A stretch of 45,226 nt of DNA. It comes from a virus. How positions within the stretch are numbered: the first letter of the stretch is position 1; each line of letters opens with the position of its first letter. The DNA lies in the IMG/VR virus record IMGVR_UViG_3300045988_098743, positions 1 through 45,226 of that record. One strand, given 5' to 3'. Below the pieces are notes generated by a model that saw nothing but the letters and a program-made list of their open reading frames with translations, was not told the DNA's origin and did not search any database. This document shows, piece by piece, positions 1 to 45,226 of this stretch. The position numbers and the translations under genes are program-made.

Positions 1-77
1 TTACCTCTTCTTTTATTTTTATTTCAGTTTCTTTTTTAGTTTTATATTTTTTAAATAAGTTTATCATTTTTTTATTT
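1..77. repeat. 77-bp terminal direct repeat (identical to 45150-45226); circular-contig k-mer overlap
   Basis: Exact identity of the first and last 77 nt of the window. The repeat length is bounded by the window edges. Confidence 0.9.
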
Positions 78-964
78 AGTATTTTTTCATTTTTTATTAA
101 AACACCTAATTTTATTGGTTTTAGTTTGTGTCTGAAATACATTGTATCCGTTATATCTTGTTTGCCTGCTCTATTGGAGCGGCTACTCATACCTGCGCTA
201 TATACATCCCCATAAAGTTTTCTCATATGTTCGCCTCGTTTAACTCCAGCCTTTAAATATTCAGCCCTGCACCCTGTTAAATCTTTATTTACTTGCTGAG
301 CCGTTTTACCATACATTAGTATTCCATTTTGTAACACAGGTATATTCATTTGATTTAATTTTAACCTAAATTCTATGTCATCTTCAAAATCTCCATGATA
401 ATTGTCTGGAATAACATTTAATTTTAATGCAAATAAACTATAACAATATCTTTCAGATAAAAATATATCAGCAGGTATAGCAGCCCCACTCATATTGCAT
501 CCTGCAATTCCTGCATTACTTTGTTTCAACATTTCTACTAGAATATCTATAAAATCATTTATCATGTCACTTCCATCACCACTTTGTGATGTTGCTCTAT
601 AAGTTCTTTTATATTGTAAATTATCAGTAATATAATCTTTCACAATATAAGCAATTTGTAACATAGTAATATTATCATCCAATTGTATTAAATATTCATA
701 TCCGTGTTCTTTTGCATATTTTATAGCATAGCTTCTATTCATTGGCGCATACCAAGCATTATCGGAGTTCTTTATATTTTTTTGATACCATTCCATATAA
801 TCTTTAGGAACATTTATTATATCCCAATTAGTATCATAGCCCTCAGAATTATTAGAAATAATAACTTTATCATATTTTATGTTCATTTTTTCAGTAGGTC
901 TTGCTGTTTTATCACCTGGGCGTTTGCCAGATATTTCTACAACTAAAATCTTATTATTCTTCAT
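1..964 (-). CDS. putative nucleotide-sugar glycosyltransferase (GT-A-like). Partial at the window edge. In the circular map it continues to a TGA at 45147..45145, giving 322 aa
   Basis: Manually translated minus-strand frame from ATG 964..962, with a GGA Shine-Dalgarno 6 nt upstream, is open to position 1. The protein begins MKNNKILVVEISGKRPG and ends with an LQLDDNIT DxD-like motif. After wrapping across the 77-bp repeat, its stop overlaps the glf start (TGATG). Confidence 0.6.
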   Translation of the reverse strand, partial: MKNNKILVVEISGKRPGDKTARPTEKMNIKYDKVIISNNSEGYDTNWDIINVPKDYMEWYQKNIKNSDNAWYAPMNRSYAIKYAKEHGYEYLIQLDDNITMLQIAYIVKDYITDNLQYKRTYRATSQSGDGSDMINDFIDILVEMLKQSNAGIAGCNMSGAAIPADIFLSERYCYSLFALKLNVIPDNYHGDFEDDIEFRLKLNQMNIPVLQNGILMYGKTAQQVNKDLTGCRAEYLKAGVKRGEHMRKLYGDVYSAGMSSRSNRAGKQDITDTMYFRHKLKPIKLGVLIKNEKILNKKMINLFKKYKTKKETEIKIKEEV

Positions 965-1445
965 TTATTAATTCCTTTATTTTTTCTGCTAATTCCTTGT
1001 TCTGAGTTTTAATTTGAATTGTATAAACAACTCCTTCTTCATTTTCTATTAATGGAGTGTTATTCTTTTCATCTAATTCTATTAAATCTTCGGTTAATTT
1101 TATATCATTAAAGATGTCGCTTTCATCAAATCCAGTAAATATTTCAAAATTAAGTTCTTCTAATTCTTCTAAAAGTTTTTTATTATCCCATATAGAATAA
1201 TCACTAACTTTATTATCCGCTAATCTAAATGCTTTTATTTGTTTGTCTGTTAAATCATCTGCTATTATGCAAGGTACCTCTTTTAATCCTAATTGCTTGC
1301 TGGCCAAATATCTTGTATGACCAGTTACTATTATATTATTTTTATCAATTACTAAAGGTACTTTAAATCCGAAATTTTTTATACTTTCAGCAACTTTTTC
1401 TATAGCTTTGCTATTATCTCTTGGATTGTTTTCATATGGTTTTAA
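954..1445 (-). CDS. ParB-like nuclease domain protein; the 5' end has no canonical in-frame start
   Basis: The frame encodes LKPYENNPRDNSKAIEKV...IVTGHTRYLASKQLG, matching the KPYENNPR and GHxR ParB N-terminal domain motifs. The track ORF 954..1307 starts at TTG. Upstream, the open frame is bounded by TAA at 1446-1448 with no ATG or GTG. Confidence 0.55.
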   Translation of the reverse strand, partial: LKPYENNPRDNSKAIEKVAESIKNFGFKVPLVIDKNNIIVTGHTRYLASKQLGLKEVPCIIADDLTDKQIKAFRLADNKVSDYSIWDNKKLLEELEELNFEIFTGFDESDIFNDIKLTEDLIELDEKNNTPLIENEEGVVYTIQIKTQNKELAEKIKELINEE

Positions 1446-1461
1446 TTATGATATTTTTTTA

Positions 1462-1695
1462 TTAATTATCTCCATTTAGCCCTCCTACCATTATCATAAA
1501 ATTATTCATTTCTTCCCATAAATAATCTTTCTGTTTTTCTGTTAATAAAGGTCTTGAATACACATACATCCTGTAAATAGCTCTTTCTTGTGTAGTCATT
1601 CCTATATAACTATCATATATCTTTTTTTTCTTTTCTTTAAATTCCTTATAAGTAGAAAATAACAACTCATAGTCAATTAGTCCATAATCTTTCAT
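1462..1695 (-). CDS. hypothetical protein (77 aa)
   Basis: ORF track; compact operon context; ends with a double TAA TAA stop. Confidence 0.45.
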   Translation of the reverse strand: MKDYGLIDYELLFSTYKEFKEKKKKIYDSYIGMTTQERAIYRMYVYSRPLLTEKQKDYLWEEMNNFMIMVGGLNGDN

Positions 1696-1974
1696 CTATC
1701 TCTCTCCCATTTTACAAAAAACATAAATACTATTATTATTATGGCTATAATTCCTAATTCTCCCAATTGTAAATCTATCATTTTTCACAAAAAAAGGCAG
1801 AACAACACTTTTTAAGCATTATTCTACTTGTACCTCCTTTTTAAAAGCATTGAACTCACTGTCTACAAATCTATGCTTTTTCTAAAAAAAGTGTTAAGGA
1901 AAGTTCTGAAAAAACAAAGACTAACAGTTTTCATTTTTAGTATATCATACTTCGTAAATATTTTCAACTATTTT

Positions 1975-2304
1975 TTAAATCTCCAAAATTTCTAATTCAG
2001 GGTATTTATATTCAAATAATTTTTTCTTTATTTTATAAACTTCTGTACGCATACCTTTAGTATCTTCAACTATCCACTTTTTCTTTTCATTATCATAATA
2101 ATAAAAATCTGCTCTGTATGTGATACTTCTATATGTTTTTCCATTTTTCTTAAAACTTTCTTGTAATATAAAAGGTTTTTGTAATTCTAAATTGTCTATA
2201 ACTTTTGCTCTTTTTAATAACATTAATTCTTTATATCTTCGTGCTTCTTTTTTTGAGTCAAATTTTATACCGTTAACCATAACCTTAACATTATGGTATT
2301 TCAT
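1975..2304 (-). CDS. DUF1064-family phage protein
   Basis: 109 aa, NGIKFDSKKEARRYKEL motif typical of DUF1064. Confidence 0.5.
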   Translation of the reverse strand: MKYHNVKVMVNGIKFDSKKEARRYKELMLLKRAKVIDNLELQKPFILQESFKKNGKTYRSITYRADFYYYDNEKKKWIVEDTKGMRTEVYKIKKKLFEYKYPELEILEI

Positions 2305-4464
2305 TTATTCTCCTTTTTCTTTATAAAACATTTTTCTTAATGTAATTATATCTTTTTGTAATGTTTCTTCATCTTGTTGCTTTAACCAAGCATAAAAATA
2401 GTTAGATGTTGCATTATATAACCTTGAAAACTTAACCTCTCTTTTGTGTAAAACTTTATCTTTTACACTTCTCATTAACTTCCAAAAATTATAATATGGA
2501 AATTTTAACTTGGTCATAAAGTTATTGTTTTCAATAACAACACCCTCTATGTCATCCTTACTTAAATCTTCTTCATCTGTGTTTTCTAAATACCATCTAT
2601 GAAAATCTCTTACATTATCAAATTCTTTATAAATGGTTTTGCATTCACAATTAACCAATTCGGCTAGTCTTTGCACTTCTTTATAAGGTGCTTTTTTAAA
2701 TTCAAAATCATTATATATAATGTCTAATAAAACAATTTTAGATTTATCATATTCAATTATATGTGGATCATTTTCTATATCTATTACTTCAAAAGTTAAT
2801 GATACATTGTTTTTTTGTAAATAATCTTCTAATTTTTCTTTATCAATGTTACTTTCTTCATAAATCTTTTTAAAATATTCCGCATATGTTCCTACGTTTG
2901 TAGATTTACTTGCCATGAAGAGTTTTCCATTTACCCAAGACATTATACCTAAAAAACCATTTTCTTTCTTATAACACGTTATTTTACCTTTAAACGTGGC
3001 TATTAAATGTTCTAATTCTGTTTCTCTTTTTTCATTAACATTGAAAAACTTTTCATATCCTCTAGCTACTACTTTACCACTATTTGTGTCTAAAAATAAT
3101 CCCCTTGCTTTGCAAGTTAAATCATTCCAATTTTTGTTATAAAATGCTTTATGTGTGAAATTGAAAGAACTTATATTATCATCTAATTCTGTTTCTCTAA
3201 TGTCACTAGATAATCTTAATTGTTCTATAATAGGTATTTCTTTTAATATTTTTTTAGGTTGTTCTTCTTCATTTATTTTTTTGCCAAACACATCATTTTT
3301 TATTTTTATTATTTTTGGTTTTTGACCTTTTTCAAGTTGTAAAACTTTTAAATTACCACCAAATTCTATTTTTCCCTCAAGATTATATGACTTATTATCT
3401 ACATCATCTATTTCAAACGTATTTCTATGTCCGTGAATTTGAATAACATCTTTATAATTTTTAGCCCATACATCATCAATGTCTACATTATAATCACCAA
3501 CACCATTTATTAATTGTTCGGTTGCCACATTCTGTAAATCACTAGGCATAAAACTTAACCCACCATGAGAAACTAAATACTTATTATCATCATATTCAAA
3601 ATAAGCCAATTGTCCTAACTTTCTATAAAATGTTCTTAATTCTTTCTTTTGTAAACTTTCTAACTCAAATATTGTATGTTTTAAAAACTGGTTAGATTTT
3701 ATTCTTTCTAATTCATCTAGTGCATAATAATTCATCCACTTTTCGTGATTGCCCTCTAAAAACAAAACATTTTTATTTTGATATAAAGTTAATAAAAATT
3801 CCATTGTTTCTTTGTTTTGAACGCCACGGTCTATATAATCTCCACAAAAAATGTACATTTCATCTTGCGAATATGGATTATCTTCAAAATATTTTTTTAA
3901 TGGTTCATAGCATCCGTGTATATCCCCAAAAATATGTATTTTCTTATAAGCATTAAGGTCAAATAATTTTACTTCAATTTCTTCTGGAAATGTTTCTTTA
4001 TTTAATTTAACCCAACCACTTGTTTTCCCTTGTGTTCTTAATCTTGAATACATTTTATCAATTACACTTTCAGGAACTCTTTTATAATCTTCTCTTAAAG
4101 AATTTCTTTTTTTACATTCTTCTATCGAAACATCACTAAAATCTAAATAATATCTTCTATATCTATAACGTTCACATAATTTATTATACCTACTAAAATC
4201 ACTTGAACGACTATGCGTTGCATCTACAACAACTAATTCTCCACGTGCCATTCTTTTTTCTAATAATTCAAATAATAATGCCCATACATAACTATCATTT
4301 TTTTGGCTTATAACTCTATGTAATTTATCAGGAACTATTATAGGGCTTTCAAATAATAATCTTATGTTATCTGCACTTAACGTATAATTTTCTAAATTAT
4401 GTTCTTTAATATAAGTTGATTTTCCACTAGCAGGGCTTCCTCTTAAAATTATTAAATTTCTCAT
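2305..4464 (-). CDS. pnkp: polynucleotide kinase-phosphatase with C-terminal ligase-like adenylyltransferase domain (bacterial Pnkp-type RNA repair enzyme)
   Basis: - N-terminal P-loop: ILRGSPASGKST.
- Central calcineurin-like phosphoesterase motifs: GDIHG, GDYIDRG, GNHE.
- C-terminal nucleotidyltransferase motifs: KENG (motif I), EGVVI (motif IV), KLKFPYY (motif V). Confidence 0.8.
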   Translation of the reverse strand: MRNLIILRGSPASGKSTYIKEHNLENYTLSADNIRLLFESPIIVPDKLHRVISQKNDSYVWALLFELLEKRMARGELVVVDATHSRSSDFSRYNKLCERYRYRRYYLDFSDVSIEECKKRNSLREDYKRVPESVIDKMYSRLRTQGKTSGWVKLNKETFPEEIEVKLFDLNAYKKIHIFGDIHGCYEPLKKYFEDNPYSQDEMYIFCGDYIDRGVQNKETMEFLLTLYQNKNVLFLEGNHEKWMNYYALDELERIKSNQFLKHTIFELESLQKKELRTFYRKLGQLAYFEYDDNKYLVSHGGLSFMPSDLQNVATEQLINGVGDYNVDIDDVWAKNYKDVIQIHGHRNTFEIDDVDNKSYNLEGKIEFGGNLKVLQLEKGQKPKIIKIKNDVFGKKINEEEQPKKILKEIPIIEQLRLSSDIRETELDDNISSFNFTHKAFYNKNWNDLTCKARGLFLDTNSGKVVARGYEKFFNVNEKRETELEHLIATFKGKITCYKKENGFLGIMSWVNGKLFMASKSTNVGTYAEYFKKIYEESNIDKEKLEDYLQKNNVSLTFEVIDIENDPHIIEYDKSKIVLLDIIYNDFEFKKAPYKEVQRLAELVNCECKTIYKEFDNVRDFHRWYLENTDEEDLSKDDIEGVVIENNNFMTKLKFPYYNFWKLMRSVKDKVLHKREVKFSRLYNATSNYFYAWLKQQDEETLQKDIITLRKMFYKEKGE

Positions 4465-4703
4465 TTTAACTTTTTAGCCTCACTTTCTTTTCTCATCTTT
4501 TTTCGTAAGCGTGTTTTTAATGTTTTATTCTCTTCAAATAAGAACTCATTATTTTTCTCTGCTTCTTCTTTTTCTTTTGTTAATGTTTTTACTGTTTTTT
4601 CCAATTTCCTAATTTCCCTTTTATATTTTATTAATTGTAAATTGAAAGTTTCCATTATTTTTTCTTTTAAATATAACTTTTTGTTTTTTGTTGTTCTTTT
4701 CAT
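4461..4703 (-). CDS. hypothetical coiled-coil protein (80 aa)
   Basis: ORF track; AGGAGG Shine-Dalgarno; K/E-rich heptad-like sequence. Confidence 0.45.
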   Translation of the reverse strand: MKRTTKNKKLYLKEKIMETFNLQLIKYKREIRKLEKTVKTLTKEKEEAEKNNEFLFEENKTLKTRLRKKMRKESEAKKLK

Positions 4704-4719
4704 ATTAACCTCCTATTTT

Positions 4720-4815
4720 TTAATAATAAATTTTAGCTATTTCTTTAGCCTCTTCTATCGTATAACCTTTTGTTGTGTGTAAATATTCAATAAATTGTTC
4801 TATTTTCATATTCAT
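4720..4815 (-). CDS. small ORF (31 aa, MNMKIEQFIEYLHTTKGYTIEEAKEIAKIYY) directly downstream of conserved early promoter copy 1
   Basis: ATG 4815..4813 lies 8 nt after GGAGGA; stop TAA 4722..4720. Below the track size cut-off. Confidence 0.25.
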   Translation of the reverse strand: MNMKIEQFIEYLHTTKGYTIEEAKEIAKIYY

Positions 4816-4847
4816 TTTTTCATTCCTCCTTTTTTTATTACAATTAT

Positions 4848-4885
4848 ATAATAACATATATTAAATACTTTGTAAATACTTTTTT
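4848..4885 (-). promoter_or_regulatory. conserved early promoter, copy 1 (AAAAAAGTATTTACA-N17-TATTAT)
   Basis: -35 TTTACA at 4876..4871, 17-nt spacer, -10 TATTAT at 4853..4848. Upstream A-tract and AAAGTATTT direct repeat. Confidence 0.55.
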
Positions 4886-4890
4886 AATAA

Positions 4891-4913
4891 AAAACTAGAC
4901 TTTTTTTGTCTAG
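4891..4913 (-). terminator. weak intrinsic terminator after gene 4910..5212
   Basis: CTAGAC-AAAAAAA-GTCTAG hairpin (6-bp stem) followed by TTTT on the minus strand; the stop codon lies in the stem. Confidence 0.35.
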
Positions 4914-5212
4914 TCTATATAATTCCTGCCATATCTTTTTCTAAAATCTTCTGGTGTTTTATTATAATATTCACACCATCTTCTTTCACCGACTTCTTTT
5001 AACCATTCCCACTTTTTAGGGTTTAAATGTATAGAACCATTTCCTCTATGATTTTCTGGTGTTAGAAATATAATCAATCCATCTTCAATAGATTTATCTC
5101 TATTACCTGTTCTTCCCTCAAATATCTCGTGTCTTTCACTACCATAAAACCTAAAATTTCTATAGTATGGAGGGTTATCTTTCATTATGCTAATTTCTTC
5201 TATTTTTTCCAT
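4910..5212 (-). CDS. hypothetical protein (100 aa)
   Basis: ORF track. Confidence 0.5.
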   Translation of the reverse strand: MEKIEEISIMKDNPPYYRNFRFYGSERHEIFEGRTGNRDKSIEDGLIIFLTPENHRGNGSIHLNPKKWEWLKEVGERRWCEYYNKTPEDFRKRYGRNYID

Positions 5213-5225
5213 GTGTATTATAACC

Positions 5226-5471
5226 TCAACTTACATATTCATATTCTATATATAAATCATCACCAAATAATACTACACTTTTAAAAACACATAATTCATT
5301 ATTAATATATACACAGCCATCGTTCATTAATGAAGTTAAATTTTGTCTAAGATAGGAAGCAGATACGTTAATCCTAATAATAAGGTTCCCTATGCTTGAT
5401 AATTTATAGGCAACTCTTCTATTCCTACCACCAAGATATATTTTATTATTTTCTAAAATTAAATTCTTCAT
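5226..5471 (-). CDS. hypothetical protein (81 aa)
   Basis: ORF track; 4-nt overlap with the upstream gene. Confidence 0.45.
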   Translation of the reverse strand: MKNLILENNKIYLGGRNRRVAYKLSSIGNLIIRINVSASYLRQNLTSLMNDGCVYINNELCVFKSVVLFGDDLYIEYEYVS

Positions 5472-5719
5472 TCTAATACATATCCCAATTCTGTTGTATC
5501 GTAACTATGATTTATGCTATATAAACGATATGGGTTATTATTTATGTATATCTTTGTAAAATCTTTCATTGTAGGTCGGTTATTTCCATATTCATTTACT
5601 AAAACATAATGAGGTAATTCAAAGCTAACATAATGTCCATTTGGTGTTACTGTTTCTTCTACTTCTATATTAAACCCAAAAACATTTAAAGTGCCATCAA
5701 TTAAAGTAAAATTCATCAT
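5468..5719 (-). CDS. hypothetical protein (83 aa)
   Basis: ORF track; ATGA overlaps with both neighbours. Confidence 0.45.
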   Translation of the reverse strand: MMNFTLIDGTLNVFGFNIEVEETVTPNGHYVSFELPHYVLVNEYGNNRPTMKDFTKIYINNNPYRLYSINHSYDTTELGYVLE

Positions 5720-6186
5720 TGGTTAAATTCCTCAAATTTTATGCTTTCTTGTTTTTTCTTTAAAGCATTTATTTTTTCTTCTGTGCTATTATACGCATTT
5801 TTAAACCTTTTTAAGGCGCATTCTTTCTTTGCTAATAATTTTATTTCATCTTCACAAAACTTCGTTCCTAGTGCCTCAAAATAAGACATAGCAGGCTGTT
5901 TTCCATCACGCTCTGTATTCCAATCTTTTCTTTCTTCTACACATTTAATTGCACTTTTAACTTGTATATCTGTTTTTAAATTTATCAAATCTTCTGTTAA
6001 TCTTGCAATTATCTCACCTATAATATAATTTAAATTAGAATATATTTCTATATTGTGAGCATATTCATACATTGTATTTGGTTCATTTAATAAATCTTTG
6101 AATACTTCATTATAAGCATCTCTTAACTGATTATCACTCATTTGCTTTATTCGGAAAGGGTTAAATAAATATAATTTATCTTTCAT
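5716..6186 (-). CDS. hypothetical protein (156 aa)
   Basis: ORF track; GGAG Shine-Dalgarno. Confidence 0.5.
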   Translation of the reverse strand: MKDKLYLFNPFRIKQMSDNQLRDAYNEVFKDLLNEPNTMYEYAHNIEIYSNLNYIIGEIIARLTEDLINLKTDIQVKSAIKCVEERKDWNTERDGKQPAMSYFEALGTKFCEDEIKLLAKKECALKRFKNAYNSTEEKINALKKKQESIKFEEFNQ

Positions 6187-6199
6187 ATATTAACTCCTT

Positions 6200-7048
6200 T
6201 TAATTACCTAAAAATGAACTTATATCAAATAAATTATCTGAGCTTGTAACCTTTGGCAATTCTCCATTCCATTTGTCTAAGAATTGTTTTTGTAAAACTT
6301 CTTTATTAACATTCTGTTTTAATAATTCATTTGCTTTATTTGTTGCTTCTGCCTCAACAATTTTCTTTTCTGCCTCTAACTTAGATTTTTCTAAATTTTG
6401 TTCGGCAACTTGTTTTTCTTCTATTGCTTTAGTATACTCGGTTGTAAAACTAAAATCAGTTAAATTAAAATCTTCTATAATAATTCCATATTTTTTAACC
6501 TTATTTTGTAATTGCTCTAAACAATCTTTTGAAACAGCACTTCTATTAATAGTTATCTCTTCTGCATTATATTTTGCAATAGCACTCTTTATGCTTTCTT
6601 TTATTGCTGGCTGCAATACTGTTTCTTCATAAGTATTTCCTACAGTTCTATATAATTTTGGTGCTTTTCTACTATCTACACGATAATTAACTGCAATAGT
6701 TGAATTAACTATTTGTAAATCTTTTGTTGAACTTTCTGTTGTAATTTCCGCTTTTTGTACTTTAATATTTACTTTTACTATTTTTTCAATATAAGGCACT
6801 TTAAAATTAAACCCCTCATCCAACTTGCTATCTACTATTTTTCCAAACTTTACTTTTAAACCAACTTCACCAGATTTAATAGTTGAAAAACTACTAAATA
6901 AAGTTATTAATAAAAATAAACCTATTATGCTTGTCATTACAATTCTTGGTACGTTTATAACAGTTATTGTTTTATATTTTTCTACCATTTTTCCATCTTC
7001 AAACACTTTACCTGCATATACTTTTTTTGTTTTTTTAAAAAAATTCAT
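6200..7048 (-). CDS. SPFH/Band-7 (prohibitin/HflK-like) membrane protein
   Basis: N-terminal TM helix, GEVGLKVKFGKI SPFH core, C-terminal A/E/K-rich coiled coil. Confidence 0.7.
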   Translation of the reverse strand: MNFFKKTKKVYAGKVFEDGKMVEKYKTITVINVPRIVMTSIIGLFLLITLFSSFSTIKSGEVGLKVKFGKIVDSKLDEGFNFKVPYIEKIVKVNIKVQKAEITTESSTKDLQIVNSTIAVNYRVDSRKAPKLYRTVGNTYEETVLQPAIKESIKSAIAKYNAEEITINRSAVSKDCLEQLQNKVKKYGIIIEDFNLTDFSFTTEYTKAIEEKQVAEQNLEKSKLEAEKKIVEAEATNKANELLKQNVNKEVLQKQFLDKWNGELPKVTSSDNLFDISSFLGN

Positions 7049-7056
7049 ATTTTCAC

Positions 7057-7497
7057 CTAAAATGCGACTTCGTTTTCGTCAATTTCTATTGTGCTACCAA
7101 ATTCTGCAAAGACGTCGTCACTTATTCCTTTCTTTTCCTCTTTTGTTTCTTTTATTACTTCTGTTTGCTTTTGTTCATTCTTTTTAGCAAAGTCAAATAT
7201 TTCTATATAATCTACCATTATATATGATGTTGGAATTTTGCTTCCATCTTTTTCATATGATCCTGTATATAGTTTTCCTTTTACTAAAACCCTTGAACCT
7301 TTTTCAGCATATTTTTCTAAATATTTTGCTTGTGGTCCAAAAACATTTATTTTTATAAAATCCACTGGATATTCTCCATCAGAATTTTTATAATCACGTT
7401 GCACTGCTATTGCATTCATTACACATTCTTTGCTATTTATTGTGTATTTTAATTCAATTGGCTTAGTTAATCTTCCACTAATTGCTATTGTATTCAT
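7057..7497 (-). CDS. ssb: single-stranded DNA-binding protein
   Basis: ISGRLTKPIELKYT OB-fold signature, ends in acidic tail DENEVAF. Confidence 0.8.
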   Translation of the reverse strand: MNTIAISGRLTKPIELKYTINSKECVMNAIAVQRDYKNSDGEYPVDFIKINVFGPQAKYLEKYAEKGSRVLVKGKLYTGSYEKDGSKIPTSYIMVDYIEIFDFAKKNEQKQTEVIKETKEEKKGISDDVFAEFGSTIEIDENEVAF

Positions 7498-7702
7498 AAT
7501 TTTTCCTCATTTCTTTTAATAATCTTTCTTTAAACTTCTCAAATCCATTTTTGTAAACTTTATGTCCACACCAGCCACAAACTTTAGAACCTTTATTATA
7601 AGGTATCATCACTCTGTGTCCACATTTACAAGTAACTTTAAATTTTTGTACTTCATTACAATATTTTTGTACCTCATTAAAGGTCATAAAGTTATTTCCC
7701 AT
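7478..7702 (-). CDS. small zinc-ribbon protein
   Basis: CxC...CxxC cysteine pairs (CKCGH...CGWCGH). Confidence 0.5.
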   Translation of the reverse strand: MGNNFMTFNEVQKYCNEVQKFKVTCKCGHRVMIPYNKGSKVCGWCGHKVYKNGFEKFKERLLKEMRKNYEYNSN

Positions 7703-7703
7703 T

Positions 7704-8513
7704 TTATTCTCCTACTTTTTCCATTAATTTTTTTATGCAAATATCTAATTCTTTATTTGTCATATCACTTAAACTATTTATTCCTTTTCTTTTCTTTTGA
7801 AAAGCCTCTATTATTTTTTCAAAATCAGAATTTGTTTCTTTCACAAGCTCATTTATTCTTGCTATTTTTTCTAAATTCTCATTTTGTTCTTCTTCTGTTA
7901 ATGCTGGGGATAATAATTCAATTCCTGCTTTTATATTTTCATCAGTAGTTTTTTCTCTTAACCACTCTATATATTTTTTATCTGTTTCTAAAATTTCTTT
8001 TAGTGTTTTCCCTTTATGTTTTCCAAAACCTACTATAACTTTTTCAGCATCTTCCTTTGTTGTAACAGCTGGCAAATCTTCACCTTGATAAAGTTTTAAT
8101 CCTAAACCAAACATTGCAATATTTTTTGTTAAACATCTCATTAATGTTTTATTAATATCAAACATAGTTGCTGGTTTTACTACCTTTTCTTCTATTATAA
8201 TTTTTCCATCTTTATTTTTTCTTTTTACTTTGTAAGTATATTCATATGCTAACATTGTTTTATTTGCACTATCCATAACTGGCAAAAACATATCATGTGT
8301 TATTCCATTTATTGTCATAGTTGTAAATACCATATATCCAGTATGTTCGTCATACACATATGGCAAATTATTTTCAAATCTTAAAATGTCATAATGCGCT
8401 CTTTCATCTATCTTTTTGACTTCCGCCCAAGCATATGCCCAAGATAAATAATTTAATCCATTTTTTTGTTCTATTTTATCACTTACATCTATTTCATAAA
8501 ATTCTTTAAACAT
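7704..8513 (-). CDS. putative Rad52-like single-strand annealing protein (DUF1071-like) with C-terminal DUF3820-like segment
   Basis: - GLNYLSWAYAW motif.
- C-terminal FGKHKGKTLKEI...YIEWL motif.
- Flanked by two SSB genes, as in a typical recombination module. Confidence 0.45.
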   Translation of the reverse strand: MFKEFYEIDVSDKIEQKNGLNYLSWAYAWAEVKKIDERAHYDILRFENNLPYVYDEHTGYMVFTTMTINGITHDMFLPVMDSANKTMLAYEYTYKVKRKNKDGKIIIEEKVVKPATMFDINKTLMRCLTKNIAMFGLGLKLYQGEDLPAVTTKEDAEKVIVGFGKHKGKTLKEILETDKKYIEWLREKTTDENIKAGIELLSPALTEEEQNENLEKIARINELVKETNSDFEKIIEAFQKKRKGINSLSDMTNKELDICIKKLMEKVGE

Positions 8514-8847
8514 CTTTCTTTTCCTCCCTTACAGTTATTCTTACGGAACCACTTCTACTTGTTTCTTTGCTATAATATTTTTTATATAAATCAGGATAAT
8601 CTTTTTTAAAGCTATCTAAATCAAATCCTGTTGTTGTTGTATCAGGTGTTCTAGTTATTTTTAAAGTTTTATCAGGACTTTCATAACCTATAATCCCATT
8701 TTCTTTCATTAATATTTTCATATCATCCTTGAATTTTTTTAATTTTTCTGATATCAATTTTGATTTTTTATCTAAATCTTTTATTTTCTTTATAGTATCT
8801 TTTACAATTATTAATTGCCCATCCTCTACTTTTATTGGCTTGTTCAT
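8506..8847 (-). CDS. hypothetical protein (113 aa)
   Basis: ORF track. Confidence 0.5.
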   Translation of the reverse strand: MNKPIKVEDGQLIIVKDTIKKIKDLDKKSKLISEKLKKFKDDMKILMKENGIIGYESPDKTLKITRTPDTTTTGFDLDSFKKDYPDLYKKYYSKETSRSGSVRITVREEKKDV

Positions 8848-8856
8848 TTATTCCTC

Positions 8857-9192
8857 CTATTTTATGCTTTTGTCTTTACTTTTACCACTTGATAAGAATG
8901 TTACTTTTTCTGCTACTACTTCTAATTTTTGTTTGTTTGTTTCCCCAATTATTATCATTTGAAGTCTTCCCTTTATTCCCACCATATCACCTTTATGACA
9001 ATACTCTGCGGTGTTCTCGGCAACACCACTCCATAATTTGACTGGTATAAAATCAGTTTCATAAATTCCATCAACATTTTTCCAACTTCTTGGTACTGCT
9101 AAAATTAAATCACTTACTCTTTTTCCACTTTCTAAACTTTTTATTTCAGGGTCTTGAACTAAACGACCGACTAATACTATTTGATTTAACAT
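8857..9192 (-). CDS. SSB-like OB-fold protein (second paralog, no acidic tail)
   Basis: IVLVGRLVQDPEIKSLESGKRV...DFIPVKLWSG...KGDMVGIKGRL pattern. Confidence 0.6.
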   Translation of the reverse strand: MLNQIVLVGRLVQDPEIKSLESGKRVSDLILAVPRSWKNVDGIYETDFIPVKLWSGVAENTAEYCHKGDMVGIKGRLQMIIIGETNKQKLEVVAEKVTFLSSGKSKDKSIK

Positions 9193-9428
9193 TTTTGTTC
9201 CTCCTCTTTTTTTTCATATAATTTAGCATTTTCCCATTGTCTATTTGCAATACACCACAATGTTTTTATTGTCCATCTACAAGCATCTATATCATCTGTT
9301 TTCCCAAAATAACATTTTTCTTCATTATCCCAAATTAACACTATATCTAACTCTCCCCATTTTAGAAATAATGATTTATGATTTATAAGCCTCTCTTTCA
9401 ATTTCATCAAGTTCTCTTTGTTGTTCAT
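9186..9428 (-). CDS. hypothetical protein (80 aa)
   Basis: ORF track; true start may be a downstream Met. Confidence 0.4.
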   Translation of the reverse strand: MNNKENLMKLKERLINHKSLFLKWGELDIVLIWDNEEKCYFGKTDDIDACRWTIKTLWCIANRQWENAKLYEKKEEEQKC

Positions 9429-10086
9429 AACTTAATTCACTCTCCTTTTTTTGGATATCTTTGCCAAACCATTCTGGTAATTGTTCTGTGCTTCTTTCAT
9501 TTAAATAACTTTCAAACTTCGTGCCAAACAAAGTTTCTGGTCTTAAATACCTAGACATTTTGACATTATCTTTCCATTCACAAGTTTTATTATTTATAAC
9601 TTTTTTAAAATCATCATAATTAAAACCCTCTTTTAATCTGGCATTTATCAATGCTTTTGTTTTTGGCGTTGTAGATCTAAAATTACATCCTGTTTTTTCG
9701 TTTAAATAGGCTATTATATTATTTATTATATTAGTATTATTATATATTATATTATTGTGTAAACTTTGTTTACCTGTTTCAAGTAAACTTTGTTTACCTA
9801 TTAAGTAAACTTTGTTTACATGTTCTGGTACTCTATATTTTATATATTTCCCATCTTTTTTTGCTTCAATAAAACCTTTATTTAACAAAGATTTTAAATT
9901 TTTCATCACCCCTTGCCTCGTAGAGTTTACCCATTCAGCTAAATATTCAATTCCTCCACTATAATACTGATTAGTTGTTTGACTAAATCCATAAATTATA
10001 GCAAAAACTGATAATTCATTGCCTTTTAATTTAAGGTCGCTAACCATCCAACCTTGTATTAAAATATAATTGTCTTGTCTTATCAT
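9376..10086 (-). CDS. phage replisome organizer / replication initiation protein
   Basis: N-terminal ILIQGWMVSDLKLKGNELSVFAIIYGF (replisome-organizer N-domain) and conserved phage C-terminal domain (NIIAYLNEKTGCNFR...). Confidence 0.7.
   Translation of the reverse strand: MIRQDNYILIQGWMVSDLKLKGNELSVFAIIYGFSQTTNQYYSGGIEYLAEWVNSTRQGVMKNLKSLLNKGFIEAKKDGKYIKYRVPEHVNKVYLIGKQSLLETGKQSLHNNIIYNNTNIINNIIAYLNEKTGCNFRSTTPKTKALINARLKEGFNYDDFKKVINNKTCEWKDNVKMSRYLRPETLFGTKFESYLNERSTEQLPEWFGKDIQKKESELSYEQQRELDEIEREAYKS
9759..9819. repeat. three 22-24 bp tandem iterons GTAAACTTTGTTTAC (each an inverted repeat) inside the replisome organizer gene, next to an AT-rich tract; putative origin
   Basis: Iteron copies at 9759-9773, 9783-9797 and 9805-9819. 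Pure A/T run at 9711-9758. Confidence 0.6.
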
Positions 10087-10088
10087 TA

Positions 10089-10286
10089 CTATTTGTCCTT
10101 TCTGATAAAGTATTCTTGTATTTCAGCATTTGCATTCAAATACTTTGTTATGCAAAATGCTAATACTTTAGGACATAATTTTTTTCTATTTAATACATTT
10201 GTTAAATGGCTTCTAGTTACTCCTATTTCTCTGCCTGCTTTTGCTTTATTGATGTTTAATTCAACATCATCTCGGAACTCATACAT
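10089..10286 (-). CDS. Cro/CI-type (XRE) helix-turn-helix DNA-binding protein
   Basis: 65 aa, GREIGVTRSHLTNVLN HTH; AGGAGG Shine-Dalgarno. Confidence 0.7.
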   Translation of the reverse strand: MYEFRDDVELNINKAKAGREIGVTRSHLTNVLNRKKLCPKVLAFCITKYLNANAEIQEYFIRKDK

Positions 10287-10316
10287 GTTAACCTCCTTTC
10301 TATTTTTAGTAATTTA

Positions 10317-10346
10317 ATTATACTATTTTTCTATGCAAAAGTAAAC
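10317..10346 (-). promoter_or_regulatory. sigma-70-like promoter for the Cro-like gene (TTTACT-N17-TATAAT)
   Basis: -10 at 10322..10317, -35 at 10345..10340, directly after the terminator. Confidence 0.45.
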
Positions 10347-10355
10347 AATTTTTTT

Positions 10356-10380
10356 AAAAAAAGGGTAATAAATTTACCCT
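10356..10380 (-). terminator. intrinsic terminator after gene 10381..11049
   Basis: AGGGTAA-TAAAT-TTACCCT hairpin followed by TTTTTTT on the minus strand. Confidence 0.6.
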
Positions 10381-11049
10381 TTATAATCTTTCTATTAATT
10401 TTTCATAAAGCATAATTCTTCTTTTTAAAGTTGCAATTCTTTTTTCTTGTTTTTCTATTTTTGCTTGCATTTCTTTTACAACGGCAAAGTCCTTAAGTTT
10501 AACTTCTACATCAATTTTAACTGCTTCCTTTTTCTTATTATCACTTTTAACCGTGTTTTTAGCCTTATCTAAAGGTTTTTCTTCCTTTTCTTTAGTATTT
10601 ATAGTTTCATTTGGTTTTTCTTCTTTAACGGCTTCTTTTTGTGTTTTATCACTTTCTAATTTTTTATTAAGTGGATTGGTAATAAAATCATATAACTTAA
10701 TTTTTGTTTCATCACTAACAGGTCTAGTTTTTGTAATCATGCAAGAAATAGTTCCTTGTGAAGTTCCTATTTTTTTTGCAACTTCTCTTTGTGTATATCC
10801 TAAGTCTGTTATTTTTTTCATTAAAGTTTTATCTTCAACCATCTTGTTAATTTTGTTTACTTTAATTGCATCATTAAAATTAATTTCTTTATTTCTTTTT
10901 AAAATATTCATAAATTTGTCTAGCATATTTCCCTCCAAGTTTCTTTTTCCATCTTCTATTTCTTTATAAGTTTTTTCATCAATGCCTAATTCTTTAGCCA
11001 TTGTATAAAATTTTATTTGTGCTTTTTGTCTTTTATATTTATATTTCAT
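10381..11049 (-). CDS. DNA-binding protein with two XRE-type HTH motifs
   Basis: FYTMAKELGIDEKTYKEIEDG and LGYTQREVAKKIGTSQGTIS motifs. The start at 11049 (MKYKYKRQ) overlaps the upstream stop; the track start at 11133 is probably too long. Confidence 0.55.
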   Translation of the reverse strand: MKYKYKRQKAQIKFYTMAKELGIDEKTYKEIEDGKRNLEGNMLDKFMNILKRNKEINFNDAIKVNKINKMVEDKTLMKKITDLGYTQREVAKKIGTSQGTISCMITKTRPVSDETKIKLYDFITNPLNKKLESDKTQKEAVKEEKPNETINTKEKEEKPLDKAKNTVKSDNKKKEAVKIDVEVKLKDFAVVKEMQAKIEKQEKRIATLKRRIMLYEKLIERL

Positions 11050-11800
11050 CAATAATCTCCTCTTCCTTTTCTTCTGGTAAGTACGGTTCATCTTCAATTT
11101 TGCTATATTTATATTCATATGGCATATATTCATAGTACTCTGGTTCTTTTACAACATCATCTAAGATATTCTTTACTTTATCAATCGTTTTTTGCATAGC
11201 ATTTATATTTATAGTTTCTGCTAATGTATGTTCACGATTATAACCTATACTTAAATTTACTGATGCTATTTTCCATCTTTGTGATAAAACTACTATATCA
11301 GTAAATGTTCCGTAATTTTCTTCAAAACCAAAACTTGATATATAATTTTTAAAATCTTTGTTGTTGCAATCATAAAATACGCAATCTTTAGTTCCTCTTC
11401 TATCTAATTCTATTAAGAACATTACATCAGGCATAATTAATTTGTTTATTGCTTTTCTTGTTCCGACGCTATCAATTTCTTCATCTTCTACAAATAATAC
11501 ATGTGGTTTGTGTGTTTTTAATATTTCCATAATAGAATAAACACCACATCTATCATCCCCACCTATTCCTTGTGGACTCCACAAAGTTGTTTCTTTTTCA
11601 TCAAAGTATATTTCTTCTGGTTGTGTTTTATGGACTGTGTCTAAATGAGCAATTAACATAACTGGAATATCTCCCTCGCCATATACATAACCATCACCTA
11701 TTTTAACATCATAATTTTTATTTATTAAATAAAGTAAACATGTCTTTTTTAAATTTTTTTGGTCCATCTTTAAAAGAGTTTTAAAAGCATTTAATTCCAT
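11039..11800 (-). CDS. putative Zn metallohydrolase, M42/M28-peptidase-like
   Basis: AHLDTVH and GGDDRCGV motifs resemble the HxD and DDRxG metal ligands of M42/M20/M28 families; the protein is shorter than canonical members. Confidence 0.4.
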   Translation of the reverse strand: MELNAFKTLLKMDQKNLKKTCLLYLINKNYDVKIGDGYVYGEGDIPVMLIAHLDTVHKTQPEEIYFDEKETTLWSPQGIGGDDRCGVYSIMEILKTHKPHVLFVEDEEIDSVGTRKAINKLIMPDVMFLIELDRRGTKDCVFYDCNNKDFKNYISSFGFEENYGTFTDIVVLSQRWKIASVNLSIGYNREHTLAETININAMQKTIDKVKNILDDVVKEPEYYEYMPYEYKYSKIEDEPYLPEEKEEEIIDEI

Positions 11801-13128
11801 ACATCATTACACTCCCCACATACTATATCATCTAAATCATTTATTTTAGGCAAATCACATGTTCCAGTAGTAATTCCACACATTTTATTAACATCATATT
11901 TGTTTATAATAGATTTGCATCCAACTCTACCAATATCATTATACATATTATAATAACAAACACTTACTGCATTTGTATTATTTGAAATTAACCATTTATT
12001 TTCAACACCTAATTGTTTTGACATAAGTTTTTCATAAATTTCTCTAACTTTTTCACTTATTTTTTCGTCTGAATATGGATATTGTAAAGAGAAAACTATT
12101 CTTGAATTTGTTTCACTTATATAAGCCATTTGACGCCAGCTTTTATTATTCCATTTAAATGGAACACTACTAAACACATATTCAGTATCTTTATCTTTTG
12201 CAACATAATTTACTAATGATGTTTTATCTAACATTAGTGAATAACCAGCATTTCTATATTCCCCATCTATAAAATTATGGCAACTTCTCCAAGCCTTATT
12301 TATTGATGTTGTTAAAAAGTCATTTGGGTCAATAGATATACTTAAATCAACCTTATTTTTTGTTTGATATAATTTAGAAACAGCCATATCTAAATCTTTA
12401 TTTCCATAAAGTGCCAATATTCTTGTTATTTTCATACCACGTTTTACTTTTGTGCATCTATTAAACAATCCTGACTCTCCATGATAACTATTCTCTTTCC
12501 AACTTTGTCTTCCAAAATTATATATTATATCATTATAAAGTGGGAATTCATTTGCTAAATTATGTAAAAATTCATTCATTTCAGTATCTGTTTTTTCTGC
12601 TTCAATTTTCTTTGTAACTTTCAACTTTCTTCCTAATAATACATAAAATCTAAATTTTGCTTTTGCCCACATTTCTAATATTTTATGTATTTTTTTGTCA
12701 TCTATTTCTACTGATAAATCCTGTTGATAATAAATTCGTGCTTTAAATATATTTTTTAATGTTTCTATATCTACTTTAGAAATCATTTCTTCTATATCTT
12801 TATCAGTTGGTTCACCAACATCTAACTTTATTTCTTTCTCTTCACTTTCCGTTTCATCGGTATCAGTTTTTTCTTCTACTTCAAAGCAATCCCCTGTGAA
12901 CCACCAAGTAGTAGGCATGCTTGGATCTTTAATCCCATAGATATCTCCATCTGTTCTTTCTTCTGCTTCTTTTATTTTAAATTCTCCACCTGCCATGTTT
13001 AACATTTCAAATGAAACTTCTAAAGAAGATCTAGCTCCAAAACTTTTTTTTATTTCATCGGCACTTTTTAATACAACCGTATCCCCTACATTAAATCTTC
13101 CATTTTGTACTTGTTCTTGTTCTTCCAT
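11791..13128 (-). CDS. hypothetical protein (445 aa) with acidic linker and C-terminal Cys cluster
   Basis: ORF track; no recognisable family; CGITTGTCDLPKINDLDDIVCGEC near the C-terminus. Confidence 0.6.
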   Translation of the reverse strand: MEEQEQVQNGRFNVGDTVVLKSADEIKKSFGARSSLEVSFEMLNMAGGEFKIKEAEERTDGDIYGIKDPSMPTTWWFTGDCFEVEEKTDTDETESEEKEIKLDVGEPTDKDIEEMISKVDIETLKNIFKARIYYQQDLSVEIDDKKIHKILEMWAKAKFRFYVLLGRKLKVTKKIEAEKTDTEMNEFLHNLANEFPLYNDIIYNFGRQSWKENSYHGESGLFNRCTKVKRGMKITRILALYGNKDLDMAVSKLYQTKNKVDLSISIDPNDFLTTSINKAWRSCHNFIDGEYRNAGYSLMLDKTSLVNYVAKDKDTEYVFSSVPFKWNNKSWRQMAYISETNSRIVFSLQYPYSDEKISEKVREIYEKLMSKQLGVENKWLISNNTNAVSVCYYNMYNDIGRVGCKSIINKYDVNKMCGITTGTCDLPKINDLDDIVCGECNDVWN

Positions 13129-13130
13129 TT

Positions 13131-13274
13131 TTATTTCTCCCTCTGTATTTTATTTAATTTTTCTATTAATGCTATTCTCAATAATGATGATTTTGATATT
13201 CCTAACTTTTTAGCATTATCATTTAATGCTTTTTTAAGTTCAGGTTCTAATTTAAATGTCATAGTTATCTTCAT
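13131..13274 (-). CDS. ribbon-helix-helix (CopG/Arc-like) protein, 47 aa
   Basis: MKITMTFKLEPELKKALNDNAKKLGISKSSLLRIALIEKL. ATG 13274..13272 lies 8 nt after GAGGGGG. Not in the track because it is under 60 aa. Confidence 0.55.
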   Translation of the reverse strand: MKITMTFKLEPELKKALNDNAKKLGISKSSLLRIALIEKLNKIQREK

Positions 13275-13353
13275 CTAATCACCCCCTCTATTTAATTTTA
13301 GATGTCCTATGCTTATTATCCCCAGCAAATTACATCACCTCACTTTCTTTTAT

Positions 13354-13614
13354 CTATTGTGCATTTCTTAAACAATATGCTTTACTATTTCCATTTTTAA
13401 GACACGTATCAACGTCTTTTAAGGTTTCATGATTAATTACACTACCTAACATATAAACAAGGCTTATGCAGGCTAAAACCCATATTAGAGTGCATATTAT
13501 TTCTTTTTTTCTTTTCTTTTTATTATTTTTAACAAATTCTTTATGTTTTTCTTCATAATTTTTATTTATAAATTCTAAAACCTTTTTATCTTCCATTTTA
13601 AAAATCCCTTTCAT
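13354..13614 (-). CDS. small membrane protein (86 aa)
   Basis: Basic stretch then TM helix ICTLIWVLACISLVYMLG. Confidence 0.5.
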   Translation of the reverse strand: MKGIFKMEDKKVLEFINKNYEEKHKEFVKNNKKKRKKEIICTLIWVLACISLVYMLGSVINHETLKDVDTCLKNGNSKAYCLRNAQ

Positions 13615-13837
13615 TCATTCCTACAATTTCATATTTGCTTTTTGGCTTATAATAATTATCTCTTTGTTCTTTTTCATCTTCTAGTTTTTCTTGAAGTTTA
13701 TCATATTCAACTAATAAATCTTCTATTGCATTTTTTAATTCTTTTATATCTACTAGTTTATCTTTTCTATTAAATGTTTCTCCTGTAATAAGTTCAATAT
13801 CTTTTATTGTTTGTTCTTTCATTTCTAAATATATCAT
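13598..13837 (-). CDS. hypothetical coiled-coil protein
   Basis: Start moved to MIYLEM (13837) with an AAGGAAAGGA Shine-Dalgarno; the track start at 13882 would overlap the promoter -10. Confidence 0.5.
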   Translation of the reverse strand: MIYLEMKEQTIKDIELITGETFNRKDKLVDIKELKNAIEDLLVEYDKLQEKLEDEKEQRDNYYKPKSKYEIVGMNERDF

Positions 13838-13872
13838 TTTTTCTCTGTCCTTTCCTTTTTTATTACAGTTAT

Positions 13873-13910
13873 ATAATAACACTTTTTAAATACTTTGTAA
13901 ATACTTTTTT
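13873..13910 (-). promoter_or_regulatory. conserved early promoter, copy 2
   Basis: -35 TTTACA at 13901..13896, 17-nt spacer, -10 TATTAT at 13878..13873. Same AAAAAAGTATTTACAAAGTATTTAA block as copies 1 and 3. Confidence 0.55.
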
Positions 13911-14100
13911 ATAAATTTTTTAATTTTTTTTCAAACTCTTCAATTAATCTTGGATCACCCATTACTTTAGCCATAGTTAACAAATTATTCATTGTTATTT
14001 TGTACTTGTATTCTAGTATGTTATTTCTTTTAATTACACCACATAATTTTATAACCAATATTATGCTTAAACCTATAAAGTAATATATCATTTGTTCCAT
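13909..14100 (-). CDS. small membrane protein (63 aa)
   Basis: ORF track; hydrophobic N-terminus. Confidence 0.4.
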   Translation of the reverse strand: MEQMIYYFIGLSIILVIKLCGVIKRNNILEYKYKITMNNLLTMAKVMGDPRLIEEFEKKLKNL

Positions 14101-14348
14101 CCTAATTCTTCTACTTGTTTATTTATGGCTTGTAATTCTTTTAAAGTAATATATGCTCTATAATATTTATGGCTAAATCCTGCTTCTCCAACATATTTTT
14201 CAACTGTTTTGTCTACTTTGTCAAAGCTTATTGAATGTTGTTCAACGCCACATCTATCACTATCTGTGTATTTTGCATATAAAATACCATCGCAACTTTC
14301 ATCACATTCGTAACCTAGTTCTTCAAATAACTCTCTAGCACTTTTCAT
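14088..14348 (-). CDS. hypothetical protein (86 aa)
   Basis: ORF track. Confidence 0.45.
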   Translation of the reverse strand: MKSARELFEELGYECDESCDGILYAKYTDSDRCGVEQHSISFDKVDKTVEKYVGEAGFSHKYYRAYITLKELQAINKQVEELGWNK

Positions 14349-14545
14349 TATTTATCATCTCCTATTATTTCTATTGCATCCCATTGCAAATTTTTATAAT
14401 TATGTACTCCAATTTTTTCTAGTTTTTGCAATGCTTCATTTTTATCTTTAGCAATTATTTCAACTTTTCTCTTATTCGTTTCATAATTCCAATAACTTCC
14501 ATATTTATTAGTTTCTATAAAATTAAAAATAAATTTATACATCAT
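14348..14545 (-). CDS. hypothetical protein (65 aa)
   Basis: ORF track. Confidence 0.4.
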   Translation of the reverse strand: MMYKFIFNFIETNKYGSYWNYETNKRKVEIIAKDKNEALQKLEKIGVHNYKNLQWDAIEIIGDDK

Positions 14546-14933
14546 TCTCTCCTATTATTTCTTTATATTTTTGTAAAATTTCTTTTGAAGTATTTAATTT
14601 ATTTTTAAACATATTATAATCTTGATTTTTGTCACCTATGCTATTTAATACACATTTTACAGGTGATATTTTTTTATCTTCTAAATAATTTATAAACTCT
14701 TTTTGTTGATTTTTCATAATAACCCACCTTTTCAGATTTTCTTCCGCTACTTTTTTAGTTGCTTCAAGTTGTTTCTTTAATTCTTGAAATAAACCATCTA
14801 AATCAAGACATCTATAACCCTTACAATAAATTTTCTCACAGTTGCACTCAACTACTCTATATGTCCTTTCAAATTCTTCTTCTGTTATTTTATCAATTTC
14901 ACATCTTTGCTTTATAAATTCTTCTCTAGTCAT
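14535..14933 (-). CDS. hypothetical protein (132 aa)
   Basis: ORF track. Confidence 0.45.
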   Translation of the reverse strand: MTREEFIKQRCEIDKITEEEFERTYRVVECNCEKIYCKGYRCLDLDGLFQELKKQLEATKKVAEENLKRWVIMKNQQKEFINYLEDKKISPVKCVLNSIGDKNQDYNMFKNKLNTSKEILQKYKEIIGENDV

Positions 14934-15119
14934 TTACTCATCACCATCTACTTTCTCTACTATTTCATAGTCCAAATGATTACCGATTATTTTAGTGCAA
15001 TAATAATCATAGTATTGCAGTGGTAATGTTGCTTTAGAAATTCCCAAAATTGTACCTTTATACCATATAATCATTCCTTCTGGTAATTCATTTATTTTTA
15101 TTTTATTCATCACTATCAC
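14934..15119 (-). CDS. hypothetical protein (61 aa)
   Basis: ORF track. Confidence 0.4.
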   Translation of the reverse strand: MIVMNKIKINELPEGMIIWYKGTILGISKATLPLQYYDYYCTKIIGNHLDYEIVEKVDGDE

Positions 15120-15486
15120 TCCCTTTTTCTAGTTCTTTCATTTTGCCTAATAATGTTCCATAATCAACCACTAAATAATGTTGTTCTGTATTTTCATTAT
15201 GTTTGTTATAAACAATCCATTCTCTCAACTTATTCCAGTTATCTTTTAGTTGTTTGTTTTCTTTCTTTAACAACTGATTTTTCCAATTAATTCTATCAAC
15301 TACTTTGTCATTGTTTTCTGCATTTTCTTTTAAGATTTTATTTTCTTGCTGTAATTGTTTAATATATTTGTATAATATTTTTTGTTCTTTATATGTAAAT
15401 TCACTTGAATAATCATCGTGTGGTTCTAAACTTGTCGTTTCTAGATAATTTAATATATTATCTAAATCAGTAATTTCTATATTCAT
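15103..15486 (-). CDS. hypothetical coiled-coil protein (127 aa)
   Basis: ORF track. Confidence 0.45.
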   Translation of the reverse strand: MNIEITDLDNILNYLETTSLEPHDDYSSEFTYKEQKILYKYIKQLQQENKILKENAENNDKVVDRINWKNQLLKKENKQLKDNWNKLREWIVYNKHNENTEQHYLVVDYGTLLGKMKELEKGSDSDE

Positions 15487-15785
15487 TCTGATACCTCTTT
15501 TAATATGTCTAATAATTCATATTCAACACCATATTTATTTTCATTCCATTTAGGTTTCAATCTTCTAATATCAGCACATATATTATCATCTTCTAGTAAT
15601 TGAATTACTTTATCTATTACTTCTTTTTTCTCTTTATATTTAATTAATAAATCTAAATAATTATCATATAATTCTTGTATCATTTTTTCTTCTACAGTCC
15701 AAGGAGTATCATTCTCAACATTTCTATGAACAATCATTCTATAGTTTAGAAATTTTCCTATTCGTTCTAATCTTTCTTTATCCAT
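15483..15785 (-). CDS. hypothetical protein (100 aa)
   Basis: ORF track. Confidence 0.45.
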   Translation of the reverse strand: MDKERLERIGKFLNYRMIVHRNVENDTPWTVEEKMIQELYDNYLDLLIKYKEKKEVIDKVIQLLEDDNICADIRRLKPKWNENKYGVEYELLDILKEVSE

Positions 15786-15802
15786 ATTCTTATTTCTTCT
15801 TT

Positions 15803-15937
15803 CTAAAGAGTATCTTCATAACGACTATAAGGTTGTAATATAATTGTTATAGTATTTTCTTCTCTTTTAAAATCTTTAACACAAGCATATTGTTTAATAA
15901 TATTTTTTATAAGTTTTAACACTAATCTTTTATTCAT
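15803..15937 (-). CDS. small ORF (44 aa, MNKRLVLKLIKNIIKQYACVKDF...)
   Basis: ATG 15937..15935 lies after AAGGAG; fills an otherwise empty 140-bp gap; below the track cut-off. Confidence 0.25.
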   Translation of the reverse strand: MNKRLVLKLIKNIIKQYACVKDFKREENTITIILQPYSRYEDTL

Positions 15938-16403
15938 CTAAACCTAACTCCTTTAATGTATATTTCTTATATGCTTTCATACCTTTATACATAGTATTTT
16001 TCTTAAAATTTGGAAGCTGAATTTGTGAATCGTTGGCTATTGTTATGCTTATAAATTCTTCAACTGAAAACCTATTTTTACGTATATATTCAACTTTATC
16101 TCTAAATGGCTTTATTATATTTAATAAGTATTCTTTTTCCACATCATCAAGTGTTTCTTTTTCTACTATATAACCATTTTCAATTTCTAGTGTTCCTGTA
16201 TAATCATTTGGCAATTTCTTAAAGAATGTTTTCTTTGTTACTAGTCTAAAATCATTTGAATTATATGCGCAACATGGTAATTCTTTAAGCATAACATTAC
16301 CATTTTCTCTATAACCATACACAGTATATACAGAACCAATCTTTGTAAGTTGATATCCTCTTCTACGAATACATTTTACTTTATCTCCTACTTTAAATTT
16401 CAT
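15930..16403 (-). CDS. hypothetical protein (157 aa)
   Basis: ORF track. Confidence 0.5.
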   Translation of the reverse strand: MKFKVGDKVKCIRRRGYQLTKIGSVYTVYGYRENGNVMLKELPCCAYNSNDFRLVTKKTFFKKLPNDYTGTLEIENGYIVEKETLDDVEKEYLLNIIKPFRDKVEYIRKNRFSVEEFISITIANDSQIQLPNFKKNTMYKGMKAYKKYTLKELGLDE

Positions 16404-16414
16404 ATTAATCCCTC

Positions 16415-16711
16415 CTAATTTTCATAAATTACTTCTTTGCCATATTCAACAGCAACTTCGTGTTCTATTTTGCAACCTCTTGCTTTTTCCCAACCTTTCA
16501 TAAAAAAGACTACATCTGCTTGAGCTAAATATTCAATACTTTTTGATAAATAATAAATTGGTTCATCAACATTTTTTGGTGCTGTATCGAATACAGTATC
16601 TAATACTATATCTCCATTATTCTCTATTTCTTTTACTAATTGCTCTCTTTCTTTTTTTATTTGTTCATTTGTTTTTCCTCTCATGGGTTGACTTATCATT
16701 ATTTTTTTCAT
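16415..16711 (-). CDS. DUF4406 / nucleoside 2-deoxyribosyltransferase-like protein
   Basis: MKKIMISQPMRGKT...GWEKARGCKIEHEVA pattern. Start set at 16711, 7 nt after GGAGGG, rather than the track's 16765. Confidence 0.55.
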   Translation of the reverse strand: MKKIMISQPMRGKTNEQIKKEREQLVKEIENNGDIVLDTVFDTAPKNVDEPIYYLSKSIEYLAQADVVFFMKGWEKARGCKIEHEVAVEYGKEVIYEN

Positions 16712-16721
16712 AATTTCCCTC

Positions 16722-16940
16722 CTATTTTTCTGGCATAGTGTACACATTAGTTTGTGGTGTATCACTCATTAAATATGCTTGTATTTCATCTAATACTTCT
16801 AATGCTCTTTCACTTGATCTATATTCTCCTAAAGAACACATATCTTCTTCTATTATTTCATTACCATAAGTACCACCTACGTATAATTTACTACAAATAA
16901 CTAATACATTTTTATCTTGACTTCTAATCCATAATTCCAT
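16722..16940 (-). CDS. hypothetical protein (72 aa)
   Basis: ORF track. Confidence 0.4.
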   Translation of the reverse strand: MELWIRSQDKNVLVICSKLYVGGTYGNEIIEEDMCSLGEYRSSERALEVLDEIQAYLMSDTPQTNVYTMPEK

Positions 16941-16943
16941 AAT

Positions 16944-17267
16944 TTAGCCCTCCTTTTGATACGTAATTGGAGTTAACACCTTATTCAATTCATATCGTAA
17001 TTCTTTTAATTTCTTATCACTTATACCTATCCTATTATAAAATTTTTTAAGTTTTTTAAATTCTTTTTCTTTTGTTCCAAAAACTTCAAAATACATCCAA
17101 TGATAGCATATATCTAACGTGAAATATTTTCCTGTAAATATAGTACTCATATTATCACCAACGATATTTCTTGTGTTAAACAAACCACCATCTGCATATT
17201 CATAATTCTTTTTAATTAATCTTCTAATTTTTATAAATTCTTTTCTTCTTTCATCTGACTTTTTCAT
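16944..17267 (-). CDS. hypothetical protein (107 aa)
   Basis: ORF track. Confidence 0.45.
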   Translation of the reverse strand: MKKSDERRKEFIKIRRLIKKNYEYADGGLFNTRNIVGDNMSTIFTGKYFTLDICYHWMYFEVFGTKEKEFKKLKKFYNRIGISDKKLKELRYELNKVLTPITYQKEG

Positions 17268-17275
17268 ATTTTCTT

Positions 17276-17464
17276 TTATTCCTCTACTTTCAACATTATT
17301 TTTTTACTTTCATCCCAATTAATTACATCTATAAAATAAACATCTTTAATTCCTTGTTTTTTATCAGATTTAACTAATTGGTTAATAAATCTTTTAGCTT
17401 CTTTTAAAGTATTAAAGCTTTTTATTTCTCCACTTTCTTCTCCATAAACTATATATTCTATCAT
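17276..17464 (-). CDS. hypothetical protein (62 aa), first gene after early promoter copy 3
   Basis: ORF track; AAGGAAAGGAG Shine-Dalgarno. Confidence 0.45.
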   Translation of the reverse strand: MIEYIVYGEESGEIKSFNTLKEAKRFINQLVKSDKKQGIKDVYFIDVINWDESKKIMLKVEE

Positions 17465-17496
17465 CTTTTTTTCTCCTTTCCTTATATAGTAATTTT

Positions 17497-17534
17497 ATTA
17501 TACTACTTTTTAAATACTTTGTAAATACTTTTTT
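17497..17534 (-). promoter_or_regulatory. conserved early promoter, copy 3
   Basis: -35 TTTACA at 17525..17520, 17-nt spacer, -10 TATAAT at 17502..17497. Confidence 0.55.
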
Positions 17535-17556
17535 GTTAATTTGTGAAAAAAAATTC

Positions 17557-17583
17557 AAAAAAAAGAGAGAGCATACGCTCTCC
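17557..17583 (-). terminator. intrinsic terminator closing the lysis operon / sRNA-like unit
   Basis: GAGAGC-GUAU-GCUCUC hairpin followed by an 8-U run on the minus strand. Confidence 0.65.
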
Positions 17584-17637
17584 AGGGGTCAACGCCACAA
17601 CAAAAAAACAAGCACAATATCCTCTAAAAGAAAGGAC
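17557..17637 (-). ncRNA. candidate ~80-nt small RNA bracketed by a consensus promoter and the terminator
   Basis: The inferred transcription start about 7 nt after the -10 at 17644 and the terminator at 17557-17583 delimit an ~80-nt transcript. No ORF in the interval. Confidence 0.3.
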
Positions 17638-17643
17638 ATCTTA

Positions 17644-17671
17644 ATTATATCACAATAACGCTAGTTGTCAA
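17644..17671 (-). promoter_or_regulatory. consensus sigma-70 promoter TTGACA-N16-TGnTATAAT
   Basis: -35 TTGACA at 17671..17666, -10 TATAAT at 17649..17644 with an upstream TG. Same architecture as the promoters at 37928 and 36331. Confidence 0.55.
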
Positions 17672-17673
17672 GT

Positions 17674-18387
17674 TTAGTATTTAAACCCATAACTAACTAA
17701 TGCTTTTAAAGTTTTAGGTCCACATAACCCATCTATTGCACCATTATATCTTCCATCAGCTTTAGCATTTTTTTGAAATATCCTCATCGCTCCCATTAAT
17801 CTAGGACCATATAAATTTCCTAATGCACTTTCTGGTGTATATCTTGGAAATGTTTTTCTCATAAATGATGCTATTTTACCTACATTAACATTGTTATCCC
17901 CATACTTGAAGTATCCTCTTGCTGGTAAAAAACCATTTGTGCTAATTGATGCACTAGTACTTTTTTCAGAATATGCAAATGTTTCTGGATTTACATATTG
18001 CCCATTTGATAAGTTTACAATAGATAAATGTAAATGTACTCCAGTAGCCTTTCCAGTCATACCTGTACGTCCTAATAATGTTCCTTTAGTGACTCTTTGC
18101 CCAGTAGTACAATTAACACTTGATAAATGGTAATGTAACATTTTAACATTAATTCTAGGATATTTTACCCATACAAATTTTCCACCTAATCTGTCAGTTC
18201 CACAACTTAATACTGTTCCATCTTCTATGGCGTATTGAGCCAACATAATACCATTAGTTCCATAGTCAGTTCCATTATGAAATGAGTTTGTATAACCACC
18301 TTTAGTTTTCATAATTCTTCTCCAACCATATCTGCTTGTTACATAATGTCTAGCACCTTTAAATATTAAATTAGTTATCTTGCTCAT
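17674..18387 (-). CDS. endolysin: M23 peptidase domain plus C-terminal peptidoglycan-binding domain
   Basis: HNGTDYG...HLHLS M23 motifs; C-terminal GRYNGAIDGLCGPKTLKAL PG_binding_1-like repeat. Confidence 0.85.
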   Translation of the reverse strand: MSKITNLIFKGARHYVTSRYGWRRIMKTKGGYTNSFHNGTDYGTNGIMLAQYAIEDGTVLSCGTDRLGGKFVWVKYPRINVKMLHYHLSSVNCTTGQRVTKGTLLGRTGMTGKATGVHLHLSIVNLSNGQYVNPETFAYSEKSTSASISTNGFLPARGYFKYGDNNVNVGKIASFMRKTFPRYTPESALGNLYGPRLMGAMRIFQKNAKADGRYNGAIDGLCGPKTLKALVSYGFKY

Positions 18388-18505
18388 CGTCTATCACTTC
18401 CTCATGTGTTTCTGGTTTTTCAGGCACTTCTTTTGGCATGTCTGGTACTTCCCCAAACATTTCTTTTAATTCTTCCTCTGTTAACTCTGTTTTTATTTCT
18501 TCCAT
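18371..18505 (-). CDS. small acidic ORF (44 aa) between holin and endolysin
   Basis: ATG after GAGGTGA; sequence MEEIKTELTEEELKEMFGEVPDMPKEVPEKPETHEEVIDDEQDN; overlaps the endolysin start in another frame. Confidence 0.3.
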   Translation of the reverse strand: MEEIKTELTEEELKEMFGEVPDMPKEVPEKPETHEEVIDDEQDN

Positions 18506-18506
18506 A

Positions 18507-18830
18507 TTATTTCACCTCATTTGTTTTTTTTAGCCCATTTACGGCACTTTCGATTAAAATTTCTAACTCTGTATCTGATACTTTTAAACCTTTAGAATTA
18601 CACCACTCTAAGGCTTTTTCTTTAGCTTTAGCAAGTTTATTTTCATTAGTTATTAATACACCTTTATAAATTTGCTCAATGTATTTTACAGTTGCTTCAA
18701 CTATTTCTTTTTTTGTCTTAGTATCAACATATTTTGTATAAGCTTTTTTAATCGATACGCCTATAAATGATGCTACGGCTGTTATTATAGTAGCCAATAT
18801 TTGCATTATATTATCCTGTATTAATTCCAT
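18507..18830 (-). CDS. holin (LL-H / phiLC3-type)
   Basis: N-terminal TM helix (ILATIITAVASFIGV), C-terminal KALEWCNSKGLKVSDTELEILIESAVNGL; directly upstream of the endolysin. Confidence 0.6.
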   Translation of the reverse strand: MELIQDNIMQILATIITAVASFIGVSIKKAYTKYVDTKTKKEIVEATVKYIEQIYKGVLITNENKLAKAKEKALEWCNSKGLKVSDTELEILIESAVNGLKKTNEVK

Positions 18831-18848
18831 ATTATCCTCCTTAGAAAT

Positions 18849-18877
18849 AGTTTATCACACAATTGAGTATTTGTCTA
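18849..18877 (-). promoter_or_regulatory. possible lysis-gene promoter TAGACA-N17-TGnTAAACT
   Basis: Located between the tRNA 3' end and the holin Shine-Dalgarno. Confidence 0.3.
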
Positions 18878-18879
18878 TT

Positions 18880-18955
18880 TGGAGGGGCTAGTTGGATTTG
18901 AACCAACGTTCAAAGTTTTGCAGACTTTTGCCTTAACCAACTTGGCTATAGCCCC
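18880..18955 (-). tRNA. tRNA-Cys (anticodon GCA), encoded CCA
   Basis: Cloverleaf folded by hand: 7-bp acceptor stem GGGGCUA/UAGCCCC, T-loop UUCAAAU with a 5-bp stem, 5-bp anticodon stem AAAGU/ACUUU with loop CUGCAAA. Confidence 0.85.
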
Positions 18956-18957
18956 AT

Positions 18958-18980
18958 AAAAGAGAGTTTAATCTCTCTTT
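18958..18980 (-). terminator. hairpin after gene 18968..19417 (weak terminator)
   Basis: AAAGAGAG-AUUAAA-CUCUCUUU; the U-tract is partly inside the stem. Confidence 0.35.
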
Positions 18981-19417
18981 GGTATGTTCATAAAATAATA
19001 ATATGTTTTATCTTCAACAGCATCTTCGTCGTCTAACCATTTTTTTGTCAAACTCTTATACATTTCATCATCATCACCAATTATATCGCAATAATCATTA
19101 TATAAAGAATTTATAACTAAGTAATAATCAACTTCACTATGCTTTCCTATGTTGCTTCTAAACATATCTTTTACTAATTCAAGTGTATAATGTTCTCCAT
19201 ATGGTCGCATATTTTCTACAATCTCTTCGGCTTTTTCTTTTAAGATTACCCTACCATATGCCAACTCATATAATTCTGTTTTATACTCTTTATACATTTT
19301 TGGGTCTTTTATTTTTAAATCACATATTAATTCTTTTAACATATCATTTAGTTTGTGCATATCTTCTTGTTTGCCTTTATCTATTACCTTTTCAAGCATT
19401 TCTTTTACGCCCATCAT
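18968..19417 (-). CDS. hypothetical protein (149 aa)
   Basis: ORF track. Confidence 0.5.
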   Translation of the reverse strand: MMGVKEMLEKVIDKGKQEDMHKLNDMLKELICDLKIKDPKMYKEYKTELYELAYGRVILKEKAEEIVENMRPYGEHYTLELVKDMFRSNIGKHSEVDYYLVINSLYNDYCDIIGDDDEMYKSLTKKWLDDEDAVEDKTYYYFMNIPKRD

Positions 19418-19650
19418 TTGCCTCCTTTCAGAAGTTTTATTATTATTTCATTTTGCTCGATGATTTTTTTAAAAAACATTTCATTTTGTTCGTGCAATAT
19501 TTCATCTTGCTCTTTTAAATGTTTATTTAAATCATCATTACTAGCCTGTCGTTGGTTTAATTGCAAGTTTTGAATAGATAACAAATAACTTGCTATGGAA
19601 ATGATATTTAAGATATCATAATTCCACGGCATTTTTGTTTCATTATTCAT
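19414..19650 (-). CDS. hypothetical protein (78 aa)
   Basis: ORF track. Confidence 0.45.
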   Translation of the reverse strand: MNNETKMPWNYDILNIISIASYLLSIQNLQLNQRQASNDDLNKHLKEQDEILHEQNEMFFKKIIEQNEIIIKLLKGGK

Positions 19651-20084
19651 TATGCAACTTTCTTAATAACAAGGCTTGCGTTTTTAACGGCAGGTATTTG
19701 AGTAGCAGTTGTGTCAACTGTAGGTATAGAACCAACGGTTATAGTTGTAGAACCATTTCCACAGATACGTATCAATCTATTAGCAGATACATTTCCGTAA
19801 GTATTAGCAGTTGCTACTGTATAATCCATTTCAGTGCCACTTAATAACTCACCATTTGCCTTAATACCAAGCCCAGTTATTCCAGCAGTTGCTGATGTTA
19901 CGTTTGTATTAAACATAATTTCATAAATCCCTGGTTCAGTTATTTGGTATTGTGTGCTACCAGCACTGTGGTTTAACCATCCACAACAATTAGCAGAACG
20001 TGTTCTAACCACATCACTTGCAAAAGGTATATTAGCAGTATTACTTGCTAAAGTTAAAGCAGTTTCTTGTACAGAATTTATCAT
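19650..20084 (-). CDS. hypothetical protein, possibly C1q/TNF-like (BclA C-terminal-like) beta-sandwich
   Basis: 144 aa, T/S/G/N-rich, no collagen repeats. The fold assignment is weak and based on pattern recognition only. Confidence 0.45.
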   Translation of the reverse strand: MINSVQETALTLASNTANIPFASDVVRTRSANCCGWLNHSAGSTQYQITEPGIYEIMFNTNVTSATAGITGLGIKANGELLSGTEMDYTVATANTYGNVSANRLIRICGNGSTTITVGSIPTVDTTATQIPAVKNASLVIKKVA

Positions 20085-20115
20085 ATTTTTATCATTCCTT
20101 TCTATATTAAATTAA

Positions 20116-20140
20116 AAAGATAGGTTTTTAGCCTATCTTT
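20116..20140 (-). terminator. intrinsic terminator after gene 20204..20848
   Basis: AAGATAGG-CUAAAAA-CCUAUCUU hairpin then UUUUUAAUUU on the minus strand. Confidence 0.5.
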
Positions 20141-20164
20141 AATTTGGTCGAATTCGACCAAATT
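20141..20164. promoter_or_regulatory. 24-bp perfect palindrome AATTTGGTCGAATTCGACCAAATT (GC-rich core, EcoRI site); putative operator
   Basis: Exact dyad symmetry, read directly from the sequence. Confidence 0.5.
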
Positions 20165-20203
20165 GCAAGTTCCTGTATTCAGGTTCCTAAAATAGGCTTT
20201 GCA

Positions 20204-20848
20204 TTATATTATGGTAGTATTATTGCAAGCACATCCATTATATGGGTTGTATAAACTTGTATAAGGCGAACTTACTATATAACTTGGAGTAGGGAATGGT
20301 CTTACGTTATTTGTAATTTGAGTCGCTAAATTTGCACCAAATAGTGCTAAATTAGATGTATTAATTTGTTCCCTAAGTTGGTCAATCTTATCTTGTTGGA
20401 TAAGGTCGATTACCTTTTGAGTATTTGCTAATCCCTCGGCTCTCAAATCACAGCAACATTGAGCCATTTGAGCAGATAATGTTTGTGTTTGTAAAGCATT
20501 ATCATAACGGTTTTGTAAAACTTCTTTTTGAGTTGCACAAGCGTTTTGTGAACAGTTAAATCTGTTTTCTAATACTTGAGTTCCTAAATCATATTTAGTT
20601 TCTAGTACATCTCTTTGTGTTTGGCAACCAGTAGTTGAAACGTTCTGGTTAGTATTGAAAATATCTCTTTCTAAGAAACGAGTATCTATATCAGTTTCTA
20701 AACCATTGTTTCTATTAAATCCGTTTCCCCAGAATGCGAATAAAATGATAATTATCCAAAACCAAGCACCATCGCCATAACCAAAACCATCTCTGTTATT
20801 CATTAAGGCTAGTGCATCTGTTCCAGTTAATCCTGACATTGCTTCCAT
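20204..20848 (-). CDS. hypothetical membrane-anchored Cys/Gln/Thr-rich protein (214 aa)
   Basis: TM helix AWFWIIIILFAFWG, then a QTQ/Cys-rich repetitive region. Confidence 0.5.
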   Translation of the reverse strand: MEAMSGLTGTDALALMNNRDGFGYGDGAWFWIIIILFAFWGNGFNRNNGLETDIDTRFLERDIFNTNQNVSTTGCQTQRDVLETKYDLGTQVLENRFNCSQNACATQKEVLQNRYDNALQTQTLSAQMAQCCCDLRAEGLANTQKVIDLIQQDKIDQLREQINTSNLALFGANLATQITNNVRPFPTPSYIVSSPYTSLYNPYNGCACNNTTII

Positions 20849-20904
20849 AATCTTCTCTCCTTTCTACATATTTTATTTATATCAAACCATTTTAAGGTTG
20901 ATAA

Positions 20905-21132
20905 CTACTTCATATTTTGTACTTGATTTAATACTTCATCAGGTACACCCATATTTTTTGCTTGAGTTAATACGTTTTGCATTTGTTGTGATGTAGCATT
21001 TCCCATCATTTGTTTCATAAAATCTCTAGGGTTTGTGCCACTATTCATTGCTTGGCTTATCTGATTTGCCATTTTTGGATTTCTTGCTTGCGCTTGTTGT
21101 AACAACATTTGCATTATCATATTCGGGTTCAT
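20905..21132 (-). CDS. hypothetical Gln/Met-rich protein (75 aa)
   Basis: ORF track. The 5' end overlaps the upstream gene by 92 nt, so the true start may be an internal Met. Confidence 0.4.
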   Translation of the reverse strand: MNPNMIMQMLLQQAQARNPKMANQISQAMNSGTNPRDFMKQMMGNATSQQMQNVLTQAKNMGVPDEVLNQVQNMK

Positions 21133-21505
21133 TGTCTTTCATCTCACTTTCTAAAGCATTTATTCTAGCCATTAAATCGGCTATTTTACGGTCTTTTTCA
21201 TCTAATTCAATGATTTCCTTTAACTCGTATGTTTTCACTTCTCCTGACGCATTTTTATGCCATAAGAGAGTATATTCTTTATTAACAAACAATGTATCGG
21301 CTAAAACAAGTTCTTTTTTCACATCTTCAATACTATTTACGTATTTTATTCCATTGTTTTGGTTTGGTGCTAATTGAAAGTTTTGCGTTATAGGAGTTGC
21401 TTGTGGTTGGTTTTGATTAGCAATCTGCATCTGCCTATCAATTCTATCTCTTAACCCTTGTAAATCTTGCATATACATTTGATTGTTATATGGATTACCG
21501 TACAT
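21041..21505 (-). CDS. hypothetical Gln/Asn-rich protein
   Basis: Start moved to MYGNPYNN at 21505, after a GGGAGGG Shine-Dalgarno. Confidence 0.5.
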   Translation of the reverse strand: MYGNPYNNQMYMQDLQGLRDRIDRQMQIANQNQPQATPITQNFQLAPNQNNGIKYVNSIEDVKKELVLADTLFVNKEYTLLWHKNASGEVKTYELKEIIELDEKDRKIADLMARINALESEMKDNEPEYDNANVVTTSASKKSKNGKSDKPSNE

Positions 21506-21611
21506 ACTATCCCTCCCTTTTAGATTAAAAAAAAGACGCACTTACATTTCTCTTAATAGGGTACTCCTCTAAATGTAAAATACATCTCCTTTCTTACCTA
21601 CATTTTATTAC

Positions 21612-21640
21612 AATAAAAAAAGAATAGTCAGTCCGACTAT
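21612..21640 (-). terminator. intrinsic terminator after gene 21653..22216
   Basis: AUAGUC-GGACU-GACUAU hairpin then UCUUUUUUUAUU. Confidence 0.6.
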
Positions 21641-21652
21641 CCTATATTTTTT

Positions 21653-22216
21653 CTAAATTCCTAAAGCACCTATAAAGTAAAAATAAATTTTATCTAAAAC
21701 TTCTACTATTCTAGGATTAGATATTTCTAATTCATCTGATATATCTTTAAAAGTTTTATTTTCTCTAAATTTTCTTTTATATATAGCATATGCTATTGTG
21801 TCTAATTCTTTTAAGTTGTTTTCTGCCTTTATTAGTTTATCATTTAATCCGTTGAACTTTATATAATCAATTAATTTTTGATATTTACTCTTGCTGTCTG
21901 GTTTCCACATATACATATTTTTAAAATCTGCCTTTCCACTTAAAATATAAGCCGTAAATATTGCTACTAATATTCCTATTATTATATCTACCTTTGCTAC
22001 TAGGAACATACTTGTGAATATAAGCAACGTCCATATTAAACATTTTTGCCAATCTTTATAATGTTTTGGCAGTTTGAAAAAAGCTCTGCTTATTTGAAAT
22101 GTTAGAAATATTATAATTGTATTTTTCACCCCTATTTTTAATAAAAAAGCCATTCCTATTAACAAAAAAGTTTCAACTAAATTAAATATTAAACTAGGCA
22201 AATTCATTTTTTTCAT
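21653..22216 (-). CDS. membrane protein (about 4 TM helices) with C-terminal sigma-70 region-4-like HTH segment
   Basis: Hydrophobic N-terminal half; C-terminus LKELDTIAYAIYKRKFRENKTFKDISDELEISNPRIVEVLDKI. Confidence 0.5.
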   Translation of the reverse strand: MKKMNLPSLIFNLVETFLLIGMAFLLKIGVKNTIIIFLTFQISRAFFKLPKHYKDWQKCLIWTLLIFTSMFLVAKVDIIIGILVAIFTAYILSGKADFKNMYMWKPDSKSKYQKLIDYIKFNGLNDKLIKAENNLKELDTIAYAIYKRKFRENKTFKDISDELEISNPRIVEVLDKIYFYFIGALGI

Positions 22217-22240
22217 TTAATCACCCTTTTTATTGTATCA

Positions 22241-22286
22241 AAAAAAGAAGAATAGTTCAACTATTCTCCATCTTCTGAGCAGAAGA
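22241..22286 (-). terminator. tandem hairpins plus U-tract after gene 22319..22858
   Basis: UCUUCUG..CAGAAGA and GAAUAG-UUGAA-CUAUUC stems followed by UUCUUUUUUU. Confidence 0.55.
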
Positions 22287-22318
22287 AAAACCAAGAATTT
22301 ACCATCTTTATGCCTCCT

Positions 22319-22858
22319 TTATTTTAAAGTTGTTGAATAAAATTGTATTGCTACTGCCATTATTAAATTCATTATCACTATCATTATATTAACAACAAAT
22401 AAACTTATGTTTCTTAATGTTATACTTTTAATCTTAGCATTTTTATTTATATTCCATAAACTTATATATAATTTATAAAACTTATTTAAATATTTCTTGA
22501 ATAATAAAGGTATAAACAATACAATTCTATTTATTATAAAACCTATCCAATAATTTGATATGGTTTTAAAACATATAAATGATATTAATGCCATATAAGC
22601 ATAAGCAATAGATATGATAAATATGTCACTTATATGTGATTTATATAACTTTTTGGTAATTAAATAGCTATATATTATATAAACTATATAAAATATTAAT
22701 TGATACCTACATAACATTATTAATAATATATATCCTATACTTAATAGCCCAATTAATTTTATTTCTTTTCCTTTTATGTTTTTTGTAAATTTAATGTATA
22801 AGCTTAGGAACAATACTTCAGGCAACATTCCTAAAAATAAACTCATAATAAAATTCAT
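22319..22858 (-). CDS. polytopic membrane protein (179 aa)
   Basis: About 5 predicted TM helices; own terminator downstream. Confidence 0.5.
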   Translation of the reverse strand: MNFIMSLFLGMLPEVLFLSLYIKFTKNIKGKEIKLIGLLSIGYILLIMLCRYQLIFYIVYIIYSYLITKKLYKSHISDIFIISIAYAYMALISFICFKTISNYWIGFIINRIVLFIPLLFKKYLNKFYKLYISLWNINKNAKIKSITLRNISLFVVNIMIVIMNLIMAVAIQFYSTTLK

Positions 22859-22893
22859 TTTAAATTACCTCACCAGTTAAATTATATACTATT

Positions 22894-23319
22894 CTAACGC
22901 TTTTGTAAACTACTTTTTAAAATATCATCGTTTTTATAATGAGTATGTATGCTTTCTAGCAATGCGTCCATATGCCCATTAACTTCCCCAGGATATTTAT
23001 TTTTATAAAAATTATATTTTTCTTCTAATTCAAAACAACGTCTAAATTGATTTTCATCTAAACCCATTGTTTGCAACATCACATGATAATTAGATAAATT
23101 ATTTTTAATGTCTAAAATGTTTTTAAAATCGGCATCTTTTTCCATTTTGTTCACTTTGTTGGCTAAATCATCTATCTTGGCAACTAAATCCCCATTTAAA
23201 AGGTTTCCTACTACTTTCCCTAACCATTTTAAAGGGTTTATCTTAATAGGGCTTATTTCTATTCCTAAAAGCCCCAAAAACGTTATTACAAGCCCCCAAT
23301 GTTGTATTATATCTTTCAT
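22894..23319 (-). CDS. holin-like small membrane protein
   Basis: Single N-terminal TM helix then a charged, coiled C-terminal domain; located after the tail fiber genes. Confidence 0.35.
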   Translation of the reverse strand: MKDIIQHWGLVITFLGLLGIEISPIKINPLKWLGKVVGNLLNGDLVAKIDDLANKVNKMEKDADFKNILDIKNNLSNYHVMLQTMGLDENQFRRCFELEEKYNFYKNKYPGEVNGHMDALLESIHTHYKNDDILKSSLQKR

Positions 23320-23328
23320 TTTAGCCTC

Positions 23329-24333
23329 CTATTCAACCACTTCTACTGTTAACCAAGTATTTGCACCAGAACGTATTTCTGTTGATACATCATCTTGCTT
23401 ATAAAGCCAAATAACATCTCCCTCTGCAACGTCAATTAACTTAGAACTTAATGCTGTTGATACATACCAACTTGTTGGGTTATTTAATGCTATTGCTATC
23501 GTTTCTTGATTTTTTTTGATATATATCCATAAATATGATGTGTTACTTCCTTTGGCATTACCAAATACATTTGCATTTATCAAAATTTTTGAAATGCCTT
23601 TTCCAATTTTAATTCCCCCATCAGAAAGTGTTAATAATGATGTACTTGTGTTAATAACATTTAAAGATATTTTACCTATTGTCATAGTTACTGCATTAGA
23701 AAGATTAGCAGTAGCTACTTTTTTACTTGCATAACTTTTAACTGTCTTTGCATTTGGTACTGCATTATCATTAATATCATTTATATTTGATGTAACAGTT
23801 CCTACTACTCCTACACTTTGTTTTGCTTTTATAATAAAATTTAATGCTATATATGGTTGCATATTGTTGTGTGCTTTAGAACCACCTGTATTGGCAGTCA
23901 AATAATTATAAGTAGTTTGCATATAACCATCTTTTAATAAAACACCATTTCCACTGCCAGTGCCTCCCTCTTTATCCCAACGCAGTGTGTGATTGTGACT
24001 AGGCATTTCATCAACTGTTAATGTGTGTGTTTTTTCACCACCAGTAGTTCCAAGTGAAAATTCCCCATCTCCTGCATTTCCTACTGCTACTCTTTCTGAT
24101 AAATCTGGTAAATTAAATGTTTTACTACCATCACCACTTCCATAAGTAGTTCCTATTGCTTTAAACAAATCAGGATAATCAGTTCTTGATATAGCCTCTC
24201 CATTACATTTTAACCAATTTGTAGGGATTTTTTCTCCACCATATGCTGATATACTACCTACTGGTAAAGTATCTCCTGTTGGCGGCAAAAATACTTCTTC
24301 CCATTTGTTTGTATCTGGATTTCTTATGTACAT
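23329..24333 (-). CDS. tail fiber protein with phage tail-collar domain
   Basis: PTGDTLPVGSIS...NWLKCNGEAISRTDYPDLFKAIGTTYG...FNLPDL...EMPSHNH collar-domain signature. Confidence 0.75.
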   Translation of the reverse strand: MYIRNPDTNKWEEVFLPPTGDTLPVGSISAYGGEKIPTNWLKCNGEAISRTDYPDLFKAIGTTYGSGDGSKTFNLPDLSERVAVGNAGDGEFSLGTTGGEKTHTLTVDEMPSHNHTLRWDKEGGTGSGNGVLLKDGYMQTTYNYLTANTGGSKAHNNMQPYIALNFIIKAKQSVGVVGTVTSNINDINDNAVPNAKTVKSYASKKVATANLSNAVTMTIGKISLNVINTSTSLLTLSDGGIKIGKGISKILINANVFGNAKGSNTSYLWIYIKKNQETIAIALNNPTSWYVSTALSSKLIDVAEGDVIWLYKQDDVSTEIRSGANTWLTVEVVE

Positions 24334-24351
24334 TTCTTATTCCTCCTCATT

Positions 24352-24993
24352 TTATATAAATGGTATTAATTTACCATATAAGTCACTATAAATGCTACCA
24401 CCCGTAACTCCTCCAAAGGTAAATTTATATTGAACATTTGCAGTTAATTTATAAACTGATGTTGTAAACATACTATCGGGTATGGTATCGTGTCCTTGCG
24501 TTCCTGCTTTTGCTTTAACAATTAATTCAGCATTTCCTACAGTATTATTAATAACTAATTCTACTTTTGCACCTGCATAGCCCCAACCAGAAGATGAAGC
24601 ATATAACTCTATATAACAATCCTCTGTTGGTGTAAAACCATTTGCTAATTGTGCACTATTTAAATATGTTATATGTTTACTATCAACATATTTTTTCACA
24701 GCATCAACGCTTGGTGCTAAATCTGTTTGATTTCCACTCATTGAGTTAATAACTTCACTTGCTTTTGTATCTACTGTATTATTCGGAAACCATATCTTGA
24801 TATCGGTATCTGTTGGTGCTTCTGCTCCCCCTATTGCTATCATTGTATCGGCATTTCCACCTGTTTGTATGCGGTCTTCTCCAAAGTCCATATAAGTTTT
24901 CCCATTATCGGTATTATATATTAATGCTCCATCTTCTACTTCTAAATCTTTAATTTCATCAGTAGTTTTTCTTTTAAATAAAACTTTAGCCAT
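24352..24993 (-). CDS. putative tail fiber / baseplate accessory protein
   Basis: 213 aa; position between the receptor-binding protein and the collar fiber. Confidence 0.45.
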   Translation of the reverse strand: MAKVLFKRKTTDEIKDLEVEDGALIYNTDNGKTYMDFGEDRIQTGGNADTMIAIGGAEAPTDTDIKIWFPNNTVDTKASEVINSMSGNQTDLAPSVDAVKKYVDSKHITYLNSAQLANGFTPTEDCYIELYASSSGWGYAGAKVELVINNTVGNAELIVKAKAGTQGHDTIPDSMFTTSVYKLTANVQYKFTFGGVTGGSIYSDLYGKLIPFI

Positions 24994-24996
24994 TTT

Positions 24997-27174
24997 TTAC
25001 CTCCATTCGTCCTTTCCTATTTGTTCCCAATTTATAAATGATGCACCATTCCATATAGTATCTTTTACTACGATATCGGTTGTGAATATATTTAAGTTGT
25101 TTACCCATCTATTCCAATCTCTATAATCAAAACCTTTTATAGGATATAAATTATCTTTAGTTATCCACTCTTTTGTTGGTAACCATCCTTTGGGTCTATT
25201 GTATTTCTCACCTAAATTATAAATCCCTTTCTCTATTCTGTCAATTTCCTGTATATAAGGCAATTCATTTATTTCCCATTTTTTAGTTTCATATGTAAAA
25301 TACACCTCTAAAGGTCCTAAATCTATTTCTTCTGGTGTTTCTAATTCATATTGAACTGTTGTATTATGAGTAGATAACCAAGTTTTAAATTCATCAACAG
25401 TAGTTATATCTTGTTTTGGGTATAAATACAATTTATTGTATGCTGTAAATCCTATACCAACTTTATGTTCATTAAAAGAATATTTAAAATAATTACTTAA
25501 TATTTCTCTACGTCCGTCTGCATTAAAATCTTTCCCAGCCATGGTAAACCTATAAAAACCTGATGAAAGCTCTCTATGCCAATCTTCACTACCATTTAAA
25601 ACAACTTTACCTATTCTTTTTGCAATCTTTGCTCTACCATCTTTTACTATTAATTCATCTTTAGTTCCATTTGGTAAAGAACATAATTCATTTCCTTTTA
25701 GGTCTATGTTTGCTACTTCTTCTGTATAAGGTTCGTAGTTTTCATCTGATAAACTTACCATTATGTTGGTTACTTTTACATCTATTGATTTATTAATTAT
25801 ATAACAAACAACTGGTACAGTTGGAGTAAATTTGTTTTTTATTCTTGTTTTCCCTTTTGGTATATTAGCAAAAGTTGCATCGCTTTCCCAACCAAATTTT
25901 ATAGTACAATCATCTGAAACTTCTACATCCGCACTTATTATATATTTTTTTGAAATATCTAAGTTACTTATATAAGATTGAATATCTTTTGTTAAAAGGT
26001 AAAATCCACTGACTGAATATACTTGAGATGTGAAATTTATACTATTTTCATTTTTTATAATTGTTGTATGATTTGTATTCGTTTTTATATTATTATAATT
26101 AATTACATTAAACAAATTCTCTCCAGTTTCTACTATTTGTATATTTCCATATGGCACATATCTTGTTGCAACGGAGCCTTTTTCTAATTGTATTTGTAAA
26201 TTTTTTACATCTACGGTTACATCTTTAGCAACTCTTATTGCCAATCTTATTCTGTTTCCACCACTTATATTAGCAGTATGTGTTACAGGTAATGTTGTAC
26301 TAGTAAGCATATGCCTTATCCATGTGTTACCATTATAAACTTCAATTAAAATATATACCCCAGGTATTTTAATACTTTGCCATAAAGTATATGTTTCACC
26401 ATTCACAATATTAGATTTATTTATATCAATAAAATTATAACAATTTGCCTGTGCAGTTGCCGTGCCCTTTATGTTGTATGTGCCGTCTTTATTTTTAGTA
26501 AATGTTATACCATTATTTGTTGTTGTTTCTCCTCCATCAAACAAATTCTTACCTTTCATATTTTCTATTTCACTAGGATAGTCTGGACTAGGACTTGCTC
26601 CGTATTGTTCAAAACTAGTTGCTGTAGAACCCTCTTCTAATTGAACTCTAAATGTAAAAGCCACAGTTTTTCCACTTTCAATATAATAATTGTATCTAAC
26701 AATAGTTAAATCTTCTTCTGCTTTTTTTGTTTGTGCTTTGAAAGTGGAACCTAAATTTAAATAATTAAATTTTGTAACGTCATCTTTTCCTTTAACCGAT
26801 ACTGTAATATAACCATCCATTGTTCCACTTAAAACCTCTATACTATTGGTATAATAAGTACCTCCTTTAAGTTTAATAACATTTTGTGTTGTTAAATCTA
26901 TTCCAGTTGTTTTTGTAGCAGTACCTTTAACAGTATAAGTACTATCTCCATTATTAGTTAAAGTTATACCATCTTTAGTTTCACTACCAACAGGTAAGTT
27001 AGGATTAATTAAGTTTTTACCACTTCTTGTTTTTTGTGTAGATTTACCATCTATTATTTTATTTATTTGTGGGCTCATAGCCTCATTTGCTCTATCAGTA
27101 CATTCTTTTATTTCTTCTTCAACTAAATTTAAATCATTATAATTAAGATAATCTATTTCTGTTTTATTATTCAA
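24997..27174 (-). CDS. putative tail fiber / receptor-binding protein with internal duplicated domain
   Basis: 725 aa; repeated GKNL..G(I)T(L/F)T.N.DGTY.(V/I)KGTAT and Q(L/I)E(E/K)GS.AT modules. Confidence 0.6.
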   Translation of the reverse strand: MNNKTEIDYLNYNDLNLVEEEIKECTDRANEAMSPQINKIIDGKSTQKTRSGKNLINPNLPVGSETKDGITLTNNGDSTYTVKGTATKTTGIDLTTQNVIKLKGGTYYTNSIEVLSGTMDGYITVSVKGKDDVTKFNYLNLGSTFKAQTKKAEEDLTIVRYNYYIESGKTVAFTFRVQLEEGSTATSFEQYGASPSPDYPSEIENMKGKNLFDGGETTTNNGITFTKNKDGTYNIKGTATAQANCYNFIDINKSNIVNGETYTLWQSIKIPGVYILIEVYNGNTWIRHMLTSTTLPVTHTANISGGNRIRLAIRVAKDVTVDVKNLQIQLEKGSVATRYVPYGNIQIVETGENLFNVINYNNIKTNTNHTTIIKNENSINFTSQVYSVSGFYLLTKDIQSYISNLDISKKYIISADVEVSDDCTIKFGWESDATFANIPKGKTRIKNKFTPTVPVVCYIINKSIDVKVTNIMVSLSDENYEPYTEEVANIDLKGNELCSLPNGTKDELIVKDGRAKIAKRIGKVVLNGSEDWHRELSSGFYRFTMAGKDFNADGRREILSNYFKYSFNEHKVGIGFTAYNKLYLYPKQDITTVDEFKTWLSTHNTTVQYELETPEEIDLGPLEVYFTYETKKWEINELPYIQEIDRIEKGIYNLGEKYNRPKGWLPTKEWITKDNLYPIKGFDYRDWNRWVNNLNIFTTDIVVKDTIWNGASFINWEQIGKDEWR

Positions 27175-29089
27175 TTATATCACCCTCTATACTTTGTTTA
27201 AATGACCCTTTAAATTCACTTTGTATTTTAGTGACAAATATTTTATCATATCTTGGGGCATTATTTTCATCCAAATATTTATTTTCTACTTCTATACAAT
27301 CGCCACATTCTATTGCAGGATTACCATTAAATTCAAAAGAACTTTCGTATTTTGATTTATTTTCTAATATATAATCTACGATATGTTGATAACTAAAATT
27401 CATATCAGAAATATTGGGGTCATTCGTCCAACCAGTATATAAATCATTATTTATCGATACATCAGTTCCAGTTGCGTTGCAATTAATAGTATTCTCTGTT
27501 TTAGTTATTCTATAAAATTTGCTTCCTGATATTTTGCACTGCATTTTTCCATTATATTTAAATGTTACATACATATATGGTGCTGGACCTTGGGTTTCAC
27601 TTTGATATAACATGTTTTCATTTTTATCTACAACATAACAATTGCTACTCACTACTTCTAATTTGCTATAATCATCACAAATTAAATAACATTTGTAATT
27701 TTCATAACAATAGTTTTCATCTTGGAAATACATAGTGGTTAACCCATTGCATTGCCTAATCTCATTATATCTTTCCTGCACACCATCATATTCATTATTT
27801 GATGTATCAACATCAAATATCATATAAGTCGTATATTTATAATCTCTTATAGGGTCTTGTATTTTAATAGCTTCGAATTGAGTTAATCTATTGTTTTGAA
27901 TTGAATTTCCAACTGCTACATTATTTTTAAAACTTATATACTCTATTTCTCCCTCTCTATTCGAGGTAAACAAATTTCCACATACCGTTGCTATTTTTTG
28001 TAAAGTATCTATTTTAGAATTTATTTTTTTATATCTCATATCTGCAAAATCATAAATATAATCTTTACTATTATAACCTACTTTATTTTTTATTGGAACG
28101 CCCCAAGTTTTGCTTAAATCTTGTAATACAAGCCATACAGAAGCCCCTTGCCCCAAAGTAATATTAAAATCATCATCTTGTAATTTATTAAAAATATCTT
28201 TGCAATTAAATGTGACTTGGTTACTAGATAAATTATAACTATCTAACCAAAAATGCCCTAATTTGCAATATTCAATACCACTGTTTTCTGTTATTACTCC
28301 AACATATGGTATTACTGTTACATTATCAGTCAAATATTTAACTATTCCTTTCGGATTAATTGCATCAAATTTCCCCTCATAATCTCCTATAACAACATTG
28401 CATTCATTTGCAGGCATTTCATAAGAAAACCTACTTATTTGTTCTATTGTCTTAAATGATATCAAATCTTCATTTTCATAAATTTCAGATAACCCAAAGT
28501 CTATTTCTTGTATTCTTATTCTTCTATCTGGATATAAAACATCTTCTACAACAAATATTAAGGTATCGACTTTTCTTTTTGAAAATAATAGTTGTACCGT
28601 GCCATTATCATTTATTGTACAATCTTGTTCTGTAAATGAACTAAGCGTTCCGTCTTCACTAAATATCTCTATTGACAATTTTAACGGCATATTATTTTGA
28701 AAATATATTGTAATTCCCTCAATTTCTTGGGTTGTATCTACTGCAAATTTAAAAGGAGTTGTTTGTATTGTTTTATCTTCAACAAAAGTTCCATTTGTTA
28801 CATAACCTATTCCGGGGTTTTTATCTTCTACATTATTTGGTAAAAGGAAAGTACCATCTAATTTAAAATAATCTTGTTCTAAAAAAGCATAGTTCTTCCC
28901 TTTTCTATCATCATCTAACATGTTTTGTACATTAATAGTTTGTTGATTTATATATAATGGTGTTGGGGTTTTTTCCACACCTGAGTTTTCTTTTACTCCT
29001 GTATTACTATATAAGATTTCTACATAACCTTTCATTTCTCTTTCGGTTTTACTTACGCTATTGTTAAAATCATCACTAACTTTTATCAT
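27167..29089 (-). CDS. putative tail-tip / baseplate structural protein (Tal-like position)
   Basis: 640 aa; second gene after the tape measure. Confidence 0.5.
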   Translation of the reverse strand: MIKVSDDFNNSVSKTEREMKGYVEILYSNTGVKENSGVEKTPTPLYINQQTINVQNMLDDDRKGKNYAFLEQDYFKLDGTFLLPNNVEDKNPGIGYVTNGTFVEDKTIQTTPFKFAVDTTQEIEGITIYFQNNMPLKLSIEIFSEDGTLSSFTEQDCTINDNGTVQLLFSKRKVDTLIFVVEDVLYPDRRIRIQEIDFGLSEIYENEDLISFKTIEQISRFSYEMPANECNVVIGDYEGKFDAINPKGIVKYLTDNVTVIPYVGVITENSGIEYCKLGHFWLDSYNLSSNQVTFNCKDIFNKLQDDDFNITLGQGASVWLVLQDLSKTWGVPIKNKVGYNSKDYIYDFADMRYKKINSKIDTLQKIATVCGNLFTSNREGEIEYISFKNNVAVGNSIQNNRLTQFEAIKIQDPIRDYKYTTYMIFDVDTSNNEYDGVQERYNEIRQCNGLTTMYFQDENYCYENYKCYLICDDYSKLEVVSSNCYVVDKNENMLYQSETQGPAPYMYVTFKYNGKMQCKISGSKFYRITKTENTINCNATGTDVSINNDLYTGWTNDPNISDMNFSYQHIVDYILENKSKYESSFEFNGNPAIECGDCIEVENKYLDENNAPRYDKIFVTKIQSEFKGSFKQSIEGDIIE

Positions 29090-29098
29090 AATAACCTC

Positions 29099-29482
29099 CT
29101 AAAACTCTATGAAATTCATAGTTACGTTTGTTCTTACTGTCAATAAGTATGTATTCCTATCATAAAATTTTGTTTTACCATCCAAAGGACCTGCATATAC
29201 TTTTTTTATAACTCTGTTTCCATAGTTATCTGTAAATTTTAAATAAAATGAATATTGATCATATAAGGTTTGAAGCATAGCCATTTGGCTTGCGTCAAGT
29301 TTATTCCATCCACAAGTTACTTTGGCTCTGTTTCTCCTTACTATATCACGGACTAGATACCCACTAGCACTTACATAACTATCTTCCAAATGTGTATATG
29401 TTGGTGAATAGTTTTCAGGTGCTGGCGTTGGTAATTCTATCCAAGTTTTCATATTATCTAAACTTGCTTCCATTAAAGCCAT
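29099..29482 (-). CDS. putative distal tail (Dit-like) protein
   Basis: 127 aa; immediately downstream of the tape measure; call based on position only. Confidence 0.35.
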   Translation of the reverse strand: MALMEASLDNMKTWIELPTPAPENYSPTYTHLEDSYVSASGYLVRDIVRRNRAKVTCGWNKLDASQMAMLQTLYDQYSFYLKFTDNYGNRVIKKVYAGPLDGKTKFYDRNTYLLTVRTNVTMNFIEF

Positions 29483-29486
29483 ATTA

Positions 29487-31742
29487 TCACCTCGTACTTA
29501 CAATACTAGACGTTCCTAGTCTTCTTTCTTCATTTTTATAATCTTTATATGTTGCTCTTGCCATTTGTTGACCATTAATATATAAGTTAGTATCTTTTTC
29601 AAGCAATTCATTCATAGTTCTATTTAAATCTAACAATAAAGCATTTGTTTCTTCGTTATTGTTCACATTGTTGAAATATTCAGCACTATTAAATTTCTTT
29701 GGTATTACTGCTTCACCTTTATGTATATATGCTAATTGGTCTTCTGGTACATAGTTAGTACCAACATTTAATAAAGGTATTTGTTGTAAATTAAATCCAA
29801 CTTCTTTTCCACCTACTTTAGGTATCCAATCAGGTGTTTTTATTTTTACTTTATTAAGACCTCTTATAATTACATTTATACCTTTTATAATAAAGTTTAT
29901 AGCAGATTTAAACGCACTTTTTATTGTGTTTAATATTCCTTGTATCAAGTTAGATACTTCTCTTATAATTGGTGGTAATGTAGTTCCTATTGCATAAATA
30001 ATATCTGTAATTCCTTTAAATATGGTTTGTAACAACATATTTAATGTTGGTCCAGATTTAACAATGAAATTTGACACAGCGTCTAATATAGTTGGTAATG
30101 TCTTTTTCATAACTAACAATATTGCAGATAATGAGGCTGCTAACGCTACCACTGCTATTAAAGCTAATGGATTTGAACCTAATAATAATGCTAGAACAGA
30201 CATTGCTGTCATAACAACTACCATAGTACCAAATACACCAGCTAATGTCTTAAAGACATCTCCTGCATTCATACCTGTTTTATTCATTGCCGTTAATAAT
30301 TTTGCAACAGAGCTTAATACTAATGCCATACCACCTAGAACCGCTATTGCTCCAATTGCACCTTGTATATCGATTAATTTAGTTGCTAATGCTATTCCAG
30401 CAAATGCAAGTGCTAGTTCTCCCAAAGTAATTGCTAATAATCCTGCCACTTCTCCTAGTGTTAATCCACTATCAGCAAATGTTTGTATTAATTTAGATAC
30501 TTCTTTAATTACAGTGCCTAAAGCCCATAATATTGCAGCTGCACCAGCTAGCGTCATAAGATTTTTAAGTCCTTTACCTAAATTATCAAAAAATCCAGTG
30601 AAATTAGTTTTTGCACCTAATAAATCTTTACCACTTTTTTTAAATCTACTTCCAAACAATAAAATTCCAATTCCAACTGCTGCTACTAAAGGCAATAACC
30701 ATTTCCAATTGTCTTTAACCCATCCAAAGAATGGTTTAAGTATATTATCCCAAAATTCTCTTACTTTTTTACCCAATTTTTCTAATTTTTCAGCAATTCC
30801 TTGATCTATTGGTACATCATCAAACGTTTTAAAAGGATTTTCTCCCTCTGCTCCTGTTTTTTTATTTTCATCTTTACTTATATTAGTAATTTCATCCATA
30901 TCACTTAAAGAGTGATTTAACTCTTTAGTAGCCTTATTTTGCTTTTTTAAACTTGCTGTTGCCTTTTTAGATGCTTTAGCAAGTAAATCCTGCCCTGTAA
31001 CGGCTTTTATGAATATATTCATATATTTAACCAATTTAAGTATTTTGTTTGCTATAGCCTCTATAATTGGTGCTAAAAACGCTCCTAATCCTGCCCAAGC
31101 AGAAGATAATTTATTTGCTAAATCAGTATCTGCTGACAAATATTCAGATGACGCTTTACTTACACCAGATAATATGCTTTGTATACTAAATAATGATAAT
31201 GCAAATCTTAATACACTATTACGCATTTTGCTAAAAGCATTTGTAACATTTGTACCAGTACCAGCACTTTTAGTACTTGTTTTATCTACTTCTTTATTAG
31301 CATCCTTTTGTGCTTTGGTTAATTGTTTTAATTCTGCCTCAGCACTACCAATAGCACTTGCATATTCTTTAAAAGCCCTTGAACCTGGGGTTGTAGATTT
31401 CATTTCTGCTTTTAATTGCCTTATTTGAGCTTTTAATTCCATTATTTTTATGGTTGCTTCTTGAGTATCAACATCAATTCTATTACCACTCCAAGCATTT
31501 CTTATCTGATTTAAGACATTTGTTCCGAATGCTTTTAAATTATTCATTTTTGTTTTAAATAAATTTTCTTTAACATCTGGTTGCACATCTACTTGTTTAT
31601 TTGGTTCTACATAATCAGATACTGCTTTCCATTTATTTTTTACTGCATTTGATGTTTTTTGTGCTAAATCTTGTACTTTTTGCATCTTGTTTTCAAAACC
31701 TTTGGTTACAGCTTCTAAAACAACAGTAAATTTCTCTTGCAT
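29487..31742 (-). CDS. tail tape measure protein
   Basis: 751 aa; coiled-coil N-terminal half, long Gly/Ala/Leu-rich TM block; follows the chaperone pair. Confidence 0.8.
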   Translation of the reverse strand: MQEKFTVVLEAVTKGFENKMQKVQDLAQKTSNAVKNKWKAVSDYVEPNKQVDVQPDVKENLFKTKMNNLKAFGTNVLNQIRNAWSGNRIDVDTQEATIKIMELKAQIRQLKAEMKSTTPGSRAFKEYASAIGSAEAELKQLTKAQKDANKEVDKTSTKSAGTGTNVTNAFSKMRNSVLRFALSLFSIQSILSGVSKASSEYLSADTDLANKLSSAWAGLGAFLAPIIEAIANKILKLVKYMNIFIKAVTGQDLLAKASKKATASLKKQNKATKELNHSLSDMDEITNISKDENKKTGAEGENPFKTFDDVPIDQGIAEKLEKLGKKVREFWDNILKPFFGWVKDNWKWLLPLVAAVGIGILLFGSRFKKSGKDLLGAKTNFTGFFDNLGKGLKNLMTLAGAAAILWALGTVIKEVSKLIQTFADSGLTLGEVAGLLAITLGELALAFAGIALATKLIDIQGAIGAIAVLGGMALVLSSVAKLLTAMNKTGMNAGDVFKTLAGVFGTMVVVMTAMSVLALLLGSNPLALIAVVALAASLSAILLVMKKTLPTILDAVSNFIVKSGPTLNMLLQTIFKGITDIIYAIGTTLPPIIREVSNLIQGILNTIKSAFKSAINFIIKGINVIIRGLNKVKIKTPDWIPKVGGKEVGFNLQQIPLLNVGTNYVPEDQLAYIHKGEAVIPKKFNSAEYFNNVNNNEETNALLLDLNRTMNELLEKDTNLYINGQQMARATYKDYKNEERRLGTSSIVSTR

Positions 31743-31757
31743 TTCTTTTCCTCCTCC

Positions 31758-32006
31758 CTATTTCATACCTCTTTTATAATATTTTGCCATCATCCAAGCT
31801 GGCATTTTATAAGTCTTTTTCGGAGGATATAGTTCTGGGCTTGCGTCTTCTGGTGTTTGTGGAAAATCTTTATTAAATAATCTCCCTACTAATACAGCTT
31901 GTTTCCACATTTGATAAGCTAAACCCTTTCTTCTACTTATTAATGTTTCTCTAAGTTCATATAAAGTCATATCATATAACTCATTTAAATTTAAACCTAA
32001 TTGCAT
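31758..32006 (-). CDS. tail assembly chaperone, T-like ORF (candidate +1 frameshift extension of the upstream ORF)
   Basis: Its frame is open upstream through the stop of 32050..32442 back to 32064. Confidence 0.5.
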   Translation of the reverse strand: MQLGLNLNELYDMTLYELRETLISRRKGLAYQMWKQAVLVGRLFNKDFPQTPEDASPELYPPKKTYKMPAWMMAKYYKRGMK

Positions 32007-32049
32007 TAATTCATCATAATACCTATCTATTATTCCACTAATAAATCTA

Positions 32050-32442
32050 TTATTTTCTGGGAGTTATCGGTTCTTCTAGTTGTTCTCTTTTCTCATTTTC
32101 TGCTTTTCCCTTTAATTGCTCTAAATCTTCTTTTTTCATAAATCCACTGATTACTAGGGCTTCCATTATAATGTTTATATAAACTTCTTCCATAGTTAAT
32201 CCAGCATCAATTAATTCATCATATAATTTTTCAGAGTCAGTAGCACTAAAGTTTGGTACTTCTGGTCTTCTTAAGTACATTAGCATATTAGTTATCATAG
32301 TTATTGAAACGTGTGATACATAATCTAATAATGATATTTTATTTTTGCTTTCTATAGTTTTCATATCACTTGAAACTAATCTTAATTTTAATGTTTTTTC
32401 TTCTCCGTCAAAAGTTTTATAATTGTATTCAAAAAATCTCAT
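32050..32442 (-). CDS. tail assembly chaperone (G-like)
   Basis: 130 aa; acidic C-terminus; sits between the major tail protein and the tape measure. Confidence 0.55.
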   Translation of the reverse strand: MRFFEYNYKTFDGEEKTLKLRLVSSDMKTIESKNKISLLDYVSHVSITMITNMLMYLRRPEVPNFSATDSEKLYDELIDAGLTMEEVYINIIMEALVISGFMKKEDLEQLKGKAENEKREQLEEPITPRK

Positions 32443-32518
32443 AATTGTATTTCCTCATCTTTCTATTTTTTTATTTAAAAAGAGGTAAGAAAGGCTTACC
32501 CTTTCCACCTCTCTATTT

Positions 32519-32983
32519 TTAGGCTACTCCTAAATCTATTACAGGTTCATCAATTGGTGATAATGTCATATTAAAACCAATTATATCTCCGTAAGAACCA
32601 CCACGTATCATAGTAGATACTTTACTTCTAAATGATATAGTTACACCATTTGATAGTTCATACTTCCAAAATACTGGTTGTCCAGCATCTTCTAAATCAC
32701 TTGCTAATTTTATATTAGCTTCTGTTGCTGGGTCTTCCATATTAAATTCAAATGTATATTTTTGTACATCTTGCAAACCTTGAATTGCAGTTTTGAATTT
32801 TAAGTTATCCATAGAAGTAGTTTCTATGTCTTCTGGTTCAGAACCAATATCAGGTGTAGTAGTTAAACCTTTTATTTGTTTAAATGTACCCTCTTTGGTT
32901 GCAGAATAAGATAACTTGGTACCAGTATAAGCATGATAATTTAAATCTGCTTCAGCAAACTTTTGAATATCTAATTTTACCAT
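32519..32983 (-). CDS. major tail protein (siphovirus tail tube)
   Basis: 154 aa; position and composition; FAEADLNY start typical of Gram-positive siphophage major tail proteins. Confidence 0.6.
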   Translation of the reverse strand: MVKLDIQKFAEADLNYHAYTGTKLSYSATKEGTFKQIKGLTTTPDIGSEPEDIETTSMDNLKFKTAIQGLQDVQKYTFEFNMEDPATEANIKLASDLEDAGQPVFWKYELSNGVTISFRSKVSTMIRGGSYGDIIGFNMTLSPIDEPVIDLGVA

Positions 32984-32993
32984 ATTTACCTCC

Positions 32994-33371
32994 TTATAAA
33001 AGTCCTTTATTTATTTCATTATATCTAACTTTTCCTGATACTCTTGTTTTCTTTATATTATCTAAAACAGACACATCTTGAAAAGTTGTTTTTATATTAA
33101 GCTCTTTAAGTGCATTTTCTACCTTATCCTGAGCGTCATCAAGTATTTTAAGGGTATTCTCCTCTCCATTACTCTTTCGCTTTAAAATGCCGTTTAAATT
33201 AATTGTATATGTAAAGTTTTTATCAAAGTCTGAATTAAAGTAATTTTTGTCTAATGTAAAACTAAAATAAGTTTTATCTATTTCTATAACTTCATCAGGC
33301 ACTTCGGCTGATACTTCTATATCTTGTATTTCCTCTAATTTCGTTTGAATTAGTGAACGCAATTCATCCAT
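32994..33371 (-). CDS. putative tail terminator / neck protein
   Basis: Position in the head-tail joining cluster. Confidence 0.4.
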   Translation of the reverse strand: MDELRSLIQTKLEEIQDIEVSAEVPDEVIEIDKTYFSFTLDKNYFNSDFDKNFTYTINLNGILKRKSNGEENTLKILDDAQDKVENALKELNIKTTFQDVSVLDNIKKTRVSGKVRYNEINKGLL

Positions 33372-33820
33372 TATTTTTCAGCCTCCTTTATAGCCTTATC
33401 TATATTATCTAAATATGTTTTTTCGTTCTTATCTAAAGCTGGTTTAAAATGTGGTATAGCTCTAAACCCAGGATGATTTACCTTTTTAGCAAATATCGTT
33501 ATTCCATCTATTTCAAATGCCAACACAGGGCTATTTTTAGGATATATCATATGTGGGTCTGTTCCGTTTTCCAATAAAAAACCTAAATTATAATCACCAA
33601 CCATCATTTCAGTACCTATTTCAGTAGAAATTTTCCCATTTTTTATCTCAGTAGGATAAACTTTTATGCTTTCTTTATATTTCCCTGTTCCCATAGGTGC
33701 GTTAGCAATTACATCTTCTTGAACTTGTTTAGCTGTTTCCTCATTTGCTTTTATTATGTTTGGAATTATTTGTTTATTTATCTTACCGATAAATGCACTA
33801 ATATGTCCAATATCTTTCAT
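33371..33820 (-). CDS. HK97 gp10-family tail-completion protein
   Basis: IANAPMGTGKYKESIK motif. Confidence 0.55.
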   Translation of the reverse strand: MKDIGHISAFIGKINKQIIPNIIKANEETAKQVQEDVIANAPMGTGKYKESIKVYPTEIKNGKISTEIGTEMMVGDYNLGFLLENGTDPHMIYPKNSPVLAFEIDGITIFAKKVNHPGFRAIPHFKPALDKNEKTYLDNIDKAIKEAEK

Positions 33821-34146
33821 AGACGTTCTACATCTACTTTAAATAAAGATACAGCTTTTATTTTATATTTAGAACCATTATAAAATATCACATATTTACT
33901 TATATTATCTTCAGTATTATTTAATTTACTATACAAATAATTTTCTAATTCATATAAAGGGCTTTTTAATCTTATTATTTTTGAAATATCAGCACCATAA
34001 ACTTGTGCATCAACTTCACTTGTCAATTCTTCGGACTGTACTTTATAAGTTTTAATATCTTCATATGTAGATATATAACTTCCATTTGGCTGTTTTTGTG
34101 GAACTATTTTCTTTAAATCTGCACTTTTTAAATATCTTATTAACAT
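33817..34146 (-). CDS. putative head closure / head-tail adaptor
   Basis: Position; 109 aa. Confidence 0.4.
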   Translation of the reverse strand: MLIRYLKSADLKKIVPQKQPNGSYISTYEDIKTYKVQSEELTSEVDAQVYGADISKIIRLKSPLYELENYLYSKLNNTEDNISKYVIFYNGSKYKIKAVSLFKVDVERL

Positions 34147-34460
34147 TTAAATAATTTCCTATTCCCATCTTTTATGATGTCATTTCTCATTTTATCTTGC
34201 AAATCTCTAAAGTTTGAACTAGTTCCTCCTTGGCTTAATGAACTTAAACCCTCAGCCCCTCTATTTTCATATTGCCCTTTGACAAATTCTTCTATATATG
34301 GAGCTAAAACTTGCAAATTTTCTTCATTGTTTAGCCTATTAGATACAGATAAAGCAATAGTCGTTGCCCTATCTATCTTGGTTTTAAGAACCTCGTCATT
34401 GCCGTCATAATTATCAGCCAAATCTTTTTTGATATTTTCAAACATACTATTGCTTATCAT
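34140..34460 (-). CDS. putative gp6-like head-tail connector
   Basis: Position directly after the capsid gene; 106 aa. Confidence 0.4.
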   Translation of the reverse strand: MISNSMFENIKKDLADNYDGNDEVLKTKIDRATTIALSVSNRLNNEENLQVLAPYIEEFVKGQYENRGAEGLSSLSQGGTSSNFRDLQDKMRNDIIKDGNRKLFKC

Positions 34461-34478
34461 ATTATCTCTCCCTTATTC

Positions 34479-35573
34479 TTATGCACCTACTGCTTTAGTT
34501 GGCACTGGTTGTTCATCTGTATTAGTTACTACTACTTTAGTTGCAGTATCAGCAACACCAGTTTCAGTTGATACTATCTTAGCAATTGCTATTTCTCTAT
34601 GGTCAATTGGATCAGTACCATCATTAACTAAATCCCAGTTTTGTCCATCTGCTAATTCAGCATTTGTTGGTGAGTTAGTTTGCTGGCTTGCTTTTAAATA
34701 AGATATTCCGTATGGTGCGTAACATAATCTTTCACGTGAGTATAAAGTATCTTTACCACCATTAGCACGTGGATCTCTATCCATTTCATAAGGTACTTTA
34801 GCACCTAAGTCAACATAATCAATTGCACCATCACCTAATATAAATGTTGTATACTTTTGAGTACTTGCATCATAAGTAATAGTATCATCGATTAATACAG
34901 TTTTAGCACCCCATTGAGCAATGTTTAAATTGCTTTGGATACCATTTGGGTCTGTGTACTTCTTATATTCCAATAAATTTTTATTTTCTAATTTTGTAGC
35001 AATGTCAGAGTGCATTATTACAAATGAATATTTTTGTTTCTTTTCTCCACTTGCTTTTTGAATTGCATTGTTACAAGTTACTTCATCAACGTTAGTTACT
35101 TCAGTTGTATGTGCTTTTGCAAATGCTTTACCAGCAGTTGATTTCATTGCAAAAATACCTTTTAATATAGATAATAGAACATCTTCGTTTGTATTATCCC
35201 AATAATCTTGTAATTGAACACCAACTTGACTCATAAAGTCAACACCTGATGTTATATCATAAGTGAAGTCTTTTTCAGTAAATGCTTTTGCTCTACCGAA
35301 TGTTACAATACCTCTTTCATAAGTTTTTAATTCACCATCAGTGATGTTTGATACACCATCATAGTTATCAGCCTCACCTGATATTCTACCGTACATTGGA
35401 ATAATTCCGAAACCTGTACCAGTTTGGTTGGCAAACATTTCAGATATTTCTGCGTTTCCTTTAAATACGCCAGAATTAATTAATGCGTTTGTTCTTACTT
35501 TTGGAACAGTTTCCATATACTTACCAAAAGCTTGTGGGTTAAATGATTTACTATCAAATTTTGCTCCTGCCAT
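34479..35573 (-). CDS. major capsid protein
   Basis: 364 aa, follows the scaffold gene; composition typical of HK97-fold coat proteins. Confidence 0.7.
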   Translation of the reverse strand: MAGAKFDSKSFNPQAFGKYMETVPKVRTNALINSGVFKGNAEISEMFANQTGTGFGIIPMYGRISGEADNYDGVSNITDGELKTYERGIVTFGRAKAFTEKDFTYDITSGVDFMSQVGVQLQDYWDNTNEDVLLSILKGIFAMKSTAGKAFAKAHTTEVTNVDEVTCNNAIQKASGEKKQKYSFVIMHSDIATKLENKNLLEYKKYTDPNGIQSNLNIAQWGAKTVLIDDTITYDASTQKYTTFILGDGAIDYVDLGAKVPYEMDRDPRANGGKDTLYSRERLCYAPYGISYLKASQQTNSPTNAELADGQNWDLVNDGTDPIDHREIAIAKIVSTETGVADTATKVVVTNTDEQPVPTKAVGA

Positions 35574-35585
35574 TTTTTATTCCTC

Positions 35586-36182
35586 CTATTTATTTTCTTG
35601 TTTTAAAAAGTCTTCATACGTTTTAGGTTTATTTTGTTCATCATCTTTACCTTTACTTTCAGGTGGTTTTTGTTTAAATGAATTATTTAACCATGTTTCC
35701 TTATCTTTGCTTAAGTTAGTTGATAACAATTCTACCTTACTAAGTATTTCTTCTGCACTAGAATTTTTAAAATCAAATAAGTCAATATAATTTAATGGAA
35801 TACTTTTTTCGTTTAAGATTTTCATTGTTTCATCTTTTAATTCCCTAGCATTAACTTTTTCTTCTAATTCTTTAATTCTAGTATCTTTTTTAGCCATTTC
35901 TTCTTTAACTTTTTCAGCCTCAGATAATTTAGCTACTCTTTCAGCTTCAGTTTTCTCTGCTTCTAATTTAGCTTTATAATCGGTTTCCCATTTAGTTCTT
36001 GCAGTTTCTAAACTTTTAGCCACTCTTTTATCAAATTCACTTTGATAAGTTTTATCGCTTAATATTTCGTCAAATGTTAAAGGTTTTTCCTCTTTATCTT
36101 CAGGCTCACTAGTAACATTTTCCTTTTCATCAGCAAATAATTGGATATTTAATCTTAATCCTAGTTTTTGTTCCTCTTTCAT
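35586..36182 (-). CDS. scaffolding protein
   Basis: 198 aa, highly charged E/K coiled coil, immediately upstream of the capsid gene. Confidence 0.6.
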   Translation of the reverse strand: MKEEQKLGLRLNIQLFADEKENVTSEPEDKEEKPLTFDEILSDKTYQSEFDKRVAKSLETARTKWETDYKAKLEAEKTEAERVAKLSEAEKVKEEMAKKDTRIKELEEKVNARELKDETMKILNEKSIPLNYIDLFDFKNSSAEEILSKVELLSTNLSKDKETWLNNSFKQKPPESKGKDDEQNKPKTYEDFLKQENK

Positions 36183-36248
36183 TGTATTTCCTCCTTTACC
36201 CCAGCCTGTTGTTTTGCCCCCAAGCCATTGTATTTTTTAAACAAAAAA

Positions 36249-36271
36249 GAACCAAACATATCGTTTGGTCC
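36249..36271 (-). promoter_or_regulatory. hairpin plus U-tract in the leader between the late promoter and the scaffold gene (possible attenuator)
   Basis: ACCAAAC-GAUAU-GUUUGGU hairpin then UUCUUUUUUGUUU on the minus strand. Confidence 0.35.
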
Positions 36272-36303
36272 TCTGGGAACTCTGGTATTTCTTACCTAAA
36301 TAC

Positions 36304-36331
36304 ATTATAGCATATCTTTTCTTTTTGTCAA
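36304..36331 (-). promoter_or_regulatory. late structural-operon promoter TTGACA-N16-TGcTATAAT
   Basis: -35 TTGACA at 36331..36326, -10 TATAAT at 36309..36304. Confidence 0.6.
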
Positions 36332-36334
36332 TAA

Positions 36335-36360
36335 ACAAAAAACACCTAATTATAGGTGTT
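36335..36360 (-). terminator. strong intrinsic terminator ending the ORF-free transcription unit
   Basis: AACACCUA-UAAU-UAGGUGUU hairpin followed by UUUUGUUUA. Confidence 0.7.
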
Positions 36361-37444
36361 ATCTGTAATATGTAGAGATACATTTAAGCTACTAAACCGT
36401 ATCTCTTTTTTAATATTATGTGATAATGACGTGCATGTTTGAAGTTTTTCCTTTACTTATATTATTTACCTTTATGGTATACCACATCATTATCGCCTTG
36501 TAAGGAGTAAAGCACTAGTATCTTTAATAGATACTGTCTAATGATATATCTCCCTTTAATCAAGAATAAGATACACGTATCTAACATATATGCTCTTTGC
36601 AAAGATTTGGAGTTGGTGATTAAAGTCTTTTTACCTTAACTTGCGAACCATTTTCTCAACATATATGTATATCACTAGACACTATCTACTAAGATAGTGA
36701 ATTCCCGTACCAATAGGGAATTAAACAAACTCTTTAAAATATTTGAAGAACTAATTTAATAAATCAGTTCCAGTGCCTTATAGACACCATAGAATAGATA
36801 TAGACTACCGTTCTGGAGGTAATTACTCTCCGATTTACGTTTTCGTAGTCGCCCTAACGCTCGCTTTTATATCTACTCTATGCTACCTAAAAGAGATAGC
36901 ATTCCCTTTATGGGAATAAATTAACACATAATCACATATGATTGGTACTTTATAAGTACCTTAGAACAGATATATTGGATTTCTGAGCTTCAAATCTCCA
37001 CGGAACTTAGTCGACTTATAACCTTTCCCTCCTAAAGTTTTTATATATCCATTCTAAGCTACCTACAAGGTAGCCCACTACTTTATATTATTCACTTAAC
37101 ACCAGTGAAAGAATTAAGTTTTCATATATTTCATGTAGACGACTTAGTTCACTGTCTAGGGTATTAGTCGTTTTCCCTACCTTTAAACTAAGGCTTCATT
37201 ACTATTACTAGTGGCACTAGTGACTTCACGATGCCCATGCAAACACAGGATTTTATGTGTTTTCCTAGAGTAATATGCGTGTTTAATCAAATGTCTTATA
37301 AACACCTAGTAGTAAAGGATGGAATGTTATATATATAACGGTAGTACTAAGTAAGAATGTTGTCCTTTACTACGAGTTGCTTATAAGTGCTTTTTTAATC
37401 TAAAACACTCTTCAAAAAATATTTTTGCCTTATTTGTTATCGGC
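36361..37444 (-). ncRNA. candidate large structured noncoding RNA (~1.1 kb, GC-enriched, ORF-free) bracketed by a dedicated promoter and terminator
   Basis: - No ORF of 60 aa or more on either strand across 36183-37486.
- Locally raised GC.
- Many stem-loops, including two TTCCC...GGGAA hairpins, GGTACTT..AAGTACC and GCTACC..GGTAGC.
- Promoter copy 4 at 37451-37479 and the terminator at 36335-36360. Confidence 0.4.
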
Positions 37445-37450
37445 ATTATC

Positions 37451-37488
37451 ATTATATTATATTTTTAGTAAAATGTAAACACTTTTTT
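37451..37488 (-). promoter_or_regulatory. early-family promoter, copy 4 (AAAAAAGTGTTTACA-N17-TATAAT), firing into the ORF-free region
   Basis: -35 TTTACA at 37479..37474, -10 TATAAT at 37456..37451. Confidence 0.5.
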
Positions 37489-37885
37489 AAAATTTATTTC
37501 TTTTTGTATATTCTGGTTTTATTATTAGTTTTTTCTTTTTATTTCTTTCTCCACAATGTTCTCTTTCAAAATATGTTAAACAATCATCTATAAACCTTAT
37601 ACTTTGTATATCTAAATATCCTTGCCTATTTTCTTCTATCATTTTCATTGTTATGGCTTGAAATAACTCATTGTCCTTTGCTTCTATTAAATGCAAATAA
37701 GGATGAGAAGATTTGCCACATAAAATTGCTCCATTTTCACGTGTTATCTTCCCACCCTCACGGTTTGGTATTATTAAATGATGATATGTATATATGTCGT
37801 CTTTTTGCAGACTATACCCCATAAAATCATATCCTAATTCTTTTATCTTAAACTCTCTTAACATTAGAATAGTCGTTTGTTTCAA
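37487..37885 (-). CDS. HNH homing endonuclease
   Basis: YHHLIIPNREGG...NGAILCGKSSHPYLH HNH motif. Confidence 0.65.
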   Translation of the reverse strand: MKQTTILMLREFKIKELGYDFMGYSLQKDDIYTYHHLIIPNREGGKITRENGAILCGKSSHPYLHLIEAKDNELFQAITMKMIEENRQGYLDIQSIRFIDDCLTYFEREHCGERNKKKKLIIKPEYTKRNKF

Positions 37886-37900
37886 TTATATCACCAATTT

Positions 37901-37928
37901 AATTATATCACAGTCCGACTATGTGTCA
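37901..37928 (-). promoter_or_regulatory. consensus promoter TTGACA-N16-TGaTATAAT upstream of the HNH gene
   Basis: -35 at 37928..37923, -10 at 37906..37901; the spacer contains CATAGTCGGACTGTGA. Confidence 0.55.
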
Positions 37929-37971
37929 AATTAAAACCTAGGGCTTCAAAAGTTTCCTAGGCATTTAATTA

Positions 37972-38000
37972 CATTATACTATGGTTTTATTTTTTGTCAA
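37972..38000 (-). promoter_or_regulatory. second consensus promoter TTGACA-N17-TATAAT in tandem
   Basis: -35 at 38000..37995, -10 at 37977..37972. Confidence 0.5.
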
Positions 38001-38089
38001 TCTTTACTATCTTTTTACATTTATAACATTTTATTTCTATAGTACCTTTAAAATTACCTTTAAATAATAATTTATGACAATGTGGACAT

Positions 38090-38782
38090 CTAGTTTCCTG
38101 CATTTTCCACCTCGACATACTCAAAATGATAACCTTTGCAACTTTTAAATCCATATTCTTTTTTTAATACTCTCATAATTGTTCTTCTATCAACTCCTAA
38201 TTTTTCCGACACATCTCTCGTTCCTCTATATATCTTATTATTTTCTAAGCATTTAATTAATTTTATTTTTCTTGTAACCTTTATTTTATTTCTAAAACTA
38301 TCATCAAATGTTTTTCCTTTATTCGGTGATATTCTTCCTGTTGCTTTTTTAGACATCATTTCTCTATAACCTGGTTGTTGCCATACTTTTTTAGCACTAT
38401 CACTCATTTTCTTTCTTATTTCTTTTGTATATATTAGTGGTTTCCTATTTGTTTTTTGTTTTTCTATTTGTTCTTTAGTGTGTTTATACCCCTTAGAACT
38501 TTCTCCACCCTTTGATAAATTATAACCATATAATGGATTTGATGTATTATATTTGGCGATTAATTCTATTTCTTTTTGTTTTGCTTCTTTTTCGGTTAAA
38601 TTTTCAAATAAAATAATATGTTTTATATTATTCCAACCATACTTTTTTATCGCACTTTCAAAATGCTTATTATTAGAATATCCGTTTCCACTTCTCCACC
38701 GATTATTTGGATTTATTTTTGACGTTATTCCTATATAATATTTATTATTAGGAGTTTTGTGCATATAAACTATATATTTCAT
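38090..38782 (-). CDS. GIY-YIG homing endonuclease with NUMOD-type DNA-binding repeats
   Basis: KYIVYMHKTPNNKYYIGITS GIY-YIG, NNRWRSG, catalytic E region, C-terminal KGYKHTKEQIEK / SPNKGKTF repeats. Confidence 0.8.
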   Translation of the reverse strand: MKYIVYMHKTPNNKYYIGITSKINPNNRWRSGNGYSNNKHFESAIKKYGWNNIKHIILFENLTEKEAKQKEIELIAKYNTSNPLYGYNLSKGGESSKGYKHTKEQIEKQKTNRKPLIYTKEIRKKMSDSAKKVWQQPGYREMMSKKATGRISPNKGKTFDDSFRNKIKVTRKIKLIKCLENNKIYRGTRDVSEKLGVDRRTIMRVLKKEYGFKSCKGYHFEYVEVENAGN

Positions 38783-38793
38783 AATATCACCTT

Positions 38794-39762
38794 TTATTTT
38801 TTTGTATTTTTACTTAATTTGTTTCTTACATCATCTTCAGTCGTTTTATCTAAATGATAAATTATAGTAGAACGGCAGTAATGGAACGAGTCTTGAATCG
38901 GTGGTAAGTTAACGCCTGGTATCATTCCATATACTCTTAATCTTACCATTGCCTCATTAGTAGCACTATATCTTTTGAATGTATTCCAATCGTGTACATT
39001 AAATATTTGCCCATCTAGGCTTTTGCACATTTTAGTTGTTACTTTATCCTCTACTGCTATAAACTTACATTTTTGTATATTATATTCATTATAACATTCT
39101 AATTTAACTGTATTAGCTATGTATATTGTTTCATTATCTAATGCACCACTTATCTTATTACCATTTATACTTATTAGTCTTTTGTTTTGCTTATTAAACA
39201 ATTTTTTAAAGGCTTTATCATTAACATCTAATGGTTTGTTTTGTCTTAATCTGTTTATACATAAATTATATAGCTCATTTACGTTATATTCTGTATTAGT
39301 ATCATTATACACTTGCCATATATAACCCTTACTATTCGGACTATTAATAGCCTTATTTACTATATCATCTACATTTATTTTTTTTTTGGCTATATCTCCT
39401 AATTCTTTTCTTGTAGTTTTATATATATCTTGTGCTACATTATTAAATAAAACCATTTCTAATTGCAATGCTTTATATTGTTGGTAAGCATATATCATAA
39501 ATAAATCAAACCAAAATAAATCTCTTTTCTTTATACGACGCATTTTAAGGTATCTATTAGCCTTGTATTTGCCATAATCAGATAAATACTCATAATGGTT
39601 ATGAATACGCCTCTTAAACCAATTTAATTCAGTTTCAGAGGCATTTCCATCCATATTCTCTATGCCATTAAATATATTTTGAAATTCATCCAGTGTATTT
39701 TTATTTTCTTTGTGGAATTTATTACTAAAACTTTTTAATTCTTTATCGGTATTCTCCCACAT
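38794..39762 (-). CDS. head morphogenesis protein (SPP1 gp7 / Mu F-like)
   Basis: 322 aa immediately after the portal gene; family assignment by pattern only. Confidence 0.55.
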   Translation of the reverse strand: MWENTDKELKSFSNKFHKENKNTLDEFQNIFNGIENMDGNASETELNWFKRRIHNHYEYLSDYGKYKANRYLKMRRIKKRDLFWFDLFMIYAYQQYKALQLEMVLFNNVAQDIYKTTRKELGDIAKKKINVDDIVNKAINSPNSKGYIWQVYNDTNTEYNVNELYNLCINRLRQNKPLDVNDKAFKKLFNKQNKRLISINGNKISGALDNETIYIANTVKLECYNEYNIQKCKFIAVEDKVTTKMCKSLDGQIFNVHDWNTFKRYSATNEAMVRLRVYGMIPGVNLPPIQDSFHYCRSTIIYHLDKTTEDDVRNKLSKNTKK

Positions 39763-39773
39763 TTACATCACCA

Positions 39774-41306
39774 CTATTCTTCTTGTTTTTGTTCTTTCTT
39801 CTCAAATGGGTTTTCTTGTTTTACTTCCTGTTCTGTTGCTTGTTGTGGTTGTTTTTCATTTCCTTGCTGGTCTTGTTCATCTTGTTGCTGATAATCTAAT
39901 ACATTATTCATATTATTTTCAAAGTTTTCTTCGGCTTCTTCATCCATTTTAGCCTTTTCAGACCTATAATTATAACCTAACTTTTCTATAATAGTTTGAT
40001 TTGATATAGTATCTTTTAATTTTAATAAGCTATCTATTTTCTCATCATCATTTGCTGGTAAGTTTTTAGGTATATCTATATCTATATCTCTATAATCAAA
40101 ATTAGTATTCTTTTTAATATTTATTCTTTCAAATATAATTTCCCAACGTTTTAATAATGCCCTTTTAATCTGCTTAACTGCATTTGTAGTAGCCATATTC
40201 ATTATATAGAACTTTCTATCAATGGCACTTGCATTTAAGTCTGTACTATTAAACGCTAAGTCACTCGTGTTTGGTATACCTGATAATTGGAATATTAAAT
40301 CCACATATATTTTCAATACGCTTTCTATTCCACTTGCATCAATTGCTTTAGTTATCCAAGCGACATCACCATTTCCATCAGGTGTAAAGAATACTCCCAT
40401 ATTTCTTATTGCCTCAACTTCTTGCTTATAAGCAGGGTTATTTATTAAATTGCCATTCTCATCTCTTATTACTGGGTCATTTATAGGTGTATATCCTACT
40501 ACCTTTAACATAGCATCATCGTTGTACTGATATACATTTCTTGTATTTTGTATTAATTGTTCATATGCCCTTATTAAATCTTCACAAGGTTCAAATAAAG
40601 CAAAATCGCTTTCTACTGCTATTGCTGGTACTTGCCCCCAATTATGGTTCTCATTATCTTCTTCTTTTACTTCTTGTGTCATATTATTCATTGCATATGT
40701 TCTAGTGCCGTTTTTATCTGTTATTTCGACTTTTTTTATTAACCCACCTTTTATTGTTTCTTCATCCCATTTACGTATTAAACCCCTTAAATGGTCATCT
40801 GTTGGTAATTCATACCCCCATACTGCTACTGTCTGTAGTGGATCATAATTAACATATCTTATTTCATTGTCTTCATCTTCATACATTAATTGATAACAAC
40901 CTGTTAGTTCGAATAAGTTATGAAATAATTCATACGTTTGTGCTCCATCGTCATTATAATCAGTTATGTACTTAATTATAATTTCCATAGACTGCTTATA
41001 ATCTTCATCTCCTACTTCTCTATCTAGTAGTTTTTTTATTAATTCTTTTTTTTCTTCGTCTTGAGTATCATTAACTGTATATGTTGGCGCTCCTGCTGTA
41101 TATCCTGTTGCTAAATCAGTTAAAAACTTTTCAAATGTTATTTTAGTATTATCATTATCTTTGCTCCACAATAATGTTCTATCATCAGCATACCTAGAAT
41201 ATCTATCATGCAATCTTCTTCTTTTATCTAATATTGGCTCTATTCTGTTAATTAATGCAGGTATATCCTCTTTTGTTATTTCTTCTATATTAGCAATTTT
41301 TAGCAT
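39774..41306 (-). CDS. portal protein (SPP1-type)
   Basis: 510 aa, directly downstream of the large terminase; acidic Q/E-rich C-terminus. Confidence 0.75.
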   Translation of the reverse strand: MLKIANIEEITKEDIPALINRIEPILDKRRRLHDRYSRYADDRTLLWSKDNDNTKITFEKFLTDLATGYTAGAPTYTVNDTQDEEKKELIKKLLDREVGDEDYKQSMEIIIKYITDYNDDGAQTYELFHNLFELTGCYQLMYEDEDNEIRYVNYDPLQTVAVWGYELPTDDHLRGLIRKWDEETIKGGLIKKVEITDKNGTRTYAMNNMTQEVKEEDNENHNWGQVPAIAVESDFALFEPCEDLIRAYEQLIQNTRNVYQYNDDAMLKVVGYTPINDPVIRDENGNLINNPAYKQEVEAIRNMGVFFTPDGNGDVAWITKAIDASGIESVLKIYVDLIFQLSGIPNTSDLAFNSTDLNASAIDRKFYIMNMATTNAVKQIKRALLKRWEIIFERINIKKNTNFDYRDIDIDIPKNLPANDDEKIDSLLKLKDTISNQTIIEKLGYNYRSEKAKMDEEAEENFENNMNNVLDYQQQDEQDQQGNEKQPQQATEQEVKQENPFEKKEQKQEE

Positions 41307-41316
41307 TTCATTCCTC

Positions 41317-42579
41317 CTATACTATCTTTCTAAACCCAAATGTCATTCTATTATTATTAGTATAATCTTCTATTGCATATCTAGTTGCATCTATACTATG
41401 GTTATTAACATCTGGATACTTGCTTTTAAATTCACCAAATTTGTCTTTCTCATATTCGTATAGGCTAAATTCTCTTGTTGTGTTTGGACATTTTTCATCA
41501 TCTATAACTATTTTTTCTAGGCTTTGTAAATATCTAATGCCATAATCTATGCTATCAGGTCCTTTTTTTGCGCCTTTTACTCTTAAACCTAATGTTCTTA
41601 ATTCATCAATAGATTTTGGCTCAGCACTATCACAAGTTATAAACCCTTGTCCTACTTTTATTTTCTTTATTTCTTGTGCTAATCTTGCATTGCTTAAGTT
41701 TGTTTTATAAATTTCATTAAAAATATACAATGTTTTTCTCGTTTTGTCAAAATAGCATTGTACATAACAGGCTGGGTCTACTGCATATCCAAAGTCTAAC
41801 CCATCTATTATATTATCAAAATGTTTCTTTTCTTCATTTGTTATACTTCTTAATTCTAGGTTAGTAAATATAGCCCCACCAGTTCCAGTAGCTTCACCTA
41901 AATATTCATTTCTATATGCTAATTCATTTGTTTTCTTTAAATGTTCTGCTTCTAAAAAGAATTGTTCTCCTAACCACTCTTTAGGTACTGTCAAGTATGT
42001 AGAAGTATGCAATAACTTATCAGGTCTTTTTTCTAATGCTTCTGCATTAACCCAGTTATTAACTGACTTAGGTGGGTTGTATGAATAAAATACAATATAC
42101 TCGCTTCCACCACGCATAAATGTTTGGTTTATATTTCTTATTTCTTCCATACCAAAGAACTCACTAGCTTCTTCATACCATATGTATTTGCAATAACCTA
42201 TTTTGAATTTAGTTGATTTTAATTTTAAAGGGTCATCTGCACCTCTAAATATAATCTTTTGTCCTGTTGGTAAATAAACCATTTCCATTGGTGATTTGCT
42301 TACTTTCCAATATTGTTCTACTCCTAGCTTATGTATACCCCATAATAACTGGTTATACACACTATCATACAACGTATTAGCAACTTTTCTTAGTACAACT
42401 GCATTTGTCCTTTTTCCATTCTGTGCGTCAAGCATTATATTATATGGTAATTCTATACCGATAAAGGAAGATTTACAACTAGCACGCCCTCCTTTCAACC
42501 ATATATGTGTATATTTACATTCTTTCACTGCATTGTGTACTTCATAAAAAGATGGTGCAACAGCGTCTGTTAAATTCAC
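41317..42579 (-). CDS. terL: terminase large subunit (PBSX/XtmB family)
   Basis: N-terminal Walker A KGGRASCKSS, 420 aa, nuclease-domain acidic residues in the C-terminal half. Confidence 0.85.
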   Translation of the reverse strand: MNLTDAVAPSFYEVHNAVKECKYTHIWLKGGRASCKSSFIGIELPYNIMLDAQNGKRTNAVVLRKVANTLYDSVYNQLLWGIHKLGVEQYWKVSKSPMEMVYLPTGQKIIFRGADDPLKLKSTKFKIGYCKYIWYEEASEFFGMEEIRNINQTFMRGGSEYIVFYSYNPPKSVNNWVNAEALEKRPDKLLHTSTYLTVPKEWLGEQFFLEAEHLKKTNELAYRNEYLGEATGTGGAIFTNLELRSITNEEKKHFDNIIDGLDFGYAVDPACYVQCYFDKTRKTLYIFNEIYKTNLSNARLAQEIKKIKVGQGFITCDSAEPKSIDELRTLGLRVKGAKKGPDSIDYGIRYLQSLEKIVIDDEKCPNTTREFSLYEYEKDKFGEFKSKYPDVNNHSIDATRYAIEDYTNNNRMTFGFRKIV

Positions 42580-42593
42580 TTTTACATCATCTC

Positions 42594-42962
42594 CTATTCT
42601 TTAGGTACATCATCATTTATTTTAGGTACCTGTGTTACTTGTACTTGTTGTGTTATTCCCTCCCCAATTGTGTCTCTTATACTATTAAATGCACTTACGC
42701 TACTCTTACCACCACTTAAGGCTGTTTGATACATTTTTATTATCATTGCCATTTGGTTTGTCATTTCGCTTTCTTCTATTCCTAACTCACTTAATTGCTT
42801 TTTTGCTTTTTCGTTTTTTAATGGCAAACTTAGTAATAATTCCATTTGTTCTTTTATTGCTTTTCGCTTTTTCCTAGACTCTGCACTAGCTAATCCACCT
42901 TTCTTGGCTTCTTCTCGGCTTAATTTATATTCACAAGGTTTTAAATTTTGCTCATTAGCCAT
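42594..42962 (-). CDS. putative terminase small subunit
   Basis: 122 aa basic protein immediately upstream of terL; by position only. Confidence 0.35.
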   Translation of the reverse strand: MANEQNLKPCEYKLSREEAKKGGLASAESRKKRKAIKEQMELLLSLPLKNEKAKKQLSELGIEESEMTNQMAMIIKMYQTALSGGKSSVSAFNSIRDTIGEGITQQVQVTQVPKINDDVPKE

Positions 42963-43162
42963 TATTTCTTATCATCCTTTGTGAACTCTTTTTTAAACTC
43001 TTTAATAAAAGAATTAATTGTTATTTTGGCTATTATACTAGTTATTATATAAAATATTATTTGCCCCCATAATGGGCATAATACTAATACCCAACTTATG
43101 TTTATTACGTGTGTTAGTTTTAATGCTATTAATAGTAATGTTAATAGGTTTAAAAAGTTCAT
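42962..43162 (-). CDS. small membrane protein (66 aa)
   Basis: Two hydrophobic helices. Confidence 0.4.
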   Translation of the reverse strand: MNFLNLLTLLLIALKLTHVINISWVLVLCPLWGQIIFYIITSIIAKITINSFIKEFKKEFTKDDKK

Positions 43163-43374
43163 TGTTTTATCCTCCCTGTTCTATATTCTTTGTATAAACT
43201 GCTTTTTATTAATTTGTCTGCACTTATATTCACAGTTAATAATTCATCTGGTTGTATTGTAAAAGTTATATACATTTCTTTGCAATCTTTTTTTAATAAA
43301 TTCATAATGTCTATTTTATTATCGTCTATTGCATTATGTATACTATTTATTATATCTTGTAATTCTCTTTCCAT
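43159..43374 (-). CDS. hypothetical protein (71 aa)
   Basis: ORF track. Confidence 0.4.
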   Translation of the reverse strand: MERELQDIINSIHNAIDDNKIDIMNLLKKDCKEMYITFTIQPDELLTVNISADKLIKSSLYKEYRTGRIKQ

Positions 43375-43376
43375 TT

Positions 43377-43727
43377 TTATTTCTCCTTAAAATATTTTTT
43401 TACTATGTTATTTATTATATCAAAACTATTAGCAACTATATCTGCTACCATTTCACCATCGAATGTTTTATCTTCATGTGTTATGTATTCTGCTATATAA
43501 CAATGTGTTAATTCGTGTAATAATGTTTTTCTTTTTCTATCTTTTGGTAAAGTAGCATCTAAATATATTTTGCTAGTGTAATGATGTGATGCTCCAAAGT
43601 AAATTCCATTTTTTGTGTCTGATGGATCACATCCTGTATCTTCATCTTCTTTAAGTCTTAACTCTTTATATTCGGTTTGGCTTACTTCTCTTATTTCATA
43701 TTCTATTCCATTTAATTCTATTTTCAT
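43377..43727 (-). CDS. putative HExxH zinc metallopeptidase (ImmA/IrrE- or SprT-like)
   Basis: TLLHELTHCY motif. Confidence 0.45.
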   Translation of the reverse strand: MKIELNGIEYEIREVSQTEYKELRLKEDEDTGCDPSDTKNGIYFGASHHYTSKIYLDATLPKDRKRKTLLHELTHCYIAEYITHEDKTFDGEMVADIVANSFDIINNIVKKYFKEK

Positions 43728-43829
43728 ATATTCTCCTTTTTATTTGGCAGAGGTTCTAGGTTATGCTCCCAGTTCTTCGGATTTGGAGCCCGATATTTTT
43801 CTAATTAAACTAAACCTCTATAAAGCATC

Positions 43830-44057
43830 TTATTGATGCTTACTTAATTCTTTTCTCTTTTCTTCTATCGCTTTTTCTAGGATATCTTTATCATAATAAG
43901 TTTCATTTATGCCTTTTTTTACATTTCCATTTGTAAAAGATATATATCCATAATATCCTATTGGCACTCCTTGGCAATCATAAAAAGTTATCCCATCTTT
44001 TCCTTGTACTTTTACAAAACCTAAATCTTCAAATATTCTATCTGTTTCTGTTTTCAT
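43830..44057 (-). CDS. hypothetical protein (75 aa)
   Basis: ORF track. Confidence 0.45.
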   Translation of the reverse strand: MKTETDRIFEDLGFVKVQGKDGITFYDCQGVPIGYYGYISFTNGNVKKGINETYYDKDILEKAIEEKRKELSKHQ

Positions 44058-44059
44058 AT

Positions 44060-45145
44060 TTATTCTCCTAATTGTTTTATTAATTTAAATGCCTCTTCTA
44101 TTGTTTTGTCCATATCAAAATATTTATATTGTCCTAATCTTCCAGCAAATATAACTTTATCATTTTTAATTTTAGCATATTTTTGGTATAATTTTTCATT
44201 TTTTTTATCGTTTATAGGATAATAAGCGTTTTCTCCATCATATTTACAAGGATATTCCTTTGTTATTATAGTTTTTTTACTTATACAATTAGCAAAATGT
44301 TTATGTTCTATAATTCTAGTATAAGGTATTCGCTTCTCTGTATAATTTATTACTGCATTGCCTTGAAAATTTTCTACATTTAAAGTTTCTTCTTGAAAAC
44401 GTAAACTACGGTATTCAAGTTTACCATAAATATAGTCATAATAAGCATCTATTTGCCCTGTGTAAATTATCTTTTTACATTTATTATTATAATATTCTTT
44501 ATTTTTTATATAATCTCTATTAAGTTTCACATCTATGCCTTTTAACATGTTTTGAATTATAGTTGTATATCCGTGTTCTGGTATACCTTGGAATTTAGCA
44601 TTAAAATAGTTATTATTATAGGTTAATCTTACTGGAAGTCTTTTTATGATAGATGCTGGTAATTTTTTACACTTTTTGCCCCATTGTTTTTCTGTATATC
44701 CTTTAATTAAAATTTTATAAACATCTTTGCCCACCATAGAGATTGCTTGTTCTTCTAAATTAGTAATTTTTTTTATTTTTCTTTTTTGTTTATTTATTTT
44801 ATCTAAAACTTTTTTTGGAGTATTTGTATTTTTCCATATTTTAGTAAAAGTGTTCATATTAAATGGTAAATTATAAACTTTATTTTTATAAATTGCTATT
44901 GGCTCATTTATAAAACTATTAAATTTATCAAATTTATTTATATAATCCCAAACGTCTTTATTATTAGTATGAAATATATGAGCACCATATTTATGTATAT
45001 AAATATTATGTTTTTTCTCTGTATATATATTTCCACCAATATGATTTCTTTTATCTATAACTAAACACTTTTTCCCTCTATCGGTTAACTCTCTAGCCAC
45101 TATACTTCCATATAATCCTGCTCCTACAATTAAATAATCATACAT
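44060..45145 (-). CDS. glf: UDP-galactopyranose mutase
   Basis: - Near full-length match to Glf: MYDYLIVGAGLYGS FAD-binding motif, HIGGNIYT, HKYGAHIFHT, NLEEQAISMVGKDVY, IKGYTEKQWG, YTRIIEHKHF, YYPINDKKN.
- Probable start at ATG 45145; the track's TTG at 45148 is 1 codon upstream. Confidence 0.9.
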   Translation of the reverse strand: MYDYLIVGAGLYGSIVARELTDRGKKCLVIDKRNHIGGNIYTEKKHNIYIHKYGAHIFHTNNKDVWDYINKFDKFNSFINEPIAIYKNKVYNLPFNMNTFTKIWKNTNTPKKVLDKINKQKRKIKKITNLEEQAISMVGKDVYKILIKGYTEKQWGKKCKKLPASIIKRLPVRLTYNNNYFNAKFQGIPEHGYTTIIQNMLKGIDVKLNRDYIKNKEYYNNKCKKIIYTGQIDAYYDYIYGKLEYRSLRFQEETLNVENFQGNAVINYTEKRIPYTRIIEHKHFANCISKKTIITKEYPCKYDGENAYYPINDKKNEKLYQKYAKIKNDKVIFAGRLGQYKYFDMDKTIEEAFKLIKQLGE

Positions 45146-45149
45146 CAAA

Positions 45150-45226
45150 TTACCTCTTCTTTTATTTTTATTTCAGTTTCTTTTTTAGTTTTATATTTTT
45201 TAAATAAGTTTATCATTTTTTTATTT
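45150..45226. repeat. terminal direct repeat copy (equals 1-77); also carries the 3' end of the glycosyltransferase gene (stop at 45147..45145)
   Basis: Exact identity with the window start. Confidence 0.9.

Follow-up and report, generated by a model that had tools for sequence, protein, structure and literature searches.

Does a bacteriophage encode, in a single polypeptide, all the activities needed to mend broken RNA, and if so, is that polypeptide a bacterial Pnkp enzyme that has parted from its Hen1 partner or a repair protein of another kind? The question is raised by a gene in the 45,226-nucleotide IMG/VR virus record IMGVR_UViG_3300045988_098743, the whole of which was analysed and is referred to below as the window. 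The gene occupies positions 2305-4464 on the minus strand, begins with ATG and ends with a stop codon at 2305-2307. Its 719-aa product matches PHROG 8238 ('RNA ligase') over its full length (E 1.4e-216, with residues 1-717 aligned to positions 1-733 of the 737-position profile). A first-pass annotation had described this product as a trifunctional Pnkp-like RNA repair enzyme without Hen1. The motifs that it quoted are all present in this reading frame (GSPASGKST at residues 9-17, GDIHG at 180-184, GDYIDRG at 208-214, GNHE at 238-241, KENG at 500-503, EGVVI at 640-644 and KLK at 652-654), to which we add only that the gene lies on the minus strand.

The window has a GC content of 27.8%, carries essentially all of its genes on the minus strand, and includes genes for terminase, portal, capsid and tail proteins and an M23 peptidase, as well as two tRNAs. 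Contigs of 45,204-45,290 bp from other samples hold the same genes from a different start point, which identifies the window as an essentially complete phage genome of about 45.2 kb in circularly permuted form. No nucleotide-level relatives of the window were found among cultured phages.

Three Pfam domains are recovered in the order originally proposed (kinase, phosphoesterase, ligase), each above its curated cutoff: AAA_33 at residues 4-142 (69.8 bits, cutoff 27), Metallophos at residues 175-350 (67.8 bits, cutoff 21.5) and, for the ligase, RNA_lig_T4_1 at residues 452-658, where the whole model is aligned (1-227/227, 141.6 bits, cutoff 28.3, E 4.5e-41). An open reading frame of 2.16 kb that reaches such scores in a genome of 27.8% GC is far beyond what chance would yield. 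An AlphaFold2 model built from a 71-sequence alignment has a mean pLDDT of 91.0 and consists of three folded modules; its one disordered segment is a linker (residues 396-408, positions 3241-3279 on the minus strand, pLDDT <50) between what we call the healing and sealing halves. In the same 71 sequences, which are homologs at about 40% identity, the catalytic residues of all three modules are invariant or nearly so, a pattern indicating that all three active sites are under purifying selection.

The healing half begins with a P-loop 5'-OH polynucleotide kinase module of the bacterial Pnkp type (residues 1-150, positions 4015-4464, minus strand), identified by Pfam, Foldseek and profile comparison. 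Its best Foldseek matches are the kinase structures of Clostridium thermocellum Pnkp (CthPnkp; 4gp6, 4jt2, 4gp7 and 4mde) with TM scores of 0.74-0.75 and 26-28% identity, and the family profile matches 4gp7 with E 2e-13. The key residues are K15 (4420-4422), S16, D32 (4369-4371), R35 and R124, and K15, D32, R35 and R124 are present in 71/71 sequences.

A binuclear metallophosphoesterase module follows (residues 170-395, positions 3280-3957, minus strand), and it is most likely a 2',3'-cyclic phosphodiesterase and phosphomonoesterase, as predicted from Pfam, Foldseek, residue mapping and conservation. Foldseek aligns it with lambda phosphatase (1g5b, TM 0.66-0.71) and with the CthPnkp phosphatase (4j6o, TM 0.65). 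Nine residues are essential in the CthPnkp phosphatase, namely D187, H189, D233, R237, N263, H264, H323, H376 and D392 (PMC3675462). A residue-by-residue map onto 4j6o gives every one of them a counterpart among the metal and phosphate ligands of the phage protein (D181, H183, D209, R213, N239, H240, H300, H346 and E363). All are invariant save H183, which is His in 68/71 sequences; the motif I lysine of the ligase, K500, is likewise invariant. The counterpart of D392 is an invariant glutamate, E363. We considered whether this residue marks a 'diesterase-only' enzyme and ruled this out, since CthPnkp D392E keeps both its Mn2+-dependent diesterase and its monoesterase activity, with cyclic phosphodiesterase activity at 160% of wild type (PMC2190708). 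Some family members of 1001-1069 aa (P0249, P0290, P0322 and P0370) carry an insertion of at least about 300 aa in the phosphatase, within or just after the GNHE region (query residues about 233-257; also at L050 8512-9509), which may point to an intein or an inserted homing endonuclease.

The sealing half has a different ancestry. The portion that precedes its C-terminal domain (positions 2500-3240, minus strand) contains an N-terminal sub-domain resembling that of Rnl1 together with nucleotidyltransferase motifs I, III, IV and V. Its key residues are R454, K472, F473, K500 of motif I (2965-2967), E559 of motif III, H568 (2761-2763), E640-G641 of motif IV and K652/K654 of motif V. Apart from H568, to which we return below, these invariant residues align with R99, K120, F121, K148, E218, E300/G301 and K323/K325 of the fungal ligase CthLIG; the chain numbering of 6n0v was checked at R99, K120, F121 and K148 and equals the native numbering. 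Residues 656-719 (positions 2308-2499, minus strand) form a small all-helical domain that resembles the C-terminal domain of Trl1-LIG, with W661, K662 (2479-2481), R665 (2470-2472) and an IIxLR motif containing R710 (2335-2337) as key residues. The closest solved structure to the ligase module is fungal Trl1-LIG, C-domain included, and the family profile aligns with Trl1-LIG end to end (E 2.3e-33 and 7e-24). An all-helical C-terminal domain defines the Trl1-LIG clade (PMC6379707), and the phage module possesses one; a sequence profile search with the C-domain alone gave no significant match. Placement in the T4 Rnl1 clade was rejected, as the protein does not carry the C-terminal tRNA-specificity domain of the Rnl1 type. 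We conclude that the sealing half belongs to the Rnl1/Trl1 lineage and is closest to fungal Trl1-LIG ('Rnl6').

A few phages have the repair gene divided into two coding sequences, both annotated as 'RNA ligase', or carry the ligase module on its own (TM scores of 0.88-0.89 to our ligase model). Such cases comprise Staphylococcus phages S-CoN_Ph8, Ph15 and Ph16, P0165 (442 aa), L068 and BFVD A0A8S5TYL2 (314 aa). Because split genes and stand-alone modules occur, the healing and sealing halves can evidently function, or decay, separately.

The repair gene resides in a DNA replication and recombination module with no other RNA-repair genes adjoining it. Upstream is an 80-aa coiled-coil open reading frame with no family match (4461-4703, minus strand), which we regard as genomic context and not as a demonstrated partner. 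Its stop codon overlaps the repair-gene start (ATGA), an arrangement that suggests translational coupling. Downstream, the start of a DUF1064 / Holliday-junction-resolvase-like gene (1975-2304, minus strand) directly abuts the repair-gene stop codon (TAAATG), and the GGAG ribosome-binding site of this gene lies within the 3' end of the repair gene. Given these two junctions, we assign the repair gene to an operon with the SSB, Sak-annealase and DUF1064 genes. Within this replication module, the gene for the Sak-type single-strand annealing protein (7704-8513) is flanked by two separate SSB-family genes (7057-7497 and 8857-9192, minus strand). Inspection of the gene neighborhoods in Twort, SPbetaL8, phiKSUM and one gut prophage revealed no conserved partner gene.

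From the domain identities, the folds, the conservation of the active sites and the distribution of the family, we infer that the protein carries out self-sufficient heal-and-seal repair of RNA with 2',3'-cyclic-phosphate/5'-OH breaks, and we consider this reading to be probable. The N-terminal kinase would phosphorylate the 5'-OH end, while the central Mn2+-dependent phosphoesterase would open the cyclic phosphate by way of a 2'-phosphate intermediate, as C. thermocellum Pnkp does, and then most likely remove the phosphate to leave a 3'-OH/2'-OH end. The C-terminal ATP-dependent ligase, adenylylated at K500, would then transfer AMP to the 5'-phosphate and seal the break. The breaks reversed in this way would be those made by host defence RNases, most likely in tRNAs, and such a counter-defence role would follow the paradigm of T4 Pnkp and Rnl1 versus PrrC as well as the tRNA repair that CthPnkp has been shown to perform in vitro (PMC1920235). 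The window itself contains two phage tRNA genes on the minus strand (18880-18955 and 43745-43819), encoding tRNA-Cys(GCA) and tRNA-Trp(CCA), which could be spares against tRNA-targeting defences or simple codon supplements.

Three other explanations have to be weighed against this proposal. The first-pass annotation was correct in viewing the protein as phage-borne, trifunctional and arranged in the domain order of bacterial Pnkp, and the structural comparison with C. thermocellum Pnkp holds for the kinase and the phosphatase. It does not hold for the ligase, whose nearest structure is Trl1-LIG. If the protein truly belonged to the bacterial Pnkp/Hen1 family and its Hen1 partner had been lost or become dispensable, the shared domain order and the matches of the kinase and phosphatase halves to TIGR04075 and to the CthPnkp structures would be accounted for. 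However, TIGR04075, the NCBIfam equivalog model for bacterial Pnkp, scores the protein at 89.6 bits against a curated 750, and the alignment extends over residues 4-376 only (model positions 10-402 of 851). These values confine the likeness to the healing half, the C-terminal module is not a ligase/adenylyltransferase of the Rnl4 type, and there is no linked Hen1. We therefore exclude bacterial Pnkp membership and give the notion of a Hen1-deprived Pnkp scarcely any credence. As had been claimed at the outset, the Pfam and PHROGs searches, which covered every sizeable non-structural open reading frame and a 322-aa wrap-around gene, found no methyltransferase in the window. The annotations around the Twort and SPbetaL8 homologs list none either, and those near the phiKSUM homolog list only DNA methyltransferases. 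Because the phage protein is a chimera in which a healing half of the bacterial Pnkp type is joined to an Rnl1/Trl1-lineage sealing half, no Hen1 should be needed, and its absence is expected instead of remarkable. The operon setting brings up another function, in which the enzyme would process or repair DNA ends at 3'-phosphate/5'-OH breaks during phage replication or recombination. The gene does lie between the SSB and Sak annealase genes and the resolvase-like DUF1064 gene, and Pnkp-type kinases can use DNA 5'-OH ends in vitro, where the assay employed a DNA oligonucleotide (PMC1920235). We judge a role in DNA repair to be very improbable.

The remaining alternative accepts RNA repair and concerns the 3'-end chemistry of the sealing step, which is less certain given the residues conserved in the ligase. 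Here the ligase module would prefer or require a 3'-OH/2'-PO4 end, using the 2'-phosphate intermediate of the phosphoesterase to make a 3'-5' junction bearing a 2'-PO4. As in yeast, this mark would later be cleared by a host Tpt1/KptA enzyme, or else it would persist and block re-cleavage. Beyond the structural and profile likeness to Trl1-LIG, this route draws on the 2'-PO4 preference of fungal LIG, which is enforced by the CthLIG triad H227, R334 and R337 (PMC11404444, PMC12440814). In the profile alignment the triad corresponds to H568 (71/71), K662 (70 Lys, 1 Arg) and R665 (71/71). The conserved counterparts of this triad make the route conceivable, as do the 2'-PO4 intermediate of Pnkp-type phosphoesterases and the finding that H189D alone diverts CthPnkp to the yeast ligase pathway (PMC1920235). 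Several observations argue against it. The residues critical for the Mn2+-dependent monoesterase step (H183, R213 and H240) are conserved and E363 matches the active D392E variant (PMC2190708), from which complete removal of the phosphate would be expected. Moreover, the first Arg of the triad is replaced by Lys, and the C-domain alone is not recognized by sequence profile. Plant Trl1 does not have either of the two fungal triad arginines (PMC12440814), yet plant AtRNL shares the 2'-PO4 requirement (PMC6379707), and thus the triad is not a sufficient predictor of 2'-PO4 specificity. Finally, the window scans showed no Tpt1/KptA gene, and none lay less than 10 kb from the repair gene in 83 loci, a search that did detect its positive controls. 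On balance we regard the 2'-PO4 route as unlikely. We likewise hold it doubtful that the sealing module truly belongs to the Trl1-LIG (Rnl6) clade as a member from prokaryotic viruses, retains the 2'-phosphate pocket and makes 2'-PO4 junctions in bacterial RNA. Sealing of fully dephosphorylated ends remains the chemistry that we favor.

A link between the family and Tpt1/KptA was also sought among phages at large. Among 98 phage records that encode KptA, Staphylococcus phages are absent and the Bacillus phages listed (C30-3 and phage G) are not SPbeta-like carriers of the fusion, which also counts against the 2'-PO4 route. With no neighboring gene in the 83 loci and no overlap seen between KptA phages and fusion carriers, we rejected such a linkage. 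Bacillus phage G (JN638751.1) is one case of a single phage with both a related ligase and an RNA 2'-phosphotransferase: it encodes a KptA/Tpt1 homolog, gp280 (205029-205562), and gp265, a 457-aa ligase that resembles our ligase module (Foldseek E 7e-17, TM 0.67 normalised to the query).

Nor is the gene a rarity, for it represents a large and barely studied family. A tblastn search at a coverage of at least 80% identified relatives in 113 records of cultured phages. Among these are SPbeta-like phages, at 45% identity, and Staphylococcus phage Twort and K-like phages, at about 39%, as well as Fusobacterium phage phiKSUM and one Alicyclobacillus phage. At least 3,982 database proteins match at E<=1e-10, and those listed have the same three Pfam domains. 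After clustering at 50%, 977 representatives match at E<=1e-30; of the 150 with the best scores, nearly all are full-length relative to the query. In IMG/VR, relatives of the ligase module are encoded at 493 loci or more. Of the 83 loci examined, 80 have all three modules fused; in the other three, a contig is truncated, about 1 kb is inserted or the gene is split, each in one locus. An identical protein, encoded by contigs of about 45.2 kb, is already present in public collections under the JGI name 'predicted kinase/predicted phosphodiesterase'. Names in the databases are inconsistent and include 'RNA ligase', 'AAA family ATPase', 'metallophosphoesterase' and 'Ser/Thr phosphatase'. We found no experimental study of any family member in the literature that we searched; the 2016 survey of RNA repair by Burroughs and Aravind may list the architecture, and the pairing of ATP-dependent RNA ligases with kinases and with calcineurin-like phosphoesterases has been noted for phages in general terms (PMC7824862, PMC9503650).

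Several other features of the window deserve mention. Positions 36183-37486 (minus strand) span about 1.3 kb without an open reading frame of at least 50 aa on either strand and with slightly raised GC content, between a scaffold gene and genes for HNH-like and GIY-YIG endonucleases. Folding of positions 36500-37400 relative to shuffled sequences gave z = -7.8 for the minus strand and -4.3 for the plus strand. This region matches no Rfam family, lacks homologs among cultured phages, and is a candidate for a large structured non-coding RNA, or a degenerate intron, within the structural module. The HNH-like open reading frame (132 aa, 37487-37885, minus strand), which has no family match, and the GIY-YIG endonuclease gene (38090-38782, minus strand) separate the scaffold/capsid genes from those for head morphogenesis and portal, and are probably free-standing homing endonucleases. 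Elsewhere, three adjacent genes span window positions 1-1307 and 44060-45148, which are contiguous on the circular genome (L007 6158-8160). One contains a ParB-like N-terminal domain (954-1307). The second is the 322-aa gene, which extends past the low end of the window. It was ruled out as a methyltransferase and is glycosyltransferase-like, with a score of 24.9 bits to TET-associated glycosyltransferase (just below the 27.5 cutoff) and E 1.9e-6 to the PHROG for beta-glucosyl-HMC glucosyltransferase. The third encodes UDP-galactopyranose mutase (258.9 bits). Judged by these matches, the trio is a possible DNA-glycosylation cassette, with a hint of galactofuranosyl modification of DNA bases.

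To our knowledge, phage repair of tRNA damage inflicted by host defences has essentially one worked example, T4 Pnkp and Rnl1 acting against PrrC. If our proposal is correct, this family would be a widespread, single-protein version of such repair in phages of Bacillota, including Twort and K, which are relatives of therapeutic phages, as well as SPbeta-like phages, and in those of gut Firmicutes, with relevance to the many recently described tRNA-cleaving defence systems. Although the Trl1-LIG fold has been described as a clade of fungi or eukaryotes, bacterial viruses contain close relatives of it, and these bear on the origin of the eukaryotic tRNA-splicing ligase. We recognize that a Trl1-type ligase in bacterial viruses, with conserved residues of a putative 2'-phosphate pocket, is of specialist interest, and that the family is common and partly annotated; the inconsistent database names could now be corrected. 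Bacteria widely encode Tpt1/KptA without a known substrate, and a missing 'yeast-like RNA ligase' has been invoked as an explanation (PMC6333775). Were the 2'-PO4 route true, the phage enzyme would supply that ligase, or alternatively the 2'-PO4 would shield the repaired tRNA from re-cutting, much as Hen1 methylation does in the Pnkp-Hen1 system. The family makes the substrate question for bacterial Tpt1/KptA directly testable with one recombinant protein.

Comparison with characterized repair systems places the phage protein in perspective. C. thermocellum Pnkp has the same three-module order, provides the closest structural match to the kinase and shares the binuclear phosphatase fold. Fungal Trl1 is arranged LIG-KIN-CPD and has a GTP-dependent kinase and a 2H cyclic phosphodiesterase, whereas the phage protein is arranged kinase-phosphatase-ligase with a Pnkp-type kinase and a metallophosphoesterase. 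The ligase C-domain measures about 64 aa in the phage protein versus about 80 aa in Trl1-LIG, and the first Arg of the Trl1-LIG triad is Lys. With its different domain order and without a 2H domain, the protein is not a full-length fungal or plant Trl1 tRNA ligase. The Pnkp1-Rnl-Hen1 complex of Capnocytophaga gingivalis likewise brings together a kinase-phosphatase healing enzyme and a ligase for RNA repair. The particular combination of modules described here is found in none of these characterized systems, whether T4 Pnkp with Rnl1, Pnkp-Hen1, Pnkp1-Rnl-Hen1 or Trl1, and is in this respect new.

Follow-up and report, generated by a model that had tools for sequence, protein, structure and literature searches.

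Xu, Hendrix and Duda reportedly described a conserved G-T frameshift of long-tailed phages in 2004. The lambda proteins gpG and gpGT and the G-T frameshifts have been reviewed together (PMC5009743). Lambda reaches the T frame by a -1 tandem slip on G_GGA_AAG, and its G:GT ratio is roughly 30:1 (PMC5009743). G-T shifts of -1, -2, and +1 have all been documented (Atkins 2016, PMC5009743). Tail assembly chaperones account for 2,397 of the 2,476 joined genes of SEA-PHAGES genomes, and from this set PRFect obtained 350 forward slippery-site cases (PMC10274946). The forward motifs in PRFect are runs of three or four identical bases. Forward shifts in the same gene pair are thus on record for actinobacteriophages (PMC10274946) and for the archaeal virus HSTV-2 (PMC5009743).

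A +1 shift at CCC is known from the Listeria phages PSA, A118, and A500, with AAA CCC_UGA as the site in tsh and ACA_CCC_UCC_GAA as the site in PSA cps (PMC5009743). These sites lie in major tail and capsid genes, where they add C-terminal extensions to virion proteins. The +1 frame is also reached via P-site re-pairing in the G-T pair of phage Mu, at CUU_UGA of the RF2 gene prfB, and at CUU_AGG of yeast Ty1. In Escherichia coli, the mRNA AUG-CCC-AGU-U was used to follow the shift at CCC-A (Demo et al., 2021; PMC8324841). With tRNA-Pro(UGG), the +1 shift amounts to 1.5%, and to 4.2% without tRNA-Pro(GGG); no slow A-site codon is needed (PMC8324841). The shift is explained there by an unstable U34-C wobble and a cognate +1 codon, CCA, and it takes place during EF-G-catalysed translocation (PMC8324841).

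In this study, we analysed a 45,226-nt stretch of viral DNA (IMG/VR record IMGVR_UViG_3300045988_098743; hereafter the window) with a G+C content of 27.8%. Our comparison of the window with its relatives strongly supports a +1 slip on CCC_A, by which the long tail chaperone, a G-T fusion, is very probably made. A sequence-only reading of the window had named this site and this direction, and the comparison with relatives backs both.

The tail genes lie on the minus strand of the window in the order tube, G, T frame, and tape measure, and the relatives share this order. The major tail (tube) protein gene (32519..32983) adjoins the chaperone pair on the upstream side and matched phrog_158 (E 2.3e-13); its Pfam match, Phage_TTP_11, was weak and below the cutoff (E 2.5e-5). 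The G-like ORF (32050..32442) is taken as the zero frame. It encodes 130 aa and ends at the stop TAA (32052-32050), which is followed by an in-frame TAG. The T-like ORF (31758..32006) encodes 82 aa from ATG at 32006 to the stop at 31760-31758. The tape measure protein gene (29487..31742), encoding 751 aa, is located directly downstream; it matched phrog_1535 (E 3.6e-18) and phrog_58 (E 7e-14), and its start is preceded by a strong Shine-Dalgarno sequence (GGGAGGAGG) with a duplex energy of -11.9 kcal/mol.

The naming of the two ORFs as a G/T chaperone pair in the sequence-only reading agrees with their position between the tube and tape measure genes. The Pfam search of G gave no match, and its PHROGs match, phrog_2115 ('tail protein'), had an E value of only 0.01. 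The AlphaFold model of G, built with a 32-sequence alignment, had a pLDDT of 81.6. Its fold matched BFVD entries labelled 'tail assembly chaperone' (TM 0.62/0.68, probability 1.0, E 3e-3), and the top PDB match was the HK97 tail assembly chaperone 2ob9, weakly (E 0.84). Searches of the T domain against Pfam and PHROGs gave no family match, with one of 14 members hitting phrog_2066 (E 0.0033). The single-sequence AlphaFold model of T was of low confidence (pLDDT 67.4), and the fold search with it returned no meaningful matches. The assignment of G and T as the tail assembly chaperone pair therefore comes mainly from synteny, together with a modest fold match for G.

The 3' end of the G ORF (32064..32047) reads ACT CCC AGA AAA TAA TAG, with ACT at 32064-62, CCC at 32061-59, AGA at 32058-56, AAA at 32055-53, and TAA at 32052-50. 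The T frame is +1 relative to G. Across the overlap, it reads CTC CCA GAA AAT AAT AGA and continues to ATG CAA TTA GGT (LPENNRFISGIIDRYYDELMQLGLN); in these points the sequence and frames match the earlier reading. The T frame is open from 32063, since a +1-frame TAA occupies 32066-32064; the open stretch had been drawn back to 32064, which is one base too far. The resulting overlap is 14 nt long (32050..32063) and holds four zero-frame sense codons (ACT, CCC, AGA, and AAA) and the stop. Because the T frame opens at 32063 and the G stop lies at 32052-32050, a +1 change of frame is confined to ACT, CCC, AGA, or AAA. The -1 frame of the window is closed 20 nt past the G stop. The open +1 extension amounts to 19 codons, which in an AT-rich genome is weak evidence when taken alone.

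The proposed shift site is C-C-C-A-G (32057..32061). Here, the tRNA-Pro on CCC (32061-32059) would move onto CCA (32060-32058), and translation would go on with GAA (32057-32055). The T-domain coding frame (31758..32060) would then begin with CCA and comprise 100 sense codons and the stop. Joined as complement(join(32442..32059, 32057..31758)), the predicted G-T fusion has 227 aa and the junction ...EEPITP|ENNRFISG... A +1 shift at CCC would yield the tryptic junction peptide EQLEEPITPENNR.

Relatives were sought in several collections. A search of the cultured-phage collection with the DNA of the 4-kb tail region and with the 227-aa fusion protein gave no match. Neither the first viral-contig scan with the single G protein nor the first genome-contig scan with a G alignment returned relatives. 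The second genome-contig scan, with a T alignment, found only distant -1 relatives in MAGs of uncertain host, together with a single spurious high-GC match, L030. The protein search returned 65 G homologues of 124-139 aa with 51-99% identity, and most of them carry a conserved Pro 2-5 codons before the stop. DNA was recovered for these and for more distant relatives, and among the loci recovered T was in the +1 frame at 13, namely, the window, L001, L002, L004, L008, L009, L018-L021, and L023-L025. In this count, the window was entered once, and each duplicate pair was given one locus id.

The pattern [T/A/G] CCC AG[A/C/T] was present within a 14-32 nt overlap at all 13 loci. The G stop lies 6-15 nt past the first C of CCC; it is two codons away in the window and one to four codons away in the relatives. 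The codon before CCC varies (ACT, ACA, AAT, TCT, or ATG), and so does the codon after it (AGA, AGC, or AGT), and C-C-C-A-G is the sole element that is constant. The sequence-only reading had proposed to look for conservation of CCC_AGA_A in related phages; C-C-C-A-G is kept at 13 of 13 loci, but AGA gives way to AGC or AGT at some of them. Apart from the site, the G and T ORFs of these loci contain 89 Pro codons, of which 49 are CCT, 34 CCA, 6 CCG, and none CCC. Other conserved prolines alternate freely between CCA and CCT, whereas the proline at the site is always encoded by CCC. An invariant CCC beside freely varying synonymous Pro codons shows selection on the nucleotides themselves. The 13 loci share ancestry and are not independent observations; hence, multiplied probabilities would overstate the significance. 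The G base after CCC_A is also invariant. The zero-frame residue after CCC is Arg or Ser, always encoded by AGN and never by TCN, and the +1-frame residue after the site is Glu, Ala, Val, or Asp. The proposed slip does not account for this invariant G.

Codon usage was determined from the minus-strand ORFs of at least 100 aa in the window (11,685 codons). CCC accounts for 7 of 292 Pro codons (2.4%; 0.6 per 1000). Across the ORFs of at least 90 aa of the 13 loci, CCC outside the site makes up 4 of 10,606 codons and 4 of 271 Pro codons (1.5%). At that frequency, the chance of an in-frame CCC within an overlap of 4-10 codons is 0.15-0.38% per locus. AGA is the commonest Arg codon of the phage, with 298 of 402 Arg codons (74%; 25.5 per 1000). 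Since AGA is common and CCC very rare, the unusual codon at the site is CCC and not AGA. AGA had been taken for a rare codon in the sequence-only reading, which is false for the phage's own usage. A common AGA in the host had been named there as a finding that would speak against the shift, and AGA is indeed common, at least in the codon usage of the phage. This result refutes only the hungry-codon detail, because CCC-A slippage needs no slow A site (PMC8324841).

Three close relatives carry T in the -1 frame. At all three, the classic bacterial -1 motif (A/G)_AAA_AAG stands directly before the G stop, as TCA AAA AAG TAA in L006, ATA AAA AAG TAA in L007, and ACG AAA AAG TAA in L022. The slippery motif matches the required frame, with CCC_AG at the +1 loci and (A/G)_AAA_AAG at the close -1 loci. 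In neighbour-joining trees, which were made without bootstrap support, these three loci nest among the +1 loci, L007 with L004 and L022 with L024 (G part), and this nesting is suggestive only. The more distant relatives (approximately 40 loci) comprise L010-L017, four MAG loci, and 31 of 32 IMG/VR loci; in all of them, T is in the -1 frame and overlaps G by 28-157 nt. The remaining IMG/VR locus, L036, has no upstream G ORF in the recovered DNA. As all distant relatives are of the -1 type, the -1 arrangement appears ancestral in the chaperone family, and the +1 arrangement with CCC_AG appears derived in one subclade. CCC is kept in the -1 relatives L007 and L022 in the form AAC CCC A. Its presence there could reflect inheritance rather than selection, or C_CCC could allow a -1 slip of the tRNA-Pro itself.

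Fusion proteins were built for 19 loci, by a shift at CCC for the +1 loci or at the last sense codon for the -1 loci. The fusions of the two types are collinear; 18 of them are 218-228 aa long, and the 5'-truncated L016 gives 205 aa. Conservation of the T domain (ISxxIDxYYxELxQLG...LYDMTLYEL...PELYPPKK) begins right after the junction and before any ATG. These predicted products and the junction in the window lend support to the earlier proposal that a G-T fusion is the outcome.

These alignments also bear on whether a frameshift is needed at all. T could be a separate protein produced by internal initiation or termination-reinitiation, for example at ATG 32006, 44 nt past the G stop. This in-frame ATG does give an 82-aa ORF in the window, gene callers place ORFs of 50-91 aa here in the relatives, and T4-like and some other phages are reported with non-frameshift mechanisms, at least according to a reference listed in PMC10274946. 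However, ATG 32006 is not conserved, being replaced by Ile in L001, L002, and others, and the only universally conserved Met of T sits within the LY(D/E)MT motif. The T-frame start candidates show no positional conservation among the relatives, and they lack a Shine-Dalgarno sequence, with energies of approximately +0.7 to -4.8 kcal/mol versus -5.6 to -14.5 kcal/mol for the G and tape measure starts. In the T frame, conservation already covers approximately 15 residues ahead of the first ATG. No promoter- or terminator-like signal beyond background was found between G and T. A separate T would further leave the invariant rare CCC and the match between motif and frame unaccounted for. We consider independent synthesis of T unlikely.

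The +1 frame could also be reached at another position of the overlap, by a +1 slip of tRNA-Lys at AAA_UAA, by a -2 slip, or by a short hop. Stops are classic +1 stimulators and AAA directly precedes the stop TAA in the window, a run of seven A precedes the stop in L002, and -2 shifting is known for the G-T pair of phage Mu (PMC5009743). Yet re-pairing of AAA to AAU is poor, and the last sense codon of the relatives is AAA, AAG, GAT, or AGA, and for most of these codons re-pairing in the +1 frame is impossible. The loci do not share a -2 re-pairing site; CCC_AG alone is common to all 13. A shift at one of these other positions is accordingly quite improbable.

Still less probable is a change of frame in the RNA or DNA. 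The RNA polymerase might slip on a run of A, or one continuous G-T gene might have been broken by an indel from sequencing or assembly. The sequence past the site is A-rich (AGAAAATAA in the window, seven A in L002), and in one database homologue, P0039, the ORF continues into a different frame, suggestive of an A-run indel. Nevertheless, a polymerase would not slip efficiently on a run as short as the four consecutive A of the window, and in L004, L019, and L024 the stretch from CCC to the stop lacks an A-run. The same frame arrangement recurs in 13 independent assemblies from different samples, and a single fused ORF would abolish the free G required by the lambda paradigm.

It is hardly credible that the T frame of this clade is a remnant, decaying or without function, and CCC an inherited accident: shared ancestry of the loci and the retention of CCC in L007 and L022 would fit it, but the T domain keeps 41-80% identity and 11 invariant residues across the +1 and -1 loci, is free of internal stops in more than 50 loci, and sits behind a site proline that never leaves CCC while other conserved prolines switch between CCA and CCT.

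Under a +1 slip on CCC_A, the course of translation can be set out as follows. Most ribosomes would read CCC AGA AAA TAA and release the 130-aa G. In a small fraction, a peptidyl-tRNA-Pro would be held on the rare CCC, most likely by a weak U34-C wobble with the anticodon UGG. The tRNA-Pro would re-pair one base downstream on the cognate CCA, either during translocation or in the P site. Decoding would then resume with GAA AAT AAT AGA in the T frame, leading to the 227-aa fusion. By analogy with lambda gpG and gpGT, both proteins would coat the tape measure protein with their G part, and the rare fusion would use its T part to recruit the tail tube protein. Among the four sense codons of the overlap in the window, CCC to CCA is the only cognate +1 re-pairing; ACU to CUC and AGA to GAA allow no re-pairing, and AAA to AAU pairs at two of three positions. 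This part of the sequence-only reading, re-pairing of tRNA-Pro from CCC to CCA, is the likely mechanism, whereas its second part, an A site waiting at a rare AGA, does not hold in view of the codon counts above.

No recognised stimulator accompanies the site. A conserved RNA structure was not found in the 13 loci when 42-67 nt on the 3' side and 60 nt on the 5' side were folded for each locus and RNAalifold was applied (-0.76 kcal/mol; per-locus z-scores mostly approximately 0). The window has a 3' hairpin of its own (z -3.65), which is absent from the relatives. The Rfam search returned a chance miRNA match only (E 0.75). A Shine-Dalgarno stimulator of the prfB type was considered and rejected: GGAGG-like strings occur in some loci only, at an unsuitable distance of 12-13 nt upstream, and are not conserved, and the sequences upstream of the shift site are AT-rich. 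A hungry A-site codon of the Ty1 type was rejected as well, given that AGA is the most used Arg codon and that the relatives use AGC or AGT. PRFect expects the +1 A-site codon to be the commoner one. This holds in the window (GAA 66.9 versus AGA 25.5 per 1000) and fails in L004 (GTC 1.6 versus AGT 24.6 per 1000) and L019 (GCC 3.0 versus AGC 7.4 per 1000). The stop is two codons off in the window and one to four codons off in the relatives; hence, it is not a shifty stop as at CCC_UGA of PSA tsh, and the stimulatory role given to the stop codon in the sequence-only reading falls away. Since no recognised stimulator is present, the efficiency of the shift could be very low.

The tRNA repertoire of the host may be relevant here. 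The phage encodes tRNA-Cys and tRNA-Trp genes and no tRNA-Pro gene. The closest cultured TerL (large terminase subunit) sequences are those of Clostridium perfringens phages, with 52% identity, and the MAGs that contain the distant relatives are labelled Tenericutes or Bacillales; each of these is a host hint only. The host appears to be a low-GC Gram-positive bacterium. Many low-GC Firmicutes and Mollicutes have a single tRNA-Pro(UGG) for all CCN codons. The slippage of 1.5-4.2% measured at CCC-A in E. coli suits a lambda-like G:GT ratio, and an efficiency of a few per cent may be expected. It is conceivable, although we advance it tentatively, that this clade uses a minimal, stimulator-free CCC_AG and exploits the intrinsic tendency of a single tRNA-Pro(UGG) to slip by +1 on the near-cognate CCC during translocation.

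As in lambda, two small ORFs lie between the tube and tape measure genes, ribosomes can enter the second ORF only by changing frame close to the 3' end of the first, and G would be expected to be abundant and G-T rare. The locus differs from lambda in using +1 on CCC_A instead of a -1 tandem slip, and the G and T of the window have no detectable sequence similarity to lambda G or T. The Listeria phages share several features with the window: a low-GC Gram-positive host (which here is apparent rather than established), a rare CCC (5% in Listeria and approximately 1.5-2.4% of Pro codons here), and a +1 slip by tRNA-Pro in the P site, close to where a tail-region gene ends. Their sites are not in the chaperone pair, however, and use an adjacent stop (tsh) or a pseudoknot (cps), neither of which the window has. 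The re-paired codon is CCU in the Listeria phages and the fully cognate CCA in the window.

The actinobacteriophage forward cases and HSTV-2 have the same gene pair and a forward shift as well, and CCC fits the PRFect motif of three or four identical bases. Set against the window by the description of their sites, these viruses are high-GC or haloarchaeal, CCC is not rare in them, and the usual rationale is a rare A-site codon or a stop. P-site re-pairing, as in Mu, prfB, and Ty1, is also what we propose here. Mu nevertheless shifts by -2, unlike the window; prfB needs a shifty stop and a Shine-Dalgarno sequence 3 nt upstream, both absent in the window; and Ty1 needs a hungry AGG codon, of which the window has none. 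The laboratory mRNA AUG-CCC-AGU of Demo et al. (2021; PMC8324841) contains the same five bases as the 13 loci and the same six bases as L004. The exchange of an unstable U34-C wobble for a stable U34-A pair, as at the E. coli CCC-A, is what is proposed here too. The E. coli site is at codon 2 of an artificial reporter, whereas in the window it would be a natural, selected site at codon 128 in a phage of an apparently low-GC host.

The locus is a well-supported example of the known phage practice of G-T frameshifting and not a new kind of system, as +1 G-T frameshifts are already documented. The sequence-only reading had called a +1 solution remarkable; it is rarer than -1, but it has been described before (PMC5009743, PMC10274946). 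The known picture of G-T frameshifting is unchanged. The interest of the case lies in a CCC_AG site that is free of stimulators and in the switching between -1 and +1 among close relatives. If our tentative account of the clade is true, the ratio of G to G-T would be set by the tRNA-Pro repertoire of the host and its modification state, and the direction of the shift would have flipped repeatedly between (A/G)_AAA_AAG (-1) and CCC_AG (+1) in chaperones that are 60-70% identical. The C_CCC_A sites of L007 and L022 could then be bidirectional intermediates, and the G that always follows CCC_A would count as a new determinant of +1 slippage in the 3' context. The clade would also be the natural counterpart of the laboratory CCC-A and tRNA-Pro(UGG) model, with no hungry codon, adjacent stop, or RNA structure. 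Close relatives with either direction and the matching motif would offer a compact system for the evolution of frameshift direction and for how host tRNA repertoires constrain phage recoding.

Recognition of CCC_AG has a practical use in annotation. Gene callers split or truncate T in every such contig, with the 50-91 aa ORFs starting from internal Met codons. With the motif in hand, the 227-aa fusion could be annotated correctly across this clade of uncultured gut and rumen siphoviruses.

A further feature of the locus is located upstream of the chaperone pair. A terminator-like hairpin followed by a T-run (32483..32506, minus strand) lies between the tube gene and the G ORF. Two overlapping terminator-like sites were counted in this interval versus 0.5 expected from shuffles, and the hairpin may attenuate transcription into the chaperone and tape measure genes.

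The base immediately 3' of CCC_A, at position 32057 in the window, was G in all 13 related loci (window included) in which T lies in the +1 frame relative to the tail assembly chaperone-like ORF G. The amino acids encoded at this site varied in both frames, being Arg or Ser in the zero frame and Glu, Ala, Val, or Asp in the +1 frame. Where the zero frame encoded Ser after CCC, the codon was AGY every time and never TCN, although TCN is the commoner.

Some relatives carry more than one possible shift motif. In the +1 duplicate pair L002/L003 (approximately 2879-2893), an in-phase A_AAA_AAA -1 heptamer is also present, because the site reads CCC AGA AAA AAA TAA; the -1 product from this heptamer would stop within a few codons. 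The close relatives L007 (approximately 2882-2896) and L022 (approximately 1873-1887), which have the -1 arrangement, retain the rare CCC codon preceded by C, in the sequence AAC CCC ATA/ACG AAA AAG TAA. With this sequence, tRNA-Pro could also slip by -1 at C_CCC, in addition to the shift offered by the x_AAA_AAG motif, and the two loci may be intermediates of a -1/+1 switch.

Two G homologue proteins had unusual C-termini. That of P0039 (...KKSQQVISRLL) is the -1-frame reading of a sequence like that of the related locus L008, and its ending is probably the result of an indel in an A-run. The C-terminus of P0063 is low-complexity and unrelated, and this protein probably derives from a chimeric or erroneous contig.

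A terminator-like hairpin followed by a T-run (32483-32506, minus strand) lies between the stop codon of the tail tube gene and the start of G; it may act as a partial terminator, so that the chaperone and tape measure genes are expressed at a lower level.

The window contains no tRNA-Pro gene, whereas phage-borne genes for tRNA-Cys(GCA) (18880-18955) and tRNA-Trp(CCA) (43745-43819) are present, both on the minus strand. A 719-aa ORF (2305-4464, minus strand) with AAA_33 kinase, calcineurin-like phosphoesterase, and T4-type RNA ligase 1 (E = 4.5e-41) domains looks like a fused Pnkp-Rnl1 tRNA-repair enzyme; this predicted enzyme perhaps counters host anticodon nucleases. A UDP-galactopyranose mutase gene (44060-45145, minus strand; Pfam GLF, E = 4e-77) is located at the edge of the window and may represent either unusual phage cargo or flanking host DNA.

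Follow-up and report, generated by a model that had tools for sequence, protein, structure and literature searches.

Positions 36341-37450 of the window, as the whole analyzed stretch of 45,226 nt of viral DNA is called here, probably contain a minus-strand polycistronic small-RNA operon with processing frames that resemble tRNA punctuation, a reading to which we assign a probability of roughly 70%. Judged from its sequence, the array is a phage tRNA island without a canonical tRNA, and it comprises at least seven locally folding modules (Table 1). The units B, A, and C are, by the predicted structure of their frames, members of a widespread family of framed cassettes.

Table 1. Features of the array and of the adjoining scaffold-gene leader, listed 5' to 3' on the minus strand.
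Feature	Position	Strand	Description
Promoter-like site	37451-37479	-	TTTACA-17-TATAAT, 11/12 sigma-70 match
Hairpin H1	37288-37390	-	~25-bp stem around ~43 nt; non-standard frame type; inverted repeat
Module D	37075-37265	-	Invariant hairpin, variable stretch, conserved ~120-nt core, in that order
Invariant hairpin of module D, GGAAAACACAUAAAAUCCUGUGUUUG	37240-37265	-	
ACTAGTGGCACTAGT dyad			Variable part of module D
Framed unit B	36942-37074	-	P1 37058-37074; P2; cargo 36975-37041; P3 36944-36960
Linker hairpin AUUCCCAUAAAGGGAAU, units B/A	36901-36917	-	TTCCC...GGGAA type
Framed unit A	36772-36900	-	P1 36880-36900; P2; cargo 36802-36866; P3 36772-36788
Linker, units A/C	36702-36771	-	Two small hairpins: 36747-36771 and 36702-36720
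Framed unit C	36518-36699	-	P1 36680-36699; P2 arms UGUCUAGUGAUAUA / UAUAUCAUUAGACA; cargo ~36549-36667; P3 GUAUCUAUUAAAGAUAC at 36518-36534
Two tail hairpins	36374-36494	-	36422-36494 and 36374-36406, between last frame and terminator
Terminator-like hairpin AACACCUAUAAUUAGGUGUU with U-run	36341-36360	-	Presumed end of the RNA unit
Scaffold-gene leader	36183-36331	-	Outside the RNA array; promoter match, 5'-UTR hairpin, ribosome-binding site
Late promoter match	36304-36331	-	12/12, perfect -35/-10
5'-UTR hairpin of the scaffold gene	36246-36274	-	

The array lies within the largest stretch of the window that is devoid of ORFs of at least 50 aa on either strand (36183-37486, 1304 nt); the runner-up among the internal ORF-free stretches has 279 nt (1696-1974). 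The preliminary description of this DNA had reported about 1.3 kb without an ORF of at least 60 aa, which holds even at 50 aa and for both strands. It had also noted a GC content above that of the flanks. The enrichment is real (0.318 for 36183-37486 and 0.336 for the core 36514-37267 versus a window mean of 0.278), but modest, because the region ranks at the 92nd percentile among 1304-nt windows and the capsid gene is equally GC-rich. The predicted folding is far stronger than that of shuffled sequences, especially on the minus strand, which is the gene strand. For the whole array (36365-37450), the minus strand has a z-score of -9.1 and the plus strand one of -5.9, and single modules have values of -2.4 to -5.7 on the minus strand, compared with -1.2 to +1.4 for six coding controls on the minus strand (-1.8 to +1.4 on both strands). 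The minimum free energy (MFE) of 36183-37486 is lower for the minus strand (-364.9 kcal/mol) than for the plus strand (-295.3 kcal/mol). Thus, the high density of stem-loops described earlier was confirmed, every hairpin named at that time is present, and each is now assigned to a module or a linker. The view of the region as non-coding, structured, and encoded on the minus strand was likewise correct, and the region is apparently a dedicated RNA transcription unit akin to the tRNA/ROOL/GOLLD islands of phages.

The promoter-like site at the 5'-end is located directly after the stop codon of the upstream gene, points into the array, and is 99-100% conserved in close relatives (L147, L142, and L141). 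It had been taken for a fourth copy of an early promoter of the phage; the sigma-70 match stands, but it is not a repeated copy, because its 29-mer occurs only once in the window. Matches to the promoter consensus are no more common in the window than in shuffled sequence. At the 3'-end, the announced terminator is indeed a hairpin with a T-run, but the claim that it is the strongest of the window is unsupported, as the 5'-UTR hairpin of the scaffold gene (13 pairs) and a hairpin at 1797-1827 (14 pairs) contain more pairs. The late promoter was correctly placed next to it. In related loci, either a terminator-like hairpin or, immediately adjoining, the ribosome-binding site of the next gene comes after the last cassette, and in at least eight related loci a terminator-like hairpin with a T-run directly follows the last framed unit, as judged by eye from printed sequences. 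The scaffold protein encoded downstream belongs to DUF4355. The upstream gene (37487-37885) had been called an HNH gene. A Pfam HNH match exists, but only with E = 0.052, and apart from this sub-threshold match, searches of Pfam, PHROG, and PDB revealed no relative of the 132-aa protein. A gene for a GIY-YIG homing endonuclease is nearby (38090-38782), and its presence varies among close relatives. Comparison of the flanking genes of related loci revealed no conserved protein partner that adjoins the arrays.

The units B, A, and C have a common frame, which consists of a 5' hairpin (P1), a leader/trailer helix (P2), and a 3' hairpin (P3), and the parts of which abut without any unpaired junction base. 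P1 is an 8-bp hairpin that adjoins P2 and has the consensus CACUAUCU-N3-7-AGGUAGUG or GCUAYCU..AGGUAGC. P2 has 14-16 bp and ends with GAUAU(A)/(U)AUAUC on the gene strand. At its apex, 6-7 bp of GAUAUA/UAUAUC are followed by a discriminator-like A or G and then by UU, and these apical base pairs appear to correspond to the acceptor stem of a tRNA. P3, a hairpin of 6-7 bp, directly follows P2 and is of the type GUAUCU-AUUAA-AGAUAC or GGURYYUAUAARRYACC; the former is matched exactly by 50 IMG/VR stretches and the latter by 110. All three elements are present in each of the three units. P1 and P3 share a UAUCU-N5-AGRUA core. The cargo inside P2 has 20-213 nt across the family, and the three cargoes of the window have 65-120 nt and are mutually unrelated. 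A generic frame detector retrieved exactly three frames from the 45-kb window (36533-36683, 36787-36883, and 36959-37059), all on the minus strand, and a single frame from 927 kb of capsid-related control loci, which is itself part of a real array. Across loci, 62 frames are on the gene strand versus 11 on the opposite strand. Most of the latter are perfect helices that were counted on both strands.

Substitutions within the frames preserve base pairing. For P2, frames were chosen solely by their 3' 20-mer, which resulted in 23 distinct arm pairs, and these were counted with an anchored script because cargo-masked MAFFT alignments were out of register for this helix. The cells comprised 291 Watson-Crick and 26 G·U pairs versus three A·C and two other combinations, so that 98.4% were paired compared with 65.5 ± 4.9% in partner shuffles, the paired fraction being somewhat inflated because the scripts for P2 and P1 picked the 5' partner arm, and for P1 also the loop length, for maximal pairing. 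For P1, 233 Watson-Crick and 35 G·U pairs faced a single A·C; a structure-pair count over 46 frames yielded 96.7% pairing with double changes in four of the eight pairs, and the covariation score of 0.298 versus 0.172 was reached in none of 500 shuffles. A set of A/B-type frames contained 177 Watson-Crick pairs, 14 G·U pairs, and one A·C. These substitution patterns indicate that the frame structure is under selection on the gene strand.

The individual parts of the array are conserved to different extents. H1 has z-scores of -5.7 on the minus versus -2.9 on the plus strand and is 94-98% identical in close relatives, and two of its three stem SNPs are A-to-G exchanges, which on the minus strand leave a G·U pair; an exact 22-mer search of IMG/VR retrieved no homolog. 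Module D has seven homologs with 70-90% identity (L081, L083, L086, L102, L115, L117, and L124), most of which adjoin a tRNA, and of the 28 pairs predicted by RNAalifold, two have compensatory changes. Unit B, in which GCTACC/GGTAGC forms the 5' hairpin and GGTACTT/AAGTACC the 3' hairpin, folds on its own as P1-P2(cargo)-P3 with zero unpaired junction bases (z = -5.3). Its frame recurs in L101, there around a tRNA-like RNA. Its cargo is confined to the phage lineage of the window, is swapped in L141 (27% identity), and had no match in IMG/VR with an exact probe. The AUUCCCAUAAAGGGAAU hairpin is also found ahead of A-type frames in L109, L101, and L108. Unit A has copies of 94-99% identity in L081-L084 and folds as P1-P2-P3, and in L147 two C-to-U SNPs convert G-C to G·U pairs on the minus strand. 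The linker between units A and C, of which the hairpin at 36702-36720 is of the TTCCC...GGGAA type, is kept in L128 (94%) and L084 (78%) and replaced in L147 and L142. Unit C shows covariation in P2 and P1, and its cargo is present in L094, L104, L109, L111, and L134 with 97-99% identity. The tail hairpins have a z-score of -3.6 and are 92-99% conserved, in close relatives only. The structures of H1, the unit B cargo, and the tail hairpins are purely thermodynamic predictions, because diverged homologs are absent.

Conservation in related phages, which had been proposed as a check, was found in the form of homologous arrays and frames in IMG/VR. Probes derived from the frames matched about 160 IMG/VR stretches and nine contigs of gut-bacterial MAGs, and the 20-mer of unit C that covers the 3' arm and P3 was present in 50 IMG/VR stretches and nine genome contigs. 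Searches of the INPHARED phages with blastn and megablast yielded no match. The frames carry about 100 unrelated cargo families (49 clusters among 85 cargoes and 65 among 93 cargoes in a second set), and one cargo family can recur in different frame types. The order and the combination of the array pieces differ among other phages. tRNAs adjoin the arrays in many loci, and ROOL adjoins frames in 4 of 31 scanned loci (L094, L103, L109, and L134), with its own closing helix of about 25 bp in L103 and L109. Occasionally, the cargo itself is a tRNA or a tRNA-like RNA. In L135, a cloverleaf tRNA has the frame apex as its acceptor stem, and the same holds for tRNA-like RNAs of L101, L105, and L106, the anticodon domain of which is enlarged: they retain the D and T arms, and 34-66 nt replace the anticodon arm. 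According to the sequences, an encoded CCA is absent from the framed RNAs and present in the unframed tRNAs of L081, L083, and L084. tRNA-like cargoes make up only about 5-15%.

The turnover of the cassettes is evident from phages that share the upstream protein of the window with 98% or complete identity. Their flanks are 94-100% identical and the frames are kept, and the identities of the cargoes are 27-93% for unit B, 32-97% for unit A, and 0-100% for unit C. For example, in L142, L144, and L145 the unit A cargo has been replaced by an unrelated 96-nt cargo within the same frame. The exchanged pieces are individual cargoes of about 65-120 nt, and the rest stays. Turnover between near-identical phages is the usual pattern of loci under conflict-driven selection.

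We propose that the whole array would be transcribed as a single precursor and that host endonucleases of the tRNA or rRNA type would cleave within P2. Candidates are RNase P and RNase Z, which would act at the CCA-less acceptor-like end, or alternatively RNase III, which would act on the extended helix. For the remaining cargoes, recognition by RNase P and RNase Z is uncertain, because only about 5-15% look tRNA-like. Cleavage would free a cargo closed by the GAUAUA/UAUAUC stem, the upstream RNA would retain P1 as a 3' cap, and the downstream RNA would retain P3 as a 5' cap. The conserved frame halves of about 35 nt might double as portable homology arms, with which co-infecting phages would exchange cargoes by recombination, possibly spurred by the nearby homing endonuclease(s). 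The rapid turnover and the company of tRNAs and ROOL suggest that the cargoes might manipulate host translation or defense.

An alternative would place the function at the DNA level, with the frames as ends of small non-autonomous mobile elements (MITE/PATE-like or IS200/IS605-style hairpins) or as recombination linkers, and the cargo as passenger DNA. Inverted-repeat ends around variable inserts and cargo replacement between near-identical genomes would be expected from such elements, strand-specific G·T pairs also fit ssDNA hairpins of that strand, and the common core of P1 and P3 looks as though one protein reads both. However, the frames are confined to one non-coding array per genome (in the window, three of three in the region and none elsewhere), their orientation follows transcription, they are intermixed with tRNA and ROOL genes, and their apex doubles as the acceptor stem of cloverleaf tRNAs. 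In addition, the cargo families are themselves conserved and structured and reappear in different frames, the arrays finish with terminator-like hairpins, and none of the recurrent flanking-gene clusters is transposase-like, as judged by eye and without a protein-family scan. We therefore regard this alternative as unlikely. A role in recombination is compatible with the small-RNA operon and no substitute for it. Specific DNA elements were also considered. A MITE or IS200-IS605-derived PATE was rejected, since the copies are located in one array, are co-oriented with the genes, and have unrelated internal sequences, and an inverton was rejected, since 172 cargo matches have the same orientation versus two inverted ones, both of which are internal palindromes.

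Even less probable is a cis-acting structured leader or attenuator of the downstream late (scaffold/capsid) operon. The array does precede the late genes here and terS in most relatives, and in L082, L095, and L126 the last P3 hairpin is only about 10 nt ahead of the ribosome-binding site. However, the array is separated from the scaffold gene by the terminator-like site as well as by a distinct and perfect promoter match, the identity of the cargo is irrelevant to the downstream gene, and the same cassettes precede unrelated genes.

The favorite of the preliminary description, a single ornate RNA of about 1.1 kb similar to ROOL or GOLLD, is contradicted by the data and is now highly improbable. 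The length of the region, its raised GC content, its strong folding, and its occurrence in a phage are all consistent with it, and ROOL is present in related arrays. However, the helices are all local, the MFE fold contains no long-range helices other than trivial ones, and the modules are shuffled, duplicated, and singly replaced between phages. Moreover, no family of Rfam 15 matched the region at the gathering score, and a permissive scan of 36100-37600 (E up to 10) yielded only chance-level matches to unrelated families (best E = 0.38), so that GOLLD, HEARO, OLE, raiA, and group I/II introns, which were to be checked, were not found. ROOL (RF03087) was not detected in the window at its gathering score of 99.1 bits, and the permissive scan did not retrieve it either; this search works, because it gives 149-170 bits in the four loci that contain ROOL. 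The other earlier suggestion, a decayed horizontally acquired protein gene, or else a set of micropeptide genes, can practically be dismissed: short ORFs exist, e.g., a hydrophobic ORF of 48 aa (36773-36919, plus strand), but this antisense ORF has no start codon in the homologs of L083 and L084, no reading frame is conserved, conservation tracks base pairing, as seen from compensatory exchanges and G·U pairs, and SD-like motifs are not enriched in the cargoes.

Several further identities were rejected. ARAGORN and RF00005 found no tRNA gene in the array, and the only tRNAs of the window are at 18880-18955 and 43745-43819. Cargoes in general are not tRNAs, as ARAGORN recognized none of 49 type-C modules and a T-arm is present in only 4-5 of 92. 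Direct repeats of 28-37 nt with spacers, the hallmark of a CRISPR array, are absent, and as to a solitary repeat that acts as an RNA anti-CRISPR, among CRISPR repeat models only CRISPR-DR4 matched the P1 hairpin of unit B at chance level (E = 6.5). CUGAUGA in some P2 arms is reminiscent of a hammerhead ribozyme, but its bases are simply paired, no GAA or cleavage-site core is present, and CUAGUGA variants lack the motif (by eye). GGAGG and related motifs are not enriched in the cargoes, which speaks against SD-like ribosome decoys. A three-way junction similar to phi29 pRNA had no Rfam match, and a mimicry of Cas12a/Cas13 repeats by P1 or P3 was not apparent by eye.

Islands of tRNA genes with ROOL or GOLLD RNA have been described in phages (Weinberg et al., 2017, PMC5737381; Kretsch et al., 2025, PMC12286853). 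Like these, the array is a non-coding cluster of co-oriented stable RNAs in phages of low-GC Firmicutes-type hosts, and its homologs contain tRNAs and bona fide ROOL beside the frames. In contrast, the array of the window contains neither tRNA nor ROOL/GOLLD, and its units have only 60-190 nt and share a conserved frame around a hypervariable cargo, a feature for which no description in those islands was found. Long leader/trailer helices also bracket the stable RNAs of rRNA operons and are similar to the ROOL closing helices; by analogy to the rRNA stalks, the frame would be compatible with an RNase III-type excision, but P2 is shorter (14-16 bp) and has a sequence-conserved apex and flanking hairpins. 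Integron cassettes and phage anti-defense hot spots likewise combine a constant boundary with highly variable content and turnover between near-identical genomes. Unlike in integrons, the cargo of the frames is non-coding RNA, the boundaries are inverted and surround each cargo, and neither an integrase nor an attC R-box is associated with the framed array. In phage T4, the stable RNAs species 1 and 2 (rnaC and rnaD), the function of which is unknown, are co-transcribed with tRNA genes. The T4 tRNA gene cluster contains the GIY-YIG homing endonuclease SegB, which drives inheritance or amplification of the RNA locus (PMC2330249, PMC13096335). The predicted GIY-YIG gene near the RNA locus of the window is a parallel, but there is no sequence relation, and T4 is not known to have either a repeated frame or a cassette-like exchange of cargoes.

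If these readings are true, the implications extend beyond this phage. Tentatively, gut phages of low-GC Bacilli might possess an RNA cassette system with a pre-tRNA-derived frame that performs three jobs simultaneously, i.e., it would mark a processing site, cap the neighboring RNAs against exonucleases, and serve as a portable homology arm. The phages would then express and rapidly exchange about 100 or more unrelated small structured RNAs, an RNA analog of integron cassettes or anti-defense islands, and the cargoes would, like ROOL, act on host translation or immunity. tRNA islands with ROOL and GOLLD were already known, but their large population of small framed RNAs had not been listed. 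The frame is absent from Rfam 15, and no description of it was found in the literature, the viral structured-RNA catalog of Fremin (2023) being outside this comparison. It offers a sequence handle to harvest hundreds of candidate phage RNAs, to find the processing enzymes, and to probe ROOL-type islands.

In the frame, unlike in ordinary pre-tRNAs, the leader pairs with the trailer, and each of them carries a capping hairpin. That tRNAs can punctuate polycistronic transcripts is well known from the mitochondrial punctuation model, and tRNA scaffolds occur naturally, as in the tRNA-like/pre-miRNA TMER units of MHV68, or have been engineered, as in the Ponchon-Dardel scaffold. As in these cases, a helix similar to an acceptor stem is predicted to mark the excision point of a passenger RNA. 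Most cargoes lack tRNA features, unlike in those systems, but those of L101, L105, and L106 with their replaced anticodon arm resemble tRNA-scaffold chimeras, and such natural chimeras might be of interest to RNA engineers.

The region 36183-37486 is the longest stretch of the window without an ORF of at least 50 aa on either strand, in agreement with the preliminary description, and the next internal gap comprises 279 nt. It is flanked by genes for a 132-aa protein and the DUF4355 scaffold protein in a 45 kb, siphophage-like genome with 27.8% GC, in which almost every gene lies on the minus strand. The GC enrichment noticed earlier is real (0.318 versus 0.278, 92nd percentile), but it is modest, and the capsid gene is equally GC-rich. 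One large structured RNA had been proposed, and the suggested comparison with Rfam 15 revealed no known family in the region. The search of the window retrieved only two tRNAs, both outside of the region, and a permissive scan of the region had a best E value of 0.38. A close DNA relative of this phage was not found in INPHARED. A 25-mer from the region matched four IMG/VR contigs, and BLAST against these revealed pieces of about 120 nt with 94-99% identity, the orders and combinations of which differ. Internal repeats delineate several units, each with inverted arms of 25-30 nt at its bounds. With no Rfam family and modular, reordered pieces in relatives, the single large RNA was found wanting, and the region is neither a known RNA nor one single RNA.

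The region contains an array of modules, which are structured locally and all have the same orientation. Three of them, the units B, A, and C, have a common frame on the gene strand, i.e., an 8-bp hairpin (P1), a leader/trailer helix of 14-16 bp that invariably ends with GAUAU(A)/(U)AUAUC (P2), and a 6-7 bp hairpin (P3). The helices are directly adjacent, with zero unpaired bases between them, and P2 encloses a variable RNA, the cargo. A generic frame detector run on the whole window found these three frames and no others, and in 927 kb of capsid-related control loci it found a single frame, which is located inside a genuine array of the related locus L002. The fold z of the whole array was -9.1 on the minus and -5.9 on the plus strand. 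On the minus strand, z was between -2.4 and -5.7 for single modules and between -1.2 and +1.4 for six coding controls; over both strands, the controls ranged from -1.8 to +1.4. The MFE of the region was 70 kcal/mol lower on the minus than on the plus strand.

Features of the window and of related loci (- denotes the minus strand, which is the gene strand)
Feature	Sequence	Position	Strand
Scaffold gene (DUF4355)	window	35586-36182	
13-bp terminator-like hairpin with T-run	window	36246-36274	-
Perfect promoter match	window	36304-36331	
Terminator-like hairpin	window	36341-36360	
Framed unit C	window	36518-36699	-
Framed unit A	window	36772-36900	-
Framed unit B	window	36942-37074	-
Module D (unframed)	window	37075-37265	-
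H1 (unframed)	window	37288-37390	-
132-aa protein gene	window	37487-37885	-
Zinc-ribbon small ORF	window	37987-38154	-
GIY-YIG homing endonuclease gene	window	38090-38782	
tRNA-Cys(GCA)	window	18880-18955	-
tRNA-Trp(CCA)	window	43745-43819	-
UDP-galactopyranose mutase gene	window	44060-45148	-
Bona fide ROOL	L094	11086-11688	
Bona fide ROOL	L103	1356-1954	
Bona fide ROOL	L109	10625-11226	
Bona fide ROOL	L134	5975-6581	
Frame enclosing tRNA	L135	1493-1564	
Framed tRNA-like RNA	L101	6023-6113	
Framed tRNA-like RNA	L105	1384-1474	
Framed tRNA-like RNA	L106	5658-5781	

Further frames were harvested with two probes. A 20-mer spanning the 3' arm and P3 of the type represented by unit C matched 50 IMG/VR stretches and nine gut-MAG contigs, which were assigned to Coprobacillaceae, uncultured Bacilli, "Tenericutes", Clostridium sp. 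CAG:1000, Ca. Onthocola, and others. Another 110 IMG/VR stretches were obtained with a degenerate 24-mer for the 3' side of types A/B. Base pairs were counted in frames that had been picked by the 3' probe alone. For type C, 23 distinct P2 arm pairs contained 291 Watson-Crick, 26 G·U, 3 A·C, and 2 other pairs, and 35 distinct P1 hairpins contained 233, 35, 1, and 11, respectively; 14 distinct P2 arm pairs of types A/B contained 177, 14, 1, and 4. Type-C P2 was paired to 98.4%, compared to 65.5 ± 4.9% with shuffled partners, a percentage that is flattered because our scripts take the best-pairing partner. This choice has no influence on the compensatory variants or on the predominance of G·U over A·C. 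In a separate count, P1 was 96.7% paired, with both sides changed in four of eight pairs, and its covariation score of 0.298 (versus 0.172) was reached by none of 500 shuffles; slid controls were 20-47% paired. The orientation of the frames is that of the genes, and selection maintains the base pairing of the frame on the gene strand.

The cargoes are 20-213 nt long and mostly unrelated to each other, forming 49 clusters among 85 distinct cargoes in a first set and 65 among 93 in a second. The cargo families are real entities. One family can occur in different frame types, and for the unframed module D there are seven diverged homologs, in which a hairpin is invariant and two base pairs are compensatory. 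A minority of the cargoes is tRNA-related, and their acceptor stem is the frame apex. The frame in L135 encloses a cloverleaf tRNA, the anticodon of which, AUA, is unusual. The tRNA-like RNAs of L101, L105, and L106 have normal D and T arms and an anticodon domain of 34 or 66 nt, and the L106 type occurs seven times in IMG/VR. Other cargoes contain fragments of a T arm or an anticodon arm. The framed RNAs do not encode CCA, in contrast to the unframed tRNAs that were read, those of L081, L083, and L084. Unrelated cargoes (e.g., in L092, L103, L106, L142, and window unit B, 36975-37041) often have a common base adjoining the frame, which consists of GAUAUAUAAA, a short G-rich bulge, and AAAGGUU near the 5' side, in this order, and pairs with AAACCUUUAUAUC at the 3' end. 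Therefore, the conserved core may be larger than P1-P2-P3.

In contigs L141-L147, the 132-aa protein has 98 or 100% identity to that of the window, and the two contigs that are long enough to show the layout, L142 and L147, share it with the window. The promoter, H1, module D, tail, and terminator segments are 96-99% identical to the window in L147, 97-100% in L142, and 92-99% in L141, in which the terminator segment is uncovered. For L147, L142, and L141, respectively, the identities are 79, 93, and 27% for the cargo of unit B, 97, 32, and 40% for that of unit A, and 100, 39, and 0% for that of unit C. Linkers are also replaced and frames are kept, and the few SNPs in the helices are mostly A-to-G or C-to-U, preserving G·U pairs on the minus strand. 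The cargo is thus hypervariable and exchanged among near-identical phages.

In most phages the array has an early/regulatory gene on one side and the small terminase or an HNH-like gene on the other, with tRNAs alongside; in L002 it lies upstream of terS, and the gap between the minor-head and scaffold genes is only 228 nt. The position in the window, between head-morphogenesis and scaffold genes, is atypical. After the last cassette there is a terminator-like hairpin, or the RBS of the next gene follows directly. Four of 31 loci scanned have a ROOL RNA (149-170 bits) next to framed cassettes, within one non-coding array. The ROOL RNAs of L103 and L109, the flanks of which were read, have their own leader/trailer closing helix of about 25 bp, and in L094, L109, and L134 a tRNA is directly upstream. 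The array is akin to tRNA/ROOL islands, and phage stable-RNA/tRNA islands with ROOL or GOLLD are a known kind of locus (PMC5737381, PMC12286853). The frame-plus-cargo architecture is absent from Rfam 15, and no description was found in the searchable literature; the 10,006 unnamed viral candidates of PMC10690425 may include part of it.

Our confidence that the locus is an RNA array is fairly high, and that in the following processing mechanism is low to moderate. The array would be transcribed as one unit, and the cargo would be excised within P2, either by RNase P/Z acting on the acceptor-like, CCA-less end or by RNase III acting on the extended helix. P1 and P3 would stay on the neighboring RNAs as protective 3' and 5' hairpins, respectively, which might be the reason that they abut P2 exactly. 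The frame halves could serve as homology arms for cargo exchange, possibly aided by the adjacent homing endonuclease, which would mirror SegB in the tRNA cluster of T4/T6 (PMC2330249, PMC13096335). For the exchange step, DNA-level mobile or recombination elements are a possible alternative, but they leave unexplained why the frames are restricted to RNA islands and fixed in orientation, as well as the use of the frame as acceptor stem, the terminators, and the conserved cargo structures. A decayed gene, micropeptides, invertons, CRISPR-like repeats, and a cis-regulatory leader were also tested as explanations, and none of them was adequate.

The window array adjoins the GIY-YIG homing endonuclease gene, which is on the minus strand, and the gene for the weakly HNH-like 132-aa protein. 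The former is present in L141 and L147 and absent in L142 and L143, a polymorphism typical of an active homing element. The latter had been described as HNH gene; it has no Pfam or PHROG match at 1e-3, and the E value for HNH, 0.052, is above this cutoff. About 1,400 unannotated proteins make up its family, and homologs adjoin arrays in L094, L109, L128, and L134. Just upstream, the zinc-ribbon small ORF resembles Mu Com-type translational regulators (PHROG 6417 and 13819, E = 3e-07), and L142, L143, and L147 have a called version of 38 aa. An upstream copy of the early promoter had also been reported; it is only an 11/12 consensus match, the sequence of which occurs once in the window, and consensus matches in the window are not enriched over shuffled sequence. 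The 13-bp hairpin in the 5' UTR of the scaffold gene lies between the perfect promoter match and the RBS and may serve to attenuate or stabilise the late transcript. The gene for tRNA-Trp, which has only 45.9 bits and an atypical T-loop, lies upstream of the terminase genes, near the usual RNA-array site of related phages. The UDP-galactopyranose mutase (GLF, E = 4e-77) may be an accessory enzyme that modifies surface polysaccharides. The match to the capsid homolog of Fusobacterium phage phiPaco (OR492274.1, 30641-31813) is split into two pieces that span 1173 bp for 330 aa, which suggests an insertion in that capsid gene, perhaps intron or intein-like.
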